The translations under genes and the position numbers were made by a program. Under the pieces are notes generated by a model, which was not told the DNA's origin, did not search any database, and was given only the letters and a program-made list of their open reading frames with translations. From a virus (taxonomy: Duplodnaviria; Caudoviricetes), in IMG/VR virus record IMGVR_UViG_3300037790_000132, positions 1 to 42,065 of that record: a DNA stretch of 42,065 bases, one strand, 5' to 3'. The stretch's first letter is position 1; the number at the start of each line of letters is the position of its first letter. Shown one piece after another: positions 1 to 42,065 of this stretch.

Positions 1-1680
1 TTAAGCTCTATCAATACTAAACGCTCCAAGGTAGCTAAATGAGCCTAATTTATCAGTCTGGCTAAATGCTATCTCACCTTGGCTATTCGACATTACTTGT
101 ATTGACTGAGGTTGTTGTGGAATATCCTCACTTGTATTTATATCAATAGAACCGGAGCCAAAGTCTAAGCTTGTTACTCTCTGCTCAGTTGAATTTCTGT
201 TAGCAACTACCTCTAATATATAATTGCTGTTTGGGGTAAGTCCTTTAACTTTGTGCGTTATAATTACACCTTGTTGCGCATAGCAGCTATCACTTACCAT
301 TTGATCGCAGTATATATCACCAGCGTAATCAGCAATGCCAGTTGTGTTTGCACCATTCAAGTTGTTGCCTGTTGATCTTGGATCAGATGACTGCATGCTG
401 TAAATGTAAGGTGTTGGAACACCCAAATCTGATTTAAGGTATTTTTCCTGGCCAAGCTTTGCTGCCTCTACGTTTATTGAATTTTGTAAGCTTTCATCTT
501 TATAACCAAATGAAAGTGTTGCTTTAGCCTCTATACCTGTCACATTATCTTTTTGGGCAGGTATTATTGGTGCGGGTTTTTCTCCTCCTAATATGGCAAA
601 TTTAATACGAGCTGGTAGGAATTGCCTGATCGAATCAACACCATAAGGAACTGTAACGTGAACACCGTCTGAGCCGAGAATTTTCTCAAAGTCATTCCTA
701 AAATGATTGTAAAAATCGACAACGCTAAAACCATTATCATCAACATATTCAGGCTGTAAATTTAATATTCTAGGGTGGTTATAAGCTATATTATAAGGCA
801 AAGAACCTAATTGCTCATCGTTGAACGCATCTCTACCAAAAACGCCTGCTGGATCAGCATACGCCCTGAATGATGCCTCGGACAATATAAAGTTTGTACC
901 TGAAAAGGCATTTAGAATTGCATCAAGTTCATTACTAAATTTATCGTGTGTTGCTTGAGCCATACCAGCATAAGGGCGAGATTGAGTTATTGAATTCCCC
1001 TCACCATGAAAAATAAACAACGTGCTTGCAGCATCGAAGTGTGCAACTGCCTCTTGAACGCGGGGAAGTAACTGCGACATGTTTTCGTCTGGGAAACAGT
1101 AGCCATAAACAGGAACCCCCGTAATTCCTTGATCAACAAACGCCTGCGTTCCCTCGACACTTGGTTCAGTTAGACTTTTACCATATGCAGAAAACATAAT
1201 CGAAGCGCCAACAACTACAACTCTTTCTATATCCTCAGTATTTCCTGCCTCAAGTCGCGCCATAAGCTCATTAAAATCGCTTTCCATCTGTTTTAATGTT
1301 TTTATGGTTGTTTGGGTTTCGTCAATATTTTTAAACGTGACTTCACCTAGCTTTGTTTGCCAATTCTGCATAGCTTGGGTGTTATCATTGACTAAAATGT
1401 TTGCTTTTTTTAATGCATCAACCGTGGCTTTAAAATCAACTGTAGTGGGTACCACAATTGCGGGCTGGCTGATTTGATCGCTGTGTTTCCAAACTTTAAC
1501 CAACTCAATAATATGATTGCCGGTTGTATTTAAAAAAGTGCGGTTTATTTCTGCCAGCGGGTAGTTTGCTATTTGAATAAAATCCCCTTGGCTCACGCTT
1601 TCAGGGCTTTCATTGCTGTTTACAATAATGAGCTTTGAGCCGTTGTCTATGCTTACTTGATTGGCGGTATAGGTTGCCAT
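1..1680 (-). CDS. Tail fibre/spike with SGNH/GDSL-type esterase domain
   Basis: Last gene of the tail operon in the window. Has an N-terminal virion-anchor-like region and coiled coil, then VVVVGAS (block I) and DGVH (DxxH, block V), then a beta-rich C-terminal domain. Confidence 0.7.
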   Translation of the reverse strand: MATYTANQVSIDNGSKLIIVNSNESPESVSQGDFIQIANYPLAEINRTFLNTTGNHIIELVKVWKHSDQISQPAIVVPTTVDFKATVDALKKANILVNDNTQAMQNWQTKLGEVTFKNIDETQTTIKTLKQMESDFNELMARLEAGNTEDIERVVVVGASIMFSAYGKSLTEPSVEGTQAFVDQGITGVPVYGYCFPDENMSQLLPRVQEAVAHFDAASTLFIFHGEGNSITQSRPYAGMAQATHDKFSNELDAILNAFSGTNFILSEASFRAYADPAGVFGRDAFNDEQLGSLPYNIAYNHPRILNLQPEYVDDNGFSVVDFYNHFRNDFEKILGSDGVHVTVPYGVDSIRQFLPARIKFAILGGEKPAPIIPAQKDNVTGIEAKATLSFGYKDESLQNSINVEAAKLGQEKYLKSDLGVPTPYIYSMQSSDPRSTGNNLNGANTTGIADYAGDIYCDQMVSDSCYAQQGVIITHKVKGLTPNSNYILEVVANRNSTEQRVTSLDFGSGSIDINTSEDIPQQPQSIQVMSNSQGEIAFSQTDKLGSFSYLGAFSIDRA

Positions 1681-1704
1681 GATTAATCCTCTTAGTATTT
1701 GCGG

Positions 1705-4700
1705 CTATTCACTAGCCGCAATTGATAAATATTGGCCAACATGAGGGGTTGATACAAACGCATTAAGCGCAGCACGAACACGGTATTTAACGTATCCGGC
1801 ACTGCGGGTTTCTGTGGTTGTGAATGTGGTGCTTGAACTAGTTCTAGCAATATATGGACTGTTGGATGCATCAGGATCTCCCTCGAAAAAGCCGTTACTA
1901 CACCCATAATTACCCGTAATGCTTTTTTGTTGAATAACAACCCATGAAGAACCCGTCCATCGCTCTAAGTACACTGTGCCACTAACCGGTGACATAACAG
2001 GACTGCTAGGACAATAAACTGAGGTAGGAGAGCCATCACGGGGGCCATACACCGAACGTCTATGTGAATAACTAACAGCAAAGTGAATTAACCCACCGTT
2101 ACTGGTAAATTCAATTTCTTGTGTGGGTGTACTAATGAGTTGTGAGGTTGAGGCGCTGGTTTCTAGTGAACCGGCTATAAAGGTACCGCGCGTAAATGAA
2201 TTACCTTGTACGTCTTTCCATTCTTTCGCGTTTTCCTTTGTTAGCGCATTTAGGTTGGGCAAGCCATTCACTAGAATTTTGGGCCCATACCAGTACCATA
2301 AATTATCAGGGCCAAACCCGTTTACAAACTCCACTTTTAAAAAGTTGGTGCCTATCATATCAATACGAGGTGATTCGATACGCGTGCCCGCGCGTAATAC
2401 ATTACCGTCCAACGTATCTTCAACTAAGGCGCTGCCATGGATATGTAGTGCATAAGATTGCCACGTTGAACCGGTATAACGTTTAGTGGTTTGTACTTTA
2501 GGATCACTGGCCTTAAATATCGTCACCACATCACCTATTACAGGCACACCATTGGGTACGATATTGTTTGCGGTAGTATCAGACCAGACTCCCGTTGCGG
2601 TACCCATATCATACCGTCCTGCGCCTCGGGTACCAGGGTCGGTTGTAGTAAGAGTACCCAGTAAGCTAAATACAGAGGGCTCGCCACCATCCATTACTTC
2701 CATACGAGGACGCGCAAATTTAGCCGTGTGGCCTTGGTTTGTTACGTAATAACGATAAGCGCGGTGGGTTTGTACATTACGATTAGCGATACTTTTAAAA
2801 TCAGTACCAACTAATACACGCTTGCCCGTTTCAGGGTCATATACACCCGATAAGCCCGATATAGTACCACTGGTTTTTTTAGATGAATGTAACACTCCAA
2901 CAACTAAGTACCACTTATTTAATTGTGGTAAATCACCCGACCAAAAATAGGGGTTAGTATTTGTAGCCCCTGCTAAAGTTAAGCAATCATCACATCCCAA
3001 ATACAGGCTATTCGCTTTGCCAAGCTCTTGCTTCATCCATACTGAAAATCGATAGGTTTTTTCGTGGTTAATGGGAATGTTATTAATGTTCCAACCACCG
3101 TCTGAGCTATTATTACCCGCTTGTGCATACCATATAGATTCAACAGTCCCAAGCGGACCTGTATCGGCAATAATGATATTCTCATCACTAGATCCATTTT
3201 GAATAAATAGGCCTTGTGAGCCACGACGGCCAATGACCCATTGTTCTGAATGATCAACAAGGTTAATGCTGCCCGAGTCTTTACCATCCTTACCATCAGC
3301 ACCCTTAGCCCCCGTATTGCCTGTATCACCTTTTAACATTTCACCCATAGTGATGTTGGTACATTTATCACCCTCAGCAAAAAAGGAACAATCGAAGCGA
3401 TAAGACCCCGAGGGTGTAACTGTGGAGACATAAAAAGTCAGACCATTTTTACGGTACTCCACTTTGCTTCCTACACGCACCACCGACATCACATCTGTGT
3501 CGGTCATCGTCGTTTTCACCCCTTGATTTGTGCCGCTTTCGTAAACTAATACATTGCTAGCCTTGTCTCTGTATAAAGCGAAATCTATCGAAGTATAGGT
3601 AGGACTTGCCCCTGAATCCTTAGATAGACCCATCATCAGGCGGTTTTCGGCATTTATCATGTTGCAAGATACAAAACAATCACCTGAATAAAGTTCTAAG
3701 CCATAACCACCCGCATCCCACCCAAGTCCGCCAGTGCACACTATCTCTGTAGGAGTTACAGCCACATTGGCTGTAGGTTTTAAAGTAAAAGAGCCCGAAC
3801 CATTCTGTGCTTTTATGTCTTCAAGACTTTCAACTGTATGGCCATCATCTAAAATTAATCGGCCCTTAAAGTTATGCACTGGGTTAGCAGGATCCGTGTT
3901 ATCAACGTATGACGTGGGCACAAACGTATTGCCGACCATCACGCCTTGGCGAATTACATCACCTACCAAATCTAAGTTACCAACTTGGCCATCGTTATAA
4001 CCGACAACTGCCACAGCGCGACCGTTGTTATCTAACTGCCAGCCGCCACGGGCAACCAACTTACCATCAACCGTTTTAAATACTTGGCGTAGCTGCTTAA
4101 TGCTGGCGTTATTGGCACCGTCACTTATTTGCATGTTGGCAATAAATTCAGCAAGAGGACCCTCAACCCATGAACCTCCTTGCGCAACACATTGCACCGC
4201 ATCATTACTATTAGTGATATTGCCTTGAGCATCCAAACAGTAACCGACGGCAGTACGGGTGTACTCTTGTGCCGAAGCAATGGCTTGGGTTTTCGCCTCA
4301 GCAGTGTCTGTATTTATTTTCGAAGTCAGCGTTTGCTCAAGCGTTGTGTAAGCTTGGTTTTGGCTTGCAAAGGTTTCGGCCACTTCATCAAAGCTTGATA
4401 CAGTATCGGCAACAAATGATTCAAATTCTTGGTCGCGAACTGTGTTTGCTTGATCAATGCTGGCAATCGCCGTGGTTACATCACTAAAGCGGGCAGTTAC
4501 ATTTTCAAACGTTGCTTGGTATCGTTCGTCGCGCGCTACAGTTGCTTGCTGTTCGTTTACAAACGCTGTGTTTAGTGCCTGAATTTGTGATTGGTTTTGC
4601 CCTAACAGGGCACTTAGCTCAAGCGACTCTTGTGCCACGGCCTCTATGTCGGTGGCATTGGCTTTTAAGTTACGCTGTGCAACGGCTAATTTTACACCTT

Positions 4701-7700
4701 GCTGTGCAAGTTCATTGCCTTGAATGAACTGGTTAGCAGCGGCGATCACATCGTTTAAATTTGCGTTTTTAAGCTCAAGTTCAAGCCCGCGCACTTGCAC
4801 GATGTTATCGCTGATAGTGCCGCTTATTGCGCTTAAGTTTTGCTCAACGTTTGAAAACTTAGCATCAATACTGCCCTCGGCGGCATTAAACGCAGTAATT
4901 TGCGTTTTAATATATGCCTCAGCACCATTAATAAAATGCTGCGCTGCGTTTGCTTTTTCAAGGGTGTCGTTATCCGTAAGCTTTTTAAGTGTGGCGCTCA
5001 CTTGATACGTACTGTTAAATGTGTCAAGTGTTTGGTTTACTTTAGACTCAGTTTGATAGCCAAATTCATCGACCCATTTAGTCGTTGCATACTGCGCCAT
5101 TACCCCTGTGGCGGCATCTATGTCATTTTCTAGCATAGTGGCGCGGGCGGTTATATCATTGAGCGCTAAATCATTTACACCTCGCTTGCCTATTTCAATA
5201 AAATCAATATCAACATGGCCTAGGTCAAACTTTAAGCCTGCAATGTTACCGATGTAACCATCTTCGCTGCTTAGGTCGATGTTTCGTGTTTCCCAGCTTT
5301 CTGTTTCTGGCTCTAACACGTTCACTAATAACTGCGATTCGCCTAAGTAAATATTACCTAACCACGGTGAATTGGCGTGTTTTCTAAAGCGAATACGCAG
5401 CATGGGATTATCATTAGCAACAAAGCTAATAGCAGGGGTGTAAGCCGTGGTGTTAATGGTTAAATACCCAAGTGCGCTGTACGTTACATCGCCGGTAAAT
5501 CCCTCGTTTGAGGTGTTAAAGTGCCAGCTATATGCAGGGGTTAATGCTTCAATAGCACCGGCTATTTCGGTGCGCATTTCTGTAAATGTGGCGCGTTGGC
5601 TTATTTTTCCTGCTTGTACTTCAAGCTCAGACTCGGCTTGTTCTAAGCGGGTGTCACTTTGGGTAATGCGGTTAGCTTGTAGGGCTATACTGGCGTTTAC
5701 GCCGTCAATTAATAGATTAGCCTCGTTAAACGCTTCATCGGTATACGCAAATGCACGGTTAACAATAAGGCCGTTTTCAGGGTCAACGTATACCACGGCA
5801 TCAATTAAGCGCTCATTACCTAATTGACGACGTTCGTATTCTTGACGCCAATTGGTATAATTGGCTGATAAATCGAATATGCCTTTTTCAATGTCTTGAC
5901 GGTGGCGTTTTTCGAGGTTTAAACCATTAACCGTTTTTTCAAGTACAGCGGGTAAGTTATTTTCAGTACTCGGGCGCAAACGGTCAACCTGGGTGTTAAT
6001 GTCTGCAATAAGGGTTTGTGCATCAGGACTTAGTTGGGTTAACTCAACATTATTAATAAACGCAGTTAAGTCTACAGTCGTTGTAGTCGCCGAAACATTC
6101 ACCCATGTGGATGAACCTAAGTGGTTTACACTGCGTACTCTAAATTTATACTCAGTTTCACTCTTTAAGCCGATACGGTTATAAATCTGTGCTAAAACAC
6201 GTTCACCGGATTGAGGCTGTGCTGCTGTGCCTAAGAACTCCCATTCGAACTGGGTACCAATGCCAGCTGCAGCAAGCTCGGCTGTAAGGGTGATTTGGTT
6301 ATAATCAGCCAGTACATGCACAACCGGTATCAATGGCGTAAGCACGCTAAACTGTACACCGACAGTATCAGAGCGTTGCCCAAAAATATTTCTAGCGCTA
6401 ATACGTGCGGTGTATTCACCAAGTGCAAGCTTAGGGATGGTGACTTGTGTGTATGTAACCGTTGTTTTAAATACAGGCTCATTGGATGATGTATTAGTAA
6501 ACTCGACATCGTATTCATGCACAGCCAGTGGTGCAGGGTGGTTCCATTTTACAACGCCGTTACCATCCCCATCTATCACTACCCGTACATCAAAAATAGG
6601 CTGTGGGTGGCCTACTAAATAATCACTGTTCGGGGTTAAATCTTGTGCGCCAGGTATAAAGTTATCACCCCACAAGCCAGGGCCATCTTCAATACACAGT
6701 AGAGTTACGCCGCCATCTAAGCGAAAACGGCGCTCTGTCACACGGTAGATTTTATTGGTGATCGAATCACTGGGTAAGTTTAAGTAGACCGTACGGCCAA
6801 CAGCAGCGGCCAACCCTTTATGTTTAAGGGGTAATTCAATCTCACCTAAGCGTGTTTGCTCAAGGTGTATAGTGGCTAGCCGTTGTGCTGTGGTACTGCT
6901 TCTAACAAAAGGCAGGGTAATTGATTTTTCTAATACTTGGTTATCACGCTCTTGGTATGCGGCTGATATCACGGGTGGTGCATCAGTTCGCTCGTAGTTT
7001 TGTTCGGGGTCGGTAAATGTGGCACGAACAACGTTTGCACGGTCGCGTAAATCGGCATGCCATTTAATCTTAATGTTGCCGTGAACATCATCTGTATTAA
7101 TCGTGTATGTTGGGTTGCCATACCAGGCACCCACGCGTACATACCATTGGCCCATTTGCCTAAAAATCTTACCCGCAAAACAGGCTTCGAGTTGGTTTAA
7201 TACATCTAGGGGCTTAGTCGTGAATGTAAAGCTGCCATTGGTTGTATAACGTGGCTCAGTCGTGACATTACCGTTTTTATCAGTAAACTCGGCCTCTTCA
7301 TCACATACGTTAATGGCCGCAATCCACCACTCAAGGGGTAAGCGCTCAAAAGGGACTTCATGTGCGCCATAAAAGCGCACATAGTGCAGGGTACATAACA
7401 CTGCATTTTGTGACCAAAGCCACGTGGTTTCATCATCAGGGTTTTGATTTGTATCGCGAGGGTCCCACACCCGGGCACCGCGAATTAAAAACTCAGTATC
7501 GCTAATACCATCAGGAAACACTTCACGGTTATTTTCAAACTCGACAAAGATGTGTGCTTGGCCATACCCAATGTGTGCCGCTGTCCAGCCTGCCATTTTA
7601 GCAATGGCTTTACTGTTCGCGGTTGTATGACGGCCATCACTTAATTCATAGTCCCAGCTTTCGCTTGGGTATTCAGTCAATGGCTTATCAGCAATGTAGA

Positions 7701-8004
7701 TTTCTTCGAGGGCATCAATTGGGGCACCATTGATCAGCACCACCATTTGAACAAACTTCTTTTTATCGCGCTCAACTTCAGCTTGGTGAGCAATAACCCC
7801 ACCAACTCGGTCACGACCAAAGGTAATGCGGCGCGGTTGGTCTATGCCTTTTTGTAAGCCCTTAGCAAGTGTTGCAAGGTCCTCTTCAGGTACATCAGGG
7901 GTAAGCGAGTCCCACAGTGCACCCACCGTCTTATCAAAGAGACTACGACCAATGCCGAATAAATCGCCCCCTGTGTCTACTACGGTATCGACCACTTTAG
8001 ACAT
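1705..8004 (-). CDS. Large tail tip/central fibre protein (lambda J-like host specificity protein)
   Basis: 2099 aa. N-terminal tip region (GARVWDPR, WSQNAVLC), FN3-like repeats, long coiled coils, a collagen-like linker and beta-rich C-terminal modules. Follows the NlpC-like gene. Confidence 0.88.
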   Translation of the reverse strand: MSKVVDTVVDTGGDLFGIGRSLFDKTVGALWDSLTPDVPEEDLATLAKGLQKGIDQPRRITFGRDRVGGVIAHQAEVERDKKKFVQMVVLINGAPIDALEEIYIADKPLTEYPSESWDYELSDGRHTTANSKAIAKMAGWTAAHIGYGQAHIFVEFENNREVFPDGISDTEFLIRGARVWDPRDTNQNPDDETTWLWSQNAVLCTLHYVRFYGAHEVPFERLPLEWWIAAINVCDEEAEFTDKNGNVTTEPRYTTNGSFTFTTKPLDVLNQLEACFAGKIFRQMGQWYVRVGAWYGNPTYTINTDDVHGNIKIKWHADLRDRANVVRATFTDPEQNYERTDAPPVISAAYQERDNQVLEKSITLPFVRSSTTAQRLATIHLEQTRLGEIELPLKHKGLAAAVGRTVYLNLPSDSITNKIYRVTERRFRLDGGVTLLCIEDGPGLWGDNFIPGAQDLTPNSDYLVGHPQPIFDVRVVIDGDGNGVVKWNHPAPLAVHEYDVEFTNTSSNEPVFKTTVTYTQVTIPKLALGEYTARISARNIFGQRSDTVGVQFSVLTPLIPVVHVLADYNQITLTAELAAAGIGTQFEWEFLGTAAQPQSGERVLAQIYNRIGLKSETEYKFRVRSVNHLGSSTWVNVSATTTTVDLTAFINNVELTQLSPDAQTLIADINTQVDRLRPSTENNLPAVLEKTVNGLNLEKRHRQDIEKGIFDLSANYTNWRQEYERRQLGNERLIDAVVYVDPENGLIVNRAFAYTDEAFNEANLLIDGVNASIALQANRITQSDTRLEQAESELEVQAGKISQRATFTEMRTEIAGAIEALTPAYSWHFNTSNEGFTGDVTYSALGYLTINTTAYTPAISFVANDNPMLRIRFRKHANSPWLGNIYLGESQLLVNVLEPETESWETRNIDLSSEDGYIGNIAGLKFDLGHVDIDFIEIGKRGVNDLALNDITARATMLENDIDAATGVMAQYATTKWVDEFGYQTESKVNQTLDTFNSTYQVSATLKKLTDNDTLEKANAAQHFINGAEAYIKTQITAFNAAEGSIDAKFSNVEQNLSAISGTISDNIVQVRGLELELKNANLNDVIAAANQFIQGNELAQQGVKLAVAQRNLKANATDIEAVAQESLELSALLGQNQSQIQALNTAFVNEQQATVARDERYQATFENVTARFSDVTTAIASIDQANTVRDQEFESFVADTVSSFDEVAETFASQNQAYTTLEQTLTSKINTDTAEAKTQAIASAQEYTRTAVGYCLDAQGNITNSNDAVQCVAQGGSWVEGPLAEFIANMQISDGANNASIKQLRQVFKTVDGKLVARGGWQLDNNGRAVAVVGYNDGQVGNLDLVGDVIRQGVMVGNTFVPTSYVDNTDPANPVHNFKGRLILDDGHTVESLEDIKAQNGSGSFTLKPTANVAVTPTEIVCTGGLGWDAGGYGLELYSGDCFVSCNMINAENRLMMGLSKDSGASPTYTSIDFALYRDKASNVLVYESGTNQGVKTTMTDTDVMSVVRVGSKVEYRKNGLTFYVSTVTPSGSYRFDCSFFAEGDKCTNITMGEMLKGDTGNTGAKGADGKDGKDSGSINLVDHSEQWVIGRRGSQGLFIQNGSSDENIIIADTGPLGTVESIWYAQAGNNSSDGGWNINNIPINHEKTYRFSVWMKQELGKANSLYLGCDDCLTLAGATNTNPYFWSGDLPQLNKWYLVVGVLHSSKKTSGTISGLSGVYDPETGKRVLVGTDFKSIANRNVQTHRAYRYYVTNQGHTAKFARPRMEVMDGGEPSVFSLLGTLTTTDPGTRGAGRYDMGTATGVWSDTTANNIVPNGVPVIGDVVTIFKASDPKVQTTKRYTGSTWQSYALHIHGSALVEDTLDGNVLRAGTRIESPRIDMIGTNFLKVEFVNGFGPDNLWYWYGPKILVNGLPNLNALTKENAKEWKDVQGNSFTRGTFIAGSLETSASTSQLISTPTQEIEFTSNGGLIHFAVSYSHRRSVYGPRDGSPTSVYCPSSPVMSPVSGTVYLERWTGSSWVVIQQKSITGNYGCSNGFFEGDPDASNSPYIARTSSSTTFTTTETRSAGYVKYRVRAALNAFVSTPHVGQYLSIAASE

Positions 8005-8407
8005 GACGCGGCTCCAATGGGTAAACCGCTTTTACGCAGCTCATAGGCTTAGTCACAAGCCCATTTTCGCCAACACATACAACGGCATTAACTGTCACAA
8101 TTCCGCCAACAAGTTCACCGTTAAATTCAACAAGGGCGCAATCACCACGGCGCGCATACGCAATAGGAATTTCACGGTTTAAACGGTCTTTAAAGACGCT
8201 TTGAACATCGTTTAAACCACGTTTAAAAAGCTGTTTAAATGCACCATTCTCAGAGCGGTATTTACCTCTAAAATCTGCAGCAACGTCTTTTTCCGTAGCA
8301 AAGCGAACCCAATCGGCCACCAATAGGCAGCAATCATTTTTTCCCCATTTAAACGGCATGCAATTACGGTTGTTTATAAAGGCGGCAAGTTTAACGGTGG
8401 CGTTCAC
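7997..8407 (-). CDS. Tail-associated NlpC/P60-like (DUF6950-type) protein
   Basis: PFKWGKNDCCLLVADWV and RRGDCALV motifs. Position just upstream of the tip gene. Confidence 0.75.
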   Translation of the reverse strand: MNATVKLAAFINNRNCMPFKWGKNDCCLLVADWVRFATEKDVAADFRGKYRSENGAFKQLFKRGLNDVQSVFKDRLNREIPIAYARRGDCALVEFNGELVGGIVTVNAVVCVGENGLVTKPMSCVKAVYPLEPRHV

Positions 8408-8981
8408 GGCGTTTATTCCCTATGTAGTTCCCTGGTTGTGTGTCAGGTAGATTTTGTTTATTGGCAGACGCTTGCTCACTAAAAAAGGCATCATCAGGGT
8501 AGAGGGCGCGTTGTGTGGCATCATTCCAGCGTTGGTGTAAGCGTGATTCCTTCCAACGCTCACTTTCACCTGCCACACTTAATTGCACTTGTGATACTGC
8601 ACCGCGCTCTACATCGCATGCCACAATGTAACCACTTTCAAGCAGCTGGCTTTGGCTTACGCGGTAGTGTTCATCCACAGTAACAAGGTAGATTTCACAT
8701 CTATGGCCAATAGGGTCATTCTCAGCGACTTCAGCAAGCACCGCTGTGTCTTGCGTGTGCAGGGTTAAGCGAATACGGGCGCTGTCGTTCTTGTCATTAG
8801 CGGGTATTTCACTCACAGTGCCCAGCATGCCTAAGCCATGCCAGGTTAAGTTTTTAAAGAGACGTTCACCCACACCCGTATGCAGTAATACATCACCGCT
8901 TTTAAATGCCAAGCGAACAAAGTAACGGGCACGGCCACTATTGGCTAAATCAGCAAGTAACCCAGCGTTTAACGACTCCAT
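8391..8981 (-). CDS. Minor tail/hub protein (gpL-like position)
   Basis: TWHGLGMLG and RWNDATQRALYPDDAFF motifs typical of sipho tail-tip proteins. Overlaps both neighbours. Confidence 0.7.
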   Translation of the reverse strand: MESLNAGLLADLANSGRARYFVRLAFKSGDVLLHTGVGERLFKNLTWHGLGMLGTVSEIPANDKNDSARIRLTLHTQDTAVLAEVAENDPIGHRCEIYLVTVDEHYRVSQSQLLESGYIVACDVERGAVSQVQLSVAGESERWKESRLHQRWNDATQRALYPDDAFFSEQASANKQNLPDTQPGNYIGNKRRERHR

Positions 8982-9589
8982 TAAAACGCCTCCCGTCCTT
9001 TAATTTTCCAGCTGGTGACAATGCCTTTTTTGTATTCAGCGCTATCGATACCCTGGTTGTTATCCGCAAGGCGGAACAAACCACGCGGCTGTTTAAAGGT
9101 GATTAAGGTGTTATCAGCAGGGATTTTACGCAGGGGTGATTCAAACACGACCGTTGCACGGCCTAGTGAATCACTGACCAAATCACCGGTTAAAATTTTC
9201 AGCTCAGTATTTTGGCCAACGCCCACTTGCATACGTTCGCCAGCAACTAACAAGGTTTGGTTTAGAGGTAAACCATCAAGGTTCAGAATGTTACCGTCTT
9301 GGTTTGCACCACGCACATACCCAGTAAAGTCTTTATCAAGCTGCTCACGACGGTAATCAAATAGAGTAAACGTGCCCACCTGGCCACGCAGGCTGGCAAT
9401 AAACGCATCAAGCGCCAACGCTTCACGCTCGGGCACATTAGCTAATTCAATTTCAAACTCCCAATAGGCACCTTCCAGGTCATACACCTCAGTGGCGTTA
9501 TTGGCTTTGTTTAAATGCACTTGGCTATTTGGCACCAACTTAAAGTTAGAGCGTTTAGGACGTTTGGGTAAGGGGAGTGGAACTGTCAT
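8981..9589 (-). CDS. Distal tail (Dit-like) protein
   Basis: GAYWEFEI and LDAFIASLRGQVGTF motifs. First structural gene after tape measure. Confidence 0.7.
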   Translation of the reverse strand: MTVPLPLPKRPKRSNFKLVPNSQVHLNKANNATEVYDLEGAYWEFEIELANVPEREALALDAFIASLRGQVGTFTLFDYRREQLDKDFTGYVRGANQDGNILNLDGLPLNQTLLVAGERMQVGVGQNTELKILTGDLVSDSLGRATVVFESPLRKIPADNTLITFKQPRGLFRLADNNQGIDSAEYKKGIVTSWKIKGREAF

Positions 9590-9669
9590 CGTTACCAGGC
9601 TTTAAGTAAAACACTGGTAACGAGTATAAAATTTAGGGGAGTAGCTTTCGGCTGGAAAGGGGTTTACAT
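9561..9669. repeat. Direct repeat A, copy 1 (Dit 5' end, hairpin and late promoter)
   Basis: About 109 bp, nearly identical to 10629-10736. Confidence 0.92.
9623..9668 (-). promoter_or_regulatory. Putative Mor/C-activated late promoter for tail-tip genes
   Basis: TGTAAACCCCTTTCCAGC-N22-TATACT. The same motif and spacing recur at 10.7, 20.5 and 34.0 kb. Confidence 0.65.
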
Positions 9670-9671
9670 CG

Positions 9672-10472
9672 TTAAATTAGTTTTTGAAGTCTAAGCATAT
9701 AATCTATTTTCTTTCTTACATCGTCAAGGATCACGAAATCTAATTCTTCTTCATAAAGAGACTTTAGATTATCATCTTTACACGATGAGATTGTGTCCTT
9801 TATTAAACTGTATTGGTTAATTAACTTTAGGAAATCGCTAGTTTCATCTTTCTGTAAAATAGAGCTTTCTAATTTTTTTTGAGTTAATTTTTTAGCTAAA
9901 AATACAATATCATTTTCATGATTTAGCTTTAACTTACTTAGATCTTGCTCTGTTAAAGTTAGCAATTCCAAAAATGGAATTTTAAACAAATCATGTTTTA
10001 TGAAGACGTGTGTTAGATAAGTTGGCCAATCGTTAATTGGATTTTTGATATTTACATCCGTCTTTTTATAGGTACTTCTCAATTTTTCGATTTCATCTAT
10101 TTGGTTCTCATTAATCCAACTATATACTTCAAGAAAAGAGTCGTAGCCATAAGGTCTATTTAACGCATTATCAAACCGTTCAATTTTGTCTTTAAAAATC
10201 TGATACGAAAAAGGTCTATCTATCGTATTGCTTTGTTGCTTCATAACTATTCTTGTTTCTTTCAGCTCCTTCTTACTTGTTTCCCAAGTGAGATAAATCA
10301 AGACAGACGTAATAGCCAATAACGGGGGTGTTAAAATTCCATTAAAGTAACTGGCAGTATTAACCCAGTTTTCTATAGGGGTATCTAGATTAAAACTAAA
10401 CTGATCAAAGAAATAACATAAAACACTTAAAAGTATGGTCACCAATACAAATACATAAATAAAAATACCCAT
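9672..10472 (-). CDS. Moron: 2-TM membrane protein with coiled coil and variable cytoplasmic domain (putative Abi-like)
   Basis: AT-rich with two N-terminal hydrophobic helices. The WVNTASYFNGILTPPLLAITSVLIYLTW segment is shared with 10746..11651. Confidence 0.6.
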   Translation of the reverse strand: MGIFIYVFVLVTILLSVLCYFFDQFSFNLDTPIENWVNTASYFNGILTPPLLAITSVLIYLTWETSKKELKETRIVMKQQSNTIDRPFSYQIFKDKIERFDNALNRPYGYDSFLEVYSWINENQIDEIEKLRSTYKKTDVNIKNPINDWPTYLTHVFIKHDLFKIPFLELLTLTEQDLSKLKLNHENDIVFLAKKLTQKKLESSILQKDETSDFLKLINQYSLIKDTISSCKDDNLKSLYEEELDFVILDDVRKKIDYMLRLQKLI

Positions 10473-10477
10473 TACCG

Positions 10478-10627
10478 TTCCCTCGTATAAAAATTCCTTT
10501 TTACACGAATCTCAATTAGTTAACAACTAAGCTCCCGTGTATTGAACTGATAATTACTCCAATACTTTGTATGCTAGCTACAACAATACCGACAACTTCA
10601 TCTTGGCCAGTGAGTTGAGCGCATTTG
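10478..10627. repeat. Direct repeat B, degenerate copy (moron leader plus tape-measure 3' end remnant)
   Basis: Aligns by eye with 11651-11810. Minus-strand translation CAQLTGQD---EVVGIVVASIQSIGVIISSIHG matches the TMP C-terminus SAQLIGQDIAREVVGVVVANIQSNGAIIRSIRG. Confidence 0.9.
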
Positions 10628-10628
10628 C

Positions 10629-10736
10629 CGTTTGGGTAAGGGAGTAGGACTGTCATCGTTACCAGGGGTTAAGTAAAACACTGGTAACGAATATAAAATT
10701 AAGGGGATTAGCTTTCGGCTGGAAAGGGGGTTACAT
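10629..10736. repeat. Direct repeat A, copy 2 (Dit start remnant with 1-bp deletion, hairpin and promoter copy)
   Basis: Near-identical to 9561-9669. The -10 reads TATATT. Confidence 0.92.
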
Positions 10737-10745
10737 AGAAAGTAG

Positions 10746-11651
10746 TTAAATTTTTCTAATAGCTTTGTTTACATTTTCTGAAATATTAAGGTATCCAGCA
10801 TCACTCAATAGATAAATAATTTCTATATCAAAATGTAATACAAGTTCTTCAATATAGATATAAGTATCGGCTCTTGATACTTTTTCAATTCTACCAAGTA
10901 ATCGCTCAAGAGTTTTAATCCTTCTCTTGAACATATTCGAATTAATTAATATTTGCCCAATCATAACAGTTAAAATTTCGTTTCTGTATGCATTTATTTC
11001 AAATAAGTACTGTAACAGGCATTGCTTTTTCAAGGAAATACTGAGTGATAAATAGTCTCTAATAGCATCATCTATGTTGAACTTTTCACCATAGACGTAC
11101 TTTGAAATTTCCATGATCATTTCTTCAATGTTAGGCTTATTTACATAAGCCTGATCCATCACTTTATTATAGCAATTTTGTAAAAGGTCGTTGTTTTGTA
11201 AAGCACTAAGAAAATGAGGTAAAAAATAAATTAATTCTTTTTCACTTAAAGGGGAAACAAATCTCTTATCTAGTTCATTTATTCTTCTAGAAAAAATATC
11301 CAGATCATCCTTTAGTTTTTGATTTTTAAGCTGTTTCTCCTGAATTGAGCGGTTACTTTTTAGTTCTCTTCGTTGTAACGCAAGCTCTTTACTTTGTATT
11401 TCAAGAGCTTCTTTTGTATCTCGCCAAGTCCAATAAAGAAGCAAAATCGTGATAAATAAGAATATTGGTGAAAGAAGGTTGTTAAAGTAAGTTGCTGTAT
11501 TAACCCATTCAGTAATTTTTGCACTAAAGTCAAAGCCAAAGCGGAAATAAAATAATCCTAGCGATATAATTGAACTGATAGTTGCAATGACAATAGCGAT
11601 TAAAGCACCGTAGTTTTTTTTGTTTCTTTTATATAACAATAACATCAACAT
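10746..11651 (-). CDS. Moron: 2-TM membrane protein, paralogue of 9672..10472
   Basis: WVNTATYFNNLLSPIFLFITILLLYWTW followed by a QSKELALQRRELK coiled coil. The C-terminal part is divergent. Confidence 0.6.
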   Translation of the reverse strand: MLMLLLYKRNKKNYGALIAIVIATISSIISLGLFYFRFGFDFSAKITEWVNTATYFNNLLSPIFLFITILLLYWTWRDTKEALEIQSKELALQRRELKSNRSIQEKQLKNQKLKDDLDIFSRRINELDKRFVSPLSEKELIYFLPHFLSALQNNDLLQNCYNKVMDQAYVNKPNIEEMIMEISKYVYGEKFNIDDAIRDYLSLSISLKKQCLLQYLFEINAYRNEILTVMIGQILINSNMFKRRIKTLERLLGRIEKVSRADTYIYIEELVLHFDIEIIYLLSDAGYLNISENVNKAIRKI

Positions 11652-11699
11652 TCCCTCGCTTAAAAATTCCTTTTTACACGAATCTCAATCACTTAACAA

Positions 11700-14582
11700 C
11701 TAAGCAGCTCCGCGTATAGAGCGAATAATTGCACCATTACTTTGAATGTTCGCTACAACAACACCCACCACTTCACGCGCAATGTCTTGGCCAATAAGCT
11801 GAGCACTTTGTTCATTTGCTGAGCCTTTTACGTTAATTTGGTTTGTAATGCTTAACGTAATACCACGACTAACTGAATCATTAGCTGCAGCAGTTCCTGC
11901 GTTATAGCGGCGCGCCATTTGGCTAATTTCGATGTTTTGTTTAGGACTTAGTACACGCTCACCGCGTTGTAATACATAGGTTGATTCATTAGGTACGTAA
12001 TCTAAACCACCATGCGCAATACCTGCAGGCTGTTGATTTTTAATTTGCCTAACTTGCTGTAAGCCAAGTCCGACTGCAGCCGCTGCAGCGACACCACCTA
12101 GAACAGGGCCCACAATTGGAATACCTGCAAGAGAGTTAAATGCGGCCGTGGCACTTTGATAAGTATTGATAATGGCTTGTGCTATAGCAAACGCTTTATA
12201 TGTTTTAAACGCCGTTTTGCTTTGGCTTGCCATGGTTTTGAATGTGGCAGCACCTAAACCGACAATAGCTTGTGCTTTATCTGCTTCAGTTTGTTTTTCA
12301 AAGTTAGCGAAGGTAACAATGTTACTTTGTAGGGCACCGGCATAGCGGTTCTTAATTTGAAATAAACGCTCTTGGTGTGCAGCCTCATCAGCTTCACGCT
12401 GAGAATAATAGCCGGCAGCTGCATTTAATTCAGTTTGACGTTCAAGATCTCGAATTTGATTATCCGCATTGTATTGCAGCTCGCCACTGTCATCGTTAGC
12501 AGCCAAACCTAAAGTAGCGCGGCGTTTTGCATCAACACGTGCTTGTTGCCTTGCTTGCTCTACACGAAGCTCATTATTATAGGCCGCTAGTTGCTCTCTA
12601 TCTGCAAACCCTTTAATAACAGCTATACGATTATCTAGATCTCTGCGTAAGTCATTTTTACGCTTTTCTTCCGCTTGGTTTTGAATGCGAATTTTTTCAG
12701 CTTCACGCTTTTCTACCAATGCTTTTACATCGTCAGAATACTTTGTATCTAACTGCTTAAGAATGGCATCATATTTTGCTTTATTAGCTACATCATTTTC
12801 ACGAGCAGTGATCACCATTTGTCGTCGCTTGTCAAAGCTTGCTTTTAATCTTGCCTCTTCGCCTAGTAAACTTTCTTGCAATCGCTTAATGTTTTCAGGC
12901 AATGCTGATGATTCTATTGAAGCTGATCTTGGTTGTTCTTTTTCTTTAATAGCCAAAACCTGTTGCAGAGCAACTATCTCATTCTTAAGATCGGTAACTC
13001 GTTTCTCTGCAGCTTCAACGTCAGAAAACTTGCCTTTTAGAAATGGATTGTTAAACCGCTGTCTAGCTTCATCAGCTAGCTGTATTGCATTTTTTATTCT
13101 CCCTTGGGCAAGTAGCAACAAACCTTCAGCTTGTTTACCCGTGAGGTTTGCATAAGGGTTTAGATCTTTTGTTGCTTCTTTTAGTTCATTAACAGAGTCT
13201 TTAGCATCATCACTCTTGGTGGCGAAATAGGTGAGGGCAATGCCAGCGGTCATAATTAAGCCAACAGGCCCACCTAAAAGGCCCATTACAGCGCTAAGAC
13301 CACGAGCTGCAAGAGTTGCTCTGCGAGCAATAGGGCCATACGCGTTTGTTGTAGCATTTACAGCCTGCTGTGTTGCTGCTACTTGAGTATTTTTAATCGC
13401 TAGCATATTAATTGCAGCTGTTCGCGTTACATCATTGCGAGCCATTGCAAGCTGCCTTTTTGCAGCAGCCTGCTCTAGAAGTGCTCTTTGGTTTTCTGCA
13501 ATTGCTGCTTCTTTCGCTTTTTTAGCTAATGCAGCATCTGCCACTAAAGATTTATTCTTTGCGGCCACATTTGCAATATATCCTTGTGCACTTGCTGCTA
13601 AGCTCGACACTAAACGCCCCGTTAGAACCGTTGCTAATGCACCAGTAGCAAATACTAAGTCGTCTACCACTTCTTCGTTTTCGCGTAAATACGCCATCGT
13701 ATCCGTTATACTGCCCACAACGCTGGTAACAGCAAAGTTAACTGGCTCTTCATATTTACGTATTAAGCGCTGATATTCATTACCCATTTCAGCAAAACTT
13801 GCGTTTATCTTGCCTCCAGTCGCTTCAGCTGCACCGGCATAATCTTCTAGCGCTTTGATCAAATAGTTTTTGAACATTTGGCTTGTTACTTGGCCGTCGT
13901 TCACCATTTGTCTAAAACCGCCAGCGGCTTTACCTGCTGCCTTATCGAGTTTTTGTAATAAGCCAGGCATTGGCTCAGTCACTTGATTTAGTTCTTCAGC
14001 ACGTAACACACCCGCAGTCATACCTTGTGTCATACCAAACAAACTTTGGCCTAGTTGTACATTACTGGCACCTGTTTTGGCGGCTGCATTGGCCATACCT
14101 TCCAGTATTGCAATGCCTTGCTCTTGGGTAACAACACCTGCATCTTGCAGCGTTAATATTTTACTGTATGAATCGGCGAGGGTGGTGTAACTGGTATTTA
14201 GTCGGTCTGACGTTGCAAATAAATAGGCTTGCACCTTTTCATATTCACGGGTTGAACTCGTTAAACCCTTTAAGCGGGTATCGAGCAATTGTGCTGCACC
14301 GGTATCACGTACAAACATTGTCGCGGTACCAATACTCACAAGGGTAGTCAGCGTTGCACCTAATTGGCTATAAGCCGTGTTCATTAAACCAAGTTGGCGT
14401 GTCATTGCGCCTTGTTGGCGCATTACAGCCGCTTGACTTACACCTAATTGCTGATTGGCTGCGCTTTGGCGCTGCACAGCCTGGTTGATTCGGTTTAACT
14501 CGTTTACGCTCTGGCGAGCACCTGCTGTAACAGCTTTGCCGTCATAACGTAAGCGTAACGCCAAATTCAAGTTGTTGCTCAT
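11700..14582 (-). CDS. Tail tape measure protein
   Basis: 960 aa, Ala-rich and helical. Tape-measure N-domain (GVLRAEELNQVTE), GGPVG segment and C-terminal AHGGLDYVP...LQRGERVL. Confidence 0.93.
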   Translation of the reverse strand: MSNNLNLALRLRYDGKAVTAGARQSVNELNRINQAVQRQSAANQQLGVSQAAVMRQQGAMTRQLGLMNTAYSQLGATLTTLVSIGTATMFVRDTGAAQLLDTRLKGLTSSTREYEKVQAYLFATSDRLNTSYTTLADSYSKILTLQDAGVVTQEQGIAILEGMANAAAKTGASNVQLGQSLFGMTQGMTAGVLRAEELNQVTEPMPGLLQKLDKAAGKAAGGFRQMVNDGQVTSQMFKNYLIKALEDYAGAAEATGGKINASFAEMGNEYQRLIRKYEEPVNFAVTSVVGSITDTMAYLRENEEVVDDLVFATGALATVLTGRLVSSLAASAQGYIANVAAKNKSLVADAALAKKAKEAAIAENQRALLEQAAAKRQLAMARNDVTRTAAINMLAIKNTQVAATQQAVNATTNAYGPIARRATLAARGLSAVMGLLGGPVGLIMTAGIALTYFATKSDDAKDSVNELKEATKDLNPYANLTGKQAEGLLLLAQGRIKNAIQLADEARQRFNNPFLKGKFSDVEAAEKRVTDLKNEIVALQQVLAIKEKEQPRSASIESSALPENIKRLQESLLGEEARLKASFDKRRQMVITARENDVANKAKYDAILKQLDTKYSDDVKALVEKREAEKIRIQNQAEEKRKNDLRRDLDNRIAVIKGFADREQLAAYNNELRVEQARQQARVDAKRRATLGLAANDDSGELQYNADNQIRDLERQTELNAAAGYYSQREADEAAHQERLFQIKNRYAGALQSNIVTFANFEKQTEADKAQAIVGLGAATFKTMASQSKTAFKTYKAFAIAQAIINTYQSATAAFNSLAGIPIVGPVLGGVAAAAAVGLGLQQVRQIKNQQPAGIAHGGLDYVPNESTYVLQRGERVLSPKQNIEISQMARRYNAGTAAANDSVSRGITLSITNQINVKGSANEQSAQLIGQDIAREVVGVVVANIQSNGAIIRSIRGAA

Positions 14583-14892
14583 CAGGCCGCCTTATTAATC
14601 CAATGATGGTGCGTTCAAGGGTTTGTACTTTGTCAAAGTCGTCTGGGGTCAGTGTTATGTTTGCATAGCGCCATGCAATATCAGCCCCGGCATAATCAAG
14701 GGCAAACTCAACCCCGTTATTATCCAATTGCCATTGACTTGATGCGGTGGTTATAGCGATTACTGCAACATGATTAGCTGGCAATACAAATAATGTGTCG
14801 TCTTTGTCGTTTTTAGGCGCTGCTTTAACAGGTGCGCCAAAATGGGCTTCGTCGTCATCTAATGTTTGGCTTTGTGTTGCTAGGTCGCCCAC
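14542..14892 (-). CDS. Tail assembly chaperone, gpT-like C-terminal part (reached by -1 frameshift)
   Basis: SQWQ and ALDY motifs. Lies in the -1 frame of 14913..15239 with no stop between the slippery site and 14892. Confidence 0.75.
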   Translation of the reverse strand: MGDLATQSQTLDDDEAHFGAPVKAAPKNDKDDTLFVLPANHVAVIAITTASSQWQLDNNGVEFALDYAGADIAWRYANITLTPDDFDKVQTLERTIIGLIRRPDEQQLEFGVTLTL

Positions 14893-14912
14893 AAACCACC
14901 TAGCAACATCGT

Positions 14913-15239
14913 TTAGTTTTTTTCTTGTACACGGTATTGCGCGTTAATACACTCAACACTTAACCGTGCAGTTAAACCAGGATACGCAAGCATTTCTTCA
15001 AGTGTGTCGGTTGCAAAGGGCACTTGCTTGCCTTCATCCACAAACTCATCCCAGCCAATAAGTAAGTCACGAACAATTTCCTTATCATTTGCGCCTTGTT
15101 TGCCCGTGAGCTCTTCAAGCGTTTGTTCATCAACAATTTTAATCTTCGCTGTGAATTTGAACTGCACCCCCGCAAAGGTAAAATTTAACGGCGCTTCAGC
15201 TGCTGTGTTTTTCAATTCTTCTAAAAGCTTTAATTTCAT
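14913..15239 (-). CDS. Tail assembly chaperone (lambda gpG-like)
   Basis: LIGWDEFVDEGKQVPF motif and C-terminal EKN. Lies between tube and TMP. Start reassigned to MKLKLL. Confidence 0.8.
   Translation of the reverse strand: MKLKLLEELKNTAAEAPLNFTFAGVQFKFTAKIKIVDEQTLEELTGKQGANDKEIVRDLLIGWDEFVDEGKQVPFATDTLEEMLAYPGLTARLSVECINAQYRVQEKN
14916..14922 (-). promoter_or_regulatory. -1 ribosomal frameshift slippery heptamer A AAA AAC
   Basis: GAA AAA AAC TAA ends the chaperone gene. The -1 frame continues CTA AAC GAT GTT GCT AGG TGG TTT GTG GGC into the next ORF. Confidence 0.8.
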
Positions 15240-15246
15240 TTTAAGT

Positions 15247-15429
15247 TCACTTATATGCATTAGTCAGTCGTTTAGCCTCATCCTTCGCGGCTTTATGATT
15301 ACTAAATTTAAGAATGCCACTGCTATCTTTGCAGTAACTTGGCGCTTTTCCCTTTGGCTTTGCAATGACCGTGTAAAATTCCACGTTCCCTGTGTCGATG
15401 TTTGTTACATTGACGGCTTGAAAACGCAT
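15247..15429 (-). CDS. Small basic hypothetical protein (60 aa)
   Basis: Fills the gap between the tube stop (15434) and the chaperone start. Start reassigned to MRFQAV. Confidence 0.5.
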   Translation of the reverse strand: MRFQAVNVTNIDTGNVEFYTVIAKPKGKAPSYCKDSSGILKFSNHKAAKDEAKRLTNAYK

Positions 15430-15433
15430 GGTA

Positions 15434-16330
15434 TTACTCAAATACAATGGTGAGTTCATCGTAACCCGTACCACTGGGTACCAGCTTTCCATCAAACTCA
15501 TAGCCGGTTAATTCAGAATCTAAACTGGTGTATTTAGGGTGTGGCATTTGATAGCGGCCAATAATGGTGACTTTTTTACCCGCCGCTGTGCCGTGCGTAA
15601 ATTCAAACATTTGCACTTGGCCAACCGTTGCAAAAGGGTTGAAGCTTGCCAGTTCTTCAGCTGTAAGCGTAAAGTTTGCACTGCTTTCATGGCCGATGAT
15701 CATAATTTCTTCGTGATTAATGGCACGGTCAAATACCACGTTATTACCCAAATCCACCGTAAGCTTATGTAAGGTCCGCTTCACATCATTTAGCATAAAG
15801 TCAGAGCTATTACTGACACCTAACACTTCAGGGCGAACCCAGCGGTCCCAATCCACGGCAGGCGCAGCAGCACTTGCAATAGGCGCACTAAATAAGCCTT
15901 TGAATTGCCAGTTAAGCATAGGCTTACCTTTTTCAAGCTGTAAGCTCACGTTGCCTTTCATTTCGCTTATTTCATGCGTGTTCATACCAAAGCGAACCAG
16001 GCATTTAACAGCAACAGCGGCACCTTTGGTAAATGTCACGCTGGTAGCATCAGCCACTTGCACCATGCCACAGGCAAGTAATAAAGGCGCAAAGGCAGGC
16101 TCATTACCCGCTGTGCCGCTCATAGCAAGAGGCGTTTTAAAGTTAAGGCTTATATGTTCGCCGTAAAACGTTTCTAGGCTCGCACCGCTGTAGCTTGTTT
16201 CCAGCTCGTCTTTTTCGCTTTCGTTCTCGATGGCAAGCTCAACTTCACTTGCATAAATAGCATGCATGCCTGTGAGTGTGGTGCCAAGGGCATCTGCTAA
16301 AATTAATTTATCTTTAAAGCGCCAGCTCAT
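15434..16330 (-). CDS. Major tail tube protein
   Basis: 298 aa. SGTAGNEPAFAPLLLACG and HGTAAGKKV motifs. Lies between terminator and chaperones. Confidence 0.85.
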   Translation of the reverse strand: MSWRFKDKLILADALGTTLTGMHAIYASEVELAIENESEKDELETSYSGASLETFYGEHISLNFKTPLAMSGTAGNEPAFAPLLLACGMVQVADATSVTFTKGAAVAVKCLVRFGMNTHEISEMKGNVSLQLEKGKPMLNWQFKGLFSAPIASAAAPAVDWDRWVRPEVLGVSNSSDFMLNDVKRTLHKLTVDLGNNVVFDRAINHEEIMIIGHESSANFTLTAEELASFNPFATVGQVQMFEFTHGTAAGKKVTIIGRYQMPHPKYTSLDSELTGYEFDGKLVPSGTGYDELTIVFE

Positions 16331-16530
16331 GATTTGCTCTCCACTTTAATTAACTCGCCATCTTTCAAGTTAAATGCCCCAGCAAGCTCTGTACGAGATG
16401 CCTTATTACTCGAAAGTACCTTGTTTACATTGTTCGCAATGGCCATAGCACGAGAGATTTTAGGCTCTGTAATAACAACACCTCTTTCTGGTACTTTTTT
16501 TGTTGATTGCGATTCGGTTTGTTTGCTCAT
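16327..16530 (-). CDS. Small hypothetical protein
   Basis: ATGA overlaps on both sides when started at MSKQTES. Confidence 0.55.
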   Translation of the reverse strand: MSKQTESQSTKKVPERGVVITEPKISRAMAIANNVNKVLSSNKASRTELAGAFNLKDGELIKVESKS

Positions 16531-16970
16531 GGCATCACCTTCACAGTTACGGTATGAATACCAGTTACACTGAACTGGCACTGATAAATTAAGTTGTTTG
16601 TTTCTTTGTTAAGCTCAACAGTGCGGCCTTTATCGAGCTTAATCGGGTCCCACCCTTGAAACTGGCAACCGGCTAAGGCTTCTTTCACTTGGCCTCTTAA
16701 CTCTTTAATTTCGGCATTGCTCGTTGCGTTGCCCGTTAGGCAAGGAATAACAATCATCACAGCAAATGTTTCATGCACCTGGTATTCATCAAGCCCTGGT
16801 ACTTGGTTTGTATTCTGGTTATCTTCAGCAAGGGGCAAAACAAATAGGTGCGAACTATGCACCGCACGTTTCCTCACTTCGTTAAAGTCACTTGAAAAGC
16901 CAAGCGTGGCTCTAATTGCAGATTGTTTAAGGACGGTCTCGACCTTGTTTAAATCAAAGTTAAATGACAT
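16527..16970 (-). CDS. Tail terminator protein
   Basis: Size, position and the ELRGQVKEALAG...LIYQCQF pattern. Confidence 0.7.
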   Translation of the reverse strand: MSFNFDLNKVETVLKQSAIRATLGFSSDFNEVRKRAVHSSHLFVLPLAEDNQNTNQVPGLDEYQVHETFAVMIVIPCLTGNATSNAEIKELRGQVKEALAGCQFQGWDPIKLDKGRTVELNKETNNLIYQCQFSVTGIHTVTVKVMP

Positions 16971-17004
16971 TTAAATGCTCTTTAAAACGGTTTTAAATAA
17001 CGGT

Positions 17005-17427
17005 TTAAATTAACCAATCTTCAACGATGTCGTTAATTTCAGCTTCTTGTATTGCAGCTATGCCAAGTATTGGCCGAGCAGGCAGTTTTACGTTTTTATT
17101 GCGCCCTGTTTCACCACCAAAGTGATGGATTGCTGAATACTTTTCACCTAAGCCATGCACTAACGTGTCAAAACTCACATTATGCGTCACTGAGCCCGCT
17201 AAGTTACGTGTATCGGTTAGCGTTAAACCGCCACGGTCTTTTGCAGCCTGTGATTGCTCCCACTTGCGTCCTTCAGGTGTCATTTCACGTAAAAAGCGGG
17301 TGGTAACATCCATGTCTAAAAATGCGCCGATATCGTCCAATACATCGGTAGGTCTCTCACTGGTTGTTGCAATTTGGCTTAAGCGGGGCAGTGCATTACC
17401 CGTAATGTCGATAAACACGCCCGCCAT
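17005..17427 (-). CDS. Virion morphogenesis protein (Mu gpG / P2 gpS family)
   Basis: RFLREMTPEGRKW, LTDTRNLAGS, YSAIHHFGG and LPARPILG motifs. Confidence 0.9.
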   Translation of the reverse strand: MAGVFIDITGNALPRLSQIATTSERPTDVLDDIGAFLDMDVTTRFLREMTPEGRKWEQSQAAKDRGGLTLTDTRNLAGSVTHNVSFDTLVHGLGEKYSAIHHFGGETGRNKNVKLPARPILGIAAIQEAEINDIVEDWLI

Positions 17428-17429
17428 CG

Positions 17430-17897
17430 TTAGTACCTATCCCAGTCAAATTGAGAGCCTGCAGCTTTTGTTCGCATCCCAGTTCTTACGCCTGCAGGCG
17501 CATCTTCCTTAATTTGGATCACACCTTTACTCACTTTGTCTAATAGGGCCATGGCCTTTTTATTCAGTTCTTTAAGGTGTTCGTCGGCGATATTGGTTGC
17601 CAATTCGCAGTGCATTAAATCAATTGCAATGCCTGGCAACACCGACGTGTTAATATCGTCTTGTGTTAACTTAAAACGCGCTACAAAGCCCGTAATATTG
17701 GCGTTAACGTCTTTTTGTGCTTCGCTGTACCAAGCAGCAATCTGCTGTTGCAACTCTGTTTCAGGTTCACCTAGTAACGCCGTTTCTACATCGTCACGGG
17801 TTGGGTATGCACCTGGCTCTGCAAATTTTGCAGACACAAATTGCAACAGCACATTAATGCCAATTTTGTCGATAACTGTTTGAGCTGTCGTAAACAT
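17430..17897 (-). CDS. Head-tail connector, Mu gp36 (DUF1320)-like
   Basis: Follows capsid and has the AMALLDKVSKGVIQI pattern. Start reassigned to MFTTAQ because the longer start runs through a terminator. Confidence 0.7.
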   Translation of the reverse strand: MFTTAQTVIDKIGINVLLQFVSAKFAEPGAYPTRDDVETALLGEPETELQQQIAAWYSEAQKDVNANITGFVARFKLTQDDINTSVLPGIAIDLMHCELATNIADEHLKELNKKAMALLDKVSKGVIQIKEDAPAGVRTGMRTKAAGSQFDWDRY

Positions 17898-17913
17898 ATA
17901 AGCCTCAGTTAGT

Positions 17914-17949
17914 AAAAAAGCCCCCGAGCTAGTCGGAACTGGGGGCTTT
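17914..17949 (-). terminator. Intrinsic terminator after major capsid gene
   Basis: AAAGCCCCC...GGGGGCTTT stem followed by a T-run on the minus strand. Confidence 0.8.
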
Positions 17950-17969
17950 ATCACGGAACAACGCGTAAA

Positions 17970-18905
17970 TTAATTCGGGTTTAGTACATCGGTCAGTAAG
18001 ATGCCGCAGTCTTTTGCAATAACAACTTCTTTCACTGCTTCACCTACCATGACTTCGACACCACCATTTAAGCCTGCAGCCACATCGCGGTTAGAAGAAA
18101 CACGCGAGCCATAACGTGCAGTCAGTGCGAATGTCATTCGTTGATTTTGGAACGACGCAAGTGGGTCGTGATAGGTAAACGATAAGTTGTCAGCAAAGGC
18201 ACGTTTTAAGCTAACGTCTTTGCCTTTTTTGGCTGTGTTTAAACGAGCTTGCCCAACATTGATATGTTCAAGCTCAAGCTGCTCTAAAATCCAGCTCCAA
18301 GGCACTAGGCCCTTATCGCCACTTGTACCGTTGTATGATTTAACAATATTAGGATGAGTACGAATTTTAGTAGCAACAGCTTGCGACATAGACATTGCGT
18401 TAGGGCGCATTAACGGCTCATCAAGCATTTCAAGGAAGAACGGCAAGATATCAAGCTCGGGATCATCTAAGAACTTAAAGCCTGCAGCGGATAAACTTTC
18501 AGTCTTACCAAAGTTAGATGCGGTGTTAAAAAGCTCCGCAACACGAACTTCACGGCCAAGTAATACTAAATCAGTGATACTTTCAGCCGCATGTGTACGT
18601 GGGTTATAGTTAGCGGGTGCGTTATCCACATCATCATTTGGAATAACGTCTGATAAGCCATGGTCTACAACAGAGCTTTCTTTTTCGGTAACTGAGAATT
18701 CAACTTGATTTGGGCTCGATTTACGGCCAATTTTAGTATCTGGCAACGTAAACTTGTCGCCTTTGTTGTACTCAGTCCATTTAAAGGCACGTTTACCAAC
18801 AGGTGAATAGGGGGCTAATTGGTCAGCAATTAGCTTTTTGTTTTTATAAGCAATGGCAATGGCCGTTTGCTCTGTATCGGGTGTAAATGGCATACCATTA
18901 CTCAT
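17970..18905 (-). CDS. Major capsid protein (HK97 fold)
   Basis: 311 aa following protease and decoration genes. IAIAYKN..LIADQLAP and LGREVRVA motifs. Followed by a terminator. Confidence 0.88.
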   Translation of the reverse strand: MSNGMPFTPDTEQTAIAIAYKNKKLIADQLAPYSPVGKRAFKWTEYNKGDKFTLPDTKIGRKSSPNQVEFSVTEKESSVVDHGLSDVIPNDDVDNAPANYNPRTHAAESITDLVLLGREVRVAELFNTASNFGKTESLSAAGFKFLDDPELDILPFFLEMLDEPLMRPNAMSMSQAVATKIRTHPNIVKSYNGTSGDKGLVPWSWILEQLELEHINVGQARLNTAKKGKDVSLKRAFADNLSFTYHDPLASFQNQRMTFALTARYGSRVSSNRDVAAGLNGGVEVMVGEAVKEVVIAKDCGILLTDVLNPN

Positions 18906-18946
18906 GGCATTTCCTCACTTTATGAAATTAAGTTAACCCAAGCGCC

Positions 18947-19342
18947 TTACGCGCTTGGAATCGTCGCAATGAGTTGCGGCGCTAAAAAGATGTCACCAAT
19001 GGTGCCAGCATCGCCGGTTTCCATTGCCCAGCCAGCAACATGAATTTGGCTTTCACCTACATAGTCGGCCAAATTAAGTGCAATGGCTTTACCTTCAGCA
19101 TCAGCAACAATTAAGTCACCGGCTGCAATATCACCACCAAATTCAACAGGGGCACTTTGTGTCATCACTACATCAACACGAAGGTGGTTATCAGTGCCTT
19201 GCTCTGTGATGCCAGCAAATACCGCGCTTGCATCCGTTGCACCCATAACATGAAAATCTTCAAGTGCTGATACAGCGACAAGGCGATTCGCTGCAATTGC
19301 TGTAACAGCCGAAAAGTTTCTAATAAATCCTGGTTGCGCCAT
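18947..19342 (-). CDS. Head decoration/capsid cement protein (DUF2190-like)
   Basis: VEFGGDIAAGDLIVADAEGKA and AMETGDAGTIG motifs. Lies between scaffold and capsid. Confidence 0.78.
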   Translation of the reverse strand: MAQPGFIRNFSAVTAIAANRLVAVSALEDFHVMGATDASAVFAGITEQGTDNHLRVDVVMTQSAPVEFGGDIAAGDLIVADAEGKAIALNLADYVGESQIHVAGWAMETGDAGTIGDIFLAPQLIATIPSA

Positions 19343-19346
19343 GGTT

Positions 19347-19799
19347 TTATACCTTCTTAATGTGGTCTAACGCAGACGAGATACTAATCGTAATGCCTTT
19401 GTCAGATTGTGACTTTTGATACTCAAGCGCCTTAGCAGCAAGCACTTCAGCTGTGTCGTTGCCGTCTTCGTCGCTTGTATCATCTTTACTAAACTCGCTG
19501 GTTAAGCCAGTTTGCTCGGGTAAGCCTTTTAAAAAGCCTTTAAACCACTGCGCTGGTTTAAGCGTTTGGCTCTCGCCATCCGCTGCAGCGAACTCAAACG
19601 TTGTGTCGCCATCGTCTAGGCTTGCCATAAACTCAGCAACGCCATCTGTGTTAGTTAAGCGTGGTGCATCACCACTGTTAACTTCATCATTGATGAACGT
19701 CTTAGCAGCAGTTACACGCTGGGTGTATTCAAGTTGCTTGTTCTTGGCATTAGCCGCATCAAGTTGGTCTTGAAGTGCCTTCTTTTCTTCTTCATCCAT
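19347..19799 (-). CDS. Nested in-frame scaffold protein (Mu gpZ-like)
   Basis: Internal GAGGA Shine-Dalgarno precedes an in-frame ATG (MDEEEKKAL), as in Mu I/Z. Confidence 0.55.
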   Translation of the reverse strand: MDEEEKKALQDQLDAANAKNKQLEYTQRVTAAKTFINDEVNSGDAPRLTNTDGVAEFMASLDDGDTTFEFAAADGESQTLKPAQWFKGFLKGLPEQTGLTSEFSKDDTSDEDGNDTAEVLAAKALEYQKSQSDKGITISISSALDHIKKV

Positions 19800-20501
19800 C
19801 GCATTGTCCTCATTGGTCGTGGGCGTGGTGTCATTATTTATTTCTGTATCAATACCATCACCTTTACTAAATTCGGCGTTACCTTTGGCTCGCTCATGCT
19901 CAGCAATAATGGTTTCTTCCTTTAACCATTCTGATTCATACTCGGGCACAACTTTATCTGCCGCTTCACTATCAAAACGGTCAGTTATGAAGTTGCGCAA
20001 ATTGCTCATGAGGCGCGTGAGGGTGTTTGATGTGCGTAGCGATATACTGTCCATATCACCGGCAGCAAATTCAAAGGTAAGGGTGTCGGCGTTTTCATCC
20101 TGGTTAAATTGCCAGGCTAAACCGTCAACAGCAGGAGCCTTGCCACCTAAATAACCAATGTGGGCAAGTTTGTAGCCGTTTTCGACTTTTTCTAATTTAA
20201 CTGAGCGGTTAGGGTAGCGCTTATCTTCAACGGCTTGAGCAAACTCACTGCTTACTTCATCGGCTTTAGCGTAAAGAACGCCGTCTTCGGCTTTTAGTTC
20301 ACTGGCCCAACCCCATGCAGGTGAATCCATTTTAGGGTGGCCGATAACAAGCGGTGCGGTTTTAGGTGTGAAGTTAGTAACAACGCTATTTAAATCAGCG
20401 TTACTAAAAGTTTGGGTATTGCCTTTGCTGTCTGTTTGGGTGCCAGCTTTAAAAACTTCAAACCAATCGAACTGTGTATTTGTGCTTGCTTTCTTTGCCA
20501 T
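19347..20501 (-). CDS. Mu gpI-like prohead protease/scaffold
   Basis: APLVIGHP, PAWGW, RYPNRSV and HIGYLGGKAPAVDGL motifs, with an acidic C-terminal scaffold. Confidence 0.88.
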   Translation of the reverse strand: MAKKASTNTQFDWFEVFKAGTQTDSKGNTQTFSNADLNSVVTNFTPKTAPLVIGHPKMDSPAWGWASELKAEDGVLYAKADEVSSEFAQAVEDKRYPNRSVKLEKVENGYKLAHIGYLGGKAPAVDGLAWQFNQDENADTLTFEFAAGDMDSISLRTSNTLTRLMSNLRNFITDRFDSEAADKVVPEYESEWLKEETIIAEHERAKGNAEFSKGDGIDTEINNDTTPTTNEDNAMDEEEKKALQDQLDAANAKNKQLEYTQRVTAAKTFINDEVNSGDAPRLTNTDGVAEFMASLDDGDTTFEFAAADGESQTLKPAQWFKGFLKGLPEQTGLTSEFSKDDTSDEDGNDTAEVLAAKALEYQKSQSDKGITISISSALDHIKKV

Positions 20502-20534
20502 GCGTTAAGTGCCAAAAATCAGTAATTGGCACTT

Positions 20535-20580
20535 AGTTTATGAATTGGTGTGTGGGGGGGCTGCTGGAAAGGGCTTTACA
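20535..20580 (-). promoter_or_regulatory. Putative Mor/C-activated late promoter for head-tail operon
   Basis: TGTAAAGCCCTTTCCAGC-N22-TAAACT upstream of the protease gene. Confidence 0.65.
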
Positions 20581-20621
20581 TTTGCTTATATTGATTAATC
20601 TGGAATGCTAAGTTTAATTGG

Positions 20622-21476
20622 TCAATCAACCTTAATTGATACCGTATGACCTACGTCGAAATGCTTCTTAATAAACTTATCTTGAATATTTGTTGTAAAA
20701 TCAACTAGTTTATTTGACCCGCTTACACCATTAAAATTTAACATAGTTATTAAAATATCAATTGATTCATTAATAACTGAATGTAAATCCGAGTCTTTGT
20801 TCACCGGAGAAGTGAGGTAGATTCCATTAATCGACAACTTAAATGTAAAGTCACCTGTAATCAACTTTTCAGTCATAAACATCATCTTATTAGAATTCTG
20901 ATACCCTCCTTTATTTACAATATCTTTGTATTTACTTATTTCATCTGTCAGACTGATGAAATAGTGTTTAATAAATTCAATATCTACAGAAGTGATAAAA
21001 TTTTCAACGGATGACTCTCTGAATAAAGACTTATAACAAACTTCAGGTTTTATTTTTAAACCGCAATCAACATACCTCTCCTGCATTTTCTCACAGTATT
21101 CACTGAAGTATTTATAATGATTAAAAAAGTTATTTGCTGAGTTATTCTGTTCAACTAACCTGTTACTTTTCGCTTTTTGTTTAGATGAATGAAAACGATT
21201 AAACATCACTCCAAAAGTTAACGGCACGGTTAGTGACGCTATTGGAAACGCATAATATTTTGCAAAATCGTTTAACGTAACAAAGCTAACTTCAAACTCT
21301 TTGCTAAAACTATAAACACCAGATTCGAAAAGGTTCCACGTTACAGCTATGACCATCACTAAAATTGCTAAGAGTGGGTATCCTATCCAACGAATGAATG
21401 CTTTATTTTCGTGAAGACCAATGTCTTCCTCTACAGGCATGTGCTTAATAAACCACTGCTTTATAACTTCAGGCAC
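20622..21476 (-). CDS. Moron: 2-TM membrane protein, putative defence/exclusion
   Basis: AT-rich with two hydrophobic helices. FPIASLTVPLTFGVMFNRFHSSKQ...NNFFNHYKYF. Confidence 0.55.
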   Translation of the reverse strand: MPEVIKQWFIKHMPVEEDIGLHENKAFIRWIGYPLLAILVMVIAVTWNLFESGVYSFSKEFEVSFVTLNDFAKYYAFPIASLTVPLTFGVMFNRFHSSKQKAKSNRLVEQNNSANNFFNHYKYFSEYCEKMQERYVDCGLKIKPEVCYKSLFRESSVENFITSVDIEFIKHYFISLTDEISKYKDIVNKGGYQNSNKMMFMTEKLITGDFTFKLSINGIYLTSPVNKDSDLHSVINESIDILITMLNFNGVSGSNKLVDFTTNIQDKFIKKHFDVGHTVSIKVD

Positions 21477-21548
21477 TTTGATTTCGTCCTTTAAATTTAT
21501 TAAGTTTCATACTATATTCAAAAAGCTATCAACAACCAAGGAACGGTT

Positions 21549-21932
21549 ATGAAAATAAATATCCCTCGTAAAGTGCTATACGGAATGCTCCCACCATTCA
21601 TCCTTTTTTTCATTGGATTATATACTTACGCCCACTTAACCAGTAACAGCAAGTACTACTCGACTAACCCTGATGAAGCTTTGGGTGAGTTTTACGTCGC
21701 GCTTGCAAAGTATCTCAATGATAATCCAAGCCCTCAGTTCGTTAGTTTGCTTAGCGAAGCCTACAAAGATGAAATGATAGATGATGATGAATTTATGGCT
21801 TTGGCTACTATTCAAATTGAACAAAATAATTTCATAACTATTAGTTACGAAGAGCAAATCGTGTTTGATGACGCCAAAGAACAATTCGTTGAATCGTGGG
21901 AAAAGTACCAGAATGATAATCCAATACTTTAA
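21549..21932 (+). CDS. Moron: small membrane-anchored acidic protein
   Basis: AAGGAA RBS, one N-terminal TM helix and an acidic helical domain. Confidence 0.65.
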   Translation: MKINIPRKVLYGMLPPFILFFIGLYTYAHLTSNSKYYSTNPDEALGEFYVALAKYLNDNPSPQFVSLLSEAYKDEMIDDDEFMALATIQIEQNNFITISYEEQIVFDDAKEQFVESWEKYQNDNPIL

Positions 21933-22055
21933 ATTAGATTCAAACCATGTTTAAAACACGTTTAAATCGAACTCTAAGTGTTTAAACGTTCGTTACTTAA
22001 GGCAATGTAGCTTAATTTCATTTTACGAGCTTAAAATTGCAATGTGAAAGAGAGC

Positions 22056-22607
22056 TTAATCTGAGCCTTTTCCTTTTTTTTGTTTTTCTTCCATTTTGGT
22101 TTTTCGTGCCAAGTCTAAAAATTCAAACCAATCATTTAAACACTGCTTTATAAGATGTAACGAAAACACCAAAACACTCAATGCAAAAAAAGCTGTGAGT
22201 AAAGCAAAAAGAGTTGTGTAATAGCAATTAAACAAACCAAACGTTAATTGAGTTATTGCAGCACCAATACAACTTGCTACAGTCCAAAACAAAAAGTCGC
22301 TTAGGTTCTTTAATGGTGCATAAAACACCAACCCACTTTTTAATTTGCTTTGTTTTTCAAAGCGCTTTTCATATTCATCATGGTCATATACATTTTCTTT
22401 TAACTTAACAATGATGAAGGTTTTTAACGAGAGTAAAAATCCACCTAGCGTCAAAAGCCCAGCAAATAAGCTACCTCTAATGTTTACTTGATAAAATTTA
22501 ACAACTTTGTTTGGGTCTAATTCTAACCAAATAGTAAATCCAAAAATAGAAACAATAATAACAAGCGAAACAATAAAGCAATAAAATAAAACTTTTTTAC
22601 CAGCCAT
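22056..22607 (-). CDS. 4-TM membrane protein, partner of 22607..23569
   Basis: Four hydrophobic segments and a basic tail. TAATG overlap with the upstream gene. Confidence 0.7.
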   Translation of the reverse strand: MAGKKVLFYCFIVSLVIIVSIFGFTIWLELDPNKVVKFYQVNIRGSLFAGLLTLGGFLLSLKTFIIVKLKENVYDHDEYEKRFEKQSKLKSGLVFYAPLKNLSDFLFWTVASCIGAAITQLTFGLFNCYYTTLFALLTAFFALSVLVFSLHLIKQCLNDWFEFLDLARKTKMEEKQKKGKGSD

Positions 22608-23569
22608 TATCTGCTCCTTTGTTTTTTCCTGATTTTAGCTTTAAAGTACTCTGAACGCTCATTGCAAATGTTAATTAACTCTTTAATCATCCAACTAGTT
22701 GCAAATTTATCAACCTTCAATGCATTAATTTTTTTGCTAACATCATCAAATTCATAGGAACCAAAAACATCTAAATTTTTTGATATATCAAATATTTGTT
22801 CATTATCATGTGTATCAATGGCAATAACTCTGCCCGATTCAGCATCTGAATTATTTACGCAATTAACAACATTTCTAAGAAGGTCTCTAAACTTGGCTTG
22901 CTGGCTAAAAAGAAAACGTTGTGTGTTTTTTACTACATCATCTTTAATATTTCTGTACAGAGGTTCTTCAACTTCTAAAGCCGCAAAATTTAACTCTAAC
23001 GCTTTAATACGCTTCATATCGGTAAGTATTTTTTTTAGTTTTTCTTCACTTACAAGCATTTGCCATTTAAAGCGATCTTGGTAGTCTTTATTCGCCTTAG
23101 TCGTTGCTTTCTTTTTGGAGAGTCCTTCAGTTTCATTGTAATGTTTTTTTGCTTCATCTACTTTTTGTTTAACTATAATATTGAATTGTTTTTGTAGTAA
23201 TTTCATCATCCCATTCATACTACAAGATTGGTGATAATGCTGATAAAGGCCAATACCATTATCTTTTTTTATCACGAAAAAATTAAATTCCATTAGACTA
23301 GCATCAGGATCAAGATCAGACACCACTAGTTTCATTGCACCAGTTGCATCTTTTTTCAACTGACAGTATGTTTTGGCGTCTTTTGCAGTAATAACTAAAC
23401 CTACGTGATAATCATCATGAGCGTTAGAATTAACAAAAACTAAACGTCCACCACGGTTTTCATTTTCTTTATTGGTATCGATAGGAGTCGCCTCAATATA
23501 AGACATTAAATCATCAAGGCTCGGTTTGTCGGTTGGATCAATACTGAATCCCAAAATACGTACTTTCAT
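22607..23569 (-). CDS. Soluble hypothetical protein (DUF6731/DUF4747/KwaB-like by recollection)
   Basis: 320 aa, AT-rich, with GAGGGA RBS. EFNFFVI...GLYQHYHQSCS. The family call is tentative. Confidence 0.5.
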   Translation of the reverse strand: MKVRILGFSIDPTDKPSLDDLMSYIEATPIDTNKENENRGGRLVFVNSNAHDDYHVGLVITAKDAKTYCQLKKDATGAMKLVVSDLDPDASLMEFNFFVIKKDNGIGLYQHYHQSCSMNGMMKLLQKQFNIIVKQKVDEAKKHYNETEGLSKKKATTKANKDYQDRFKWQMLVSEEKLKKILTDMKRIKALELNFAALEVEEPLYRNIKDDVVKNTQRFLFSQQAKFRDLLRNVVNCVNNSDAESGRVIAIDTHDNEQIFDISKNLDVFGSYEFDDVSKKINALKVDKFATSWMIKELINICNERSEYFKAKIRKKQRSR

Positions 23570-23745
23570 ATAGTTCCCTCTAACTTATGGAAACCATACT
23601 TTAGTACAAAAAAGCTTTAGAAAAAACCAAACTGAACAAATTATTAACAAAATATAGCGTTGATAAATTGGATGGTAGAGCAAATTACTTTACATACGAA
23701 CGCTTTCTGATACTTTTCTTTTTAATTATCAAGGAGAGAATAGCT

Positions 23746-24732
23746 ATGTCTAAAGACCACCAAAAAGAAAAAGTTCGAAGTGTTTTCAACTATAAATACT
23801 TTCAATTAGCAGCTGCAGTACCACTCGTTCTTGGTTTCATCTTAATGATCTTCATTTGGAAAAACGATAACTTGTCTCTAGAGTGGCCAAGTAAAAAGAC
23901 ACTAGACACTTTTCTAGCTTATATGTCAGTTCCTTTATGGATTATGGGAGCATCAATTCCTTTTGCAACACTTGCAGCTGCAAATTTTAGAGCTATTCAA
24001 TTTCAAGAGAATTTAGAATATCAAAAAAGAAACTTGGAAAGGCAAGAATATGAACATGCATTAGATCTGTATCACAAAGAACTTACAATCTTTAAAGAGA
24101 AGCTTACCTCATCTTTAGCTAATGAAAAATATAAATTTATAACCGCAAGCGACTCAACAATGATATTCACTAGATTGTATGAAAAACCAACTAAACGCTG
24201 TATGGTTCCAGCAAAACCAGACAGTCAAGTTATTGAGCATTTGTATTTTTCTATCTCTTGTGCAAGCAAAGGTATAAAAGCAATTGATGGACTAAGAGTT
24301 ATAACTGATATTGATAAACGCAATGAAACTAAAACTGTTTTTTTAAAGGAATATTTTCCTGAACTTGGCCATGGAAATCATATAATTGCAGAAAAGTTGA
24401 GGTTTGGAGACATGATGATCCTCCAATTCATCTTGATATATGAAGGTATATTGAAACAGATATCTCACGCTCTAGGCATTAAGTTAATGTTAGTAAATAG
24501 TGAAACAGTATTGGATATCATAAAATTTTACTCAGAAGTAATTCGTTTTTATGTTTCAATTCAAGATGAATCGAAGTGGCCAGAAAGTAGTATTGAATAT
24601 AATGATGAGGTGAAGGAAGAAGATATTAATATTCTTAACCATTGGCTATCTGAAACTACTTTTGATCAGTCTGATACTCTTAATTTAATTATTAATCGAT
24701 GGTTTGCAATCATTGCTTTAAGTGAAATGTAA
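23746..24732 (+). CDS. Moron: 2-TM membrane protein with coiled coil, distantly like 20622..21476
   Basis: AAGGAG RBS before MSKDHQ (start reassigned). VPLWIMGASIPFATLAAANFRAIQ motif. Confidence 0.6.
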   Translation: MSKDHQKEKVRSVFNYKYFQLAAAVPLVLGFILMIFIWKNDNLSLEWPSKKTLDTFLAYMSVPLWIMGASIPFATLAAANFRAIQFQENLEYQKRNLERQEYEHALDLYHKELTIFKEKLTSSLANEKYKFITASDSTMIFTRLYEKPTKRCMVPAKPDSQVIEHLYFSISCASKGIKAIDGLRVITDIDKRNETKTVFLKEYFPELGHGNHIIAEKLRFGDMMILQFILIYEGILKQISHALGIKLMLVNSETVLDIIKFYSEVIRFYVSIQDESKWPESSIEYNDEVKEEDINILNHWLSETTFDQSDTLNLIINRWFAIIALSEM

Positions 24733-24813
24733 CATTGTATTTCGAGTATGTACAAGATCAAAGCTTAAGAATTAAGAAGAGTAACCTTCATATAGAACTG
24801 CCTAAAACTAGAC

Positions 24814-25578
24814 CTATATGAAGGTTTTAGCTTGAGTTTTATTTATACTACCTACATATGAAGCAATACCTCTTTTCTGTGCTTTTGAGTTACTTAATAA
24901 GTATGCGTACTGAAATCTTACTAATCTATCGTAATTAATTTTTTTATCATTGTTTTTAAAGTCGATATTGAATGCGGTCACACTATCTGAAACAGACAAG
25001 CTTTTAGATTCATTCAGGTTAAACTTTGATTTAACTAGATCAATCTTAAGTTTTTCATATATTTTAATTAACTCATCTTTATTTGAAGAAGAAATTAAAA
25101 TGTCATCCATATAAATGGACACTAATGCCTTTTTCTTTATGTGTAATGCATGAAGTTCACGTCCTAGTTTGCTATCAAATAGACACAATGAGGCAAGAAT
25201 TGGTGATTGGACAAACCCATAAGGCAATTGATGGCTAAATGGGTAATTTCTCATTACTTTAACAGTAGATTGCTTAGCGAAATTTCTTGCTTCTATATAA
25301 GGAAAAAACTTTTTAAGAGCTCTTGTTACACGAGTCCTGCTTATCGAACCGAAGAAGTCTTTAATATCTAGAGTAGCAAAAAAATTATTTTCTAGATGAA
25401 CCTCTATGGCGGCAACATGACCTCCATCTCGCAAGTGATAGTAATATGGTGGTGGCGTCCACCTTTTTCTGAGTTTCCACTGTATTCCTTTACCTATACT
25501 TCTACACGAATTAGTAGGGTTATAGACCCAGCGGTTAGGTTTTACTTCAAACCTATTAGACCAGCTTGATTCGTACAT
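24814..25578 (-). CDS. Compact retron-type reverse transcriptase (254 aa)
   Basis: LDIKDFFGSI, LPYGFVQSPILA and catalytic YMDD. Region X-like HVAAIEVH and region Y-like VTAFNI. Start at ATG MYESSW, with TTG at 25590 as an alternative. Confidence 0.88.
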   Translation of the reverse strand: MYESSWSNRFEVKPNRWVYNPTNSCRSIGKGIQWKLRKRWTPPPYYYHLRDGGHVAAIEVHLENNFFATLDIKDFFGSISRTRVTRALKKFFPYIEARNFAKQSTVKVMRNYPFSHQLPYGFVQSPILASLCLFDSKLGRELHALHIKKKALVSIYMDDILISSSNKDELIKIYEKLKIDLVKSKFNLNESKSLSVSDSVTAFNIDFKNNDKKINYDRLVRFQYAYLLSNSKAQKRGIASYVGSINKTQAKTFI

Positions 25579-25729
25579 TGACACTTTCAATTTTTGAGTA
25601 ATTAAAAGCCAGGTTGTAGAGATCTACAACAACAGGAACAAATTCAACAAGAGTTATTACGAACTCCATTAGAACAGTTACTATTGCGATACACTCTACA
25701 ACTGGACTATGTTTAGATTCATTATTCAT
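25556..25729 (-). CDS. 57-aa hydrophobic small protein, candidate retron effector
   Basis: GGAGG RBS at 25742-25738 and a hydrophobic core CIAIVTVLMEFVITLVEFVPVVV. Overlaps the RT start by 23 nt. Confidence 0.7.
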   Translation of the reverse strand: MNNESKHSPVVECIAIVTVLMEFVITLVEFVPVVVDLYNLAFNYSKIESVNVRIKLV

Positions 25730-25744
25730 AACATAACCCTCCAT

Positions 25745-25894
25745 ATCTACCTGACATGTCCAGCGCAAGCGCATGACTTTAATTAACTGAAGGAAACTAT
25801 ATGAAGAATGAGAGCATTCTTATAGAGCGCCTAGTAGAATCACATTGTGACGACTATGAAGGGGGCGGCAAGTTCCACCTTTTGTCAGGTAAAT
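25745..25894 (-). ncRNA. Retron msr-msd-like ncRNA
   Basis: Terminal inverted arms ATTTACCTGACA / TGTCAGGTAGAT (12 bp, one G-U). Internal hairpins at 25864-25879, 25832-25856 and 25797-25825. Lies directly upstream of the peptide and RT. Confidence 0.78.
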
Positions 25895-25896
25895 TA

Positions 25897-25924
25897 ATTA
25901 TATATAAATTTTTATAGCGATCAA
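25897..25924 (-). promoter_or_regulatory. Sigma70-type promoter for retron operon
   Basis: TTGATC-N16-TATAAT. The predicted start near 25890 coincides with the first ncRNA arm. Confidence 0.65.
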
Positions 25925-25938
25925 ATGTAAGTTAAGAG

Positions 25939-26646
25939 TTAAATCTTAGTCCTTTGTAAAACTCTCTCTACGCGGCCAAGTACTGTGAAGCGGCCGGATT
26001 CGATATCGTCTACCTCAACAAAGAAACTTGAATAGGCTGTGTTGTCGCTGGTGACTTTGTAGCCCTTACTTTTGAAATCGTACTGTATACGTTTTACGAA
26101 AATCTCATCATCAAAACGAAGTACACAAACACCTTCGCGTGCATCTGCTAAATCATCAACTAACGATACAAGTGTTAAATCGCCGTCATAAAGGGTCTGT
26201 TCCATACTGTCGCCACGAACGGGCACTACAGTGAGTTTTTTGTTATGTAAGTTATGTTGCTCTAACCAGCGTTTTGATAGCTCAAATCGCGCGATAGGGT
26301 ATTCAGCAATAACTAATGCACCGCCACCAGCACTTGCTGAAAGATCATACTGGGGTACGACAGATAAGTCCGCATGTGATGAAATGAGAGCTCCATTCCT
26401 AGATACCTTATTAGAAAGTGAAATAGAACTATTTCCAGTCAATATATAGTTCACATCGAAGCCTAAGCCTGATAATTGCGATAGTTTATCAGAGGGGATA
26501 GCTATCTGTGTTTCCCAACGACTCACCTGTTTAGAAGACATTCCTAAAAAATCTGCAATATTTTTTTGGCTTAAATTCAGTCTGTTACGTTCTTCTTTAA
26601 ACAATTCACAGACATTTACGTCTTGCGAGGGTTGATATTGAGACAT
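25939..26646 (-). CDS. cI: CI-like repressor (Cro/C1 HTH plus S24 peptidase domain)
   Basis: LSQKNIADFLGMSSKQVSRWE helix-turn-helix, SASAGGG cleavage region, GDSM serine and FVKR lysine. Confidence 0.92.
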   Translation of the reverse strand: MSQYQPSQDVNVCELFKEERNRLNLSQKNIADFLGMSSKQVSRWETQIAIPSDKLSQLSGLGFDVNYILTGNSSISLSNKVSRNGALISSHADLSVVPQYDLSASAGGGALVIAEYPIARFELSKRWLEQHNLHNKKLTVVPVRGDSMEQTLYDGDLTLVSLVDDLADAREGVCVLRFDDEIFVKRIQYDFKSKGYKVTSDNTAYSSFFVEVDDIESGRFTVLGRVERVLQRTKI

Positions 26647-26719
26647 ATATGTCCTATTCTCATCACATATTCACAAACACATTCTCTTTTAATCTCGCCA
26701 AAGAACAGAAAAGAGAATG
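26610..26719. promoter_or_regulatory. Lysis/lysogeny switch region with candidate operators
   Basis: Palindromes AGACATTTACGTCT (26610-26623) and AGACATATATGTCC (26641-26654). An 11-bp inverted repeat CATTCTCTTTT/AAAAGAGAATG lies at 26680-26719. Confidence 0.5.
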
Positions 26720-26740
26720 AAAACCAAAAGGTACTTTACA

Positions 26741-27007
26741 ATGAAACCTGAAGAAATTAAACAAGCCCTTGACAAAAAAGGCTATTCACTGTCGATCCTT
26801 GCTGCGGCACTGGGCTTAAACCTCTCGCATGTGAGTAGTGTGGTGTATCAGCATACCTCGTCTTACAAAGTGGCATCTGCAATCTCCAAAATTATTGGTA
26901 AGTCAGTAGAAGAAATTTTCCCAAATGTTAAGGCCTATCACCGAAACAAAGATAGCCGAACAAAGAAAATAGAAGCGCTCAAAGAGCTCTTAGCCAGCGA
27001 TCAATAG
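26741..27007 (+). CDS. ner: Ner-like transcriptional regulator
   Basis: MKPEEIKQALDKKGYSLS...IGKSVEEIFP. Divergent from the repressor. Confidence 0.8.
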   Translation: MKPEEIKQALDKKGYSLSILAAALGLNLSHVSSVVYQHTSSYKVASAISKIIGKSVEEIFPNVKAYHRNKDSRTKKIEALKELLASDQ

Positions 27008-27059
27008 CATTGGCAAAAAAGAGCTATAAATCAAAGTAATTTTGCAAGAGATTTTTACC

Positions 27060-27509
27060 ATGGAACAGCTCACTAAAGCACAACAAAATCAGCTAACTAA
27101 AAGCATACTTGAAGCCGATGTAGCACCCGACTGCGATATCTATAACTTGTTTATTCACAGCGTTTGCTCAGCAATGAAACGCTCTGGTTTTAGCCGCCCA
27201 GTGATTGCAGACCGTATGAATGACGCATTACGTGCCCATGAGTGCGATGTAGATCAAGCAAAACTAAACAAGTGGTTAGCCCCAAGCCAACCTCACTTTA
27301 TGCCTATGCATTATTTGCCAGCTCTGTGCTATGCCGTTCGATCTACAGAGCCTGCTAACGTGTTACTTAAACCCATTTTGTATAAAGCTGTTGATCAACG
27401 CGCTCAACTTCTACAACAGCATGCAGAGCTGCAAATGGAAATAGAAGAACGAACCGCTATGCAACGTTATATCGCTGAATCGTTATTGACTAACGATGAT
27501 CAAGACTGA
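27060..27509 (+). CDS. Phage regulatory/hypothetical early protein
   Basis: SRPVIADRM...LNKWLAPS helix-turn-helix-like segment. Lies between ner and the transposition genes. Confidence 0.55.
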   Translation: MEQLTKAQQNQLTKSILEADVAPDCDIYNLFIHSVCSAMKRSGFSRPVIADRMNDALRAHECDVDQAKLNKWLAPSQPHFMPMHYLPALCYAVRSTEPANVLLKPILYKAVDQRAQLLQQHAELQMEIEERTAMQRYIAESLLTNDDQD

Positions 27510-27627
27510 AAGCACCATTACACCACGCGATATAAAACCCAATTAAGGCTTAAAGCAATGACCATCAAAGACCAAGAACCGTCTGTTTTTTGTAAAAACG
27601 GTCGAATTACACACACAGGGGGGCGAT

Positions 27628-28536
27628 ATGAGCACTGATTTAGCAGAGCAAATTTTTAGCCCCGAAGAGCAACAACAGCTCACCGCCAAAATAGAAAAAA
27701 TGGCAGGGCACATTCAATTAGTAATGCCTGATTCTGTAGATGAAGCATGGCAACTGGTTGTTCGAATGGAAGAACAAGCATTAATCGATTCCGCAAAGCG
27801 TGGACTTATATATCTAAGTATTAAGTCACATTCACAACATGGAGAGTTTGATAAAAAGCTTAAAGAATATGGTATTCCACGCCGTAATGCGTTTAATGCA
27901 ATGGCCGTTTCTAAGATGTTTTTAGCGCTTCCTGAATCAAAAGTGCAGACGTCTGCACTTTTGAATATGAACAAAAGCAAGCTTATTGAAATGGCTCGCT
28001 TACCCGTTGAAACGGTTGAAGCACTCGACGAGGATGACCTAGAAACACTTAATGACTTATCTGTACGAGAGTTTCGTAAAGAAATTCGCAAGCTTAAAGA
28101 AAAGCACACTGAACTTGAAGAGCAAACAGCCACGCTAATTAACGCCCTTGAAACAGAGCGTCTAATCAAAGCCCCAAAACAAATGTATGAGTTACCAGTA
28201 CTCGTTGCGCAGGTTCGCCAACGTGCATACGCACACAGCGCCATAGTAAATGAATCGCTTGAAGAGTTCATAAACATGGTTGAGCAATTATGTACAAGCC
28301 GCGACCTTGACCCAAATCACCGTATTGGTGGCGCTCAAACCACATGGCATTTATGGCTCGGTATTCAGCAACGGATTGGCCATATGCTAAACCGACTAAC
28401 TGATGAGTTTGGCGCAGAAAACCTAACAGGTGCAGAGCAAATACCGCACTTTGCCGAAGACGAGTGGCAAGACGCACAAGCTAACCGTGAATACATGTTA
28501 GCCATGTTTAACGACCGTATTAAAACCCGCGAGTAG
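27628..28536 (+). CDS. DUF3102-like protein of transposable phages
   Basis: HGEFDKKLKEYGIPRRNAFNAM and MNKSKLIEM motifs with a coiled coil. Immediately upstream of the transposase. Confidence 0.6.
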   Translation: MSTDLAEQIFSPEEQQQLTAKIEKMAGHIQLVMPDSVDEAWQLVVRMEEQALIDSAKRGLIYLSIKSHSQHGEFDKKLKEYGIPRRNAFNAMAVSKMFLALPESKVQTSALLNMNKSKLIEMARLPVETVEALDEDDLETLNDLSVREFRKEIRKLKEKHTELEEQTATLINALETERLIKAPKQMYELPVLVAQVRQRAYAHSAIVNESLEEFINMVEQLCTSRDLDPNHRIGGAQTTWHLWLGIQQRIGHMLNRLTDEFGAENLTGAEQIPHFAEDEWQDAQANREYMLAMFNDRIKTRE

Positions 28537-28545
28537 GAGAGAGTA

Positions 28546-30210
28546 ATGCATCCTGCAGTTCAAAAATTTAACCAGCTACCAAGTATTGGCAACGATTTAA
28601 CGTGGCAGAACGCCAGTGAAACAGCGCGAAAAAAAGCCCAATGTAAAGCTGTTTTGGTGCGCCACTTATTAACACAAGAAGGTGGCTTGCCTAATGCGTT
28701 TGCAAATCTAGTGGCTGAGTACCGTGGTAACACCGCAATAAGTTCGCTTACCTCGGCCATTGATTCATTAGGGCGTTTGCCTGGTCGCGCCACAGTTTAT
28801 AACTGGTGTAATGCCTACAAAGAAAATGGCATTAATGGTTTGCTGCCTAACCACAAAGGCAAAGCCCAAACAAAATACAGCTGGCTTTCACGTTGTTTAG
28901 AACTTTATCACAGCCCAAATAGCCCGAGCTTTGCGCAGGTGGCAGACCAATTAAACAAAGAGGGGTATAAAGCTGAGCACCATCAAGTACGCCGCTTTAT
29001 AAATGGCTTACCACACGAACTTGGCCCACAAAGCCCGTACCGTATGGGCGCTAAGTTATACCGTGAAAAACATAAAGATCATTTATTACGTTCAACAGAA
29101 AATATTAAGCCTGGTGTTTTATATAACGGTGATGGCCACACGCTTGATGTTTACTTAGCACACCCTAAAACAGGTAAGCCCTATCGCGCAGAGCTTACAG
29201 CATTTCAAGACGTTGGCAGCCGCTGCATTGTTGGCTGGGAACTGGGCGTAGCCGAGAACACGGTAGACACATTAACAGCAATTAGTCGTTCTATGCGTGA
29301 CTTAAACCACGTACCCGCCATGTTTTATTTAGACAATGGCTCTGGTTACAAAAGCAAACTAATGAACGATGAAACAACCGGCTTTTATGCGCAGTTTGAA
29401 ATCGATGTCATTTTTGCAATACCAGGCAATGCACGAGCAAAGTGGATAGAACGCTTTTTCTTACATATGGAAGACCGCGTTGGTAAACGTTTTAGTACGT
29501 ACTGTGGCCGTCACCACGATGACCGCCATAAACGATTAGTGCTCAAAGAGGCCCAGCAAGGTAAACGTAAACTACCCACTGTAGATGAGTGGATTGCTGA
29601 GTTTACCGTGTTTTTAAATGACTACCACAACAGTGAACACCCAGAAATAAAGGGGAAAACGCGCCAGCAAGTATGGGATGAAGGCTTAGAACCTGTACCT
29701 CCACTTGAATCCGATTTTGTAGTGCTGCCACGTGAAAAAGTCAACATTCGCCGTGGACGTTTTCGTTTACATAAACGCGACTACAGTGCCGATTACTTGC
29801 ACCAGTTTAACGGCCAAGCGCTTATAGCTGCATACGACATGCAAGACGACACCTACACCAAGCTTTATAAGCTAAATGGTGAGTTTTTAATGATGGCTAA
29901 GCTTAAAACCAAGTCGCATGCCATACCTACATCACGCGTTGAAGAAGCTGAACACAAACGCTTCACAAGTCGCTTAAAACGTAACGACATTAAGCGCCGT
30001 GAAATCGAAGCCCAAGAGGCCACTGGTCGTGTAATTGATGTCGATACCATCGAAGAACTTGCAGCGCCAACAACGCCTGCAATTGCACATAAACAAGAAG
30101 TTAACGTGTTTGAGTTTGACGTAACACCCACTAAACCACAGCACGAAATTGACCTAGACGAATTACTCGATCAACCCATTACACGCAAGGAACAAAGCTA
30201 TGAGCTATAA
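28546..30210 (+). CDS. Mu-like DDE transposase (A)
   Basis: DDE triad in GDGHT, YLDNGSGY and KWIERFF. N-terminal HTH and Mu-transposase-like C-terminal region. Confidence 0.93.
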   Translation: MHPAVQKFNQLPSIGNDLTWQNASETARKKAQCKAVLVRHLLTQEGGLPNAFANLVAEYRGNTAISSLTSAIDSLGRLPGRATVYNWCNAYKENGINGLLPNHKGKAQTKYSWLSRCLELYHSPNSPSFAQVADQLNKEGYKAEHHQVRRFINGLPHELGPQSPYRMGAKLYREKHKDHLLRSTENIKPGVLYNGDGHTLDVYLAHPKTGKPYRAELTAFQDVGSRCIVGWELGVAENTVDTLTAISRSMRDLNHVPAMFYLDNGSGYKSKLMNDETTGFYAQFEIDVIFAIPGNARAKWIERFFLHMEDRVGKRFSTYCGRHHDDRHKRLVLKEAQQGKRKLPTVDEWIAEFTVFLNDYHNSEHPEIKGKTRQQVWDEGLEPVPPLESDFVVLPREKVNIRRGRFRLHKRDYSADYLHQFNGQALIAAYDMQDDTYTKLYKLNGEFLMMAKLKTKSHAIPTSRVEEAEHKRFTSRLKRNDIKRREIEAQEATGRVIDVDTIEELAAPTTPAIAHKQEVNVFEFDVTPTKPQHEIDLDELLDQPITRKEQSYEL

Positions 30211-31435
30211 AATCCCATTTACCTATACCGACGAGCAAATACTTCGTGTTGAACTAATCAACCAAGAAATGGATACGCTTGGATTAACACCCGAAAAGCT
30301 AACCTGTGGTTTTGCGCTGCAATCGATTAAAGAAGCCCTGACATTCAAATGCACTATTAATCCACAAAAGGTTATTGATGGTATTTGGGTTGAGCTTTTT
30401 GATAACGCCAGTATTGAAGAAATTCAAAAACGTAATGGCTTTAATAAAGCGTATTCAAAGGCTGATAGAGAGCTATGTACGCGTATTTGTTTGCGCTTAC
30501 AGTCACCTGAAATGCGCGATCAAAACATTACCAGTGCAAGCATTGCTAAAAGTATGGGTAAAAGTGCAGCCACTATAAGCCAATTATTAAATGGGAAATA
30601 TGGCGCAAACCCAAGCAAACATTTACATGATATTTGGGGCCTTATTTCACCTGCAGAGCTAGAACAATCTAAGCAAGCAGAAGAACGTAAATATGTCAGC
30701 ATTGTGTATGGCAAGGTGCCGTTTATTCCTACAAGTACATCAAAACTAATTGCCATGGCATGTGACCAAGCAAGGCAACGCCGCCGATTTAGTGTGTTTG
30801 CAGGGCAAGCAGGTCTTGGTAAGACTAAGGGCATTAATGAGTATTGCCGCAATAACAAAGAAGCCATTTTAATTGCAGGCAGTGAACAAACCAGCAGTGC
30901 GCAGGTGCTTGACCAATTGATTTTGGCTTTGGGCTTATCTCGTTGCCCAAGTGCCTACAAAAACATGCAAAAAATCATTATGGCACTGCGTGATACAGAC
31001 CGCCTGATCATCTTAGACGAAGCCGATAAGTGTAAGCCAAATGCACTTGACCCACTTCGTACCATAAGCGACCAAGCCATTGTCGGTGTAACCCTCGTAG
31101 GCAACATTCAACTGGTCGATAAACTCCAAACACAAGAACGCTACGAACTCATTGCAAGCCGCGTGTGTTTTTGGCCTAAACCAATCGGGCAAGTAACGGT
31201 TGAAGATATTCAAACCCTATTCATTGAGCTAACCGAGGGCACCGTAAAGCTTGCTAATGACGATGCAAGTTGGTGGCAATGGCTGCATAAGCGCGTTGAA
31301 GGCAATGCCCGCGAGCTTGTCGAAAACCTATTACCGCATGTTTTAAATCATGCCAACAAAAAGCCTGGTGTCGCAATCGATAAGTTACTTATTAACGGTA
31401 TCTTTAGCTCTGTACTTAACAAACCTGCAGTTTAA
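30200..31435 (+). CDS. MuB-like AAA+ transposition ATPase
   Basis: Walker A GQAGLGKT, Walker B IILDEAD, SRV arginine finger and an N-terminal HTH. Confidence 0.92.
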   Translation: MSYKIPFTYTDEQILRVELINQEMDTLGLTPEKLTCGFALQSIKEALTFKCTINPQKVIDGIWVELFDNASIEEIQKRNGFNKAYSKADRELCTRICLRLQSPEMRDQNITSASIAKSMGKSAATISQLLNGKYGANPSKHLHDIWGLISPAELEQSKQAEERKYVSIVYGKVPFIPTSTSKLIAMACDQARQRRRFSVFAGQAGLGKTKGINEYCRNNKEAILIAGSEQTSSAQVLDQLILALGLSRCPSAYKNMQKIIMALRDTDRLIILDEADKCKPNALDPLRTISDQAIVGVTLVGNIQLVDKLQTQERYELIASRVCFWPKPIGQVTVEDIQTLFIELTEGTVKLANDDASWWQWLHKRVEGNARELVENLLPHVLNHANKKPGVAIDKLLINGIFSSVLNKPAV

Positions 31436-31471
31436 ACGCTGTTTAAATTCCATTTAAAGAAGGATTAAATC

Positions 31472-31831
31472 ATGGCATTTTCTATCAAATTACACACACC
31501 ACGTTACTCTGCACAGTTGGCGTTTAGCTCATTAGTTACAAGCTCTCTAATGCTGGGTTTGCTCGCTAAAAAAGACCCACAAGGTGAGTTAATCGATTAC
31601 TGCAATGGCAATATTAAAGCAGCCTTTGCAACGCTTGCAGCAGATAAGCTTTTTAGTATTCATCATGTTCACGAGATGAATGGACCTGAACACACAGCGC
31701 GCCGTTTTAATACCATTTATCGTGACTTTCCACTTGTGTTTACTCAAGGCATGAAAGACTGGGGAATTAAGATTATCTCGTTAGAGGCATCACCTCATTT
31801 TGAAATTGAAAGCATGGAGGAAAGCGCGTGA
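31472..31831 (+). CDS. Hypothetical protein
   Basis: AAGGA RBS and GTGA overlap with the next gene. Confidence 0.6.
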   Translation: MAFSIKLHTPRYSAQLAFSSLVTSSLMLGLLAKKDPQGELIDYCNGNIKAAFATLAADKLFSIHHVHEMNGPEHTARRFNTIYRDFPLVFTQGMKDWGIKIISLEASPHFEIESMEESA

Positions 31832-32226
31832 GTAATTTGATCCAACAAATCAAAATTGCACAAAAGGCAGCGGGTATCGATCAAGATACCCACCAACTTA
31901 ATGTTGCGTACATTTGTAACCAACGCACTAACACGTGTACTGGTTTAACAAAGCTCGAACAACAGCAGCTGCTTGCGCGTTACCGTGCAATGAACCCAAA
32001 CGCAGGCAAAAAGCAATTACCACCTCAGCTTAAAATGATTTATAGCCTGTGGGGACAATTACACAGAGCCGGTGCAGTTAACGTTGACTCTAAAGGTGCT
32101 TGTGAGTCGTTTTGTGAAAACCACTTACAAGGTAAAAAGCTGTATCAAAGCGCACAGCAATGGCCGCACATCATTGAAGTACTTAAACAATGGTTAGCAC
32201 GCCACAAAGCAAAGCAGGGGGTTTAA
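31828..32226 (+). CDS. gemA: GemA (Mu gp16, DUF1018)-like protein
   Basis: LIQQIKIAQKAAGID, QLKMIYSLWGQL and IIEVLKQWLAR motifs. Confidence 0.82.
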   Translation: MSNLIQQIKIAQKAAGIDQDTHQLNVAYICNQRTNTCTGLTKLEQQQLLARYRAMNPNAGKKQLPPQLKMIYSLWGQLHRAGAVNVDSKGACESFCENHLQGKKLYQSAQQWPHIIEVLKQWLARHKAKQGV

Positions 32227-32424
32227 ATGGCTAATTACGAAGACTATCAAAACTTCACTATTAACCCGCGTAAACAGCCTTATAGCGAGGTAGATAGAAA
32301 GCGCCCAGTTAAAGCTGAAGACCAACGTAAGTGCCGTATTCGTCGTGATGTTGAAGCGTACCATCAGCAGCGCGCAATCGATCGGGAACACGGCCTTGAC
32401 TACTTATGGGATGAACAGTCATGA
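32227..32424 (+). CDS. Small hypothetical protein
   Basis: Abuts gemA and has an ATGA overlap with the mor-like gene. Confidence 0.6.
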   Translation: MANYEDYQNFTINPRKQPYSEVDRKRPVKAEDQRKCRIRRDVEAYHQQRAIDREHGLDYLWDEQS

Positions 32425-32825
32425 AAAAACCTGAGTTAGATTTACGCGCATTGCCTTATGGCTTGCGCAAGCTTGTTGAAATTTTAGGAGTAGATAAAAC
32501 AATCGCACTACTCACTGAACATCAGGGCCAAATGTTTTATATACCGCGTAAGCCAACACCCAACCATGAGGCCGTAAAAATTTTTGGTATTGAGTTAGTA
32601 CAAGCGCTTGTTGATGAATACGAAAACAAGCATTACCAAATGCCAATGCTGCACAAAGTACTGCAGCAAATTCGCAACCAAGAAATTTGCTACGCGCTTG
32701 ATAACAAAACCTGCAGCATTCAGCAGCTGGTGAAGCGCTTTAAGATAACGCGCCAGCAAGTCAGCAGTATTTACAGCACGTATCAGCAAGAACGTGTAGG
32801 CGAAACACAGCTCAACTTGTTATGA
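32421..32825 (+). CDS. mor: Mor/C-family transcription activator
   Basis: GQMFYIP, IRNQEI and a C-terminal HTH (IQQLVKRFKITRQQVSSI). Confidence 0.85.
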   Translation: MKKPELDLRALPYGLRKLVEILGVDKTIALLTEHQGQMFYIPRKPTPNHEAVKIFGIELVQALVDEYENKHYQMPMLHKVLQQIRNQEICYALDNKTCSIQQLVKRFKITRQQVSSIYSTYQQERVGETQLNLL

Positions 32826-33019
32826 AAGACGATAACTTTGTGTTGCTAACAGCTTTACAACTTAGCGGAGGCGCTAAGCCAAAGAAGTGGCTATTCGAGT
32901 ATGGATTAAGGCTATTAAACCGTTACATCAACCAACGTAAGGTGTTGGGGTTAGATGTAACGGGTTTAATGGATGAGTATAGGGAAGCGATAAATGATAT
33001 TAAAGCCACCAATCATTAG
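32822..33019 (+). CDS. Small hypothetical protein
   Basis: ATGA overlap with the mor-like gene. Its 3' end overlaps the convergent FRG gene. Confidence 0.55.
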   Translation: MKDDNFVLLTALQLSGGAKPKKWLFEYGLRLLNRYINQRKVLGLDVTGLMDEYREAINDIKATNH

Positions 33020-33872
33020 AGTCGTTTATGTCTTGATAATCAGTTTCAACGTATTTATTGCTTTCTTTAATATACTTAGCAACAGAGTCTAACTCGGGAA
33101 ACAGTTTTGCAGTCGTTATTCCGAGAACTTCAAGTTCTTCGAGTAAATTACTCTTTGATTCTTTCGGTATAATAAGCTTCTTGTCTTGAATTCTGTAATC
33201 TGGAGGAATTTCAGCACAATCTCTTTTTTTATTTTTCATACCAAAAAGTAGAAAAGCTCCATCTTGACGTATTATTCTATTGTTATTTAATTTCGGCTTA
33301 ACACACAAAACTTTTTGCATATCCTCTATCAATATTTTATCTAAAAAGTAAGGTTTCTCACGATTTATAAAGTGAAGGTATTGTTGCTGATAAACTTCTG
33401 ATTTATAAGTAAAAGAATGATCTTGACATTTGATATCAAAATTACTACCCATATTTGAAATATTGGCAATAACACTTACGGTGTCACTTTCAGAATACTT
33501 GATTTTATTTTTAGGGATGTTAAAAACAATCAATTCGCCATCTTTTTGATCTTGTGAAATACATGCAAAATATAATGCAACCAAAGCATTTGAAGTAATA
33601 TCTAACAGTCTTGTTGGGAAGTCGTAATGTTGCATTTTAACTAAGTTATCAAATGTTGTATTAGTATTACTAAATTCAGATGGACATGTTAAAAGAAAGT
33701 CTTGTATCATTTTGTCTTCATTACAAATCCATTTTTCTTCACGGTATATGGATGGCCTTAGCCTATAAGATGTATCAGCATGCCCCCTAAAATAAAATTG
33801 GTTATCAATATCTTTAACTTTAGGTAAATTATCTAGAAGCGTTTTTATTGATTTAATATATATTGTTTCCAT
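33000..33872 (-). CDS. FRG-domain protein (moron)
   Basis: YFRGHAD, LRPSIYR, MQHYDFPTRLLDIT, VALYFAC, RIIRQDGAF and LFPELD motifs. AT-rich and antisense to the operon. Confidence 0.9.
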   Translation of the reverse strand: METIYIKSIKTLLDNLPKVKDIDNQFYFRGHADTSYRLRPSIYREEKWICNEDKMIQDFLLTCPSEFSNTNTTFDNLVKMQHYDFPTRLLDITSNALVALYFACISQDQKDGELIVFNIPKNKIKYSESDTVSVIANISNMGSNFDIKCQDHSFTYKSEVYQQQYLHFINREKPYFLDKILIEDMQKVLCVKPKLNNNRIIRQDGAFLLFGMKNKKRDCAEIPPDYRIQDKKLIIPKESKSNLLEELEVLGITTAKLFPELDSVAKYIKESNKYVETDYQDINDSNDWWL

Positions 33873-33958
33873 GCCATAACCAGAAAAAATTGAGTTGCCC
33901 TAATTATACAAATATTTAAGTTTTTTTGCTGAATTATTGGCATCTAGATAATTTAATT

Positions 33959-33989
33959 GGCTTGCCCCTATTGTAATGGCAAGCCTTTT
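33959..33989 (+). terminator. Intrinsic terminator closing the early/middle operon
   Basis: GGCTTGCC...GGCAAGCC stem followed by TTTT. Confidence 0.65.
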
Positions 33990-34026
33990 CATTTTAACCT
34001 AATAAGACACCCGCAAAATACAACGC

Positions 34027-34072
34027 TGAAAACAACTTTACAGCGGAATGCCCCCCTCTAAATTGATTTACT
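34027..34072 (+). promoter_or_regulatory. Putative late promoter for lysis/packaging operon
   Basis: TGAAAACAACTTTACAGC-N22-TTTACT, a degenerate match to the 9.6- and 20.5-kb motif. Confidence 0.5.
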
Positions 34073-34078
34073 TAACGC

Positions 34079-34339
34079 ATGACAAAAACAGTGCATGCGC
34101 CATTTATTGAGTTATTAGCTCAGCTTATTGTGTCGGCCAAGTCAAAAAACGAGCAAATCGCTATATCACGCCGTTGCCCGTTAAAAGATTTGCCAGCACT
34201 ACGCACACGCGTAAAAGAGCTATTAAACCCAGCTAACCAAAAGCCAACGCGGAAAACTCGTTTGCCTGCCTGTTACGTCCTAATTAAACAACGATTAACT
34301 AATCTGAGGACTCAACATGGTGGCCAAAATAAGAGTTAA
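34079..34339 (+). CDS. Small basic hypothetical protein
   Basis: First ORF after the late promoter. No evident Shine-Dalgarno. Confidence 0.5.
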   Translation: MTKTVHAPFIELLAQLIVSAKSKNEQIAISRRCPLKDLPALRTRVKELLNPANQKPTRKTRLPACYVLIKQRLTNLRTQHGGQNKS

Positions 34340-34760
34340 AGTCCCAACTGCACCTAGTTTCTTATTTCAGGAAATAGTGCCTGAAAATGTCTTTAATTTA
34401 TTTAAAGACGATCCCCTTTTTCTTTTAAACTTTTTTGATGAAAGAGCCTTACGCATGCTGCAAAAGCTGCGTGATAAGTTCGGCCCTTGCACCGTAAATA
34501 ACTGGCTATGGGGTGGTGCTAACCACTTACGTGGTTATAGACCGTTAGATTGCCCAATTGGCGCAAAGCGCAGCCAACACAAACTAGGTAAAGCCTTTGA
34601 TTGTAGTTTTGAAAACTACACAGCTCAGCAGGTACGTGATTACGTATTAGCTCACCCTGAAGAATTTCCTTACATTACAGCCATTGAGGGCGATGTGAGT
34701 TGGTTCCATTTCGACGTTCGCACACCTACGTGGACGGGCATTAACGTTTTTTACCCGTAA
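34317..34760 (+). CDS. Endolysin, peptidase M15-like
   Basis: RGYR, SQHKLGKAFD (SxHxxGxAxD) and WFHFD zinc-peptidase motifs. Confidence 0.82.
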   Translation: MVAKIRVKVPTAPSFLFQEIVPENVFNLFKDDPLFLLNFFDERALRMLQKLRDKFGPCTVNNWLWGGANHLRGYRPLDCPIGAKRSQHKLGKAFDCSFENYTAQQVRDYVLAHPEEFPYITAIEGDVSWFHFDVRTPTWTGINVFYP

Positions 34761-34769
34761 GGACACCCA

Positions 34770-35108
34770 ATGACACCAGAACAAGAGAACCAGCTATTTC
34801 AAGCAATCGGTGAAATTCAAGGAAGCCAAACGGCTATTTTAGACGACCTGAGAAGTATTAAGGCAGATATCCATCACAGCATAGAAAAAAGTGAAGCCCG
34901 CCAAAAGCAGATAACGGATAGTTTAAAAATTGATATTGAAAAAAGTGAGCAGCGACAGTCTGATGCACTTAAAAACCATGCCGAGCGATTAACGAAAGTT
35001 GAAGACAAGCTGACTAACCAGCGTGTAAAGGTGGCTGCTATGGGTGGTGCTTCTGGCTTAGCTGTGTCTTTAATTGCCTATGCTGTTAAAAATGGGATGT
35101 TTAACTAA
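34770..35108 (+). CDS. Coiled-coil protein with C-terminal TM (holin-like/lysis-associated)
   Basis: AIGEIQG start, a coiled coil and an AAMGGASGLAVSLIAYAV tail. Directly upstream of terS. Confidence 0.5.
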   Translation: MTPEQENQLFQAIGEIQGSQTAILDDLRSIKADIHHSIEKSEARQKQITDSLKIDIEKSEQRQSDALKNHAERLTKVEDKLTNQRVKVAAMGGASGLAVSLIAYAVKNGMFN

Positions 35109-35614
35109 TGGCACACCCTGCAGAGAAGAAAAACGCGGTACGTCACAGCTATGTAAGCGAACTGCTGGCATTAAGTGTTGCAGCAGTAAAGCATAGTGTT
35201 GCAGATGGCACAGCCCGCCGCTGGAAGATGGAAGCGAAAGACCAGGGCGATGATTGGGATCTTGCTCGTGCGGCAAGCCGTCGTAGTGAGGGTGCTGCAG
35301 GTGAGTTTACAACCGACTTTATCGAAGAGTTTACTATTCAAGTAAACGAAACCTTTGAGCTATTAAAATCTGAAGAAGGTTTAGCACTCCCATTAGAGCA
35401 GCGCACTAAAGTACTTAGCTCACTCACTGATATGATGAGCAAAGTAATGAAAGTATCTGGTGGCAATAGGCGCTTAGAAAAACGTACAGTAGCTGCTGAA
35501 GTTATCAAAATTTTAGCTAAATTTGTTTCAAAACATCACCCTGACTATGCACCGCAATTAGTCGAAATTCTTACTGCATTTGGTCCTCAGCTCGATAAGG
35601 AGTTAAGCGACTAA
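35108..35614 (+). CDS. terS: Terminase small subunit (DUF1804-like)
   Basis: MAHPAEKKNAVRHSYV and TARRWK...GDDWDLARAA. Coupled to terL. Confidence 0.8.
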   Translation: MAHPAEKKNAVRHSYVSELLALSVAAVKHSVADGTARRWKMEAKDQGDDWDLARAASRRSEGAAGEFTTDFIEEFTIQVNETFELLKSEEGLALPLEQRTKVLSSLTDMMSKVMKVSGGNRRLEKRTVAAEVIKILAKFVSKHHPDYAPQLVEILTAFGPQLDKELSD

Positions 35615-37353
35615 TGGCCGATTTAAACACACGTGATTTTTTAGCAGAGATAGAGCAAGTAACCAGTGCATTACGCCGCGATATTGAAGCTAAAGAGCGT
35701 CATATTGATCCAAGCCCTGAAGCGATTTTAGAACGTCGCAAACGTGTTTTAAGCGGTGATTTTGAGTTTTTTGTATATACCTATTTCCCGCACCATATGT
35801 GGCTAGATGATGGGCAGAAACCATCCGAGTTTCAGGCTTATTTTAATAGTTGGCTACCAGAAGCATTAAAACTTAAAAACGGCTGGAAGAACTGGTTTGT
35901 TGCCCCGCGTGGTGAGGGTAAAAGTACGCTTAGCGTAAAAATTGCCCCTGTGTATGTGTCAGTATTGGCACTGCTGCAAGACGCAGAGGTACGCCAAGAA
36001 CTTGGCTTAGAAAAGCCACCTCTCTTTATTGATTTTGTGATCTTGTTTGGTGCTGAAACCAAGATGCCAACCAAGACCCTTGAAGTCGTTAAAACGGAGT
36101 TGTTGAACAATAACAACTTAGCCTTAGACTTTCCTGAAGTATGCGAAAAATCACCAGTATGGAAGTTAGGCGAGTTTGTAACAGCGCAAGGTGTACGCTT
36201 TGAAAGCCGCGGTGCAGAGCAGTCTGTACGTGGTGCGTTCCACGGTGCAAGCCGTCCTAAGTTGTTACTCTCTGACGATATCATTACCGATGCCGAAGCC
36301 AAGTCACCCACAGAGCGTGAAAACCGCTGGCAATTCCTTGAAGCTGCCGTGCAGTTCTTGGGCCCACCTGATGGTACCGTAAAATTCTTGGGCGTGAACA
36401 CGGTTCTTAATAATGATGACCCAATTAGCCGTGCTGAAGAAGCACCAGGGCACATTGTTCACCGCTTTAAAGCAATTAAACAAATGCCTGAGCGCATGGA
36501 CTTGTGGGAGCAATGTCGCGACTTGATGGTGCATGATGATAAACGCTTTGAAAAGCGCGAAGCGGCTAAAGGTATTGCTGTTGCCACCGAAGATAAGCCT
36601 TCGTTTAAGTTTTGGATCAAGAATAAACGCGCAATGCTTAAGGGCGCTAAAACCAGTTGGCCAAGTGTACGTACACTCTACGATTTAATGTGTATGTGGG
36701 CTGCGAACAAGCGCGAGTTTAACCGCGAAATGCAAGGTATTGCTAAAAGCGATGAAGAAGCCATTTTTTATCAGTTTGATTTTTGGGTTGACCGTTTACA
36801 CAACTGGGTACCATACGGTGCATGTGATCCAAGTATGGGTAAAACAGAAAAAGCAGACCCAAGCGCGATACTTGTTGGCTTTTATTCAAAAGACTTACAA
36901 AAGCTGCACGTTGAATACGAAAGCCGCAAAGTGCGCGGTACCAGCCGTTTACTTAACGACATAATTCGCGCTCAAAAAGAATATAACTGCTTAGTGTGGG
37001 GCTTTGAGAATAACAACGCCTTTGACTTTATGCGCAGCGAGTTTATCACCAAAGGGTTAGAACAGGGCATTGCACTGCCATTACGGGGGGTTACGGCCAC
37101 ACTACCAGCTGAAGAACGTATAGGCTCACTTGAAACCTATGTGACCAATACTCCCGCACAAATTGCCTTTCATTCACGCTGCCCTTTATTGCTCGACGAA
37201 CTAGAAAACTGGCCAGAAAAACAAACAACACATCACTACGACTTGAGTTGTGCCTTAGCGATTTTATGGATGATATCGAGCACTGGCGCAGGCGGGATGC
37301 CTAGAGTTCGAAGCCGCAAAGTAACCAGACAAATAGGGGGCTATCATGTTTAA
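35614..37353 (+). CDS. terL: Terminase large subunit
   Basis: APRGEGKST Walker A, RPKLLLSDD Walker B, nuclease GACDPSMG and HYDLSCAL. Confidence 0.93.
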   Translation: MADLNTRDFLAEIEQVTSALRRDIEAKERHIDPSPEAILERRKRVLSGDFEFFVYTYFPHHMWLDDGQKPSEFQAYFNSWLPEALKLKNGWKNWFVAPRGEGKSTLSVKIAPVYVSVLALLQDAEVRQELGLEKPPLFIDFVILFGAETKMPTKTLEVVKTELLNNNNLALDFPEVCEKSPVWKLGEFVTAQGVRFESRGAEQSVRGAFHGASRPKLLLSDDIITDAEAKSPTERENRWQFLEAAVQFLGPPDGTVKFLGVNTVLNNDDPISRAEEAPGHIVHRFKAIKQMPERMDLWEQCRDLMVHDDKRFEKREAAKGIAVATEDKPSFKFWIKNKRAMLKGAKTSWPSVRTLYDLMCMWAANKREFNREMQGIAKSDEEAIFYQFDFWVDRLHNWVPYGACDPSMGKTEKADPSAILVGFYSKDLQKLHVEYESRKVRGTSRLLNDIIRAQKEYNCLVWGFENNNAFDFMRSEFITKGLEQGIALPLRGVTATLPAEERIGSLETYVTNTPAQIAFHSRCPLLLDELENWPEKQTTHHYDLSCALAILWMISSTGAGGMPRVRSRKVTRQIGGYHV

Positions 37354-38851
37354 GTCTAAGCCACGCATTAATTCACGGGCTTATGGTGCCCTAGTTCGTA
37401 TGTTTGAACAAAATCAATTGGACCCTAGCTTTTCGTCGTTGATAACAGAACTCCCAAACCCTGACCCAATTTTACGTAAAGCAGGTAAAAACACGGCTAT
37501 TTATGAAGAAATAGCCCGTGACGCGCACATTATTGGTGAGCTTCGTTCATTGCGTAGCGGTTTATATAGCTTTAATACAGAGTTAGTGCCTGGTGGTACC
37601 GATGCGGCCAGTATGAAAAGTTACGAATTAGCAAAACAGTTTTTCAAGCGTAAACCGTGTAAGCATACAGAGTGGGCCGATATGGATTGGCACAACTACA
37701 GTGCTATTTTACATGGCTTTAGTGTGACGCATTTGGGCAAGTTTATTAAACGTGATGGTACGTGGCAGCCTGAATTTGTTGAAACGTGGCGTAATAGCCG
37801 CTTTGCATTTAATAGCGGTCACGCACTGCTTGTAAAAACAAGAGAAAACCCTAAAGGTGAAGAAGTAGACCCGCGTCGTTGGTCGTGCGTTCGGCATATG
37901 CCCAGTGCAACAAACCCCTATGGCATAGCACTACTGAGCAGCTGTTTTTGGCCGTGGATGTTTAAGCACGGTGGCTTTAAGTTCTTTGTTCAATTTTGTG
38001 AGCGTTTTGGTGTACCGTTCCCTGTTGGTAAATACCCTATTGGCGCAAAAGATGCTGATATAGACAGTCTTTTAAATGGGCTTGCTAAGTTAGTTCAAGA
38101 CGGTATAGCCGCAATACCTAACGATACCAGTATTGAAGTACTTGAAAGTAAGTTATCAGGTGAGCCAATACCTGAGCGTTTAATTAATTTCTGTAATGCT
38201 GAAATGAGTAAGGCGCTCACCAGCCAAACATTGGCCACAGAGCAAAAGAACGGTGGCGCACGTGCAGCCAGTGAAACACATGCTAAACGCGCTGGCGATA
38301 ATCAACGCGCAGATAGGGCGCTTGTTGCGTCTTACCGCAATCAGATCATTAACACGCTTCACACTGTCAATTTTGAGGGTGGCGAGCCGCCGCAATTCAT
38401 CTTTAAAGACAAGCGCGAAATTAATACCGATACGGTAAGCCGCGTTCGCGAGTCTGCACGCTTGGTACCTGTAAGCACTGACTACGTATACAAAGAGTTA
38501 TGTATACCAAAACCTAAACCAGGTGAAGACATTTTAGAAGTGCCAGATGATGGCCAAGGTATAGCTTCGGCTGCTAAGAGCACAGAGTTTGCTAAGCCTG
38601 ATTCTGCTAGTACTGAAATTAGCGATGAGTTTGATGTATTCGATCACGCGTCAAATGACACCATTGAAACAATTTGGCATTTTGCCCAAGCATCAAAAGA
38701 CCTAGACGAACTTAAGCAAAAAATAACCTCACAATTCCCAACTATCTCTGAGTCTGCTTTAGCACAAGTGGCTGAGCAAGCTATGCAATATGAGTTTATG
38801 GCGGGTTTGAACGAGGCTAATTCTAAAACTGTGGAGATAGACGATGAATAA
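37346..38851 (+). CDS. Portal protein (Mu gp29/DUF935)
   Basis: NPYGIALL, FCERFGVP and CNAEMSKALTSQTL motifs. Confidence 0.92.
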   Translation: MFKSKPRINSRAYGALVRMFEQNQLDPSFSSLITELPNPDPILRKAGKNTAIYEEIARDAHIIGELRSLRSGLYSFNTELVPGGTDAASMKSYELAKQFFKRKPCKHTEWADMDWHNYSAILHGFSVTHLGKFIKRDGTWQPEFVETWRNSRFAFNSGHALLVKTRENPKGEEVDPRRWSCVRHMPSATNPYGIALLSSCFWPWMFKHGGFKFFVQFCERFGVPFPVGKYPIGAKDADIDSLLNGLAKLVQDGIAAIPNDTSIEVLESKLSGEPIPERLINFCNAEMSKALTSQTLATEQKNGGARAASETHAKRAGDNQRADRALVASYRNQIINTLHTVNFEGGEPPQFIFKDKREINTDTVSRVRESARLVPVSTDYVYKELCIPKPKPGEDILEVPDDGQGIASAAKSTEFAKPDSASTEISDEFDVFDHASNDTIETIWHFAQASKDLDELKQKITSQFPTISESALAQVAEQAMQYEFMAGLNEANSKTVEIDDE

Positions 38852-39458
38852 CATTCCTGAAGGTTACTTAAAAGACGGTAAAGGCAATTTGGTTGCAATT
38901 GCTAACGTTAAACAAACGGATTTGATCAAAGATGAGTTTGTACAAAAAGCCTGTGCGAAAGCACTTGAAATGCAGGAAAAGTTAGCTGAGTTCAAACGTT
39001 CATTGATGGCTGAAGCTGACGACTTTATAGAGCTTTTAGCGCAAGAACATGGTGTTAGTTTAGGTGGCAAGAAAGGCAATACGCAGTTACGTTCATTCGA
39101 CAATACTTTGCGCGTAAATATTCAAACACAAGAACGTATCGAGCTTGGCCCAGAGCTATCCCTTGCTAAAAAGCTGATTGATGAGTGCCTAGATGAATGG
39201 ACCGAAGGCGGCAATCAAAACATACGAGCCATTGTCAGTAAAACGTTTAATACCGATAAGCAAGGATCATTAAACCCGCAACGTATCCTTGCTTTACGCA
39301 AGCTTGAAATCACTGATGAAAGCGGTAAATGGCAAAAGGCGATGAATATCATTGCAGAGTCTGTAGGTGTTATCGATTCATGCCGTTTTATCCGCTTTTA
39401 CAAGCAGGACGAGAAAGGCATTGAACAAGCTATTTCACTTGATATAGCAAAGCTGTAG
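38844..39458 (+). CDS. DUF3164-family protein of Mu-like phages
   Basis: GYLKDGKGNLV, GGKKGNTQLRSFD, AKKLIDECLDEWT and ISLDIAKL motifs. Confidence 0.85.
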   Translation: MNNIPEGYLKDGKGNLVAIANVKQTDLIKDEFVQKACAKALEMQEKLAEFKRSLMAEADDFIELLAQEHGVSLGGKKGNTQLRSFDNTLRVNIQTQERIELGPELSLAKKLIDECLDEWTEGGNQNIRAIVSKTFNTDKQGSLNPQRILALRKLEITDESGKWQKAMNIIAESVGVIDSCRFIRFYKQDEKGIEQAISLDIAKL

Positions 39459-39468
39459 CGGGGCGCTT

Positions 39469-40011
39469 ATGGAACCAATCACAATTGCACTTGGTCTTGC
39501 TAAACTAACTGGCCTTGATAAAAAAATAGGTAACTGGATAGGGGGCACAAATGGTGAAGCGGTTGCTTCAAAAGTCGTTGATATAGCCCAAACCTTAACG
39601 GGGTCAGCTTCACCAGAAGAAGCGTTAAACCGTATTAAAGACTCTGATAAATACGCGCATGAGTTAAGAACCACATTACTCAATCGAGAGAAAGAGCTTG
39701 ACGAACTTGCGTTTAAAAACACCCAAAGTGCACGCAATATGCAGATCCAAGCACTTAATCAAGATGATAAGTTTTCTAAACGCTTCATCTATTATTATGC
39801 GTGGTTTTGGTCAATTACCACGGCTCTATATATAGGTTTTATCACGTTTATGCCTATTCCTGAGAGCTCTACACGCTTTGCGGATACTATTTTAGGCTTT
39901 GTTTTAGGCACTGTTATCGCGTCAATATTGAATTTCTTCTTTGGTAATAGCCGTGATAACTCACGCAGGAACGAAATTCAGGACATTCAACAGTCATTAA
40001 AAGAGCACTAA
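39469..40011 (+). CDS. Holin-like membrane protein
   Basis: MEPITIALGLA and NTQSARNMQ, two C-terminal TM helices, and NFFFGNSR. Confidence 0.6.
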   Translation: MEPITIALGLAKLTGLDKKIGNWIGGTNGEAVASKVVDIAQTLTGSASPEEALNRIKDSDKYAHELRTTLLNREKELDELAFKNTQSARNMQIQALNQDDKFSKRFIYYYAWFWSITTALYIGFITFMPIPESSTRFADTILGFVLGTVIASILNFFFGNSRDNSRRNEIQDIQQSLKEH

Positions 40012-40012
40012 A

Positions 40013-41155
40013 ATGGCTCTATCAGCTCCAAAATATGGCGACCTTGTTAAATTCAAGGAAGCCATTTCACACTTTCAAGACAAAATTAAGCTAACAAGTG
40101 AGTCATATAAAGACTTACAGGGTTTAATTCACGCCAAAGCTTTCACTGTTGCGGGTGCAACAGAAATCGAGATCCTTAACGAGCTATATAAAGCTGTAGA
40201 TAAAGCAATAAGTGATGGCGAGACCATATCGGACTTTAGAAAGCGCTTTGATAAAATTGTTGATGATCACGGTTGGTCTTATAAAGATAAGCGTGGCTGG
40301 CGAACTCAAGTAATTTACCAGAACAACAAAAACACAGCGCGAGCAGCAGGGCGCTGGGAACAACAAAACCGATTAAAAGAACGTAGACCTTATTTACTGT
40401 ATTTAACTGCGGGTGATAGCCGAGTTAGGCCTGAACACAATAAATGGAATTATATATTACTGCCTGTAAATCATCCGTTTTGGGACACGCATTATCCGCC
40501 AAATGGCTATAACTGCCGATGTAAGGTGGTTTCACTGAATAAACGTGATATTGCACGTATGGGCTTATCGATCACTAAACCAGAGTCTGTTAATAAGTTC
40601 ATGGAATCATTCAAGGTCGTCGATGCATCAACAGGTGAAGAACTAGATAAGTTATCTGGCATAGATCTAGGTTGGGACTATAATCCAGGTAAAGCGTGGT
40701 TAGGTGCAGACATTGCGGCTGGTAAGTCAGTGGTGAAGTTATCGGAAGAACTACAACAACTAGCGGTGCCACAATTTAATGAAGCTGTTTTGAAGTCACA
40801 GCAATATTATAAAAAGCAGGTAAATTTAAAAGCAGCTCAGATTACACTTAAAAAACCGATGGTAGATGGAAAAGAATTTACGTTAGGGCACTTGCCTGCA
40901 TTTTTCCTAAATGAGCTGTCACGAAAAAACGCACCTATATATAGTAGCGCTGTTACGATTAGCAGCTCGCAAATTGAAAAACTGTTAGCTGGCCAATTAT
41001 CTGTTGAGCAAATTCACCAGCTAATGAACGCTATTCAAAAGCCAAATGCGTACACATATATAGATAACAAAATTAAAATGACGTACCAAGACTTTATGAT
41101 CACAATTGAACTGGGACCAAACTTTAATACAGTCATAGCAGCAGAAAAGATTTAA
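40013..41155 (+). CDS. MuF (gp30/SPP1 gp7-like) head morphogenesis protein with C-terminal extension
   Basis: AFTVAG, DSRVRPEH, YPPNGYNCRC and GWDYNPG motifs, followed by about 130 extra residues. Confidence 0.9.
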   Translation: MALSAPKYGDLVKFKEAISHFQDKIKLTSESYKDLQGLIHAKAFTVAGATEIEILNELYKAVDKAISDGETISDFRKRFDKIVDDHGWSYKDKRGWRTQVIYQNNKNTARAAGRWEQQNRLKERRPYLLYLTAGDSRVRPEHNKWNYILLPVNHPFWDTHYPPNGYNCRCKVVSLNKRDIARMGLSITKPESVNKFMESFKVVDASTGEELDKLSGIDLGWDYNPGKAWLGADIAAGKSVVKLSEELQQLAVPQFNEAVLKSQQYYKKQVNLKAAQITLKKPMVDGKEFTLGHLPAFFLNELSRKNAPIYSSAVTISSSQIEKLLAGQLSVEQIHQLMNAIQKPNAYTYIDNKIKMTYQDFMITIELGPNFNTVIAAEKI

Positions 41156-41228
41156 AGATTGCTCGCTCAGAATATTTAAAGAGCATTTAAATGACGTTTA
41201 AAGTGCGTTTAAAGAAAAGTTAAACGAT

Positions 41229-41437
41229 CAGGAATGATCTAATTCTAAACGTAAAATGAGCAGGAATGATCAGATAATGAGTCAGTTTGAACATGTTTCG
41301 TCTAAAAACAAGCGTAATTCAAAAATCATGAATTTTCGGCTTGGGTTTATCTGAGGTCAGTATTTACAGGCTTTTCCAAAACACTAGGGCGAAAATCTCC
41401 ATACCTCCATAATTCTAGAAATGAACAACCCCTTACA
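41229..41437. other. Candidate prophage right end (attR) with transposase-binding-like repeats
   Basis: CAGGAATGATC occurs twice (41229, 41261) with related AATGA motifs. A terminal CA is possible at 41437 (CCCCTTACA) or 41293. Confidence 0.5.
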
Positions 41438-41457
41438 CTAATATACATAAATATGTT

Positions 41458-41485
41458 ATTTAACATAATATGAATTATAGGAAGT
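41458..41485 (-). other. dif-like XerC/XerD recombination site
   Basis: Minus strand reads ACTTCCTATAA-TTCATA-TTATGTTAAAT. The XerD arm matches E. coli dif 11/11 and the XerC arm 6/11, with a 6-bp spacer. Confidence 0.7.
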
Positions 41486-41669
41486 TGGGTATCTGTACAT
41501 AGCCATACCTATTCTCCATGCATACTAAGTCCAATACTAGACGGTATCGGACATTAAGAAGGTGTTTTATCATATTATTCATTTTATTAGTGTCTGTTTC
41601 TTGAGCTTACTTATCTCATGACTTATATTAAAACTATCAACTTGAGATGTAACGATAAGATGTAACAAT

Positions 41670-42065
41670 ATGGAATTTGTGAAGCCGTTGGAACCTATTT
41701 TGATAATTGATGATATGCAAGACATCAGAGATTATCTAAACCAAATTTTGACTGGTCTTGGCTTTGAAGATATTTTAGAAAGTCGAGATTTTGAATCAGC
41801 TAAAACTGTTATCGAAGAAAAGTCACCGAATGTTATCTTTCTTGATATTGAGCTACCCAATACTGATGGTACGGAAATTCTTGAATACTTAAACGACCAT
41901 CATCCACATACACATGTTGTTATGTGCTCTGGCCATAACAGTCTTGAGAATGTTCAAAACACTTGGGAACTTGGTGCTAAAGGTTTTATCGCCAAACCAT
42001 TCAACGCAAAAAAAGTCGACTCTGTTATGAAACGTCTAGAATTGATGGAAACCATAACAAATTAA
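41670..42065 (+). CDS. Host single-domain response regulator (CheY-like)
   Basis: LIIDD, phospho-acceptor FLDIELP and GFIAKPF. Confidence 0.92.
   Translation: MEFVKPLEPILIIDDMQDIRDYLNQILTGLGFEDILESRDFESAKTVIEEKSPNVIFLDIELPNTDGTEILEYLNDHHPHTHVVMCSGHNSLENVQNTWELGAKGFIAKPFNAKKVDSVMKRLELMETITN

Follow-up and report, generated by a model that had tools for sequence, protein, structure and literature searches.

The window, by which we mean the whole stretch of 42,065 bases that was analysed, is a Mu-like transposable phage with transposase, AAA transposition protein, terminase, portal, head and tail genes. On its minus strand, in the order promoter, structured RNA, 57-aa peptide and 254-aa retron-like reverse transcriptase (RT), lies a compact cassette of two genes in approximately 1.1 kb, in which about 160 nt of structured sequence stand ahead of the peptide ORF. 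The cassette is directly downstream of, and on the same strand as, the gene for a phage CI-like repressor (HTH and S24 domains, 235 aa; 25939-26646, minus strand), which is context outside the cassette, no such neighbour being conserved in relatives. A sigma70-like promoter (25897-25924, minus strand; -35 at 25924-25919, -10 at 25902-25897) matches the consensus at 10 of 12 positions, and a -10-like hexamer is found 12-15 nt ahead of arm A of the RNA in 62/87 loci; the only promoter-like site between the RNA and the peptide is a 9/12 match. A single transcript starting near 25890 is likely, as predicted from this arrangement.

Several features surround or overlap the cassette. Beside it lie accessory genes of 354 aa with two hydrophobic stretches (23668-24732, plus strand), of 320 aa matching phrog_2802 (22607-23569, minus strand) and of 183 aa (22056-22607, minus strand); those at 22056-24732 are possibly further defence cargo. 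Terminator-like hairpins occur on the opposite strand inside the RT gene (25448-25463, plus strand) and at hairpin a of the RNA (25862-25876, plus strand). Contigs from RNA runs (four runs) include two around the ncRNA only (X18, 25753-25938; X20, 25739-25872) and two others at 25396-26231 (X14) and 25171-25321 (X19); they were not counted as evidence, because they carry no strand, start or level and X18 extends past the predicted start. Four further RNA runs indicate that close relatives are present in other marine samples, and nothing more.

The RT (24814-25578, minus strand) carries YMDD at residues 156-159, matches Pfam RVT_1 (E 6.6e-17), and has neither an RNase H domain nor an RBS of its own; its start was placed at the ATG at 25578 because relatives begin there. 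The top fold matches of its structural model (pLDDT 94.6) are retron RTs, the closest solved folds being Ec86/Eco1, Ec83, Ec78 and Eco8 (Foldseek E 1.7e-14 to 1.5e-13, TM 0.70-0.78, identity 16-19%), and the catalytic motif is Y[MV]DD across the family, which is of the retron YxDD type. The best PADLOC, NCBIfam and PDB-sequence matches are likewise retron RTs, all of these and the fold matches lying under any curated cut-off shown. Where retrons carry NAXXH (region X) and VTG (region Y), the family shows HVAAxxxH and xAFN; some true retrons are reported to carry single substitutions in these motifs (PMC6868368). No UG/DRT model appeared among the best 25 of 52 PADLOC hits to the RT, and NCBIfam Drt3a reached 23 bits against a cut-off of 200.

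The family as a whole matches no PADLOC or NCBIfam class, and with every PADLOC retron model its scores are far lower than those of true members; RT_VI gave 67 bits for the window and 48-84 for six relatives, and 192-297 for loci in which it is the best hit. In two quick trees, for which type labels were taken from PADLOC best hits, the family formed a clade with 100% support and a long branch, which fell outside clade 3 at two different positions, and AU tests left unrejected its grouping both with clade 3 (p 0.72) and with loci L218, L219 and L299 (p 0.70). Homology searches retained 458 RT homologues among 748 candidates, nearly all of about 255 aa among the 120 listed, and a profile search recovered 278 clusters (50% identity) at E<=1e-30 and 646 at 1e-10. 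A single-protein scan of viral contigs yielded no relative; an alignment scan yielded 53 loci.

Relatives occupy accessory positions of prophages. The E. coli cassettes are flanked by ogr and ssrA in P2-like prophages (L338:2079-3945, at the prophage end); in the window the site is a different one, next to the Mu-like repressor. One near-identical copy over 80% of the cassette length is held by 28/5,426 complete E. coli genomes. The RT of these prophages, WP_000151541 (257 aa), belongs to the same cassette, its 57-aa ORF being annotated as hypothetical; STY2879, reported as 99% similar, has been used as a diagnostic marker gene, its function being called open (PMC4409374), and the available text of that paper does not describe the RNA, the peptide or the mechanism. 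No conserved neighbour gene was found in the flanks, where the largest recurring family occurs in 6/87 loci (60/87 had 1.2 kb on both sides).

For comparative analysis 213 loci were fetched; together with the window, 210/214 matched at E<=1e-20. There were 420 nt upstream in 185 loci, of which 132 were non-redundant; 113/132 were fully anchored, L073 was dropped as mis-anchored, and the remaining 112 were dereplicated to 87.

The small peptide (25556-25729, minus strand; 57 aa with a 44-aa core ending in NY) is, by HMM, frame and hydropathy, a hydrophobic single helix and a predicted toxin. Its iterated HMM matches 113/132 non-redundant loci; in 420 control windows the score was at most 7.1 bits and none reached 10. 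In 79/84 loci the first ATG after arm A' of the RNA is in the peptide frame, which stays open as far as the NY codons, and substitutions in the middle of the peptide fall 195/122/276 at codon positions 1/2/3 (30 disjoint pairs); this conservation of the start frame, together with the codon-position bias, indicates a real, selected ORF. A 19-residue hydropathy of at least 1.6 is reached in 62/87 peptides (2.47 in the window), the N-terminus is usually basic (median charge +3; -1 in the window), and the tail past NY varies in length and sequence. As the preliminary description had stated, the stop (25558-25556) lies inside the start of the RT gene; it is 23 nt past the RT ATG, and it lies downstream of the RT start in 112/113 loci. 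That description had also pointed to ATGs at 25744 and 25774 to which the peptide frame remains open; in the window this is so (72-aa ORF, 25774-25556), but these starts are not conserved. An equivalent of the 25774 ATG is in frame and open in 12/87 loci and a 25744-like ATG in 16/87, and the extended forms of 72 and 62 aa were discarded because upstream ATGs are rarely conserved in frame among the 87 loci; the 25774 ATG is kept because it belongs to RNA helix B.

No match to the peptide was found in Pfam, PADLOC, NCBIfam or PHROG, and the ESM Atlas gave no lead (best score 0.76). The candidate identity of a split RT N-terminus was rejected, HHalign against retron RT N-termini giving a probability of 0.1-0.2%. 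In two loci (L011:1994-2485 and L155:1888-2485) this RNA and an RT of the family accompany an unrelated peptide of 60-61 aa; peptide and RT are there 124 nt (L011) and 238 nt (L155) apart, and the insert between them is conserved and non-coding. The middle of the peptide (25612-25701, minus strand) folds as one long hairpin in the MFE of the window, the whole RNA giving z -4.36.

The transcript is laid out in the order arm A, an invariant AG, hairpin a, strand D, hairpin b, a variable template hairpin, strand B, a GCGC hairpin, strand C and arm A', followed by D' (with the RBS), the peptide ATG, C', the peptide middle and B'. All parts are on the minus strand. The terminal inverted repeat, a1/a2-like, consists of A (25883-25890) and A' (25749-25756), which form a cognate duplex supported by covariation. 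When complementarity was the sole means of finding arm A, the AG (25879-25880) followed it in 81/81 loci. G25879 is a candidate for the guanosine that primes through its 2'-OH, since a conserved G behind the 5' arm is expected of a retron priming G (PMC8632793). Terminal arms and a conserved G at the presumptive priming position, as in retron ncRNAs generally, are both present. Stem-loop a (25864-25879; MFE folds, alignment A2) and stem-loop b (25839-25851) are msr-like; the latter is conserved in sequence, with invariant or near-invariant columns in alignment A2, was located in 84/87 loci and is a candidate RT-binding and stop element. The predicted msd-like RT template (25757-25837) comprises about 82 nt with a variable hairpin, its length across the family having a median of 83 and a range of 64-135. 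Within it lie strand B (25774-25788), the partner of B' (25611-25597), and the GCGC mini-hairpin (25772-25763), whose anchor is present in 125/132 loci, with strand C (25763-25758; together 25758-25772), the partner of C' (25707-25702). Both partners lie in the peptide ORF, C' in codons 8-10 and B' in the AFNY codons. Rfam gave no match over 25400-26100.

When cognate and non-cognate duplexes were compared in the 87 dereplicated loci, A-A' gave z -20.9, B-B' -15.2 and C-C' -8.4, and eight mismatched helix controls gave |z|<=2.1; as related loci share ancestry, these z-scores are not probabilities, and the wrong-pair and slid controls are only a partial remedy. In a sequence-only alignment of the 43 closer loci, the 27 named pairs of A, B, C and the GCGC hairpin were 94% paired, and 16/27 changed on both sides, against 9.3+/-1.4 when shuffled; slid controls were 25-36% paired. 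By helix, both sides changed in 7/8 pairs of A, 5/11 of B and 3/5 of C. D was left out of this count because it was misaligned by MAFFT; when re-anchored, D-D' gave z -18.0 and reached -8 kcal/mol or lower in 78/84 loci. The two loci with the unrelated peptide keep A, C and B, and because B' is non-coding there, the B-B' pairing reflects an RNA constraint; D pairing is -16.6 in L155 and -3.1 in L011, where the anchor picked the wrong stretch. On this evidence B-B' and C-C' clamp the predicted RT template onto the coding sequence of the peptide.

These data bear on the way in which the RBS is covered. The GGAGG is located, as had been described, at 25742-25738, and the 12-nt arms 25894-25883 and 25756-25745 are present and 92% complementary, an inverted repeat that is modest by chance in the window alone (14/200 shuffles gave one). 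Across relatives the closing arm is genuine (7/8 pairs changing on both sides, n=43) but shorter than had been proposed: pairing by position falls from 0.92 at -1 to 0.57 at -2 and 0.36-0.46 at -3 to -7, and the 12-bp form was rejected because pairing decays beyond 7-8 bp across the 87 loci. With the conserved -10 position, this probably sets the RNA start near 25890 and the closing of the arm at 25749, and position 25745 belongs to a different helix. The RBS does abut the arm in position, yet it is paired by a separate anti-Shine-Dalgarno strand, D (25855-25863), missed earlier, which forms 9 bp with D' (25737-25745; -13.2 kcal/mol in the window) and covers at least 3 SD nucleotides in 80/84 loci. 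The closing arm accordingly loses the role of gate that it had been given, and the proposed gate moves to D. The broader proposal, a single hybrid of ncRNA and mRNA in which the RNA itself controls the RBS, is supported by the comparative pairing, four cognate-specific helices tying the ncRNA to the RBS and the coding sequence, and occlusion of the RBS at the RNA level is well supported by covariation.

A-A' crosses D-D' in 84/84 loci. The MFE structure contains A in 39 of these and D in 31, and 14 have neither helix. The nested states, one with A and one with D, are within 3 kcal/mol of each other in 44/84 loci (-82.5 versus -83.4 in the window). Because the two helices cross, they must form either a switch or a pseudoknot, between which sequence cannot tell. 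A 7-nt direct repeat of D occurs inside the window template at 25806-25800; in the family test this repeat gave z 5.1 (seven controls |z|<=1.3), only 17/84 loci reaching 6 nt or more. In only 30/84 loci does the predicted DNA product show better folding than shuffled sequences (z<-2).

A strong SD precedes the peptide in 80/87 loci and the RT in 5/87, from which we reasoned that the RT is probably made by coupling to translation of the peptide. The RT is in the +1 frame relative to the peptide, with overlap, in 89/112 loci, and in-frame fusions of the two occur in 3/112 (L064, L082 and L090). Fused proteins of about 302-309 aa (P0059, P0161, P0062, P0021 and P0042) include a large Klebsiella cluster, P0059 having 173 members, and close relatives of these are split; P0009 resembles a fusion via a shifted frame. 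The model of P0059 shows one low-confidence helix of 43 residues (pLDDT about 37-59, with only 10/50 alignment rows covering it), and its pTM is 0.77 versus 0.89 for the RT alone; owing to the low confidence and thin coverage the model is uninformative.

The closest described system is Retron-Vpa2 (type VI; Zhang et al.), in which msDNA was shown experimentally to derepress translation of a toxic small protein (10.1101/2025.10.22.683967), so that the concept of a hybrid RNA has been known since 2025 and is not new here. As that system is described in the preprint, both have an ncRNA and a small hydrophobic ORF on one RNA with the RBS in stems, a 3' end of the ORF region that pairs back to the ncRNA, a DNA product of similar length (about 85 nt in Vpa2, about 82 nt predicted here) and a 7-nt direct repeat, proposed there as the trigger; for the window family it is covariation that points to such a hybrid RNA with a sequestered RBS. 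Unlike Vpa2, which requires its HTH (10.1101/2025.10.22.683967), the cassette has no HTH between peptide and RT, and the peptide overlaps the RT directly; the RT is divergent and shorter (254 versus about 300-330 aa, and only 67 bits to RT_VI), and the window family has crossing helices and an anti-SD within the msr-like part. With Retron-Sen3 (type VI; Garcia-Rodriguez et al.), as reported in 10.64898/2026.04.27.721009, the family shares an RBS in the basal stem, a hairpin just 5' of the RBS and a long-range repeat from the template 3' end to beyond the small-protein core; it differs in that the Sen3 small protein is a helical bundle of 75-79 aa, and in having no HTH. The RNA of Sen3 sequesters the RBS, and its toxin is nonetheless constitutive and controlled at the protein level by the HTH (10.64898/2026.04.27.721009), so RNA structure alone cannot decide the mechanism. 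A pattern derived from primers for Sen3 gave four matches, of which the one inspected (L214) was unrelated.

Searched against 93 ORFs lying ahead of 20 clade-3 RTs, the peptide profile matched no type VI small protein (best E 0.28). An HMM built from 11 type VI HTH proteins found no match in the 132 loci among ORFs whose ends fall close to the start of the RT, and in the flanks of 87 loci it gave three matches, each on the strand opposite; the adjacent CI repressor was considered as the type VI HTH and rejected, being a phage repressor that is not conserved beside relatives. As only about 78% of type VI retrons are reported to carry the HTH (10.64898/2026.04.27.721009), its absence is not decisive by itself, and one Vpa2-side type VI RT (L299, in G486; 287 bits), which has a 67-aa small ORF ending directly at the RT, lacks an HTH, indicating that loss is possible within type VI. 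Judged by sequence, the window family nevertheless falls outside the type VI definition in both the HTH and the type of small protein. The RNA upstream of L218, L219, L220 and L299 shares a hairpin with a GAGG-TTAGG/TTCGG-CCTC-like motif and their small proteins are basic and then hydrophobic, hairpin and protein loosely resembling the TAGG hairpin and peptide of the family. Like canonical retrons (Ec86/Eco1, Ec83, Ec78, Eco8), the cassette has arms at its termini, a conserved G following the 5' arm, a pair of msr-like hairpins and a template hairpin that varies; unlike them, it encodes the effector peptide inside the RNA, and its RT has a short N-terminal region and changed NAXXH and VTG motifs.

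Our main reading, to which we assign a probability of about one half, is that of a two-gene retron-like cassette, likely anti-phage, whose RNA pairs with the RBS and coding sequence of its own peptide, and whose RT is predicted to unlock a predicted membrane-active toxin. At rest, D would hide the RBS, and B and C would lock the first ~30 template nucleotides onto the peptide coding sequence; this pairing would damp both translation and reverse transcription, the RNA thereby doing the job of the HTH in Vpa2. Leaky translation of the peptide would supply a little RT, by coupling over the 23-nt overlap. Phage proteins that stabilise single-stranded DNA or block its turnover may be the trigger, upon which the RT would prime at G25879 and copy about 82 nt, starting beside A' and proceeding through C and B, whose strands host RNase H would remove; degradation of retron templates by host RNase H has been reported (PMC6868368). 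By the usual retron stop rule, copying would not extend to D, which sits between the msr-like hairpins; the RBS would therefore not be released by RNase H on its own, and a further step is required. Either the crossing A helix might win, or the DNA product, which would carry a complement of D through the 7-nt repeat, might pull D off the RBS. The outcome would be peptide and more RT, and growth arrest of the infected cell. Coupling of the RT to the peptide would entail both positive feedback and a leak, and if the RT depends on translation of the peptide, a tight OFF state is impossible. The natural peptide-RT fusions fit a free toxin less well.

It seems unlikely to us, if not strongly so, that a constant low level of peptide is instead held inactive by a complex of RT, RNA and msDNA, with the helices serving only to set how the RNA folds and primes and how much is expressed. 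Retrons usually work in this way, Sen3 has RBS pairing without translational control, and the gene overlap and natural fusions suggest peptide and RT in a ratio of about 1:1; however, no HTH antitoxin is present, a dedicated covarying anti-SD exceeds what mere tuning would need, and L011 and L155 exchange the peptide while keeping the RNA and RT family, which a tight protein interface would resist.

More doubtful is a peptide that is no toxin, serving as a leader or coupling ORF or, by frameshift or fusion, as an N-terminal anchor of the RT, so that the switch would control RT synthesis and the DNA would be the output. Such a role would agree with the absence of a strong SD before the RT in 82/87 loci, with the overlapping +1 frame and the three fusions, and with a tail past NY that is free to vary while the invariant residues coincide with RNA helices. 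The hydrophobic helix of the peptide middle is, on the other hand, under coding selection, the profile has no match among retron RT N-termini, peptide and RT are separated in L011 and L155, and the +1 frame could simply reflect the positions of stop codons in conserved RT codons. Inverse or RT-independent control, in which RT binding or the DNA product holds D on the RBS until phage-caused loss or RNA cleavage frees the peptide, is improbable: the same helices would fit, the A and D states differ little in energy and msDNA is reported as the antitoxin in most retrons (10.1101/2025.10.22.683967), but copying would destroy B and C and should loosen the clamp rather than tighten it, and the DNA strand made from the D repeat would base-pair with D instead of the RBS.

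No description of the family was found in the literature, where Mestre 2020 or the preprint supplements may list its RTs (as unclassified or among the 779 type VI members of Zhang et al.); as far as can be read from its genes and pairings, it appears to be an undescribed, HTH-free, crossing-helix variant of the hybrid-RNA retron. It is common though far below the PADLOC retron models, as the 278 clusters and the 28/5,426 E. coli genomes illustrate. The Vpa2 paper leaves open, in its available text, how the DNA product frees the toxin message (10.1101/2025.10.22.683967); the present system is smaller, and because all of its long-range helices are mapped by covariation, the steps are testable by paired compensatory mutations. 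The short RT and length-variable template could also interest genome-editing work. We suggest, tentatively, that the family may represent a widespread, so far unrecognised minimal class of retron in which RNA by itself replaces the protein antitoxin: a multi-pseudoknotted message would lock both the toxin RBS and the RT template, the DNA product would act as an anti-anti-SD, and the RT would be made only by coupling to the toxin ORF, rendering the response self-amplifying and all-or-none.
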